The notes under the pieces: model-generated
The model's database searches: none
What the model saw: only the letters and a program-made list of their open reading frames with translations
What the model was told of the DNA's origin: nothing
From: Octopus bimaculoides
Taxonomy: Eukaryota
Reading direction: 5' to 3'
DNA length: 64,000 bases
Assembly (NCBI RefSeq): GCF_001194135.2
Contig: NC_068987.1
Location: 105,776,131 to 105,840,130, forward strand
Shown here: piece after piece, positions 1 through 64,000 of the stretch
Layout: each line of letters opens with the position of its first letter
Position numbering within the stretch: position 1 is the stretch's first letter
Translations under genes and position numbers: made by a program

Positions 1-39
<39 letters not shown>

Positions 40-903
40 GCATAAATACATACATATATATACAAAAAATATATATGTATATGCTTATATAAACGTATAT
101 ACATGCAAGTATTCACGAAATCATACAGAAAGTTTTTACTCTCTACAGTAAACTACTAGCGCCTCTATGCCATATAAAGCCGTTCGTCTATTTTAACATT
201 TTAATTTAATGACCAAAATCAAGGATCGTCCTATGCAGTCGTGAATATAAGATGAAACTAAAAGCTTTAATACAAAATGCTGAAACAACCGATATTCCAA
301 TGATAGTTAAATCGCAATTATCTTTTCTCATAGCGTATATATTCTATTTAATATTGAATATTTTAATTGTTGTTTATACAGATATATATATATATTATGT
401 AAAGATAAAAACTCATTATTTATGATATTAGCAATTATGCATAAAATTACGCTTTCAAAATTTCGGCTTGCTAAACGTGGCCAATTCATCCGTTCGAAAC
501 CTAGGCCGAGTATCAATAGTTGCGTTTGTCTCTTACACCGTTTGGCGCCTGCGTAGCAAATAGATGAATGATTCACTAACAACCATTGCGGATTTATGGC
601 AAGGCCATCTTGGTAAGTTATAACGTGGAAGATATTTATGCAATCGCAAGTGCTGCTGTGAATACGAATAGAAATATCATGCTATTTGCCATGTCATAAT
701 AAATAGGATATACAGTTATGGCTATGTATATAGGTATTCGCCTAGAAGTCTACATTTACAAGCGTGCACATACACGAAAGAATATACACATGTATACAAC
801 TACATACATAGACCCAAATCAATGATTATATTATACATCAGGTAGACCTGGCTACATAGATAATAAATTTATCATATACGTTTATGTGAGCGTGCGTGTT
901 AAT

Positions 904-940
<37 letters not shown>

Positions 941-1511
941 NNNNNNNNNNNNNNNNNNNNNNNNNNNNNNNNNNNNNNNNNNNNNNNNNNNNNNNNNNNN
1001 NNNNNNNNNNNNNNNNNNNNNNNNNNNNNNNNNNNNNNNNNNNNNNNNNNNNNNNNNNNNNNNNNNNNNNNNNNNNNNNNNNNNNNNNNNNNNNNNNNNN
1101 NNNNNNNNNNNNNNNNNNNNNNNNNNNNNNNNNNNNNNNNNNNNNNNNNNNNNNNNNNNNNNNNNNNNNNNNNNNNNNNNNNNNNNNNNNNNNNNNNNNN
1201 NNNNNNNNNNNNNNNNNNNNNNNNNNNNNNNNNNNNNNNNNNNNNNNNNNNNNNNNNNNNNNNNNNNNNNNNNNNNNNNNNNNNNNNNNNNNNNNNNNNN
1301 NNNNNNNNNNNNNNNNNNNNNNNNNNNNNNNNNNNNNNNNNNNNNNNNNNNNNNNNNNNNNNNNNNNNNNNNNNNNNNNNNNNNNNNNNNNNNNNNNNNN
1401 NNNNNNNNNNNNNNNNNNNNNNNNNNNNNNNNNNNNNNNNNNNNNNNNNNNNNNNNNNNNNNNNNNNNNNNNNNNNNNNNNNNNNNNNNNNNNNNNNNNN
1501 NNNNNNNNNNN

Positions 1512-1578
<67 letters not shown>

Positions 1579-1798
1579 GAGAGTACTATAGAATATACGA
1601 ATAGGTTTCTAGTCAACACTGCGTTGCACGAGTTGCGGCTGATTTGCCTCTACGATATGAATTCGGGAAAAAGAAGTGTGAGAAGCTTTTCACTCATTTC
1701 CCCTGTTTTTTTAAATTTTATTTTATGAGTCTTCGGCAACAGCTGTATAACAATCTTAACTACTGTCTATATATTACCTAATATTGGAAATTAAATTA

Positions 1799-1955
1799 AG
1801 GCAGAGTGCAGGCAGAATCGTGAGCACGTCTGACTTTAAGTCATGAGACCAAATTACGCCGATCGATAAAATAAGTATCAGTTGGACACTGGGAGTCAAT
1901 GTAATTGGCTTCCCCCTCCCCTAGAATACTGGCCTTGTACCGAAATTTGAAGCCA
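1799..1955 (+). mobile_element. SINE family A, internally deleted copy
   Basis: GGCAGAATCGTGAGCACG head plus GATAAAATAAGTATCAG...CTGGGAGTCAATGTAATT core and CCCCCTCCC...GGCCTTGTACC tail, matching other family A copies in the window. Confidence 0.7.
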
Positions 1956-2199
1956 CTAAATTCTTTGTCATGTTTAATAAATTTTTGGCTGCAAAAATCA
2001 ACGTTTCAATCGTTGTGTGTTCAGTGTTTCACTTCTTTACTATAACAATAGCAGAACATGTGTATTCGTTTTTATTCCTCACTGTGGTTACTAAACAAAT
2101 TCGTATGTGCAATATGTGAGCGGAGAGAAATGCGAGAACAGCTGCACATGTGCTTTGACTCGTATTGTAAAGGGCTGTGAAGAAGGAGAATAAAGACGA

Positions 2200-2400
2200 A
2201 AGGAATGAATTTTCATTTTCTTTAAATTCGAAAGAGTTAAGATGATAAGGAGGGAAACATTATGATGGAAGAAAGTTCCAAAGTCTGACAGTTCGAGGCA
2301 AAAAGACTATGACTGTAGAAAGACTTTCTTATTCAGGGAAACACAACGGCATTTAGGAGAAGACGCTGTGAATTTTGAATCAGGTAACATGGAACAAAGA
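2200..2400 (-). mobile_element. Decayed non-LTR retrotransposon (CR1/Jockey-like) ORF2 C-terminal remnant
   Basis: Minus-strand translation FLPRTVRLWNFLPS*CFPPYHLNSFEFK resembles the conserved FFPRTxRLWNSLP C-terminal motif of CR1/Jockey-group RT ORFs. Confidence 0.6.
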
Positions 2401-2869
2401 AAATTAATCAGAGTAAGAATATGACTTGCGACATTACATCAAGGGTTGAGGAATTGAAGCCTCGACACCTTGCCTAAAATAATTACAAGCTAATTTGCAT
2501 ATCATACGTTATTCAGTTACGTGATTAAGTGCTTAATGGGTATTTTTATGTATAAACAACGTGCATTAGAAAATCAAAGATGAATTAAATATATATAGTT
2601 TACACTTCATAACGCCAAACGTCAACGCACTAGAAATAAACGAATGTGAAAACCTCTTTGTACCCTTCTCAAGAGCAGAAAAATAAAGAGATTGCAAGAT
2701 GTGATTCATGGATGTCAAACCACTCATCAGACAAAAATATCTCTCACACTTCTACAACAAAATCAAAAGTCAATGAATGATGCCCTGTCTCTGCTTGCAA
2801 CCTGTCTTTCTGGAAATGATTGATAAATAAAAGTAAGGAAACGATATTCGATTATACCAATCACAGAAC

Positions 2870-3010
2870 CAGGCCGGTACATCACTTTATTGACGCCAGT
2901 GGCATGAAAGGCCAGCTTGACCTCAGTGGAATTTAAGCTCAGAGCACACAGGAAATGGAAAAAAAAATACTGTTATATATAAGTTCAACCCACTGACAAA
3001 TCTGCCATCT
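2870..3010 (-). mobile_element. SINE family A, degraded copy
   Basis: GGCATGAAAGGCCAGCTTGACCTCAGTGGAATTTAAGCTCAGA resembles the family A motif GGATGAAAGGCAAAGTCGACCTCGGCGGAATTTGAACTCAGA. Confidence 0.55.
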
Positions 3011-5044
3011 GTTTGCTTTCAAAAATAACAAAAATACTTCAAGCAAAATAATACAATACATGGGTAAACGAGAAAGTTTCTACAGGATTATTTCGCCTAC
3101 TAGAAATAAGAGCAAAATGGCATTCAAATCCCGTACTGTGACTGTCTTGTGAAAATTAAGGACATATTGAGCAGCCAGGTTCTGAATAGATAAGACGGCG
3201 AAAAGGCAAGAGTTAGTGTGTCGATCACGTAAGAATGTTTGACTAGATTTCAATAATGATATGAAGAACATATTAGGCGGGCAACAATGGCGACAATCGC
3301 AACAACAATAACATCTATAGAAAGGCACCGCATCAACGGATGAAACATGAAGTGAAACATCTAAATTTTACAAACAACCGTCTGTGCTAAATTGACCGTC
3401 CTAATACGGTAGACAACACTAGTAGTAAAAATAACTTCAGAAGCATTATATATATATACTTATACATATATGTATGTATATATATGTATATANNNNNNNN
3501 NNNNNNNNNNNNNNNNNNNNNNNNNNNNNNNNNNNNNNNNNNNNNNNNNNNNNNNNNNNNNNNNNNNNNNNNNNNNNNNNNNNNNNNNNNNNNNNNNNNN
3601 NNNNNNNNNNNNNNNNNNNNNNNNNNNNNNNNNNNNNNNNNNNNNNNNNNNNNNNNNNNNNNNNNNNNNNNNNNNNNNNNNNNNNNNNNNNNNNNNNNNN
3701 NNNNNNNNNNNNNNNNNNNNNNNNNNNNNNNNNNNNNNNNNNNNNNNNNNNNNNNNNNNNNNNNNNNNNNNNNNNNNNNNNNNNNNNNNNNNNNNNNNNN
3801 NNNNNNNNNNNNNNNNNNNNNNNNNNNNNNNNNNNNNNNNNNNNNNNNNNNNNNNNNNNNNNNNNNNNNNNNNNNNNNNNNNNNNNNNNNNNNNNNNNNN
3901 NNNNNNNNNNNNNNNNNNNNNNNNNNNNNNNNNNNNNNNNNNNNNNNNNNNNNNNNNNNNNNNNNNNNNNNNNNNNNNNNNNNNNNNNNNNNNNNNNNNN
4001 NNNNNNNNNNNNNNNNNNNNNNNNNNNNNNNNNNNNNNNNNNNNNNNNNNNNNNNNNNNNNNNNNNNNNNNATATATATATAAATATGTATATATACATA
4101 TGTATGTATATATAAGTATTTATATGTATATATGCATATATATATATATATGGGTATTGTATACCCATATACATATACGTAAATGTATTTGTATGTATAT
4201 ATGTATTTATATATTCACATATATGTAATATACATATGTATATTTAGATATAAGAAAAATACACACTCATTTAAATGCATATACATATAACCACCCCTGT
4301 GTATATATCCATACATAAATACATATGTATGTATAGAACACAGCTGGTGTTCTCGATTGAGAAAGTGCTAATATAAGTGTAAACCTAAATTTAAGTTCAT
4401 ATATCTATGTATAAATAGATAGATAGATAGATAGGTAGATACAGATATAGCTCCAAACGCAGAGAAATACAGATCAGACGGAGAATTAACTTCGGTAAAG
4501 AGAGATAGAATTAAAATAATGAAAGTAGAAATTAGAATTAATAGAAAGAGAAGTCGAGAGGGGATTATAAAAAGTTTTTTCTTTTTTTAAACAATATTAT
4601 ATTATAAAGTCGGAAAACAAATTAAGTGTGAATCCAGTTATTTTTCATAAAAATTCTCCATTAGAGTTTTGTTCGCTAAATTACGCAATACCACTACTCA
4701 ATGGCGTTCGTGTTGCTTTATACAACCAATTCCATACGATCTTCAATATGAACTATTTTAAACTTGGTATTATTTAATTCGTTTCATTTTTGGATGTTTT
4801 CGTTTTAGCTTTTTTTTTGTTATTTTTTTTTCGTTGAGCGAGTAAATTTCTGTCTTATTTCATCGTTCTATAGATGGTGCGAGTGTCTGGATGCAAACAC
4901 TCGGAAACTATAATGTGGTGGTCACAAATGGAATGCCTTCAATATTCAGTTCAGCAGTTCTTCATTTGATTTATCCACATTCACGCTACGGACTCGTTTG
5001 AGTTCTTATTCTTTTTCGTTTAATTGATTTTATTATTTCTATAT

Positions 5045-5770
5045 TTTCCATATTTCAATTATTTGTCTGCGACCATGCTGGGGCACCGATTTCAAGCTTT
5101 TGGTTGCACAAACTGAGACCAGTAGTTATCTTTTAAACCTGGCACTTATTCTATCTTTCTATTTTGCCGAATCTCTAGGTTAGAGAAGACCCCCTTCGGT
5201 CACGAATGACCATGGGGTTGCACCTAGAAAGTTACCCTCCGATGCACAAGTCCGAGCAAAGTTCTTTATGGAAGGCCAGCAGTCACCCATGCATACCAGC
5301 CTCCCCTCTCCACGCCACTGATGTTATCCAAGGGAAAGGCAAAGGGGCCGATACAGCTTGGCAACTGTGATGTCGCAACTCATTTCTACAACTGAGTTAA
5401 CGTGAAATAAAGTGTCTTGCTCAAGAGCAAAACATGCAGTCCGGTTCAGGAATCGAACTCAGAACTTCACGATCATAAGGTCGACGCTCTAACCACTGAG
5501 CCATGCGCCTTCACTCTCTAGGTTACGGAGACGTAAATAAGCCAACAACGACAGCGAAGCAGTGGTGGAATAGAAACACAACATAAGTACAAAAACAAAC
5601 ACAGGCACACACAAACATATACGACGGGCTTCTTTCAGTTTCCGTCGGTCAAATGCACTCACAAGGTTTTGCCAGCCCGGGGATATAGTAGAAGACACCT
5701 GCCTCAAGTGCTATGCAGTGGGACTGAACCTAATACCACAGAGTGGGAAAGTAAGCTTCTCAACCTGCAC
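5045..5770 (-). mobile_element. SINE family C (tRNA head, CORE-like segment, internal microsatellite), split by a nested family D insertion
   Basis: 5045-5182 and 5515-5770 are colinear with the intact family C copy at 55552-56052 once 5183-5514 and one TSD copy are removed. Confidence 0.8.
5183..5514 (-). mobile_element. SINE family D, full-length, with 11-bp TSD
   Basis: Minus strand begins GTGAAGGCGCATGGCTCAGTGGTTAGAGCG (A box), then GAGTTCGATTCC (B box) and CORE-like CTTGAGCAAGACACTTTA; flanked by TCTCTAGGTTA at 5172-5182 and 5515-5525. Confidence 0.9.
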
Positions 5771-5979
5771 ATCGGAATTATGCAAAATATACCGGACGAT
5801 AATTATTCGTAATTCTGTTTCTGTATACAGAAATCTTTTGCCAACTGATCAAGCAGCTTGAATTGAGTAATTTATAGAAAACGGATGAAGTTATGCAGAC
5901 CGAAACTGGTTGTTACTCATCCTTCCCATAGTAACAAAGACCATGGTATCGCTCCCATACACCTATAAATTATCATATG

Positions 5980-6130
5980 CTTTTACTCTTTTAATTGTTT
6001 CAGCCATCGAACAAACCGATCCCAGGTCTCAATTTTTGCCGAACTGCAAAGTTACGGGGACGTAAACACACCAACACGGGCTGTCAATTGGTGATGTGGG
6101 TTGGGAAAAACACAGACACAGACACACATG
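5980..6130 (-). mobile_element. SINE family C, 3' half fragment
   Basis: TTTTGCCGAACTGCAAAGTTACGGGGACGTAAACACACCAAC matches the family C tail. Confidence 0.7.
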
Positions 6131-6351
6131 CATAAACTTTTANNNNNNNNNNCTAGCTTAAATTCTGCTCACACATACATATATATGTATGTATGTGTGA
6201 GCAGAATTTAATTTCTTATTATAGGCTATGACTGAGCAGTTCGAAATAGAAAAAATCCACTATCATACTCTTGCTGTACCTTAATGTCAGATAAATGTCA
6301 TTTAATTTAATATAGTGCTGGTCATATTCTGCAAGCCCTGGGAGATCTCAC

Positions 6352-6435
6352 CATATTTATATCGCTTCCAAGTTGTCCTGATGTGAAACACCTTCAGTAC
6401 AGTATCGAAGGTAGATAGTGATGTGGTATAGCCGG
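6352..6435 (-). CDS. Candidate internal exon of unidentified minus-strand gene (84 nt, phase 1-1)
   Basis: Acceptor ggattctccag, donor ATG|gtgaga; open frame GYTTSLSTFDTVLKVFHIRTTWKRYKY; lies in a GC-richer non-repeat island; no homology recognised. Confidence 0.2.
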
Positions 6436-8985
6436 CTGGAGAATCCACGTAGTCTCATCTGTAAAGCTGTCGTGGTCATCCTGGGCTGTACAGACAACAT
6501 GGGCGCCATTGGGGGAGGGCACATGAATCTGGGTGCAGTAGCTTCCGTTTCAACACACAAGTCACCATTAGGGATAAAGTGGGTTTTGTTGATAAAGGTG
6601 GTTTTTCATGTGTCTTGTTCAATGTGGGAATTGATTTTTATTTTACGAGTGTTATGTTATATTTTCATTGTATGTGTTTTTTTCTTATATTTTCTTCTAT
6701 TCCCGGTTGCATGGCGTTTCCTATGTATATAAGTGTACATATAGATATAACGTCTTCCATTTATTTAGGTAATAGAATTTATATCTCAGTCCGTGGTGTT
6801 TATTGTGAGTCTTTCATATTACAGTTATTCATCACATGAGTATAAACCGTGGTTTTGACTGCATTAATTAGTACCAAGTCATACATACGTTAACATTTAT
6901 AATTTTATTTGCTATGTTTATGCAACCGAAATCTTCTTTCATCAATTTAACAGCGGTATCTTTGCAAATATCTCAGTTCTTGACGTATGTGGCCAAATTA
7001 TAACGGATAAATTATAATTTAACCTTTTCATTTGGATAGAAACATCAAAACCTAATGAGAAATTAGGACAGATTTAAGAGCTAAATTGTCAATACTTAAT
7101 GTAGCAATGAGAAATATCACTTTTGAAATAACTGTTCGACCCGCTTAACCTCGCTTTGTTTATCTGTTTCGCAAACTAAACGTTTTGGATATATTGATTT
7201 CAAATTTTCGTTTTTATGTGCCATGTGCTAAATTTAGTTTGTAGTTATTATAATTTAATCTCTGTTTAGCATTGATCGAACAATCTATGATAATGAGAGA
7301 CGTTCCATCCCAGACAATCCGGACAATGTCTCCTTCTTTTTAGAGAAAGGAGAGAGTGAGTTTAACATTATTTTGACTGCTATTGCTAGCAAATATTTTA
7401 AGACATATAAGATTCTCGCTGTTTCGGGATTTCCTTGTGTATCCAAGTACATTTTGTTTATTATTATATGTCCTCATATACATATTAAGCCCGCAAACAT
7501 TTCTTCCAGACAGGAATACAAAACCTTTATTCATGAAGTCACAGTCTTTCTAAATTGTATATTAGTATATCTCAGAAATCCTTTTAATTTTATGGCAGCT
7601 ATATTTACTTGACGTCAGTCTTAGTTCTACAAGTTTATTGTCTTTTGTAGCCTTAAAAGCTGTTTAGGAGTAACAATGTATTTACTATGATGGCTTCATG
7701 CATGATGAGACTGTCAAGAAGTTGGTCTCATAATCACGAGATCTCGATGTCGATCCAATTGCACAGGATCTCGAAGAAACCTCATCCACCATAATTTAGC
7801 GTAGAAACAAAACACATGACGGTAATTCTGTGGAATGAAAAGCATTTGGTGGAATATATACTTGTATATCTGTAACTCAAAGGACCAGTTTGCCAAGCAT
7901 ATAATTATGCTTAGTGTGTCTGAGTATTATGTTAAGTGTCAGGAGAATGTTTATTCATTAACACAGTAACACAATGACTTATAAATTCTTGTTGAGATCT
8001 AATTGTCCCTATTAGGAGTTCCTCGCTAGACATTTTTCCAGGCGACTGTTCTGGAATACGTCATTCCACTTTTGTAAGTCCGCCTGTTACAACTCGTGGG
8101 TGTTGTACTGTAAACATTTATACTACTTTTATTTGTGCTATTGTATTAGTGGTGGTATTGATAATTTACTGATGCTTTTTTCGTTTTCATTGCTCATCCT
8201 GAATTAGGTGGATAAACAGACAGAAAGCTTTGTGATTTGTTTCAGGGCGACGTCTCAAGATGTTTGCTTTGTAATAACTAAGTGACAAACGGCACAGATA
8301 AAGCACAAAGGCTCTCTCTTATTTTATTCATTTTTTTCTTGAAATATGGTATATCTTGGACATTATTGAAGGTGATTTTGGTTTTTGAAGGAAGAGGTTT
8401 TCAAGTCAAGCGAATAATGACTACAAATTCTTATAGATCGAGAGTTTGAAAGGTATTTTTTTCAGGTATCAAACATAGGTTAAATGCAGAAAGATAGTCT
8501 GGTAGTTGTTTGTTTATATGAAAAGAAATTTATTAGTATTGATTGTATCATAAATTATTCTATATATTTCATGAGATGAACGAACATAAATTATGTTATT
8601 AAGATATGTAGAAAAATAGCAGACTCATAAAAAAATTAATGAGTTCATTATTTTATATGTATTTTATTTTTTCGTTATGTTTTAATTTTCGCAATATTTT
8701 AATTTTCCTTTTTTTATTTTTCTTCTTATTGATTTAATATTTTGGTCGTTTCTCTAATTATCAGCCGATGTTATTAATGCATTGCGAGATGTTTCTATTT
8801 GGATGTGGATATATATCCAAAGTAATATTCACTATTGAACTTAATTGCCTTGTTTAAAAGTAAATGAAAGTGTCCTTGTGTATGAAACCTATACGAGCAT
8901 GAAGGTGGATCAGAGAAAGTGGGTCTAACCAACATTGTGCAGTGTAAAGTTAGATCCAAAGTGACCAGAAAATGTAGGGTGCTGA

Positions 8986-9287
8986 GTGGAGGCGCAATGG
9001 CCCAGTGGTTAGGGCAGCGGACTCGCGGTCATAGGATCGCGGTTTCGATTCCCAGACGGGCGCTGTGAGTGTTTATTGAGCGAAAACACCTAAAGCTCCA
9101 CGAGGCTCCGGCAGGGGATGGTGGCGAACCCTGCTGTACTCTTTCACCACAACTTTCTCTCACTCTTACTTCCTGTTTCTGTTGTGCCTGTAATTCAAAG
9201 GGTCAGCCTTGTCACACTGTCATGCTGAATATCCCCGAGAACTACGTTAAGGTACACGTGTCTGTGGAGTGCTCAGCCACTTGCACG
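8986..9287 (+). mobile_element. SINE family B (tRNA-like head), 3' end lost in gap
   Basis: GGAGGCGCAATGGCCCAGTGGTTAGGGCAGCGGACTCGCGGTC...GGTTTCGATTCCC; near-identical to 21952-22334 and 41043-41434. Confidence 0.9.
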
Positions 9288-9719
9288 NNNNNNNNNNNNN
9301 NNNNNNNNNNNNNNNNNNNNNNNNNNNNNNNNNNNNNNNNNNNNNNNNNNNNNNNNNNNNNNNNNNNNNNNNNNNNNNNNNNNNNNNNNNNNNNNNNNNN
9401 NNNNNNNNNNNNNNNNNNNNNNNNNNNNNNNNNNNNNNNNNNNNNNNNNNNNNNNNNNNNNNNNNNNNNNNNNNNNNNNNNNNNNNNNNNNNNNNNNNNN
9501 NNNNNNNNNNNNNNNNNNNNNNNNNNNNNNNNNNNNNNNNNNNNNNNNNNNNNNNNNNNNNNNNNNNNNNNNNNNNNNNNNNNNNNNNNNNNNNNNNNNN
9601 NNNNNNNNNNNNNNNNNNNNNNNNNNNNNNNNNNNNNNNNNNNNNNNNNNNNNNNNAAGCGTTTTGTCCGGCGTGGTAACGATTATGCGAGCCCGTTACT
9701 TGGAGATATATTATAGCAA

Positions 9720-9931
9720 TGATTTCAAATTTTAGCGCAAGACCAACAGTTTCATGGGAGGGGTAAGTCGATTACATCGACCCCAGTGTTCAATTGGTAC
9801 TTATTTTATCGACCTCGAAAGGGTATGAAGCAAAGTCGACCTCGCGGAATTTGAACTGAGAACGTAAAGACAGACAAAATACTGCTAAGCATTTCGCCCG
9901 GCGTGCTAACGTTTCTGCCAGCTCACTATCT
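9720..9931 (-). mobile_element. SINE family A
   Basis: GTCGATTACATCGACCCCAGTG...GGAATTTGAACTGAGAACG...GCTAACGTTTCTGCCAGCTC. Confidence 0.85.
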
Positions 9932-10091
9932 TGAAATATATTATAATATTGTCACAAGATGTTTAAGGTACGCGCTGCGAAGCTGTTTTATTCTAGTAGA
10001 CGGTAATTGCATTACTTTTGACTTTTGCTTTGAATAATATCCATTTTAGCACTAAGAGGTGAACATGGTGGAAGTACTGAGGGAGCTGTCC

Positions 10092-10144
<53 letters not shown>

Positions 10145-10562
10145 TACATATCGAAAAATTCTTTTATACCTTGTTCAGTTATTATTTTATACTGGTATAA
10201 TTATGTATTCATGTGAATCCCATACTGTTTTTGTATTCGTTCACATTTTTTAATAAAGGAAATCCTAGAGCCACAATTATTGATACTTTGTTTCATACTC
10301 CCCATTCTGCTAATTTCCATTTCAAGATCATCTTTTTTCTTCTTTTTAAGAAGGTAAAGAATAAATAAACTGCAACTCTATTATTGAATATGATAGGTTG
10401 GTTTTCTTTGATATGATTATCAATCTTATCAGGCAACGTTGCAGATTACCGTGCTGAATTCCGTACAATGCATTTACTTCTTTTTAATTCTAAATCTATC
10501 TTCATACTAATATCACTGCTGAATAAATTACGAGATTTTTGCAGCTTCAAGTAATAGAAGTC

Positions 10563-10618
<56 letters not shown>

Positions 10619-10755
10619 GGTAATAGTAATAGTAGGAGGAGGAGGAGGGAAACATTTCTAAGCTATTTTTCTACGTTTACACGGGTCATGTAGCAAACAC
10701 AAATACTCAAGGCATATATACACGCACACACACATTAAAGCATATGTTTATAAAG

Positions 10756-10797
<42 letters not shown>

Positions 10798-10801
10798 CCG
10801 T

Positions 10802-10847
<46 letters not shown>

Positions 10848-10850
<3 letters not shown>

Positions 10851-11035
10851 TCAAATTTACAGAAAACAAAAGACGAAGACAGGTGTAGGAACAAGAAGCA
10901 GGTGTATTAGTTTAACGCTCTGGAAAGAATGGAAAAGTCTTTTACGTTTCAAGCCTACGCTCTTCGTCAGAAAGGATTAGGAGGAACAAAAATGGGGAGA
11001 GAATGAAAAACGGTCCAATATGGTAAGATGACTGG
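10848..11035 (-). mobile_element. Repeat family F: PLE-terminal-repeat-like element carrying a hammerhead motif
   Basis: Second copy at 44111-44290 starts at the same AGT(T/C)CAAATTTA(C/T)AGAAAACAAAAGACGAAGAC point; contains CTGACGAAGAGCGTAGGCTTGAAACGTA on the minus strand. Confidence 0.7.
10939..10974 (-). ncRNA. Minimal type I hammerhead ribozyme motif (family F)
   Basis: CUUU-CUGACGA-A-GAGC(GUAG)GCUU-GAAAC-GUA-AAAG: stem I CUUU/AAAG, 4-bp stem II with closing G.U, palindromic ACGU stem III, GUA cleavage triplet. Confidence 0.6.
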
Positions 11036-11069
11036 AAAAAAAGAGGCTGATTGAAAGGGAGATAATAAT

Positions 11070-11102
<33 letters not shown>

Positions 11103-11254
11103 AATAATAATAATAATAATAACGATAATAATAATCGTATTTTCATTAACTTCTTTTAGGTGTCCGGAGTAGGGTGATGTTTATTTTCATCGCCTTTTTA
11201 ATTCCTTCATTAATTAATCTTAAGGGGTATTTCTGCATTGTGAGAAAACCTTTG

Positions 11255-11372
11255 AGTTCGTTGAGAACGAATGGTAAAATCGGCCGAAGCGGAATTTGAA
11301 CTCAGAACTTGAAGACGGACAAAATGCCGCTAAGTATTTTGCTAGGCAAGCTAACGATTCTGCCAGCTTGTG
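11255..11372 (-). mobile_element. SINE family A, 5' half
   Basis: GCGGAATTTGAACTCAGAAC...GCTAAGTATTTTGCTAGGCAAGCTAACGATTCTGCCAGCT. Confidence 0.75.
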
Positions 11373-12061
11373 GTCTTTACCTTGCTTATGTATATTGATA
11401 CGCGTATATACTGTGCCAGACCTTATGTAAAACACATTATACAATAAGTTCTTATTTTGTTTAAAATAAGGTAGCTACAACGAAGAAACCAGGTAGTTTC
11501 ACTGTCATTTCTAGGAGAGCTAGTGACCAGTTAGTTGTTTGTCGGTAAAGCAAAATATAAATAAACAAACCATAAATGCAATATTGCGTTGACTTTTAGA
11601 TTTTCTCTGAAATGATTATTTGATTGACCGATTGCCATTTCAAATACGGGACAGGAGGAAAATAAGAATGTCATTAGGTTGAAGATGGTCTGGCCTTCAT
11701 TTTTTTAATCCTATATTCTTCGCTGGACCACTGTGTTTATGTGGGCTTGGCGGGATACATATGTGTATGAGTGTTTATATGTACTTATGCATAGCAGTTT
11801 ATGTCTCTTTCTCATTTTCTCTCTCTCTTACGCACACACGCACGCACACACACACGCACGCACGCACACACACACATACACACACACACACATACTCACT
11901 CTGTCTATGTACGTATTATTTATCTATTTACACACAGATACACCCACCCGATCAGACACACCCACCTGACCAGACGCACTCACCCAGCCGCGAAACGTTT
12001 TCCCACGAGAGTTCCGGACCCCAATAATGAATTCATTTGCATACAGTCAATCAGAGCTCAC

Positions 12062-12093
12062 CTTGGTCTTGTTGTCAAGTTAACAAACACATT
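12062..12093 (-). CDS. Candidate micro-exon (32 nt, phase 0-2) of unidentified minus-strand gene
   Basis: Pyrimidine-rich acceptor ttcttcgtctttttacttggtag, donor AAG|gtgagc; only one frame open: NVFVNLTTRP(R/S). Confidence 0.25.
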
Positions 12094-12329
12094 CTACCAA
12101 GTAAAAAGACGAAGAACGGTGTTGTAAGTCGACCGATCGCCAAGTTATGCCTGATTTTAGAAGGGGACATGTAATTAGATAGATTTGCATCTATACGTAT
12201 TATCGGATTTTGTTAGGGCCCCATATGGTAAAGATGTGGATGAGAAAAATATGGGTAGAGGGTGATGTGCAAGCAACCCTCTCCCCTTACTGTTTTAAAA
12301 AGTAAACAACAACACAAATAACTACGCAG

Positions 12330-12470
12330 AGGCAGCCATGGTTGAAACAACAACAAGAACAATAACCGGGTTCAGTTCCAATGTGCAAGTATCTCCTACT
12401 ATAGCTTCTGACTGACGACAGACTTGTTAGTAGATTTCGCAGATGGAAACGGAAAGAAGCTCGTCTTATA
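12330..12470 (+). mobile_element. SINE family C, degraded 5' half
   Basis: CCGGGTTCAGTTCCAATGTGCAAGTATCTCCTACTATAGC...GGAAACGGAAAGAAGCTCGTC followed by (TA)n. Confidence 0.6.
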
Positions 12471-13082
12471 TATATATATATATATATATNNNNNNNNNNN
12501 NNNNNNNNNNNNNNNNNNNNNNNNNNNNNNNNNNNNNNNNNNNNNNNNNNNNNNNNNNNNNNNNNNNNNNNNNNNNNNNNNNNNNNNNNNNNNNNNNNNN
12601 NNNNNNNNNNNNNNNNNNNNNNNNNNNNNNNNNNNNNNNNNNNNNNNNNNNNNNNNNNNNNNNNNNNNNNNNNNNNNNNNNNNNNNNNNNNNNNNNNNNN
12701 NNNNNNNNNNNNNNNNNNNNNNNNNNNNNNNNNNNNNNATATATGTATATATATATGTATGTATGTCTAAGAAAATATGTATGTGTGAGCATTTCTTTCA
12801 TAGTTATAGAGTATTTTTCATACATGGAACAAGCTAGTTCTGTAGTAAAGAATCTATGTTTCATCACGGGGACTTGTACAACAAAATGTATGAGTGTTAC
12901 TGTTTGATCATTAGAAAAGACTGCTTACATATTATGTTTCTAAATTACGTTACATTTCGTCTACAAATTCTAGTTTTTCCAGATTGCTGCTAAAACATTT
13001 TCGAACTTATTCAAATTAACAAAGAACTATTGATATAAACGTGAATTAAAATGAAGTAGCTGGAATTTTCGAAGCAGTTGCC

Positions 13083-13128
13083 CATAAGTATTCTTCTCAC
13101 ATAAGTATTCTTCTCACATAAGTATTCT
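13083..13128. repeat. 17-bp tandem repeat, about 2.7 copies
   Basis: CATAAGTATTCTTCTCA repeated head to tail. Confidence 0.9.
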
Positions 13129-13681
13129 AAGAAAAACGCGCTCATTTCTGTCGGGCAGTTAATCTATATGACTATATGACTAGATTATTTTTCTTTTCTG
13201 ACCTAAACAACTATATCGGAACTGTTTTGCTTGAACATGTCGGAATTTTAGATGTGAAGCTTTCATCAATATTTCATATTCTTATATGTTTTTATGCATT
13301 CAATAGCAGAGGATTTGTCAATATTTATCCAAAGCCGTCTTTTCAGCGATTGTACATGTTCTATTTTAAATGTTTTAAGAACAGCATGCAACACTAGGTT
13401 GTAGTATTCAGGGGCCAGTTCCTCAACATGTGCTATACTATCCACAGATGTGTGAAAAATTCAAATAATATCTGTTTCATTTCATGGTTTAAGGGTCGCA
13501 AGTGATTTTTGCTGTTCATTATGAATTTTTGCATCACTCTTCCGTTCGTGAACTACATAAACATAATCTTCGAAATGTGGTGTTATATAATGGTAGTAAG
13601 TTCAAGACAGGCTACAGTTTAAAGAAAATCGTCATCATGAAGAATGCAGGAAACATGCATCTACATAACAATTTTTTTGGC

Positions 13682-13958
13682 ATGAAGTAGTTGTATGCTG
13701 TCAACTTAATGTGATAGTCCCCTGAAGGGAATAATACTACTGTTGGTTAGACCTAGGAAGCTGCACCGCTTCTTGTCGGACTTCACACATTTCCTGTGTC
13801 CTGATGTTTATAAGGTGGAGACAAGCAAGTAAACATAAGGATACAGGAAATGTGTCAAGTCCGACAGGAAGCGGTGCAGTTTCCTAGATCTAACTAACAG
13901 TAGTATTATTCCCTTATGGGGACTGTCACATTAAGTTGACAGCATACAACAACTTTAT
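13682..13958. repeat. Long inverted repeat / fold-back element
   Basis: Arms 13690-13810 and 13830-13950 pair with no indels (position sum 27640); 111 of 121 positions Watson-Crick; about 19-nt spacer; weaker pairing extends to 13682/13958. Confidence 0.95.
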
Positions 13959-15071
13959 CGTATCACTACTGCATAAATCTCTCTCAGAGATTTAGAAATG
14001 TATCATTTCTAAATTTTTTTAGCATGCAGTATATTTTCTTTCTTGTTCTACTTTGAGGCACACTGGTATTGACTGTCTCTCGAGCAGTTCATTAGCAACG
14101 TTATTTTTATGATGTTTTTCTTTTCACTTTCGAGAGATTGGTTGACGTGTTCATTTTTGCTTTGACTTGTTAGCAAATTCTGCTCGAGTTACATCATACA
14201 ATCAAAAATTGTTTGTATTGCTTCTATCCTTTATTATTAGATAGTCCTTATCAATAGCACGGCTTCTGTGGAAGCTTCCAACTGTTTTAGAACCTGACAG
14301 GTGTTAATAAATATGGAGTGGACTTCCTTGATAGACCAATCAATTATTCCAAATATCGGTATCAGTACAGCTACTGCAAGAGCACTATTGGGTATTGTCT
14401 TGTAATAGGAAAGCCTCGACTGTCATGTATGTACGCACACATGAATATCTATCTCTTTAAATCATTTCAATTCTTCCTACTAAGAAAATAAATTGCTAAC
14501 AAACTAAAATAAAATTGCATCGCGGAATTTAGATAACAACAGCGTTAAATAATTATATATCAAGTTTTAGAAAATTCTTGCATCTTAGCTGATCACTTCC
14601 AAACCAAAACACCAACTTCTTCAGAATACCTCTTAGACTGAGCGAAGGCGAGGCTCTGCGCTTAAAATGCTCTCTACACAGCCACATGGTAACTAATGTG
14701 TGTGTATACAAATTGTGCATAGATGTGGGTATCTGATGTCTATACAGGCGCGTCAGCTATGCGTATGTGTACATATATAGACCAGACGCCGACATGCACG
14801 CACTCATACATCTGGTGTACACACACACATACGCGCAAAATCCTATATCCATATATGCATGTGTTTATATGAATATATATATATATATATATATANNNNN
14901 NNNNNNNNNNNNNNNNNNNNNNNNNNNNNNNNNNNNNNNNNNNNNNNNNNNNNNNNNNNNNNNNNNNNNNNNNNNNNNNNNNNNNNNNNNNNNNNNNNNN
15001 NNNNNNNNNNNNNNNNNNNNNNNNNNNNNNNNNNNNNNNNNNNNNNNNNNNNNNNNNNNNNNNNNNNNNNN

Positions 15072-15129
<58 letters not shown>

Positions 15130-15859
15130 GTCCTCACGTGTGTGTACCTAATAATATGTATATATTCGTATATGCATGAGGTAATGCGGACTTCTTAACT
15201 ACATAGTTATGTCTGGGCCTAGGTACAAATATATTTAAAATTTAGAGAGTGAATCTACAAGTTAAAAAGCAGCTTTCCATAATTTTCCCCATTCCCCTTA
15301 GTTGAGAAAGAAATGTCCACATCTGTAGGGTAGCTTACCTCTATAAAAGTGTATATATGTTTTTCTTTTTCATTTTAAGGAATTACATCTGGCCCATTAT
15401 GTTAAAATCTTTCAGAAGTTTTGATGGAAATGTTCTACCAATAAACATTTGTGTTGTAGCATTCGCACGTACTCAACATCAGAAATGTTATCTATTTTTT
15501 ATTCAAGGACACTTTTTTTCCCTGAACGCTCACATTGTATAATATATTAATTGTATCAGCATCGACTTCATGAAGCACTGGACGGTAGTAACTCAATTAC
15601 ACTTGTGGGCAGCTGATGATTGAATGTGACATAATTGACATTTTTCACGTATTTTACGAAGTTTAAGCATAAATGACTCATTTGGTCGATATGCACTTTT
15701 GAGTTATAACCTACTCTTGACTGCAAAAGTTTTACCTCCAAATGCGACGTAATGTTCTCGAGTCCAAAAAAGCCACACTCACTGTCGATATGAGCACCAG
15801 CTTTATGTTTATGGAAGATACGCACGTTTTATATGTAATCTTCTTCTAATCCTTAATCT

Positions 15860-16030
15860 TTTCTTTGTGACATTCATTAGACTATGGACATGCTGGGCCA
15901 CTGTCTTGAAGGATTTTAGTCAACCACATTGACCTCAGTACTTCTTTCCTTTTTAAGCCTGATATTTATTTCGTCGATCTCGTTTGCTGAACCACTAAAT
16001 TAGGAGAACGTAAACACACCAACTCATATA
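15860..16030 (-). mobile_element. SINE family C, degraded 3' half
   Basis: GGACATGCTGGGCCACTGTCTTGAAGG...CGATCTCGTTTGCTGAACCACTAAATTAGGAGAACGTAAACACACCAAC. Confidence 0.65.
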
Positions 16031-16794
16031 ACTAACTTTTAAAACACAGAGGAAGGGAAAGAAAGATGGGTGTGAGGAATACGTAGCTGTAAGGAGAGAG
16101 GGATTCGTGGCTTTTCTGCTGTCCATCACAAAGAAACAATTACACACACACATACATCCATCCATACGTGCATACATACCTGTCTACTACACACCATTTT
16201 AAACTCGTGATTACCTGTACGTTTGTAAATGTGTCTTTGTGTATGAGTGTGTCACACCCTGTAACTGTCTGTCATTCTAATTCTGTAGGGTCTAATTTGT
16301 TGCTGTCGCATATTGTGAAATTTTTAATTTACGTCAAAATGTTAAAATTTGGTATATTGAAATAATTTTCCAGGTTAAATTCGATTTTGTTATTTATTTG
16401 TTCCAGAAAATTGCAGAAAAATGTCACAGAGATTTAAAATTAAATCAATTTTTACCTAATCTGAAAACAGGATTTATAAACTGGCATTTTCTGCATGATA
16501 GCTGTCTATCACAAAATGAAAGCAAAATCATTACGAGGATGAAATTTTATTAATCAAACGAAATCAAAGCATTACGACGATCAAAGTTGTAAGAACTTCT
16601 GAAGTTTTAATAAATTTTAATGAATGAAGTCATGTGAAACGTATGAACAGACATGCAAATAATTTAGAAAGGAAAAATCCTCAACGACGTTTTTAGTGAA
16701 ATATTGCACAAATCTGTCCTGATTGAGAGGCCTATCTTTCGGGAAAGGCATGGTTTGACAAAGAATAAATAAAAATTTATATAAGACATTGCAT

Positions 16795-16828
16795 TGTAAA
16801 AACGGCAACGACGGGTTATTCGGCTAGT
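16795..16828 (+). mobile_element. Possible Helitron-like 3' terminus
   Basis: GGCAACGACGGGTTATTCGGCTAG|T resembles the hairpin-plus-CTAG end of Helitrons; left hairpin arm degenerate; similar GCAACG...GCTAGTA on minus strand near 19923-19953. Confidence 0.3.
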
Positions 16829-17539
16829 ATATATATATATATATATNNNNNNNNNNNNNNNNNNNNNNNNNNNNNNNNNNNNNNNNNNNNNNNNNNNNNN
16901 NNNNNNNNNNNNNNNNNNNNNNNNNNNNNNNNNNNNNNNNNNNNNNNNNNNNNNNNNNNNNNNNNNNNNNNNNNNNNNNNNNNNNNNNNNNNNNNNNNNN
17001 NNNNNNNNNNNNNNNNNNNNNNNNNNNNNNNNNNNNNNNNNNNNNNNNNNNNNNNNNNNNNNNNNNNNNNNNNNNNNNNNNNNNNNNNNNNNNNNNNNNN
17101 NNNNNNNNNNNNNNNNNNNNNNNNNNNNNNNNNNNNNNNNNNNNNNNNNNNNNNNNNNNNNNNNNNNNNNNNNNNNNNNNNNNNNNNNNNNNNNNNNNNN
17201 NNNNNNNNNNNNNNNNNNNNNNNNNNNNNNNNNNNNNNNNNNNNNNNNNNNNNNNNNNNNNNNNNNNNNNNNNNNNNNNNNNNNNNNNNNNNNNNNNNNN
17301 NNNNNNNNNNNNNNNNNNNNNNNNNNNNNNNNNNNNNNNNNNNNNNNNNNNNNNNNNNNNNNNNNNNNNNNNNNNNNNNNNNNNNNNNNNNNNNNNNNNN
17401 NNNNNNNNNNNNNNNNNNNNNNNNNNNNNNNNNNNNNNNNNNNNNNNNNNNNNNNNNNNNNNNNNNNNNNNNNNNNNNNNNNNNNNNNNNNNNNNNNNNN
17501 NNNNNNNNNNNNNNNNNNNNNNNNNNNNNNNNNNNNNNN

Positions 17540-17570
<31 letters not shown>

Positions 17571-17752
17571 ATATATAATGTTTCGGCTCTAATATTAATC
17601 GAGTTACTCTCCCACAATCACTAGTACATACAGGTTATCGGTATCCAATGGTGGGCCATAGCGTATTATATAGCGCATGGCAATAATAGAGAAAAGAACA
17701 TGGCCATAACTTACTAATCTTTTATTTCAGTTGCTACATATGTTTCGTAAAA

Positions 17753-18071
17753 TCGTGTGGCTTAGTGGTTCGGCTATTCGGCATACGATCGTAAGGTCAT
17801 GATTTCAATTCCCAGCGACGCGTTGTGTTCTTGAGCAAGACACTTTATTCAAGTTGCTCCAGTCCATTCAGCAGGCAATAATGAGTAGTACCTGTATTTC
17901 AAAGGGCCAGCCTTGTCACACTCTGTGTCATGCTAAATCTCCCCGAGAACTACGTTAAGGGTAAACGTATCTGTGGAGTGCTCAGTCACTTGGCACGTTA
18001 ATTTCACGAGCAAGCTGTTCCGTTGATCGGATCAACTGGAACCCTCGTCGTCGTAAGCGACGGAGTGCTAG
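17753..18071 (+). mobile_element. Chimeric SINE: family D-like CORE head joined to family B 3' half
   Basis: 5' GTGGCTTAGTGGTT...TTGTGTTCTTGAGCAAGACACTTTATT as in family D; 3' TTCAAAGGGCCAGCCTTGTCACAC...GACGGAGTGC as in family B. Confidence 0.8.
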
Positions 18072-18592
18072 TACATATGTTTTAGTATTTGGCAACATAT
18101 GATATCACACTACAGATACAGCAAGTAGGTGCAGCTTAAACGCAAAAATGCAGCAAACACCTCATCAGACAATCGATAAAGAAGTGCAAGTTAGAGACAA
18201 GCTGTAACACAGCAAGCAAATGCNNNNNNNNNNNNNNNNNNNNNNNNNNNNNNNNNNNNNNNNNNNNNNNNNNNNNNNNNNNNNNNNNNNNNNNNNNNNN
18301 NNNNNNNNNNNNNNNNNNNNNNNNNNNNNNNNNNNNNNNNCCACAAGATGGACTGGTGCTATGCGCATGTACACCCGCATATATGTGAGCGCATATATAT
18401 GTACGTGTGTGCATACGCCCGTATAAAGGTGCGTGTCCATGTACACGCATACTGTGTTGTATATATGTGTGCGTTTGGGCGTCTCCGCGTGTTTGTGTCT
18501 GTGCGTGTGCATGTATGTGCATTTGTATGCACATGTGTATATATGTACGTATAAGTAGGTAGTTTGTTTGAGCATGTGTGTGTCTGTCAGTC

Positions 18593-18594
18593 AC

Positions 18595-18658
<64 letters not shown>

Positions 18659-18686
18659 CCTATCTACCTATCTATCTATCTATCTA
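18593..18686. repeat. (TATC)n microsatellite
   Basis: Direct observation; similar tract at about 33760-33940. Confidence 0.95.
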
Positions 18687-18934
18687 TAAATATGTATATG
18701 TGTATGAATATACATGAATGTGTGTTTGTGTATCTATGTATATATATATTATTCTTATATTTTATGTGTGCGTATGTGTTTTAAAGCTTGCATCTATGTG
18801 AGTGTGTGAGAGTATATATATTTCGTATTGTTGTTACATCCATGTTTATGCTTGTATACTCACACGTGTCTGTACATATGCGTGCACCCGTACTTATTAT
18901 GTCAATATGAATATATAGAAGGTTTACCGATCAT

Positions 18935-18976
18935 AACTGTCCGACGAACGGTAACGTGAAACTCTGAGTTACAGTT
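18935..18976 (+). ncRNA. Type I hammerhead ribozyme motif with U4C substitution
   Basis: AACUGU-CCGACGA-ACG(GUAA)CGU-GAA-ACUC-U-GAGU-U-ACAGUU: 6-bp stem I, 3-bp stem II with GNRA loop, near-palindromic stem III, GUU triplet. Confidence 0.7.
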
Positions 18977-19534
18977 TGTGAAGATATTTGGAGTTTAATA
19001 AAAGTAAATACACGCGCACGCACACACATACACGATATCAGCTATAATCTGTGTATTTATATTTATACATGTATCTGTAAAATACATGGAGTTACGGTGA
19101 TAAATCACCTTAACTTGTGGTTCAACACTGGTATATTTATAAAGTCCCGAAAGATATCTATATCTCGTATATTAAAGATATTGAGATTGCCTGAAAGATT
19201 TATACGTATGTATAGAGTTGAAACTAGAAATATTTTAAAAGTTGTTTTCGAAGCAGTGTAATATTGAAATGCGTGACAACTTTTAATAAACAGAAATCTA
19301 TAGGTTAAAAGAATAAATCTCCATATAGAAAATATTATGAATGAATTACTTAAATAGATCAAATATAATGGATGAATTTACTTCTCAAAATGATGAACAT
19401 TTTAAAATCCTCTGCTAGAATCCACACATCTATTTAAAGCGTAAATGCGTAAATGTGAAATATAGCTTTACCTACATTCAAAGGAAGAATAAAATTTATA
19501 TACATATACATATACAAATAATATATAACATGAA

Positions 19535-19585
<51 letters not shown>

Positions 19586-20171
19586 CATTTACCATATCCA
19601 ATACGTTTTAGCAGTTGTAATTTAAAAGAATATAACATTTTACTAAATTTTATTTATTTACTGGTATATCTGTATTGTCACGAATTCCATCTATTTTAAT
19701 CACATGCTTTATTTGAATTTTCCATATTGTTTTGCAATTTCGTCTTTCTCGCAGATTTTCACTGTTTCACGTGTTACTTAATCTTCACTCCAATTCTATC
19801 ACTTTCAAGACGAGCGGATGCAATAATATATATTTATTATTTTAAGGTATATACTGCTTAAATTATACACCATTAAAGAACTTTTGCTCGTTGAAACATC
19901 ATAAAGGAATTATAATTATTCGATACTAGCAATGCTGTCACACTTTCGTTGCTATATAAAATAAAATAAAATAATAAAAAAGTTGAAATGCGCTACAAAA
20001 GATTAATCATAAATACCATTATAAAAATATACTAAAGTGGTATAGAAAGGAGCATGTAGATTTTAAATAACTAATATGATACTATGATAATGCAAGTTTT
20101 ATTTTCAACACGCCATCCCAAGCAAAATATCTTCTCAAAGAACTACTGAAAAAAGAAAATATAAGATATAC

Positions 20172-20393
20172 GCGCAGGAGTAGCTGCATGGTAAGAAGCC
20201 TGATTCCCAACAACATGGTTCCGGGTTCAGTCCCACTGCATGGCATCTTGTGCAAGCCTCTTTCACTATAGCCTCGGGCCAATTTGGTGGACGAAAACTG
20301 AAAGAAGCCCGTCTTATATATATATATATGTATATATATGTATATATATATCTGAAAAAAGAAAGGACTGACCTAAGGTTTTCAAACATTTTT

Positions 20394-20445
<52 letters not shown>

Positions 20446-20560
20446 CTGTGTATGTCTCCTACCGCCTCTTGACAACCGGTGTTGGTGTGTTTCTGTCCTA
20501 GTAAATTAGTTGTTTGACAAAAAAAAACAAAAAAAACAAACAAGAAAATAAGTACCAGGC
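20172..20560 (+). mobile_element. SINE family C with internal (TA)n(TG)n
   Basis: GCGCAGGAGTAGCTGCATGGTAAG...GGTTCCGGGTTCAGTCCCACTGC...GAAAGAAGCCCGTC-(TA)n...CTTGACAACCGGTGTTGGTG. Confidence 0.8.
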
Positions 20561-20574
20561 TTAAAAAGTAAAAG

Positions 20575-20745
20575 GTATTGCCAGTATTTCATCTGTCTTT
20601 GCCTTCTGAGTTCAAATTCCGCCGAGGTCGATTTTGTCATTCATNNNNNNNNNNNNNNNNNNNNNNNNAGTTGCGTACTGGGGTCAATCTAATCGACTGG
20701 CCTCTCCCCCAAAATTTCGGGCCTTGTGCTTAGAGTAGAAAAGTC
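20575..20745 (+). mobile_element. SINE family A (tail type 1)
   Basis: TTCTGAGTTCAAATTCCGCCGAGGTCG...CTGGGGTCAATCTAATCGACTGGCCTCTCCCCCAAAATTTCGGGCCTTGTGCTTAGAGTAGAAAAG. Confidence 0.85.
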
Positions 20746-21089
20746 TGGTGACTAAATCAAGTAAAAAAAAAAAATAATAAGTGAAATGATATATCTACGT
20801 CGAAATAGATGTGTCGCTAAGATGATTCTTCTTCTTCTTCTTATTTTCTCTTGCAACTATGTTGTTTCGGGTTCAATCCCACAACACTGTAACTTCGGCA
20901 AATTCCTACGGCAATAAACTCGAATTATTTCTGACTTTATAAATGAAATTTGACGGACGAAAGCCGCGCATAACGCTGCCGGAACAGCTTCAATTGGTGC
21001 AATGTGAATCCTCCTCCTTTTTCATTCGACAAGGCATAGGGACGCTGAGTATCAATGGCGTTGCTTAAATCTCCTTAGTCACACGGAAA

Positions 21090-21525
21090 AGAATATTCTT
21101 GTCTACTCTAGGCACACGGTACGAAATTTTGGGAGAGGGGGCCAGTCGATTAGATCGACCCCAGTACGCAACTGGTACTTAATTTATCGACCCCGAAAGG
21201 GATGAAAGGCAAAGTCGACCTCGGCAGAATTTGAACTCAAAACGTAAAGACAGACGGAATACCGATAAGCATTTGCCTGGTGTGCTAACGTTTCTTATTT
21301 CTTTATTGCCCCCTAAACATAGAGGGGACAGGCAAGGACGGACAAAGGGTTTAAGTCGACTACATCGACCCCAGTGCATAACTGGTACTTAATTTATCGA
21401 CCCCGAAAGGGGTGAAAGGCAAAGTCGTCCAAGGTGGAATTTGAACTCAGAACGTAAAGACAGACGAAATACGCATAAGCATCCCCGCCCCCGGCGTGTT
21501 AACGTTTCTGCCAGGTTGCAGCCTT
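21090..21525 (-). mobile_element. Two tandem SINE family A copies (tail type 1 at about 21090-21295, tail type 2 at about 21296-21525)
   Basis: Two consecutive ATCGACCCCAGT..CAACTGGTACTTAATTTATCGACCCCGAAAGG cores with different 3' tails. Confidence 0.9.
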
Positions 21526-21951
21526 ACGGAAAAGAATATTAATTCAGTAATTATTTCTAACACAAGTCCAAGTAGAAAAATTTCAACGGGAAGTTAAGTC
21601 GAATACATCTCTCTTAGTTGCTGGCAGATACTTCATTTTATCCAATTCCGGAAGGTTGGAAACTAGTGTTGACTTCAGTGAAATTTGAACCCCGAGAGTA
21701 AAAGAGCCGCAAGAAACACCGTAAGGCACTTCGACAAAACTCCAGTGTTGCACTTCGATTAAGGAGGAGACTAATTATATTCTCATTGACGCTAAATGTC
21801 AGATGAATCTCTCCTACATTGAAAGTTAACAATTTCACTTGTCTTGACAGTATCTTCCGTTTTCTGTTTCGTCTAGCTTTTCGCTTTATACATTCCATCA
21901 GCCCACGTTTTAATATCTGCCTGTTCATTAATTACTATAGTATGATGGAAT

Positions 21952-22334
21952 GATAGCTCTCCGTCGCTTACGACGTCGAGGGTTCCAGTTGATCCGATCA
22001 ACGGAACAGCCTGCTCGTGAAATTAACGTGCAAGTGGCTGAGCACTCCACAGACACGTGTACCCTTAACGTAGTTCTCGGGGATATTCAGCGTGACACAG
22101 TGTGACAAGGCTGACCCTTTTGCATTACAGGCACAACAGAAACAGGAAGTAAGAGAGAGAGAAAGTTGTGGTGAAAGAGTACAGCAGGGTTCGCCACCAT
22201 TCCCTGCCGGAGCCTCGTGGAGCTTTAGGTGTTTTCGCTCAATAAACACTCACATCGCCCGGTCTGGGAATCGATACCGCGATTCTATGACCCCGAGTCC
22301 GCTGCCCTAACCACTGGGCCATTGCGCCTCCACT
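21952..22334 (-). mobile_element. SINE family B, full-length, 12-bp TSD with one mismatch
   Basis: Complete head-to-tail match to 41043-41434; flanked by GTATGATGGAAT (21940-21951) and GTGTGATGGAAT (22335-22346). Confidence 0.92.
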
Positions 22335-22457
22335 GTGTGATGGAATAGGCAAAGTAGTTCAAGCGATTATGACTTCAAATCCTGTTGTACAGCATTTTTC
22401 TAAGGTCGAATTAATTGACTACTATCTATTAAATTTCTGATATTGTATCAAGTTTGG

Positions 22458-22513
22458 ATATCATTATGATATCATTGGATATCATTATGATATCATTGGA
22501 TATCATTATGATC
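22458..22513. repeat. 21-bp tandem repeat, about 2.5 copies
   Basis: GATATCATTATGATATCATTG repeated. Confidence 0.85.
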
Positions 22514-22527
22514 AGGATGGAAAAGAA

Positions 22528-23400
22528 CGGAAGCCGGCAGAATCGTTGGTACGCTTAGTGGCGTTTCGTCCCGCATTACATCCAGAGTTCGAATTCTGTC
22601 GAAGTTGATTTTGCTTTCGAACTTTCGAGGTCAAGAATATCAGTACCAGTGAAGTACTGGGTCGATGAAATTGACCAGTCCACTCCCCCTAAAATTTCAA
22701 ACCTTGTGCTTTTGTAGAAAGTATTATCAGGGTGGTGGAGGGTGCCATACTTGTACAATTGTTAGATCATTTGGAAACAAAACATTACATGCAGTATTTG
22801 TTCTGACACTTTACGTTCCAAGTTCAAATCCCGCGGTGGTTACTTTTGCTTTTTACCCATCCACGATCGTTTAAAATTATCGTACTGTTGCCGGTAGTAC
22901 TGACTAAATCCTTCCTGCTAAAGATTCCTGGCCTTCTGCTTAAATTAGCAACCCTTATTAAGATGGTGGAAATGTAGAATCGTTTGTGCGTCTAACAAAA
23001 TACTTCGTAGTGTTGCTTTTGTCTCTTTACGTTATCTATTTTGAAATTTCCACAAAGCCAACTTTGCTTTTCATCCGTCCTCGGTCGATGAAATACAGAA
23101 CCAATAACGTTCGGAGATAAATTTATAAATGAATCTCAAACAACCTCTACCACGACTACCAACAACGAATTTCTGATCTTGTACATTTGGACCAAAGATG
23201 GTGCCCTAGGACTTTAGTCTGGTTCAAATTGTACTCTATTCCACCATTTCTTTTCTTTTAGCAAAATGGAAAATAGTTTGTGTAATGTTCTCCAAACTAT
23301 ATGGCGGTGAGCTGGCAAAAACGTTAGCACGCCAGGCGAAATACTTAGCGGTATTTGCGTTCTGAGTTCAAATTCCGCCGATGTCGACTTTGCCTTCAAA
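22528..23400 (+). mobile_element. Cluster of degraded plus-strand SINE family A copies
   Basis: Family A cores at about 22528-22725, 22780-22950, 22965-23110 and 23300-23400 (GAGTTCAAATTCCGCCGATGTCGACTTTGCC). Confidence 0.7.
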
Positions 23401-23536
23401 CTATAGTATACGAAAAAGATAACAAAGTTACATCTAGAATACTGTTGTGACCACGCCTTCTTTTTCTCGAGACTTGGTGTACTTAAGATTGCATTAACCA
23501 GTCTTTTCTTCCGTTTTTGAAGACATTAAGAGAAGG

Positions 23537-23581
23537 AGATTTGATTGCTATTTCTAGCTCGTAGAAATAGCAATCAAATCT
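23537..23581. repeat. Perfect 20-bp inverted repeat with 5-nt loop, inside a dispersed repeat (family E)
   Basis: AGATTTGATTGCTATTTCTA-GCTCG-TAGAAATAGCAATCAAATCT. Confidence 0.95.
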
Positions 23582-23619
23582 TAGCTCGCTTGTTGGATCG
23601 TCTCTGTGGTATCTTTTAT

Positions 23620-23854
23620 ATATTTTATCTTTTACTTGTTTCAGTCATTTGACTACGGCCATGCTAGGGCACCGTCTCGAAGCACTTTTCGATCCTAGGA
23701 CTCATGTTTTTTTAAAGCCTAATATTTATTCGGTCTATTTCTCCGAACCACTAAGTTACGGGGAAGTAAAGAAACCAGAACCGGATGTCAAGCGATTGTG
23801 AAAGACAAACACAGGCGCAAATACGCACACACGTACACATACACACACACACAG

Positions 23855-23916
<62 letters not shown>

Positions 23917-24052
23917 GAGGGTTTTCTTTCAGTTTCTGAAAGGATGAAAGGCAAAGTCGATCTCGGTGGAATTTGAACCAAGAACGTAGCGACTGGCGAA
24001 ATACCGCTAAGCATTTTGTCCGGCATGCTAACGATTCTGCCAGCTCGCTGTC
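23620..24052 (-). mobile_element. Fused SINE C 3' half (about 23620-23940) and SINE A 5' half (about 23941-24052)
   Basis: Family C tail and microsatellite end at CTTTCAGTTTC and run directly into GAAAGGATGAAAGGCAAAGTCG of family A. Confidence 0.75.
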
Positions 24053-24069
24053 TTAATAATAATAAGTAG

Positions 24070-24283
24070 AATGATTTCAAATTTTTGGCACAAGGGTAGA
24101 TTGTGGGGAGATTAAGCCGATTACATCGACCCCAGTGCATAACTGGTACTTATTTAATCGACCCCGAAAAGATGAAAAGCAAAGTTGATCGCGGCGGATT
24201 TTGAACTCAGAACGTAGCGACGGGCGAAATACCGCCAAACATTTCGTCCAGCGTGCTAACGTTTCTGCCAGTTCGCTACCTTC

Positions 24284-24292
<9 letters not shown>
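24070..24292 (-). mobile_element. SINE family A
   Basis: Full core and head GCTAACGTTTCTGCCAGTTCGCTACC; followed by (AAT)n. Confidence 0.85.
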
Positions 24293-24350
<58 letters not shown>

Positions 24351-24773
24351 NNNNNNNNNNNNNNNNNNNNNNNNNNNNNNNNNNNNNNNNNNNNNNNNNN
24401 NNNNNNNNNNNNNNNNNNNNNNNNNNNNNNNNNNNNNNNNNNNNNNNNNNNNNNNNNNNNNNNNNNNNNNNNNNNNNNNNNNNNNNNNNNNNNNNNNNNN
24501 NNNNNNNNNNNNNNNNNNNNNNNNNNNNNNNNNNNNNNNNNNNNNNNNNNNNNNNNNNNNNNNNNNNNNNNNNNNNNNNNNNNNNNNNNNNNNNNNNNNN
24601 NNNNNNNNNNNNNNNNNNNNNNNNNNNNNNNNNNNNNNNNNNNNNNNNNNNNNNNNNNNNNNNNNNNNNNNNNNNNNNNNNNNNNNNNNNNNNNNNNNNN
24701 NNNNNNNNNNNNNNNNNNNNNNNNNNNNNNNNNNNNNNNNNNNNNNNNNNNNNNNNNNNNNNNNNNNNNNNNN

Positions 24774-24825
<52 letters not shown>

Positions 24826-24843
24826 ATAATAATAATAATAATA

Positions 24844-25058
24844 ATTCTTTCTACTGGAAGCACAAGGCCTCAAATTTGGGGGAAGGGATTAAGTGGATTG
24901 CATCGACTCCAGTGCGTAACTGGTACTTAATTTATCGACCCCGAAAGGATGAAAGGCAAAGTCGACCCCGGCGGTATTTGAACTCAGAACATGAAGATAG
25001 ACGAAATGCCACTAAGCATTTCGTCCAGCGTACCAACGATTCTGCCTGCTCGCCACCT
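24844..25058 (-). mobile_element. SINE family A
   Basis: Full core and head; flanked by (ACT)n/(AAT)n tracts. Confidence 0.85.
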
Positions 25059-25120
<62 letters not shown>

Positions 25121-27040
25121 ATAATAATAATAATAATATTAATAATAATAATAACAATTTTTTTTTACAAACTGTTCAAAGTTATTTCAATGCATTCAGT
25201 TGAACTTTTTTTATGTACATTACCGAATGATATCAGATCGATACAAGATGTTACGTGTCTTTGGTATTGATTTTTGTTTGATATCCGGTATGTAAATTAT
25301 TTAAATCACTTTATGCTTATTATTTGTTGTTTTCCTTTTTCTTTTAAAACAATTTTGTTCTTTCTAATGTTTATTTGTTTTGTTTTGTTTTTTTCTGTGA
25401 ATGTTAGCATGCCTCAAAGTTAACTTCCCCAGATTTGGAGAGCTAGTCAGTCAGACATGATTTTGCTTGTAAAAATTTACTTTGAAAACGACGAAAACAC
25501 TTTTTTGCATTCTTCACTATACAAATGCAACAACTTCGAGGGTTTTTTAATTCTTTTTTTTTTTTCAAGAAGAAACTATAATATATTCATTTATTTCTGT
25601 TGCCATTTTCGGAGGTAAAAATTTCCGAAATGTACATTTTGTTCGTGTAGATATGGTGATATAGCGAGAAAGTAGGCTACAAGTTTGAACTGCATAAAGA
25701 GGTCACATCAAAATGTGATCAGTTTCATGGTTAGAAAACTAACAGAAGAATCAATACTATAAACAAGTCATTGCTTCTCTATAAGTTTTAGATTTGGATT
25801 TCAATTTCCTCTGTAGTCAAGTTCTTCAATTCCTTACTCGATAAAATAATCATCAGTTAAGCTCTGGAGTTGATTTCAAATATGTCGAACTTCGAATACT
25901 GAAACTCCATACCTATGTTAGGAATCAATATTATTAAGAAATCATGAACGTTCTGTTTTCAAATCCTGCCGAAATCAATTTTAACTTTTAATCGTTCCCG
26001 GGTCGATAAAATAACGTAACAGTAAAGTATTAAGATCGATATATTTCACTATAGCCTCTGGCAAATATGTGTGATCACGTGAGTATATTAGAAATTAATT
26101 TTATTGGAAAATCATTAGTTTCATTGTTGCCGTTTTTCTATTCTTCGAAAAACCGAATATATTGTGTTTTAAGTACTTATGAGGAGCCATTGATGTGTAA
26201 CAGTTGAAATGTTGACTTTCTTTTAAGAATGACTTTCAAAAGAGCAATATTTCTACGATTGTATTTTAGTAAATAAATCGATTTTTTTTCTAGTATTGAT
26301 TTTTGCAAATTTTTTAAGTTGGCATTGTAACTGATAAACAGAAAAATTGGAAAAAAGCTTTCAAAGAAGATGATAAAGGGTTATGAATATCCATATGTAT
26401 TTAATCTCACTGTGGAATTAGGCACACTAGAGCTTTTCCAACAACATGGAAATCAAGCCAAACGGTTTCCTTTCACGGCAAGCTATTTATTAAAATGTAA
26501 ACAAATGTTGTGAGTGGCACATTTCGTTTGAAAATGAGAAAAATATATATAACTACAATGTCAGTCTTGAGCCATTATATGACGTGAACAAAGAAATGGA
26601 TTTCTGTCGGTTCGATGATCAGTATTTCAGTTGTTAAAAAGTGCCATTATGTAAATGAGTTATATCAGTCACAAATTTTATTTATATTTTATCAAAACGG
26701 TTTTTATTACAATCTATAGTGTGTGCGAGAAAATCGAGAAAATATTGATTGCTAAATAACTTATCATCAAAACACCAAGTCCTACTTTCAGGCACCTGCA
26801 AAGGGCTAACCTACGCATATGGCAACAGTGATATATATATNNNNNNNNNNNNNNNNNNNNNNNNNNNNNNNNNNNNNNNNNNNNNNNNNNNNNNNNNNNN
26901 NNNNNNNNNNNNNNNNNNNNNNNNNNNNNNNNNNNNNNNNNNNNNNNNNNNNNNNNNNNNNNNNNNNNNNNNNNNNNNNNNNNNNNNNNNNNNNNNNNNN
27001 NNNNNNNNNNNNNNNNNNNNNNNNNNNNNNNNNNNATATT

Positions 27041-28107
27041 AGTCAAAAGTTTTTTCGTATTTCAAGCTTTAATTAATAGTTCAAAGAAATTACATTTATT
27101 CAGCAAAATATATCCCATCATATTCTATTGTCTGTTGCCATGGTTTTGTTAGGAACTCAATTCCACTCTTATAACATTTGACTGGTTTAGAGGCAAAATA
27201 TCTCTCTGCAGCTTTTTCTTAACTATTATCCATATTGTTGAGTTTCCGTTCGGTAATTTGATGTTGCAAGGTCTGGGCTGTAGAAAGGGTGAAGCAGCAC
27301 TACCAGCCATTCAAGTTTCTAAGTTTGTGCTTGTTCATATTGGTAATGTATGCTGAGGCATTGTAATGCTGTAGAAGAGCGCGTTTTCGATTAGCTAACG
27401 TCTTGTAATGGACTTTCAGAGCATCATATACTCGCTGCAATTCTTGAGCATTCACAGGAAAACTATCTGGGACAAACGCCTTCGAAATTCTACCATAGTA
27501 CAACATAAAGTACAGTCTAAACTGCCCTTGTTTGACAACAAGTTTTGGAGCCTGGCCGTAAAGAAATCGGTGATTTCTCTTATTAGGATTACGAAAATAT
27601 ATCCATTTTTCATCCCCAGTTCATGAAGAGTCTCTCGACAGCATCATTTTAGATATTAGAAGAATGAACTTATAAATATGTCAATTGATGATGCCTTGTG
27701 AAGGACCAATTCGTGCTTGTGCTTGGCTGTTGTTCACGCATTTCAAGCAAGGCCTCATCTTCCCCCAAAAGTCTCTCCGACTTCGTTTTATCTTTGAGGC
27801 TGGTATCGCCTTCCTTTGTGTCACATGTTCGTTTATTGTTTCTGGATCTTCCATATCATTAATCTCTTTAGCCACAGTCCTTGCACAAGTAGAGTAGAAG
27901 GGTTCTTTTCGCATTTGTTTAGCACTCATTATCGAAACTGTAGAACAGAGAACAAATTATGACTGTCTTTATGTTATATATAAAAATAGAAAATAAACAA
28001 TTCCGTAACGATTGGACAAAGTTTTCATCGAATTAATAATATACCATGGAGATACAAGTTGCCAAAATCATCAGTGAACATTCGAATACACTTTTGACTC
28101 AACCTGA
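27041..28107 (-). mobile_element. Decayed mariner (DD34D-type) DNA transposon
   Basis: Minus-strand translations: GDTSLKDK (HTH-linker-like), TGDEKWIYFRNPNK, LLQHYNASAY (HDNA-like), LHPFYSPDLATSNY (YSPDLAPSD-like), C-terminal FASKPVKCYKSGIEFLTKPWQQTIEYDGIYFAE*; right end TA|TCAGGTTGAGTCAAAAGT, with AGTCAAAAGT also at the left end beside a gap; multiple stops and frameshifts. Confidence 0.9.
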
Positions 28108-28112
28108 TAGTG

Positions 28113-28162
<50 letters not shown>

Positions 28163-28237
28163 NNNNNNNNNNTATAACCACGTATATAAGGACGCATATA
28201 CATGCGGTGTCATTAACATATTTAAAAAAAAATTATT

Positions 28238-28402
28238 TCGTCAGTCTTTACGTCCTGATTTCAAATTCTTCCGAAGTCGACTTTGCCTTTCATCCTTTCG
28301 GGGTCGGTAAATTAATCTCCAATTGCATACTGGGGGTCGATCTAATCGACTGGCCACCTCCCCCAAAAGTTCGAGCCTTGTACTTAGAGTAGGAAAGAAT
28401 AT
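28238..28402 (+). mobile_element. SINE family A, 5'-truncated (tail type 1)
   Basis: TCAAATTCTTCCGAAGTCGACTTTGCCTTTCATCCTTTCGGGGTCGG...CCCCAAAAGTTCGAGCCTTGTACTTAGAGTAGG. Confidence 0.8.
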
Positions 28403-30000
28403 TTAAAAAAAATATTTCAGAATATTATTTGACATATTAGTTAAAATGCTATTCAAACAACAGAGCGATATCATAAGGCGAGTTCTTAGAAAGATCTGTC
28501 TTATGTGAGGTTTCAGTCATTTTGAGTATTCCCACAAGAACCAGATATGAAACAAAAACTGTTTTTGCTCATATTACTCGCACGATCTTTTAAAACATCA
28601 TAAAGATACAGATTTTACTTCATAATTTTCATATATTTTAAAATATAATATGTCCAAACAACAGATTCTTCTAGAGGAAAGCAGGTTCGGTAAACCAGCT
28701 AGAGTAATCGGATTAGAAATATGTTAGTCAGAGGACTGGAATTATGAGACTCTCATTTATAATGTCGTAAAGAATTCTCTAAATTTATGCATACACATAC
28801 ATACCTCAGTCCATATGTATGTATATATATGTATATATATATATANNNNNNNNNNNNNNNNNNNNNNNNNNNNNNNNNNNNNNNNNNNNNNNNNNNNNNN
28901 NNNNNNNNNNNNNNNNNNNNNNNNNNNNNNNNNNNNNNNNNNNNNNNNNNNNNNNNNNNNNNNNNNNNNNNNNNNNNNNNNNNNNNNNNNNNNNNNNNNN
29001 NNNNNNNNNNNNNNNNNNNNNNNNNNNNNNNNNNNNNNNNNNNNNNNNNNNNNNNNNNNNNNNNNNNNNNNNNNNNNNNNNNNNNNNNNNNNNNNNNNNN
29101 NNNNNNNNNNNNNNNNNNNNNNNNNNNNNNNNNNNNNNNNNNNNNNNNNNNNNNNNNNNNNNNNNNNNNNNNNNNNNNNNNNNNNNNNNNNNNNNNNNNN
29201 NNNNNNNNNNNNNNNNNNNNNNNNNNNNNNNNNNNNNNNNNNNNNNNNNNNNNNNNNNNNNNNNNNNNNNNNNNNNNNNNNNNNNNNNNNNNNNNNNNNN
29301 NNNNNNNNNNNNNNNNNNNNNNNNNNNNNNNNNNNNNNNNNNNNNNNNNNNNNNNNNNNNNNNNNNNNNNNNNNNNNNNNNNNNNNNNNNNNNNNNNNNN
29401 NNNNNNNNNNNNNNNNNNNNNNNNNNNNNNNNNNNNNNNNNNNNNNNNNNNNNNNNNNNNNNNNNNNNNNNNNNNNNNNNNNNNNNNNNNTATATATATA
29501 TATATATTCTCTTATTCTTTTGTTCATTTATTCGTTTGTTTATTTGTTTGTTTGTGTCTTTCTTTCTTTCTGTCTAGGACTACATCTAGAACTACATAAA
29601 CAAATTTGTAATTTTCGTTATGTTTTTGAGACTACAAGATGTAACTTTGGTGCTATTTGACTGTTATTTTTAGCATTTGTAACTGCCATGCAGCGGCTCT
29701 TTTGTTGGTTCGTGGTTTTAAACATTTGATAAAGAAGCCATAATGCCATCGAATGCAAACAAACAGCACTGTGACATATTATGATAAAATCAATTGACTA
29801 TTCCATACACAAAATATAGATAATCTTAAAAGTAAAATAAGATTTAATCCGTTTCAATTTTCTTTTTTAATACAAATTTGAATGAATACACTGAAACTGG
29901 ATTATCTATATGACGATGTAATTAATTCAAAAATTTATGGGTTTCTTTTTTAAACATTTATTAGCTTTTAAATCACAACGCTTATCATAATACCACTTAC

Positions 30001-30060
30001 CAGGAATTTGAGAAACAGGGATTTTAAGATCGATAAAGGTGGAAAAAGCACTTAGAGTAT
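30001..30060 (-). CDS. Candidate internal exon (60 nt, phase 1-1) of unidentified minus-strand gene
   Basis: Consensus donor CTG|gtaagt, acceptor ttgtacaccaatcag; only one frame open: TLSAFSTFIDLKIPVSQIP. Confidence 0.3.
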
Positions 30061-33012
30061 CTGATTGGTGTACAACGCTCATATTTAAATATCAAAAATA
30101 TATTTATACAAACTATTGCATGAATTATAATTACTTTTGAAAGGAGATTGATTAATATTCTACAAAAAGTAGTCATGGTTTATTTCGAACCAAGACATTT
30201 TTTAATGTGTTTTGTATTGTTTGCAATAGAAGACGCTCAGAATTTTACTATTTAATTGAACATTACCAGATATCAGTTTATATGAGCACAATACATGATT
30301 CTATATGACAGGCTTGTATTACATGTTTTAAAAATAGAGGCAATCTTAAATGGGTTATTTGGAGACAATTCTAACATAAATACACACATGCACACATACA
30401 CATGCGCACATAAAACAGAAATACCTTTACATTCTAACATTTACAGTTTCCTTCAGGCTAACAAGATCAGCAGCGTTATATCCAACGGCTAATCTTAATT
30501 TCACCCAGGTAAATACGCTTTCGGAAATTTCCAAGTAAATTCGGGATACGCATGATTTTATTTTTATTTCCAAATAATGTTGGAGAACCTCAGTCTTTGG
30601 AGCATTTATTTTCGTTTTTGTATTTCTACTGACCGAACATCTTGCGTTAGCATTCACTCTTTCACTTCACCATATCTCACTTTCTTTCTATTGCTCACTG
30701 TTCTACTATCACTCAATCTCTCTCTAAACATCTTCCACTTTATCTCTATATATTTCCATCATTATCAAGTGTGACAGAAATATTCATGCAACTACTTCAA
30801 TACAATTGATTCTGATATGTTTGAAAATTTATTAAATAGCTACTGCACACATAAATATACAAATACATACATACATACGTACGTATATACATNNNNNNNN
30901 NNNNNNNNNNNNNNNNNNNNNNNNNNNNNNNNNNNNNNNNNNNNNNNNNNNNNNNNNNNNNNNNNNNNNNNNNNNNNNNNNNNNNNNNNNNNNNNNNNNN
31001 NNNNNNNNNNNNNNNNNNNNNNNNNNNNNNNNNNNNNNNNNNNNNNNNNNNNNNNNNNNNNNNNNNNNNNNNNNTATATATATATATATTCATACACATA
31101 CCAATGGCTTCATGCAAAGAAATTCAAAAATTTTCAATCCTAGTTTCTAAACTTTTGGCAATACGTCCTGACAAATGCAGCTGAACTATCAGTATTATAG
31201 AAAATACGATTTAACAATTGTGATGTCAATTTACATAAAACCTTTGCCATCCGGCTAACAACAGCAACTACTAATTACTTTTTCCTCTCTCTTTCTCTGT
31301 CTATTTCTCTCTCGTTATATGCAGACACACACACATATGTATACCTTCACACGTGCATATACATTTACGTGTTTGTGTTTATGTATGTAGTATGTATGCA
31401 TGTATGTTTGTGTGTGTATATGTATGTGGCTATTAATGATTTCAGGATTTAACGGTGCAAGCGCCCACTATTCGTCTTGTGAGTTTCTGTTCTATTATCA
31501 TTTGTTATATTCCATCGTGACTTAATTCGCGCCAATCTTCCCGCTTGAAGATTCCAGTTTACATATTAATCTTTCTTTGACAATCTCACACTACCTACAG
31601 TTCTGATTAGTCAACTTATTTCCCGCCTTTTTCTACATTATAATGTTGGTATTCATGCTTTGAATATTCATATTTTGAACATGATATTAAATATTGACCT
31701 ACATATGGTTGCCTGATGAATTGGTTTTTATCGTCTAATGATGTATTGATTAATCTTAAGGATGTTGCGTATGTTACATGACTGAGTGTACGACGGGCAT
31801 TACGCCATAACAAAATCTCCGGCTGAGCCACTCTAGCGATACTGTGTAATCCATCCGTCTGTCATTTTATTATTATATTACGCAATGATGAAAGTTTCAC
31901 TGTGGCTTGGATACTTTAGATATGCTTGGAATTACGACTCACTAAACACGAGCAACTTCACTTCATTGTTGAATCTTTCACTATTGGAATAAATTGTTTA
32001 TCTGTTGATTTGTGTCATACTGTCTAGCCATCAAGTGTGGTTTCCTTCACTTTTATACGTCTCGATATTTAAATAGATACCTTTCAATCAGTATTTCCTA
32101 CATAATACGTACAAACATACATCATACGTGGAGTTTTTGTTACGGCAGCTGCAGATATAGTGAAAGCTGTCCTCAATCTGTCACACAATTTACATGGCTA
32201 CTGGAAGTTGAGTGCAACGTTTCCGGCACTAAAAGCCTAAAGTGACAGTACAGGCAAGTTAATCGTGACTGACTGAGCCAGTTATTATGCAAGAATGATA
32301 GATTTCTTCCAAGGAAACTGTTAGTGCGGGAGATAGAATCGGTTTAAGAAGCCAAAACACCAGCAATAGTAGAGGATGAAAAGAGCGCTCTTAAGACGTT
32401 CTGATGGATAAATGAATGGATGGATTTGGATGGGTGGATGGAACCACAAACAGATAATCAACGGACGGCGACAAGCAAGCAAACATTACAATAAGACAAA
32501 CAGAGATATACTGCCAGGAAGAAAGACATTTAGCCAGGTGTGTATGTATGTATGTATGTATGTATGTACGTATGTATGTATATAGGTAGGTAGGTATGAT
32601 GGTAGGAAGGTATGTAGTTAGGTTAAGTAGTTAGACAAAGAGGAAAACGAAAACCAGTGGAAATGAAGGAAAATAGAGAGGTAGCTACGAGGAGATATAA
32701 CCGCATAGAAAATTGGCATTTTAATCTCGATTTCTTGTAACTGGCATTATCTCGATAATCTTAGCTAGGATGTATTAAAATCTATTCATATACACATATA
32801 TAATCATACTGACATACACATAGACATACACACGTATATATACATACATATATATAAATATATATANNNNNNNNNNNNNNNNNNNNNNNNNNNNNNNNNN
32901 NNNNNNNNNNNNNNNNNNNNNNNNNNNNNNNNNNNNNNNNNNNNNNNNNNNNNNNNNNNNNNNNNNNNNNNNNNNNNNNNNNNNNNNNNNNNNNNNNNNN
33001 NNNNNNNNNNNN

Positions 33013-33065
<53 letters not shown>

Positions 33066-33757
33066 GATATTTTTATTTATGTCCAAGTGAACTTTTACAA
33101 TGGTGTTTTCATGTTTGCATGTCTATCTGTATGTGTCTCCTCCATACGTCTTTTCACCGTATTTATGCGTACGCATATGTAAGTAGTGTATGCCTCCTCG
33201 TCACTCTTCTCTCTCTCGGTCCTTCTATTCTCGCTCTAATTTCTGTTTTGTTTTATTTACTTACTTTTGCTTCTTATCTTTTTCTTTGAGATTTGATTCT
33301 CTTCTACATCACTTCAGTGGTTTCACCAATTCATTCATGCATGAAATCTTAGCTCAATGTCTCTAAGGTATAAAATCAAACAACACTTATACTAAGAGAA
33401 TGAATAGAATATTCTCCTCAGACAAGATGAAGCCATTTTCCTTTACTTTTCATTATTTCTTTCTTTTTGTTTTTATTGCTGCCTTTTACATCCTGCTGGC
33501 GACAATTCAGTTTCTAGTGAAAACTATAGAGTTCATGCCATGTGTCAACGTAGTTTTAGGAGAATTGCTGTTGTTTTCTTTCTATTTGGTTTAATCTTTT
33601 TATATTTTGAAGAATTTTAGCCATGTTTTATCCTTATTTAATGTTTTTCCTCATTGACAAAACAATACCAAATGTATGGAACATGAATATATGTATGACT
33701 GCATGCGGTACATGCATATCTTAACACTAAATTCGATTTGCTATTTATATTGCAGCC

Positions 33758-33839
<82 letters not shown>

Positions 33840-33848
33840 GTCTATCTG

Positions 33849-33911
<63 letters not shown>

Positions 33912-33944
33912 GTCTATCTATCTATCTATCTATCTATCGATACA

Positions 33945-34110
33945 TACACCGATGTTGGTGTGTTACGTTCCCGTAACTTAGCAGTTCTGTAAAAGAGACT
34001 GATAGACTAAGTACTAGGCTGACAAAGAATAAGTCCTGGTGTCGAATTGTTCGACTAAAGGCAGTGCTCCAGCATGGCTGCAGTCAAATGACTGAAACAA
34101 GTAAAAGAAT
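33945..34110 (+). mobile_element. SINE family C, 3' half
   Basis: CCGATGTTGGTGTGTTACGTTCCCGTAACTTAGC...GTGCTCCAGCATGGCTGCAGTCAAATGACTGAAACAAGTAAAAG. Confidence 0.85.
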
Positions 34111-34183
34111 ATTGATTTATATGTATGCGTTTATAAATATATATGTATGCTTGTATCTGTGCATGTACGTTTGTATGTATGTA

Positions 34184-34224
<41 letters not shown>

Positions 34225-37204
34225 CTGCGTGTATACATGCATGTATGTGCGTATAGACATATTGGTTTGGTGTCAGCAAATCAAAATTTAATCAACGCAT
34301 TTCAAGTTAGATTGCTTTATTTTGTATTTCAGAGAAACCTACACGATGCATGATGTTTCCTTTGCAGTGCGATGAATTAAAATTTTCATTAAAAAGGAAA
34401 AAAAAAAAAAAGCTGTGAATGTTATCATAGTTGTTAAATGCCCTGAATGAAGAAAAAAAAATGAGCTAATTTCAATAAATTCAAGACTGAAGTAAAACAT
34501 TGAGGCAAAAAAAAAAAAAAAAAATGGGAAATCTGATTCTTCGGAGCTAAAAGACAATTATAGATGCAGTGTTTTGGCATCAGTTTAGATTTATCAGTAT
34601 AGGATTGTCATTTTCGCTTACAATTATTTTTATAGAATTTAACATATACACAGCGTTCCATGAATTCTTGGGCAAAACTAATTTGCATGATTACCAGCTG
34701 TATAAGTAACATATTGAAACGGGGCATGCTAAAAGCTGTACTCTATGAGATTTTAACTTGTATAATTCTCTTACGCTCAGAGGAAAACAAAGAATTTACA
34801 GTTAGTAGTAATAGTAGTTATAGTAGTAGTAGCAGCAGCAATAGTAGCAGTAGCAGTAGCAGGAGTAACTATAGTTGTGTTAGTAGTAATTGCAGACGAT
34901 ACCCCATCTGATATTTCATTGGAAAATCGACCCCTGATTTTAGGTTACATCCATCAGATCATTGCCTGTAACGGAATAAAACAAGTTTTCTTTACGTCTT
35001 TAATGAACAATTATTTCCATATCAATTAGTGGTAAAGAATTTTTTTTTAATAGAAACCACTTATAATAAATTAGCTGCATACATAGTATTGAAGTAAGAA
35101 TCTAGCAAAGCAAACCAACAACGGTAGATTGCTCATGTAGAAGCACAAATTCATGCACTCTGAACCAGTCATAAATTTATGTAGGAACTATGTATGAAAC
35201 ATTTATCACTAAATTTCAGACATTGAGTGTAAATATTGTGGCTATACTGTTACTCCAACCATTCCTCTTCAAAAGAGTGATTTTATAGACATGTCGTACC
35301 GTATTTTCGAATGTATCTCTTCCTTACACAAGATGGTAAGAGTTGGATTTGAGAAAGATCTGGCAGTTACTTTTAACAGGCTGATGGATCTTATATAGCG
35401 GCTTCCTCTTATTTCTTATGGTTATTAATCGTACTTTTCCAGGGATGCAGTGCCATTCTACGGTACGTTATTAGTATGAAATAGTAGTATATTGTGAAAG
35501 AGGCAGACAGAAAACTATGACCAGTGTCCATCACATTTCCGTGACTGATAAAGTTTCAAAGACCGAGTTGATAGGATGGCACGGTTTCGTATTTTATTAA
35601 GCCCAATCTTCCAAACCTATAGTAAAAGCGTTCCAGGCATATTATTCTCGTTTTTCTTCTCAAAATTCTTTCTTGATTGTTGTCAGTGTTTCTCAGTGTT
35701 GTCTGAGGAAGATTTGGTTCTTATTTCTAGCAGCTTCCCAAACTACAATGGCTAGTTGAGTAATGCTTCTTTCAATGGGAACGTTGTACTTCAAGAAATC
35801 GAACCCAGGCGGGCGATTAGTTCTACCGTTTTACGAAGGCGAGAATGAAATATATGAATTCGATGGATTTTCAGTATTGAACTAATTTCTTCGTTCTAAA
35901 CGCGTAATCGACTGTCATATATTTACCATACATTGCATCACATTGACAGACGTATGAAAATGATATTTACTGTAAAGAAATTACATATATGTATGTCAAC
36001 CAGTGATTTTTGACATATTTGTAATAATGAGGAAATGGCTTGATATGTTAAATATTGGATTATTATCGTGTTTTGATATTTTCAAGCTTTACCGCAGGCT
36101 TTCTCTTGTATCCTGCTGGCAGTATATTACCGTAATTCCTTATTATTTATCGGCTTGTCGGGGATAGAAGCAGATTTGGAGAATTGTTATTGACAATAGA
36201 AAATCTCTTTATTGTTGTCCTGAAATAATTACCTGTCATCTATTTAACGATATTAAACTACCATCGCTTTGACTCGGACTATTGTGCTCTAAGGGACAGA
36301 TATATTCTCCAGTAACTGATGCCTGTCGCATGTTATCAATGTGATATTGTAACGTGATAGTTGCGCAAAAAGTAACTACTCGCTATTTTAAAATATTTCT
36401 ATTTCCGTTCATCACAGTGTCAATGAAAATAATTAAAACAAATTGCAACCCACGAGGTGACATCTCCATGATCGTTCGACTTGTGCTTGAAAGTAACAAA
36501 CCCTCCAAAAACCGGCCAAATTTGCCTCAAATCATCCCATTCTATTTGAACAGACGAAGACTTGGTTGCACATATTAAACTAGCGTAGAGAATACTATAC
36601 CTGGAAAAAAATACAGATTAGAGTTCCATGGTTTTGACCTCAGGCCTGCTTATAATATGGGACCACACTACAAATGCCAACTTAAAAGTTGCTTGAAAGT
36701 TAGATATATATCTGGAAAACTATGCCTGTAAGTCGCACCAAAATCTCATAGTTCTCTTAGATCAGAGCTGATATATAGCTACATAAGAGCAACAAATTTA
36801 TAGATATGTTCTCAACACACGCCGAAATTCCCAGGTTATTAAGCGCTACCACTCAATTTTTGTTTTGATATATACATACAGTTCAATAGTTGAAATTTAT
36901 ATCATGTACTCCTATCAATGCAGAATGTTAAATAACAAACACAAGATGGCAACAAGCGCAAAGATACACCTTTTGAACTTTAAAGAACCAAATCCAATAA
37001 CTAAACCCTTGTATTGTTATCATTTTCTACTTTATAATAAAGTCAATTGACAAATATGACAATAAAGTATATTGGTTATTGATATTCTATTTTCTTCTCA
37101 AATTGATCTTGGTCACACGAAATACACACACACACACATACATACACATATAGAATTAATATAAACAACAGTTTGCAATGTTTCACCAAAAAGGAGAATT
37201 GTAA

Positions 37205-37396
37205 ATGTCACTAAACGTGGCTAGGGTGAAAGAAAACACCTAAATTGCTAGAAATAAGAGCTAAACCGCTCTAATGATGTAGTTAACGTACATAAATAAA
37301 AAGATTAATGCATGGCAACTACAGCATTAGGGTGTTTTAGCTCTTATTTCTAGCAATGTAGGTGTTTCTTAACATCCTAGTCGTATTTAGTGGCAT
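37205..37396. repeat. MITE-like fold-back element, about 190 bp
   Basis: Arms of about 80 bp sharing AAACACCTA(A/C)ATTGCTAGAAATAAGAGCTAAA with scattered mismatches and small indels; short AT-rich spacer; no clear TSD. Confidence 0.85.
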
Positions 37397-37411
37397 ATGT
37401 ATATATACACA

Positions 37412-37830
37412 CAGGGTGTGTAAGATATTTGAAGAGAGATTTATGTTTATAAAAAAAAAAACAGATGTATAATAATAGATAATAACTTTATTTATCAAAA
37501 ATTGCTATGAGGATAAAAATAAATCTTTTCTATAATGTTATTCAATAAAACCACCTTCATCTTCAACAACTGCTTCTATATGAGATCTAAATCATCTACA
37601 TGCTCGAATAAAGTGGTCCTGGTTTATTTTGAACACTACTCCAACTAGGGCAGCTTTCATATAATCTTTGGTGTTATGGGTGTGTTCATTGATCTCTCTC
37701 TCAATAATGCTCCACATGTAACAGTCCAAAGGATTGAAATCCGAGGAATTAGGAGGCCAAATGTTAGTGGGTTATGTGATCATGAACATTTTCAGCCATC
37801 TATTCCTGCATACACTGTCTATCCAGGCCT
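37412..37830 (-). mobile_element. maT (DD37D-type) transposase 3' fragment
   Basis: IWPPNSSDFNPLDCYMWSIIERE...FRSHIEAVVEDEGGFIE* on the minus strand; CAGGGTG terminus at 37412. Confidence 0.8.
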
Positions 37831-48772: not shown

Positions 48773-49759
48773 ATATATATTTGTCTATACACACAATATA
48801 TATACATAAATATATTTATATATGAATAATATTTAGTACATACACACACACACACACATATGTATGTATGAATTCATATATACAATATATCCTTTCTACT
48901 ATAGGCACAAGGCCTGACATTTCTGGTGAGTGGAGGCTAGTCGATCACATCGACTCCAAACGGAAAGAGCGACAAAATACTATCAAGCATCCAAAAGCAT
49001 TGAGAAGCTTGTGAGGGTATTATTTATTTCTGTACATTGTTACACATGCTAAAATAAGACAAGATTTTTTTGAGATGCATTATGTAATTTCTGTATCTGA
49101 AAACCTGCTGTTTCAACGTTACGTACAGTTCCAATACACAGTGATATTTAATCCACTTGAAAGAACACAAACGTTCAATTCACTAGCAACCTAACTGAAG
49201 AAATCACGCAATGCTGAAACTGCCTATCTGCAAATATAAAGATTATTAAGCTTATATATGAAAGAAAAGATACTGTCTTTATTTATTTATTTGTCTGTAA
49301 CAATATTCAAAAAAACCTTTCTTCACATGAACTATCCCTATATAGAGAATAATATATTTTTTCTGCAGATATCGTATGATAATCTTCATGTCTGTAAATA
49401 AGCTGTATTAGCATTAAGCGTTTCTTCAGATAGATTGCTAAAGGATTTTAGAGCATTATTTATTTACAAAGGAAGTTAATGTAGAAACAGCATATTTGCA
49501 CATATAGGAATTATATAAACACTGAAAGATAAAAATGTGCTATTTACGTATCTGTAACAAGTTGGAAAAAAAAGAGTTACGAACATCTCCTTACCTAAGA
49601 AGAAACATGTTATTTCGTACAGATGTATATCTACATACAAATCATTTGGTTGCCTCTTAATATTAGAAAACAAAAAATACTCGCAAATGCTTCTCCCCCG
49701 CTTATATAATATGAATGAACTAACACAATATTGAGTACAAAAGAATTTTTACTTATTTG

Positions 49760-49829
<70 letters not shown>

Positions 49830-50133
49830 ATCTTTGTCTTTATCTGCGTCAGTTTAAACCTCATCTGCTCAAAAGGCAGCTGACAAACGTTCTTGTTCTC
49901 AGTTTGAAAAATGGCGAACTAAATTAAGGCTTCGCCCATGAAACCCTGTGTATCTATATTTAACAAGATTTGTGGTTTTACAATCTAAGCCGATCCAGTG
50001 GTAGTCTACTTGTTGAAGCTTTATCACATAATTTATTGCTACCGTATTGGGGTGACCATCGCAGATTCTTAAGATTGGTGAGGGCGTACCCAATACATTC
50101 GAGCGCTCTACGATACAAGTAACCTGCACCACT

Positions 50134-50905
50134 ATGAATCTTTTTCATATGGACTACTTTGTCAAAACCATTCCTATACCACCACTTTACTTGAGGATGC
50201 TCACAGAAAAAAAGAATTTCGTTAAAGGCTGACGATGGAATGCCATACAATTTGACAGAGAATTACCTATAGCAGCCGCTGAATATTTCAATATTAAATC
50301 ATGGAAACTTCCTCCAAGAATCAAAGCCCTTGTCCACTTCAAGACCGATGTGCTGAATATCATTTCCATTTAGTAAGTACCCTTGCTCTAACCAGTTTCA
50401 ATCTAAATTTGCTAAAGATATATACGACTATTTAAAAACTCTAATAGTAAGTTTATATTTTCGGACAAGACAAACAGTCTATACGAATTAGATGAAGATA
50501 TACATAATAAATCATTAACTAATACCATTACGGATAAATAGAAGAGATTTGATATAAAGACTTACAACGCTTTTAAACATGAAGGCGATAATCCTAGCAA
50601 ATAGGTTTAATATAGCTAATACAAGTAAATGTGTGGTCAAGAGGGATACATTTATTTCCCTGAACGATCATAAATCTGACTTTCATAATAGACCAAATTG
50701 CAGACTAATTAGCCCGGCTAAGACTGAACTAGATTTGACAATAAAAAAAATTTAAAGAAACATCAATATTAAAATTAACGAATTCTTTAGCCTGTTGCTA
50801 TTGACTAACAGTTTGTTTATGATAGTTTGATTTAAATCCATCCTCAATAAAGATAATGTAAAATTCACACAGTTCGATATTGTGGATTTGTTCCCGTCGA
50901 TATGC
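50134..50905 (+). mobile_element. Penelope-like element relic (Naiad-like): N-terminus and start of RT
   Basis: MNLFHMDYFVKTIPIPP...RWNA...SDKTNSLYELD...FISLNDHKSDFHNRPNCRLISPAKTEL...FTQFDIVDLFPSI (KDHK-like motif and RT motif A FDIVDxxPSI); several stops and frameshifts. Confidence 0.85.
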
Positions 50906-51712
50906 ACGTGTAGAGACAAATCTAAATGTCCTCTAGAGTAGAAGTTCAATATTTCTTACGTTGTTTCTAAAGCACAAGTTTAAGCGAACTATGCAATGGC
51001 CGTACAGAAATCTTGTTCTTTCTTCTTCAAACAGTTTCCTCTTTTACGTCCAACCTTCTCGCTGTACCAACAGCTTTCATTAATCTTCATGCTTCACGTA
51101 CTTGCACCTTCCTTGCTTTGAACCCAGAAGTGTAGTCCATCCGGAATCTGTGCTATCGGACACAGACTGTTGGAGTCTGTTGGCAGTGTCGGGAGACCGC
51201 GTGGGGCGCGACAAGATAAACATATATATACATTTGTATACATATACATACACACACGCACACTCACATCTGTATGTATGTAAATAGATTTCATACCATT
51301 AAGATATTTTGAGTGTTAGTCGAGGATTGAAAATGTTATTCATAATAGATTTAAGTAATTATGGAGGCAGTCACGATTATAAAATACGAAAGAAATCCAA
51401 AAGGTCGAAATGGGATTTAAAATCTAAATATACACTGGCTACAATGTCGATTAGTCGCATGCAAAACTAATATACTTGACATTACAGAGCAAGTATTAAA
51501 GTAGTCGGATTTTATTATTTCACTCCTAAACCATGTGTAAACCCAACAACATTTTCCGCAAAATTTAGCTAGACACAGTACTTGTATGAGTTAACTATAT
51601 AAAATAATGTCAATAGCTTGTTCAGTTTCGTTGAGTGTCCACGTACATTACCCTCGCTACAGATGTTGCCAATTTTTTTAAAAACCTAGTAATGCGATTT
51701 TTAAAAATATAT

Positions 51713-52060
51713 GTTTAAGTTCATGTAAAAACGTTTCATAAAATATAGATAAATGCTTTCCAGTGCTTTGAGTAATCCATTTGACATTTGCAGAAAAGAA
51801 AGATCTTGAGTTTGCTCTTGCGCAAGTTTTCAGATGTTTACCCAACGAAATCTTGAGTAATACTTTTTGTCTGGTGTGTTGTTTGTGGATTCTTGCACGT
51901 TGGCAAAGGGAATTGTTGGTTTTGTCAATATAATTTCTTTGAAATTGCAGTAGGATATGCAGTATATGAGATTCTGTATCTTGCAGTTCATATCTGCATT
52001 TACTTTGAATGAGAAGCTACTTTTAAATTTATATGGGAACCACTGTCCAAATGTTTTCTG
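51713..52060 (-). mobile_element. Second PLE lineage: GIY-YIG endonuclease relic
   Basis: FKVNADMNCKIQNLIYCISYC / NYIDKTNNSLCQRARIHKQH...LGKHLKTC...KIFSF, matching the NLIYC..C...YIGxT...RxxxHK pattern; one frameshift. Confidence 0.8.
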
Positions 52061-52129
52061 TAAAAAATCTTGTCTCCGAACTTCTGAATTTTTTCCTTTA
52101 TATATACTTATTTCTCCCTCTCTCTATAT

Positions 52130-52174
<45 letters not shown>

Positions 52175-52970
52175 NNNNNNNNNNNNNNNNNNNNNNNNNN
52201 NNNNNNNNNNNNNNNNNNNNNNNNNNNNNNNNNNNNNNNNNNNNNNNNNNNNNNNNNNNNNNNNNNNNNNNNNNNNNNNNNNNNNNNNNNNNNNNNNNNN
52301 NNNNNNNNNNNNNNNNNNNNNNNNNNNNNNNNNNNNNNNNNNNNNNNNNNNNNNNNNNNNNNNNNNNNNNNNNNNNNNNNNNNNNNNNNNNNNNNNNNNN
52401 NNNNNNNNNNNNNNNNNNNNNNNNNNNNNNNNTATATGTATATAGATACATAGATGCATAGATACATTCATATTTTATAATTTAGTTAATCTGAAGTTGA
52501 ATACGATACATGAGTTTCACGCCATCGCTGTCCTCATGCGAGGACGGTAAGAACGCAGCTTGTTAGCTTATTCATATTTTTTGGTGTTGATGTAATCTCT
52601 CCATCTTTTTGTTGTTTCCTGTTTATCTTTTATCGCTTGCATTGTCATTGGCTATTTTCTGAGTTATCACTAATGTTTCTGATGCATTTGTTGATGGGGT
52701 GTTATTAATTTTTCTTGTTTTTGTTTTTCAAACTTACTCTTACATCAGTTGATGCTGGTTATATGCGAATTATTAATTGATTTGTGTTTGTAGATGTTAT
52801 TTTCGGATGGTTTATATCTTTTGATTTGAAAATGATTCGTTTGGGAATGTGGAGTTTGTGAACTAATTAAAGATATACGCATTTATGGAGGAATTTCACA
52901 TGCTAATTTAAATCATCGTTCATACATACACATACACACATATGTAAATGCAATGCATACATACACACAC

Positions 52971-53001
<31 letters not shown>

Positions 53002-53447
53002 TACATGAGCATGTCTAGATATGCGACTAAAAGCATGAGAATACATACATAAAACATACAAATCTGCACTTACATATATCCATAAATACATACATATATA
53101 CATACATGCATGCATGCATACATACATACATACATACATACATACATACATACATACATGCATGCCGATATACATGCAAGAGAAGGAGGTATGTGTGTGT
53201 ATGTTTGGGTATATGCGTACGCGCAAGTCTCTGTGTGTGTGTAATGATAGCTCGTGTGTGTGCGTGTGTGTGTGTGTATATATATGCATGCATGTGCGCG
53301 TGTCTGTTTTCAAATATGCACACACATATATTTTGATATTATATAAATACACACATTCAAACGTACACGTACATTTATACTCTCGCAGACACTGAGACAC
53401 AAACACACTGACACACAAAGTCAGAAACACAGACAGACACACGCACC

Positions 53448-53488
<41 letters not shown>

Positions 53489-54267
53489 ACTCACCCCCCC
53501 TAACATACATGCTCTCAAATAAACCTATTTACGGATCAACAATACGTCTGGATATCATCATAGCTAATTAAATCGACTAGTGACTTTCTCATTTTAATCT
53601 GTTGAAGATCTCTGGAAGCGATGAAAGCCGGAAAATGAGAACGCAAAGGAAATTATTTATGGAACACTGCAGACATTCCAATGGTTTGTATAATAGGTTG
53701 GGTAATACATATGAACCCTATTTAAATTCTCTGTACGACTAATCGCATACCTTCCGGTTATAAAAAATTGTCTGTCTTGTTAGAGGCTGAGCAAAGAAAA
53801 TTTAGTAAACAGTGATAAGCAGAAATCTACCAGGCGTTTATGAAAAGTGTTGACCCTCAAAAAAAAAAAAAAAGAAAAAGCCAAACATGGTACAAGACTT
53901 CAAGGTGCAAAACTTTTCATACACCCCTCGTATATAATAAACACAAACATACACAAATGCTTATTATATATATATACATGCTTGTATATATGTATATATG
54001 TATATATTCTATTCTACTGTAATTTTCTGCATTTTCGTACAGCTGAAGATTGCTCTTCATATTGCATTTAATGTAATGCTCGCATTACTTAAAAAAATGG
54101 AGTAGCATGAAACGTGCGTACTGCAATTATCCTTGAAATCCGTGTTGCTTATTTTGATTTTTTGATCACCTATCCTTTTGGAATTGTTTTTGTATAATAC
54201 CATACCATACGATATTCTGGTGCCTACGCATAAGTACCATATTCAATCTTGAATCTAAATCTAAACC

Positions 54268-54401
<134 letters not shown>

Positions 54402-55551
54402 ATATACGTATACATATGTATACATATATGCATCTTTGTATGTGTATACATATATATAGTGTGTAAAATATTAGAGCTAATGTAACCATCTAAAGGATAA
54501 ATGTATATATATATAACGGAGAATCATTGTTGGGGATGCAGTAGGTTCTCCCCAAGAAAAACAGAGAAGTGCATGGTGTGGTGCAGAACGGTGTGTGAAT
54601 CTCCTTCTCTCTCTCTGACACACACACACACACACACGCACGCACACACACATACACACACACACATACACACGTGCACGTACACATATATGTGTATGTG
54701 TATATACGTGCTTATAAGTATATAGATATATTTGTGTATATATGTATATATCAACATACATACATGCATACACACACACACACACATATATATATACATG
54801 CATGCATACACACGGACACAAACGGCATACACATACACACACACAAACACACCAAAACCCCACCATAAGCCAAGAAATATAAGGACACCACTAAATTTCG
54901 TATTTCGGAATAGTGGTTTTCAAAACATTGGTCGAGAAGTAGAATGTTCGTCAAATTTTCAATACAACTCAAAACATGCTAAAAGTGTGAGCAAATTTAT
55001 TTATTAACGCATTCAACAATTGTCATAATTCTCAAAAATATATAACCTTTAGAAACAGGTAGTATATAAATCAGAATGAATAAATTTAATTCTTACAGAA
55101 TTTGGCATTCGGTAAAAGTTGCGAATCAGTTATTCTTTTATTCTTTTTATATGATTTCAGTCGTAGGGCAATGGCTACACTGGAGCACCGCTGTAACTTA
55201 TTTTCTATCGGATTTGTTGTTGCATTACAGCAGGAAGTTGGAATATGATTGAGTTTATTGCAGCTGATCTTCCCTCATTGTACCCTTGAATGCTTGAATA
55301 ATCCAGATCCGTAATAAGGTGTTTTGAATATTTCAGTAGATATTCCATTTATACTTCTGATTTCTTTATGTAAGCAAATGAACAGCTGAGGACCTTTAAA
55401 TATCACTATAAACATTCACTCGGAGCTCTGTGATCTCCGCCTACACCGTTTACTCAACCTCAGCCCGCCTGTCTTTCCATCTCTAGTGAAACTTGTTGCG
55501 TTCAATCACCTTAGCCCCACTCTCGCCATTATAGTTAATCTTTTCTCCATA

Positions 55552-56052
55552 GGCGCACGAGTGACTGTATGGTAAGTAGCTTGCTTACCAACCACATCGT
55601 TCTGGGTTCAGTCCCACTGCGTGGCACCTTGGGCAAGTGTCTTCTACTATAGCCTCGGGCCGACCAAACCTTGTGAGTGGATTTAAGACGGAAACTGAAA
55701 GAAGCCCGTCGTATATATGCATTCATATATATGTATGTGTGTGTGTGCGTATATGTTTGTGTGTGTGTGTGTGTGTATATGTTTGTGTGTGTGTGTATAT
55801 GTTTGTGTGTGTGTGTATATGTTTGTGTGTGTGTGTATATGTTTGTGTGTCTGTGTTTGTCCCCCCCAGCATCGCTTCACAACCGATGCTGGTATGTTTA
55901 CGTTCCTGTAACTTAGTAGTTCGGCAAAAGAGACCGATAGAATAAGTACTAGGTTTACAAAGAATAAGTCCTGGGGTCGATTTGCTCGACTGAAGGCGGT
56001 GCTTCAGCATGGCCGCAGTCAAATGACTGAAACAAGTAAAAGAGTAAAGAGT
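55552..56052 (+). mobile_element. SINE family C, full-length, with expanded internal compound microsatellite
   Basis: GGCGCACGAGTGACTGTATGGTAAG head, GGGTTCAGTCCC, CORE-like CACCTTGGGCAAGTGTCTT, internal (GTGTGTGTGTATATGTTT)n, tail ending GTAAAAGAGTAAAGAG. Confidence 0.92.
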
Positions 56053-58284
56053 AACTTCTTTCTGGTCATGTCTTTCCTCCAGGTGTTGACCAGCAATGGT
56101 TTACAGGGTGCATTCATGCCATCAAACCACCCAATCAAGAAAGACATGTAAATGTTTGGGCAAAACCCCTTCCTACACATTCAAGAAGTTAAAGCAAATA
56201 AATTCCATAACTTGTTTTAAAAAGTTAGCTAATAATGAATGACGTTATATTTCTATATAGATTTATTTGGTTATAAAATTACTGGCAAAACCGAAAATAA
56301 TTTTGTAACCAGCTTCATTTTTCAAACATAAAACAAAAACGTTTGTTTTAATTTTAAAATTAAAATAACTTTAGAATAAGTTTACTGCTCATTTAATTTG
56401 GATGTAATTCTTATGAGTGTGTCTATCCGGTATCAACTAATATGTTTTGTTTCCATTTGTATTTTGGGCAATATGCTTTCGTTGGTTTTACTTTCCACAG
56501 ATATATTTTCCATTAATGTGTCAAATTTTTAATTATCACAATATATACACACCAGTATCACAGCCGAATACACCCCCACTACATACAAACGTACGTATAT
56601 ACAGGTGTACATAGATATACTGATATTTAACACACACACATATACATACACATATACATACTATATACATGCACACATATATGCATATATTAGTATATAC
56701 AGGCAACTGCTTTTCTTTTACAAATTTTCCATTAAATATCCTATCTGAATTTTGTCATTTTGATTATAAAATTTACGTATTTTCTGATGAGATTTTTACA
56801 GATACTTTGAAGCTGTAAAGTTCCTAAATTAATATTCGACATCTCCAGATCTTCACACTTTTATTTTCGAGAATCAAATATATTTGACTCTGCATTGTAT
56901 AACGCTGTGATACTCCAGTATTCGTCTTCTACTTACCTACTTTTACTGCTTACAGAAAACCAGGGGCAGACGAAATACATACATACATATACACGCATGC
57001 ATGCGTACATACACACAAATACATATATACATACATATACATGAACATCGATCAGATTCTGATCATATCGCCCGTGTGTTGAAGTACCTCCGTACGACAT
57101 TGTAAACGTCATTTAATTAAGATACCCTTATATATATATATCCTGGTAGCCGTAAGTGGTGAACATGGTCTGCCGGCACAGTACTAGGAACATGTCCAAA
57201 ATAAGGTTTGGGAGCTAAACTGTGAAATCTCATATCCAAATTTTAATTTTATTTATAACTTAAAATATATGTATATATATANNNNNNNNNNNNNNNNNNN
57301 NNNNNNNNNNNNNNNNNNNNNNNNNNNNNNNNNNNNNNNNNNNNNNNNNNNNNNNNNNNNNNNNNNNNNNNNNNNNNNNNNNNNNNNNNNNNNNNNNNNN
57401 NNNNNNNNNNNNNNNNNNNNNNNNNNNNNNNNNNNNNNNNNNNNNNNNNNNNNNNNNNNNNNNNNNNNNNNNNNNNNNNNNNNNNNNNNNNNNNNNNNNN
57501 NNNNNNNNNNNNNNNNNNNNNNNNNNNNNNNNNNNNNNNNNNNNNNNNNNNNNNNNNNNNNNNNNNNNNNNNNNNNNNNNNNNNNNNNNNNNNNNNNNNN
57601 NNNNNNNNNNNNNNNNNNNNNNNNNNNNNNNNNNNNNNNNNNNNNNNNNNNNNNNNNNNNNNNNNNNNNNNNNNNNNNNNNNNNNNNNNNNNNNNNNNNN
57701 NNNNNNNNNNNNNNNNNNNNNNNNNNNNNNNNNNNNNNNNNNNNNNNNNNNNNNNNNNNNNNNNNNNNNNNNNNNNNNNNNNNNNNNNNNNNNNNNNNNN
57801 NNNNNNNNNNNNNNNNNNNNNNNNNNNNNNNNNNNNNNNNNNNNNNNNNNNNNNNNNNNNNNNNNNNNNNNNNNNNNNNNNNNNNNNNNNNNNNNNNNNN
57901 NNNNNNNNNNNNNNNNNNNNNNNNNNNNNNNNNNNNNNNNNNNNNNNNNNNNNNNNNNNNNNNNNNNNNNNNNNNNNNNNNNNNNNNNNNNNNNNNNNNN
58001 NNNNNNNNNNNNNNNNNNNNNNNNNNNNNNNNNNNNNNNNNNNNNNNNNNNNNNNNNNNNNNNNNNNNNNNNNNNNNNNNNNNNNNNNNNNNNNNNNNNN
58101 NNNNNNNNNNNNNNNNNNNNNNNNNNNNNNNNNNNNNNNNNNNNNNNNNNNNNNNNNNNNNNNNNNNNNNNNNNNATATAAACATATACACACGTTAAAT
58201 AACGGTTTTACGACATCTATAAAAGTTGTTACACAATAATGATCTGAATTAGCTGAGGATTCTGGAGACACTTAGACCCATCAC

Positions 58285-58408
58285 CAAACAGATTTAGTGC
58301 GACACTGCATGCTCCGATGTTGGTTTCTTGAATATCATACGCTGTCCTTGCAGTGATTTTAAACATAGTCTTTGCCGACGTATTTTCACTCAAAAAGCTG
58401 GTGTCTAC
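58285..58408 (-). CDS. Candidate exon (124 nt, phase 0-1) of unidentified minus-strand gene
   Basis: Acceptor gttcttttctactattatgttag; only one frame open: VDTSFLSENTSAKTMFKITARTAYDIQETNIGACSVALNLF; donor G|gtgatg is weak. Confidence 0.3.
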
Positions 58409-58655
58409 CTAACATAATAGTAGAAAAGAACAGCCAAAGGGGAACTGGGAAGAAAACCAATGCCACATGAGGTGAAGAGTACTAGAAATACGCTTCTTTC
58501 CTTCTAATGTTTTTATTTATTTTGTTTTCTCTTCCTTTGAAAATTATATCATTTCCTTCTTGTTTCTCTCTTTGAATTCATGTTCATGTTTTTAACTTTC
58601 ATGTTGTATGAAATATAAATGTTATACGCTTATATACATATTGTGTTCATTTGCC

Positions 58656-58689
<34 letters not shown>

Positions 58690-58732
58690 ACATGTATGTA
58701 TAGGTTTGTATACATATACATATATGAGTGTG

Positions 58733-58765
<33 letters not shown>

Positions 58766-58850
58766 TGTAATCAAGTATTCACCTGATCAGTGTCGATGCA
58801 TCACCTGGCAGCAGTAAATGCAAAGGGATTCTCAAAACCACATTAGAACT

Positions 58851-58974
<124 letters not shown>

Positions 58975-59051
58975 CTATATATATATATATATCTATCTAT
59001 CCACCTTTTTATATATGTGTGTGCGTGTGTGTGTGCATGTGTGTGTGTGTT

Positions 59052-59097
<46 letters not shown>

Positions 59098-59334
59098 TGC
59101 GTGCGTGTGTACGCTACTTACTCAACTTAAAACGATGAACTACGCTGCAAAGAGGGAAAAGGTGAAGTTTCCAGAAAGACAGAAATAAGGGAATTTTCCA
59201 AAAGATCAACAGGAAAAACGACAGAAATGAAACAAAGTAAATATAGGAAGAAGAATGAAAGAGAAAAATAAAGCTGGAAGGAATAAGGATCTAACGAAGG
59301 AAATAGAAAGAATAAATGAAAGAAAGTATGCAGA

Positions 59335-59336
59335 AT

Positions 59337-59377
<41 letters not shown>

Positions 59378-59518
59378 GGTGGTGGTGGTAGTAATGGTGG
59401 TAGTATTAGTAGTAGTAGAAGTAGGAAAGACGAAAGAGGAGGAAGGGGAATAAAAGAAAAAGAAGAAGAAAAGACGAAGAGGAGGAAGAGAAGAAGAAAA
59501 AGAAGAGTTATAAGAAGA

Positions 59519-59580
<62 letters not shown>

Positions 59581-59772
59581 GAAGAAGAAGAAGAAGAAGA
59601 AGAAGATGACGACGATGACGACGACGACGACGACGACGACGACGAAGAAGAAGAAGAAGAAGAAGAAGAAGAAGAAGAAGAAGAAGAAGAAGAAGAAGAA
59701 GAAGAAGAAGAAGAAGAAGAAGAAGAAGAAGAAGAAGAAGAAGAAGAAGAAGAAGAAGAAGAAGAAGAAGAA
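59335..59772. repeat. Compound trinucleotide array (AGT)(GGT)(AAT)(AAG)(GAC)(GAA)n
   Basis: Direct observation; ends in an uninterrupted GAA run of roughly 40 units. Confidence 0.95.
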
Positions 59773-59913
59773 TGCTAATACAAGATTTGCTCGCAGAAAA
59801 TGTAAAAACGTAGTAACTAGAAGGCGGAAACAGAAATATAATCAACAGGGAAAAGGAATAATATGCTAAGTCGACCACGGCGGAATTTGCATGAAAAGAA
59901 ATATAACATAATA

Positions 59914-60443
59914 CAGGGATAGGGAAACTTTTTAGTGCGGCGGGCAAAAATTTCCTAAGAAAAAGGTCAGCGGGCGGATCACAAGTTCTAACTCATATCT
60001 GTGTACATCTTGTATATATCTTTGTATAATTTGATATACTTTAATAAAGATAAGTTTTACACATTAAATTAACGCATAACATCTTCATTAACGCCGCCAC
60101 TGAATTTAAGATGTTTATATTACTTATGAGGCATTCTATATTTTTCAGCTAGAGTGTAGTTGGGTCTCAAGAGTGTGGTACAAACCTAGTAATATGTATT
60201 TCATAGTGAAAACATAATTTCCATTCAAATGGCAATTATCGGACGATTTCTGTTCGTGTCTGACCATGTTAAGTCGTAGTGGAAACGCGACCTATATCGC
60301 AAATAGACATATGAATATTGTCCAAATTTTATGATTGAAAAATTTACTATATTTTGTAATATATGAGTATATCAGCCTGCGGGCACAATAAAATGGGTTC
60401 CCGGGTGTAATTGCGCCCGCGGGCGGGGGTTTCCCCATTCCTG
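59914..60443. mobile_element. hAT-superfamily-like non-autonomous element (MITE), 530 bp
   Basis: Imperfect TIRs CAGGGATAGGGAAAC / CAGGAATGGGGAAAC, GC-rich subterminal GCGGGC motifs, perfect 8-bp TSD ACATAATA at 59906-59913 and 60444-60451. Confidence 0.9.
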
Positions 60444-60476
60444 ACATAATATATCAAATGTAAATGTACAGTCGCT

Positions 60477-60632
60477 GGCGCGGCTGTGTGATAAGAAGCT
60501 TGTTTCACAACACATGGTTCCGGGTTCAGTCCTATTGCGTGGCACCTTAGGCAAGTGTCTTGTACTATAGCCTTGAGCCGACCAAAGCCTTGTGAGTGGA
60601 TTTGGTAGACGGAAACTGATAGAAGCCCGTCG

Positions 60633-60635
<3 letters not shown>
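60477..60635 (+). mobile_element. SINE family C, 5' half running into (TA)n and a gap
   Basis: GGCTGTGTGATAAG...GGTTCCGGGTTCAGTCC...GGAAACTGATAGAAGCCCGTCG. Confidence 0.85.
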
Positions 60636-60671
<36 letters not shown>

Positions 60672-61359
60672 NNNNNNNNNNNNNNNNNNNNNNNNNNNNN
60701 NNNNNNNNNNNNNNNNNNNNNNNNNNNNNNNNNNNNNNNNNNNNNNNNNNNNNNNNNNNNNNNNNNNNNNNNNNNNNNNNNNNNNNNNNNNNNNNNNNNN
60801 NNNNNNNNNNNNNNNNNNNNNNNNNNNNNNNNNNNNNNNNNNNNNNNNNNNNNNNNNNNNNNNNNNNNNNNNNNNNNNNNNNNNNNNNNNNNNNNNNNNN
60901 NNNNNNNNNNNNNNNNNNNNNNNNNNNNNNNNNNNNNNNNNNNNNNNNNNNNNNNNNNNNNNNNNNNNNNNNNNNNNNNNNNNNNNNNNNNNNNNNNNNN
61001 NNNNNNNNNNNNNNNNNNNNNNNNNNNNNNNNNNNNNNNNNNNNNNNNNNNNNNNNNNNNNNNNNNNNNNNNNNNNNNNNNNNNNNNNNNNNNNNNNNNN
61101 NNNNNNNNNNNNNNNNNNNNNNNNNNNNNNNNNNNNNNNNNNNNNNNNNNNNNNNNNNNNNNNNNNNNNNNNNNNNNNNNNNNNNNNNNNNNNNNNNNNN
61201 NNNNNNNNNNNNNNNNNNNNNNNNNNNNNNNNNNNNNNNNNNNNNNNNNNNNNNNNNNNNNNNNNNNNNNNNNNNNNNNNNNNNNNNNNNNNNNNNNNNN
61301 NNNNNNNNNNNNNNNNNNNNNNNNNNNNNATATATATATATATATATATATATAAAGGA

Positions 61360-61900
61360 TAAATGTACGAGTGGAAGAATTAGATTAATGAGTGATTTGA
61401 AGCAAGAAAAGAAGGGGAAAGTAAATAGTGAACAAAGGGAAAAGAGTTGAAGAGAGAGGGAGTCGGAATGGAGAAAGATATTAAAAAGGGAGAAAGTAAC
61501 GATGTAGGAAAGTGAAAGTAAATTATGAATAAGGGAAAAGGAATGAAGGAGAGAAAGAGGAATACTGTTAGAAAAGAGAGGAAAAAAGAAAGAGAAAATG
61601 AAAGCAAGATAGAAAGGAAGAATAGGGACGGAGAGAAAAAAAGAGGAAGAGGGAGAGTTTATTGAATAAGAGAAGGAAAAGAAAGAAAGAAAAGAAAGAG
61701 AGGAAAGACAGAAAGAAAGAAGAAAATAAAAATAGAAATAAAAGTAAAAAGTAGTGTAAAAAGAATGAAAATTTGAAAGACAAGAAAAATAAAATGAAGG
61801 AGACAAAGAGCGATGCGCAGGAAATAAGCATTACGGTCTTTTCTCAATCAATAAATAAATGAATAAACAAATATATAAATAAACAAACAAAAATATAAAT
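61360..61900. repeat. Purine-rich (GA/GAA) low-complexity tract
   Basis: Strong A/G strand skew; produces spurious F/L/S-rich minus-strand ORFs. Confidence 0.85.
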
Positions 61901-61982
61901 AAATCTTAAGAGGGGAAAAATATGAAACCTTTCTGTTTTTAATTTTAAAAAGCAAACGACGCGAGAATAACACCTTTCTCTC

Positions 61983-62022
<40 letters not shown>

Positions 62023-62521
62023 NNNNNNNNNNNNNNNNNNNNNNNNNNNNNNNNNNNNNNNNNNNNNNNNNNNNNNNNNNNNNNNNNNNNNNNNNNNNNN
62101 NNNNNNNNNNNNNNNNNNNNNNNNNNNNNNNNNNNNNNNNNNNNNNNNNNNNNNNNNNNNNNNNNNNNNNNNNNNNNNNNNNNNNNNNNNNNNNNNNNNN
62201 NNNNNNNNNNNNNNNNNNNNNNNNNNNNNNNNNNNNNNNNNNNNNNNNNNNNNNNNNNNNNNNNNNNNNNNNNNNNNNNNNNNNNNNNNNNNNNNNNNNN
62301 NNNNNNNNNNNNNNNNNNNNNNNNNNNNNNNNNNNNNNNNNNNNNNNNNNNNNNNNNNNNNNNNNNNNNNNNNNNNNNNNNNNNNNNNNNNNNNNNNNNN
62401 NNNNNNNNNNNNNNNNNNNNNNNNNNNNNNNNNNNNNNNNNNNNNNNNNNNNNNNNNNNNNNNNNNNNNNNNNNNNNNNNNNNNNNNNNNNNNNNNNNNN
62501 NNNNNNNNNNNNNNNNNNNNN

Positions 62522-62646
<125 letters not shown>

Positions 62647-63338
62647 GTTATACGATAAATAACGAAGATCTAGCGTAGGAAATTATTAAAAGACGAACAT
62701 CAAGTAGCTATTCCACCATATTTAGTGTGCATTCAGGTCCCTTGTTTCTCCTTCATTAAATCAGCTCCGGTTCAAAGTTCTTTTAATTAGCAAAACTGAG
62801 AGATTACGATCATGGTGGCAGAACATATATTACGTATATCACAAGTTTATCTGTCGGTATTTCCTTGTTGCGCACCATGCACGCGCCATCCTAATTTCGG
62901 AAATGTGCGAAGGGCATTCAGCAAATTATAGAAAGCGATGTGCTAAGTTATCTGCAACCATATATGTTTATGTGTATCTATGTATGCGTATGTATGTGTA
63001 TGTTTGTATGTATGTTTTTGTGTAACATGTATTTATGTATTAGTAATCAGTTGTTGACATTTCAAGCAAGGTTAAACTCTACACGACATAATTGCTTCTA
63101 CTATTCATTTGCAAGTGATGATCTACGCACGTGCACCTCCTCCCCCTCCCCCACACAATCACACACGCACATTCACACACTCACAGGCAAACACACCTAC
63201 ACACACACACAAACACGCATGTTAATATATATATATACATATATATATATGGATATATATACTCATGGGTATATATACATACATGCGTACACACATATAT
63301 ATGCATACAATATATACACACATACACACACGGACACA

Positions 63339-63377
<39 letters not shown>

Positions 63378-64000
63378 CACATGAGCAAATGCAGTTCTGA
63401 GTGTTGTTACAATTATTTTGTGAAGCTTTTTACTTCGATGTAAATACAATATAACTGTTCAGACGATGCGATACATTAAACAACTCGCAGCTCGTCCGGC
63501 AACTTCTGAAACAATGATTTGTTGAGTAATGTAGTGATTTGAGCTTGTCGAATTATACATGAAAGTACCGATATGTAAGATATGGAAATGTAGGAGTGTC
63601 TACTCTAAGTAATTCTGTCCACCGAAATGCCGTGATTGTGGATGAAAAGCTATACAAGTAATGCAAAAAAGGTCCTAGATTTGCGTACATTTCATTCGTC
63701 GTGCACTAAAATCTCAGCATGTGAGTTACCTTTGAACATTTTGATAGAATTTTTATCTTTTGTTCATCAGTTGTTTTCGCCTTCGGTAAACTTTTCGCAC
63801 GTCTATAGACGCTATGTGATCACAACACATGCGATTCGGCTGTTTATTGGCCTTTGAGGCGCTGCAATGTTTCTGCATCGTTGTGCGTCTACCAAGTTAA
63901 AGCTATCCCACCGGAGTGATTAATCTAAAAAGAACACTAGTACTTAGCTATACAAGTCAGCAAGATCTTTCCTGACACATGCTAATACCTATCTAATAGA

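What the first reader, a model, noticed from the sequence alone, without database searches (positions are those of the whole stretch)
18935..18976. Stand-alone type I hammerhead with GNRA-capped stem II and near-palindromic stem III
Seen: AACUGU/ACAGUU 6-bp stem I, which can extend past a small internal loop via UCA/UGA. Stem II is ACG-GUAA-CGU, followed by GAA. Stem III ACUC-U-GAGU can fold as a 3-bp hairpin or as an 8-bp intermolecular duplex. The cleavage triplet is GUU. The only core deviation is U4C (CCGACGA). An AATAAA follows about 20 nt downstream. It shares no sequence with the other hammerheads here and sits among microsatellite-like DNA with no recognisable element. Inference: it is the remnant terminal repeat of a separate PLE or retrozyme family, or a natural U4C variant.
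Basis: partly seen in the sequence, partly recalled or inferred. Interest (0 to 1): 0.7.

Follow-up and report, generated by a model that had tools for sequence, protein, structure and literature searches.

The report
Lone, probably inactive hammerhead-like motif
A 42-base stretch can be drawn as a small hammerhead ribozyme, but it is altered at two of the most conserved positions, has no second copy and no mobile-element context, so it is most likely a chance look-alike or a dead relic, not a working ribozyme.

Summary
Helix I is 6 bp (AACUGU/ACAGUU), the core box reads CCGACGA, helix II is ACG-GUAA-CGU, followed by GAA, then helix III ACU-CUG-AGU and the GUU site. The motif is uncommon. A type I descriptor allowing one core mismatch expects 0.11-0.14 hits per window, 0.02 with a 6-bp helix I, and about 0.0007 for a motif this compact.

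Nothing else supports a ribozyme:
- It departs from consensus at U4 (C) and at the 10.1-11.1 pair (A-U, not G-C).
- The hammerhead fold is disfavoured (-3.1 against -6.1 kcal/mol; 0.7% of the ensemble).
- No Rfam hammerhead model matches. This is weak evidence, because real minimal hammerheads in the window are missed too.
- It is single-copy in the window and absent from the three searchable collections.
- It has no 150-450 bp tandem repeat, no flanking direct repeat and no protein domain nearby.

Three Penelope-like-element (PLE) type minimal hammerheads do occur in the window (10939-10974, 44201-44236, 45484-45529, all on the minus strand). None is related to this motif.

Chance and dead relic are about equally likely. 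An active U4C variant is unlikely. Only the source genome or a cleavage assay can decide.

The parts
18931..18933 (+). UCA, optional distal extension of helix I (pairs with UGA at 18979-18981 across a U/UG internal loop)
   Evidence: Read from the sequence. It adds about -1.8 kcal/mol to the drawn fold. A 3-bp extension with a free internal loop is not statistically meaningful.
18935..18940 (+). Helix I, 5' strand (AACUGU)
   Evidence: Perfect 6-bp complement of 18971-18976.
18941..18947 (+). Core box 1, CCGACGA. The consensus is CUGANGA. C at 18942 replaces the invariant U4.
   Evidence: The published type I descriptor requires ^cuganga. In published curation any core mutation disqualifies a hit (PMC3088659).
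18948..18957 (+). Helix II hairpin, ACG-GUAA-CGU (3 bp, GNRA loop). The 10.1-11.1 pair is A-U instead of G-C.
   Evidence: G10.1-C11.1 is described as highly conserved in PMC4209133 and PMC3088659.
18958..18960 (+). Core box 2, G12 A13 A14 (GAA)
18961..18969 (+). Helix III, ACU-CUG-AGU (A15.1-U16.1 plus 2 bp, 3-nt loop). It is near-palindromic and gives 4 bp + U.U + 4 bp between two copies.
   Evidence: dimer cofold at -20.7 kcal/mol.
18970..18970 (+). Position 17 (U). Cleavage would fall between 18970 and 18971 (GUU triplet).
   Evidence: Inferred from hammerhead numbering. No cleavage data exist.
18971..18976 (+). Helix I, 3' strand (ACAGUU)
18979..18981 (+). UGA, partner of the optional helix I extension

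Best explanation
This is a solitary hammerhead-like sequence that does not act as a ribozyme. Most likely it is a fortuitous match to the very small hammerhead consensus, lying in unique, AT-rich, microsatellite-flanked non-coding DNA of a repeat-rich eukaryotic draft assembly.

If the region is transcribed, the RNA would mostly adopt another fold. In that fold GUAAC (helix II loop and 3' strand) pairs with GUUAC (the cleavage site and the start of helix I), which hides the scissile bond. The few molecules that reach the three-way junction would carry C in place of U4 and A-U in place of G10.1-C11.1. They would have only 3-bp helices II and III and no partner copy to form the dimer that such weak helix III motifs need. 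Self-cleavage would therefore be negligible.

Shown: the sequence, its rarity, the fold energies, and the lack of copies and context. Inferred: the lack of activity and the chance origin.
For: - Two departures sit at the most conserved places. U4C fails the published descriptor and curation rule. The 10.1-11.1 pair is A-U.
- U4C is reported to 'considerably decrease activity in vitro' (PMC3088659).
- The hammerhead fold is -3.1 against an MFE of -6.1 kcal/mol for the 42-mer. All three stems together make up 0.7% of the ensemble. With flanks the values are -5.4 against -13.4. The z-score against shuffles is -0.5.
- It is single-copy in the window.
- There is no tandem repeat, no protein domain in six frames of 18341-20644, and no flank homology to the real hammerhead repeats.
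- No Rfam hammerhead model matches down to about 7.5-9 bits.
- No relative turned up in three public collections. The one pattern hit, L001, lacks helices I and II.
- A loose one-mismatch descriptor yields 0.11-0.14 chance hits per window for one topology alone. My extrapolation from these rates gives tens to hundreds of motifs of this quality in a gigabase genome.
- The authors of the field's surveys state that chance matches are expected, and they discard motifs that join no family.
Against: - At the quality actually seen (6-bp helix I, both hairpins at most 12 nt) the chance expectation is only about 0.0007-0.0008 per window. The GNRA loop on helix II makes it rarer still.
- All three helices are perfect, and the 42-mer is 45% G+C in flanks of 26-37%.
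- The same window holds three genuine PLE-type hammerheads, against 0.0004 expected for the exact-core form. One has a mutated core, so hammerhead-derived DNA, including decayed copies, is common in this genome.
- The Rfam negative is weak, because those genuine motifs are missed too.
- The source genome was never searched.
Confidence: 0.5

Rival explanations
1. It is a dead relic of a real hammerhead. On this reading a solo, truncated copy of a hammerhead-bearing retroelement (a PLE terminal repeat or a retrozyme-like repeat, from a family not otherwise present in this window) suffered a T-to-C change at position 4 and no longer cleaves.
For: - A motif this compact is rare by chance, at about 0.0007 per window.
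- The helices are perfect and helix II has a GNRA loop.
- Reverting C4 to U would pass the published type I RNAMotif descriptor with score 11, where 13 or less is accepted.
- The architecture (6-bp helix I, short near-palindromic helix III) resembles the canonical metazoan type I form described in PMC4209133.
- The window holds three PLE-type hammerheads in two families, one with an A6U core.
- PMC4209133 reports that most such motifs occur as single, highly variable elements from truncated PLEs.
Against: - There is no second copy and no flank homology to anything in 64 kb, whereas the real family A shows 164 bp at 84% identity between its two copies.
- There is no RT or GIY-YIG remnant and no tandem array.
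- A-U at 10.1-11.1 would need two coordinated changes from G-C, or an atypical ancestor.
- The real families here have a different architecture: an unpaired A after A9, G at 10.1, and GAAACGU with no helix III. No exact-core three-helix hammerhead exists in the window.
Confidence: 0.35
2. It is an active natural core variant. On this reading the U4C / A10.1-U11.1 hammerhead still self-cleaves at GUU, alone or helped by host factors, and processes a local transcript.
For: - A natural U4C hammerhead in a viroid keeps enough activity in vivo for infectivity (Ambros and Flores 1998, as cited in PMC3088659).
- Rare natural core variants and very short helices II are documented.
- Isolated, non-tandem type I hammerheads exist in mammals (PMC7229834).
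Against: - The motif combines U4C, a non-G-C 10.1-11.1 pair, 3-bp helices II and III and the less favoured GUU site.
- No recognisable loop-loop contact is present to compensate.
- The active fold is 0.7% of the ensemble.
- No partner copy is available for a dimer.
- There is no evidence of conservation or of transcription.
Confidence: 0.08
3. It is part of some other, unrecognised element (an untranslated region, or another structured RNA on either strand), and its hammerhead-like look is incidental.
For: The stretch 18891-19003 is unique sequence between microsatellite tracts.
Against: - No Rfam family matches on either strand.
- The fold is no more stable than shuffles, with a z-score of -0.5.
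- The contig piece has no ORF with a Pfam match and no tRNA.
Confidence: 0.05

Closest known systems
Canonical metazoan type I hammerheads of non-LTR retrozymes (Schistosoma, newt and axolotl, mussel, coral; PMC7229834, PMC4209133)
   Same: Both are type I (open helix I), with a 6-bp helix I followed by an internal loop, a short helix II and a weak, near-palindromic helix III that could be extended in a dimer. Both sit in a low-GC genomic setting.
   Different: Those motifs have an exact core, G10.1-C11.1, usually a 4-bp helix II with loop 1-loop 2 contacts, an even-length perfect palindrome in helix III, and 150-450 bp tandem repeats. This one has U4C, A-U at 10.1-11.1, a 3-bp helix II with a GUAA loop, a central U.U in the palindrome and no tandem copy.
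Minimal hammerheads of Penelope-like element terminal repeats (PMC4209133), including the three in this window
   Same: They occur in the same genome, often as solo and highly variable motifs, are predicted to work only as dimers, and have low intrinsic activity. The string GACGAA is shared with the two exact-core copies here.
   Different: PLE motifs have an unpaired nucleotide after A9, G at 10.1, a longer helix II (4-8 bp) and no helix III or a 1-bp one (GAAACGU). They sit in repeats that flank an RT-GIY-YIG ORF. The candidate has none of these and no sequence homology to them.
Natural U4C hammerhead of a viroid variant (Ambros and Flores 1998, cited in PMC3088659)
   Same: The same substitution at core position 4.
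   Different: The viroid ribozyme is otherwise a full hammerhead in a replicating RNA, with peripheral contacts and a demonstrated in vivo function. Here U4C is combined with further weaknesses and there is no evidence of function. I could not read the original paper.
Hammerhead-like false positives in database surveys (Perreault et al. 2011, citing Ferbeyre et al. 2000)
   Same: A small motif that fits a relaxed consensus, is single-copy, joins no family and shows no conservation. Such hits are expected by chance and are discarded by curators.
   Different: This one is more compact and better paired than the typical chance hit.

Membership tests
Hammerhead ribozyme (any type) | Invariant core box C3 U4 G5 A6 N7 G8 A9 | tested here: not met
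   The sequence reads CCGACGA, with C at position 4 (18942). Perreault et al. disqualify any core mutation.
Hammerhead ribozyme (any type) | G12 A13 A14, A15.1-U16.1 pair, H17 (not G) | tested here: met
   GAA at 18958-18960, A18961 pairing with U18969, and U18970.
Hammerhead ribozyme (any type) | Three helices radiating from the core, paired next to it | tested here: met
   Helices of 6, 3 and 3 bp with no mismatch and no G.U. They are at or near the minimum lengths, and the junction fold is only 0.7% of the ensemble.
Hammerhead ribozyme (any type) | G10.1-C11.1 closing pair of helix II (highly conserved, though not absolutely) | tested here: not met
   A18948-U18957. Conservation is stated.
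Hammerhead ribozyme (any type) | Passes the published RNAMotif type I descriptor (Perreault 2011, Text S1) | tested here: not met
   The descriptor requires seq=^cuganga, so the candidate is not retrieved. Scored by hand, the C4U revertant would get 11, where 13 or less is accepted.
Hammerhead ribozyme (any type) | Match to Rfam hammerhead covariance models (Hammerhead_1, _3, _II, HH9, HH10) | tested here: not met
   No hit at gathering score or at E<=10 on 64 kb, 211 nt or 57 nt, where other hits of 7.5-9 bits were listed. Caveat: exact-core PLE minimal hammerheads in the window are also missed.
Hammerhead ribozyme (any type) | Loop 1-loop 2 tertiary contacts that give activity at physiological Mg2+ | tested here: inconclusive
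   There is a GUAA loop on helix II and a U/UG internal loop after 6 bp of helix I. No known contact pattern is recognisable, and a single sequence cannot show covariation.
Hammerhead ribozyme (any type) | Related copies with compensatory changes in the helices | tested here: inconclusive
   None in the window or in metagenome, viral or prokaryote collections. The source genome could not be searched.
Hammerhead ribozyme (any type) | Site-specific self-cleavage | not testable with these tools
   Needs an in vitro transcription and cleavage assay.
Metazoan non-LTR retrozyme | Type I hammerhead repeated in head-to-tail units of 150-450 bp | tested here: not met
   TRF finds only periods of 1-13 bp in 17540-20644. 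BLAST finds no second copy, with 594 nt upstream and 1,668 nt downstream available before the gaps.
Metazoan non-LTR retrozyme | Expression as small circular RNAs | not testable with these tools
   No transcriptome is available.
Penelope-like element terminal-repeat hammerhead | Minimal architecture: unpaired nt after A9, G10.1-C11.1, long helix II, helix III absent or 1 bp with an even palindrome | tested here: not met
   The candidate has a 3-bp helix II starting with A-U and a 3-bp helix III with an odd loop. The three real PLE-type motifs in the window do fit.
Penelope-like element terminal-repeat hammerhead | Sits in one of two direct repeats flanking an RT-GIY-YIG ORF | tested here: not met
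   No direct repeat of 18890-19003 occurs anywhere in the window. Six frames of 18341-20644 give no Pfam domain. Assembly gaps at 18224-18340 and 20645-20668 limit the test.

The most novel reading that the evidence does not exclude
The motif is a working, solitary hammerhead of an undescribed family. It would tolerate C at core position 4 together with an A-U 10.1-11.1 pair, and cleave a host transcript in an invertebrate genome outside any retroelement.
Probability: 0.06. Interest if true: 0.45.

Novelty: not a real feature. Interest (0 to 1): 0.15.

Why it matters
If it were active, it would be a rare natural hammerhead with a changed U4 and a non-canonical 10.1-11.1 pair, standing alone in an animal genome. 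That would interest people who study how much variation the catalytic core tolerates. U4C already has a natural precedent, so the gain would be modest. As things stand, the value of the result is mainly cautionary. One-mismatch hammerhead look-alikes turn up at roughly one per ten 64-kb windows. Rfam's hammerhead models miss the minimal retroelement forms. A verdict therefore needs family evidence from the whole genome, not the drawing alone.

Tried and rejected
1. Rfam at gathering score and at E<=10 on 64 kb, 211 nt and 57 nt gave no hammerhead. I do not treat this as strong, because the same searches miss the exact-core PLE motifs.
2. A second site with the same odd core, CCGAUGA-ACGG...UCGU-GAAA at 41382 (-), looked like a possible relative. 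It lies inside a repeated SINE-like element (copies at 21956-22177, 17885-18068 and 9141-9287). It has no helix III or helix I, and its similarity to the candidate is matched or beaten by 16% of shuffles. Rejected.
3. Exact-pattern scans of metagenome, viral and prokaryotic contigs gave nothing for the specific 24-mer. A pattern with free helix II bases gave one metagenome hit, L001, which has no pairing in helix II or helix I. I take it as chance.
4. Attempts to reach the source genome failed. Exact look-ups of four window ORFs found nothing. A homology search with the retroelement-like ORF 45085-45414 (-) gave only two weak ENA hits on contigs of about 1 kb. The organism stays unidentified.
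5. Pfam on window ORFs gave only sub-threshold DDE_3 and NOA36 hits. Six-frame Pfam of the contig piece gave nothing.
This was corrected.
7. The AATAAA downstream is not informative.
8. The Ambros and Flores 1998 paper could not be read.

Full report
**What is there**

The window looks like a draft eukaryotic assembly. It has 20 runs of N (6,708 bases), about 35% G+C, and many TG, TA and TCTA microsatellites.

The 42-mer at 18935-18976 (+) reads AACUGU CCGACGA ACG-GUAA-CGU GAA ACU-CUG-AGU U ACAGUU.
- Helix I is a perfect 6 bp, and UCA/UGA can extend it across a U/UG internal loop.
- Helix II is 3 bp with a GNRA loop.
- Helix III is 3 bp with a 3-nt loop. Between two copies it would form 4 bp + U.U + 4 bp.
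- The cleavage triplet is GUU.
- C replaces the invariant U4.

**Is it more than chance?**

I used a type I descriptor: at most one mismatch in CUGANGA, exact GAA, A15.1-U16.1, H17, helix I of at least 4 bp, and helices II and III of at least 3 bp. It finds only this site in the window.

| Stringency | Simulated sequence, 2,618 window-equivalents | 7,554 decoy cores on the real window |
|---|---|---|
| Loose descriptor | 0.136 per window | 0.11 |
| Helix I at least 6 bp | 0.019 | 0.023 |
| Also both hairpins at most 12 nt | 0.0008 | 0.0007 |

A first-order Markov null agrees. Allowing the other two topologies and mismatches in GAA would raise these figures a few-fold.

A hammerhead-like drawing of some kind is therefore expected in about one window in ten. 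One this compact is expected in roughly one window in a thousand. By extrapolation, that still means tens of such sites in a gigabase genome.

**Tests of the ribozyme reading**

- *Core.* The published RNAMotif type I descriptor demands ^cuganga, so the site would not be retrieved. Reverting C4 to U would give a score of 11, where 13 or less is accepted. In the curated alignments of that study any core mutation disqualified a hit.
- *Fold.* The hammerhead structure of the 42-mer is -3.1 kcal/mol against an MFE of -6.1, and all three stems together make up 0.7% of the ensemble. With flanks the values are -5.4 against -13.4. The preferred fold pairs GUAAC with GUUAC and buries the cleavage site. 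Stability is ordinary, with z = -0.5. Two copies would cofold into a double-hammerhead-like dimer (-20.7 kcal/mol), but no second copy exists.
- *Covariance models.* No Rfam hammerhead family matches at gathering score, or at E<=10 on 64 kb, 211 nt or 57 nt, where unrelated hits of 7.5-9 bits were listed. I checked this test against genuine motifs, described in the section below on other hammerheads in the window. They are missed as well, so the negative is weak.
- *Copies.* The 42-mer is unique with up to 3 mismatches, and short-word BLAST finds no second copy of 18890-19003.
- *Context.* There is no tandem repeat with a period above 13 bp in 17540-20644, no tRNA, and no Pfam domain in any of the six frames of the piece between the gaps.
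- *Relatives elsewhere.* Two patterns scanned against metagenome, viral and prokaryotic contigs gave a single hit, L001. It has no pairing in helices I or II, so I take it as chance. The source genome itself could not be reached.

**The other hammerheads in the window**

Once I allowed the unpaired base after A9, three PLE-type minimal hammerheads appeared on the minus strand:
- 45484-45529: acac CUGACGA a GGCUGG...UCAGCC GAAACGU U gugu
- 10939-10974: cuuu CUGACGA a GAGC-GUAG-GCUU GAAACGU A aaag
- 44201-44236: the same design as the second, with core CUGUUGA (A6U)

The exact-core form is expected 0.0004 times per window, yet two are present. The second and third lie in copies of one repeat (164 bp at 84% identity), and helix II keeps its pairing through base changes.

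These are real, and they show that this genome is rich in hammerhead-bearing repeats, including decayed ones. The candidate shares no flank homology with them and has a different architecture. No exact-core three-helix hammerhead occurs in the window.

**Weighing the explanations**

For a real origin:
- The motif is compact and its helices are perfect.
- Helix II carries a GNRA loop.
- The 42-mer is 45% G+C in an AT-rich setting.
- Real hammerhead repeats are dense nearby.

Against a real origin:
- It departs from consensus at two of the most conserved positions.
- GUU is a less favoured cleavage site (from general knowledge of hammerhead site preferences, not tested here).
- The palindrome in helix III has odd length.
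- It has no copy, no repeat structure and no element context.
- Its design differs from the families actually present.

My rough rate estimates for 'chance motif with these features' and 'real-derived motif with these features' come out within a small factor of each other. I therefore put chance at about 0.5 and dead relic at about 0.35. Both mean no function.

An active U4C variant gets about 0.08. A natural U4C hammerhead is known from a viroid, but its activity in vitro is considerably reduced and is thought to be rescued by peripheral contacts. Here the other features weaken the ribozyme further and do not compensate.

**Comparison with known kinds**

The drawing is closest to the canonical metazoan type I hammerhead of non-LTR retrozymes. 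That form has a 6-bp helix I, a short helix II and a weak palindromic helix III, and is active as a dimer. The candidate fails the features that define membership: an exact core, G10.1-C11.1 and 150-450 bp tandem repeats. It also fails the features of PLE terminal-repeat hammerheads. By the practice of the field it would be set aside as a hit that joins no family.

**Verdict**

Function is unlikely, and interest is low. The decisive steps are a search of the source assembly and its relatives for family members, and a cleavage assay of the wild type against the C4U revertant, as monomer and as dimer.

Noticed in passing
window 45484-45529 (-): An exact-core PLE-type minimal hammerhead: gacac CUGACGA a GGCUGG-AGGGUAUA-UCAGCC GAAACGU U guguu. 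It has a 6-bp helix II, a 5-bp helix I (counting a terminal G.U pair), an unpaired A after A9 and no helix III. Such motifs are expected 0.0004 times per window by chance. Rfam does not detect it.
   Followed up: partly
window 10939-10974 (-) and 44201-44236 (-); repeat copies 10848-11010 and 44111-44273: Two copies of a second hammerhead-bearing repeat (164 bp at 84% identity). One has the exact core CUGACGA and the other CUGUUGA (A6U). Helix II keeps its pairing through base changes (G.U to G-C, C-G to U.G).
   Followed up: partly
window 44201-45529 (-): Two minimal hammerheads of different families lie 1.3 kb apart in the same orientation. They flank an ORF (45085-45414, minus) whose product contains ...RRLRWYGHVMRM...GRWRPRK...DRDLWR, which looks to me like the C-terminal tail of a non-LTR retrotransposon protein (from memory). 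It has no Pfam hit and only two weak database relatives.
   Followed up: partly
window 41200-41500, 21956-22177, 17885-18068, 9141-9287: A repeated SINE-like element present in at least four copies (88-95% identity). One copy contains a CCGAUGA...GAAA string that mimics part of a hammerhead core.
   Followed up: partly
window 20168-20341, 55549-55738, 60483-60669: Another short interspersed repeat (about 75% identity between copies). It carries a GGTTCCGGGTTCAGTCCC stretch that looks like a tRNA-type internal promoter box, but ARAGORN calls no tRNA in 17540-22000, which includes the 20168-20341 copy.
   Followed up: no
window 27303-27620 (-), 42534-42908 (-): Degraded Tc1/mariner-like transposase fragments. 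The second has a weak DDE_3 match (E = 0.004, below the Pfam cutoff). The first has no Pfam hit, and I call it mariner-like only from the motif GDEKWIYFRNP.
   Followed up: no
whole window: A method note. At E<=10, Rfam lists 169 sub-threshold matches; the 150 shown are almost all miRNA-precursor families (mir-297, mir-3149, mir-466 and others), with a few snoRNA and sRNA families, mostly on TG, TA and TATG microsatellite DNA. I take all of these as low-complexity artefacts. There are 20 assembly gaps.
   Followed up: no
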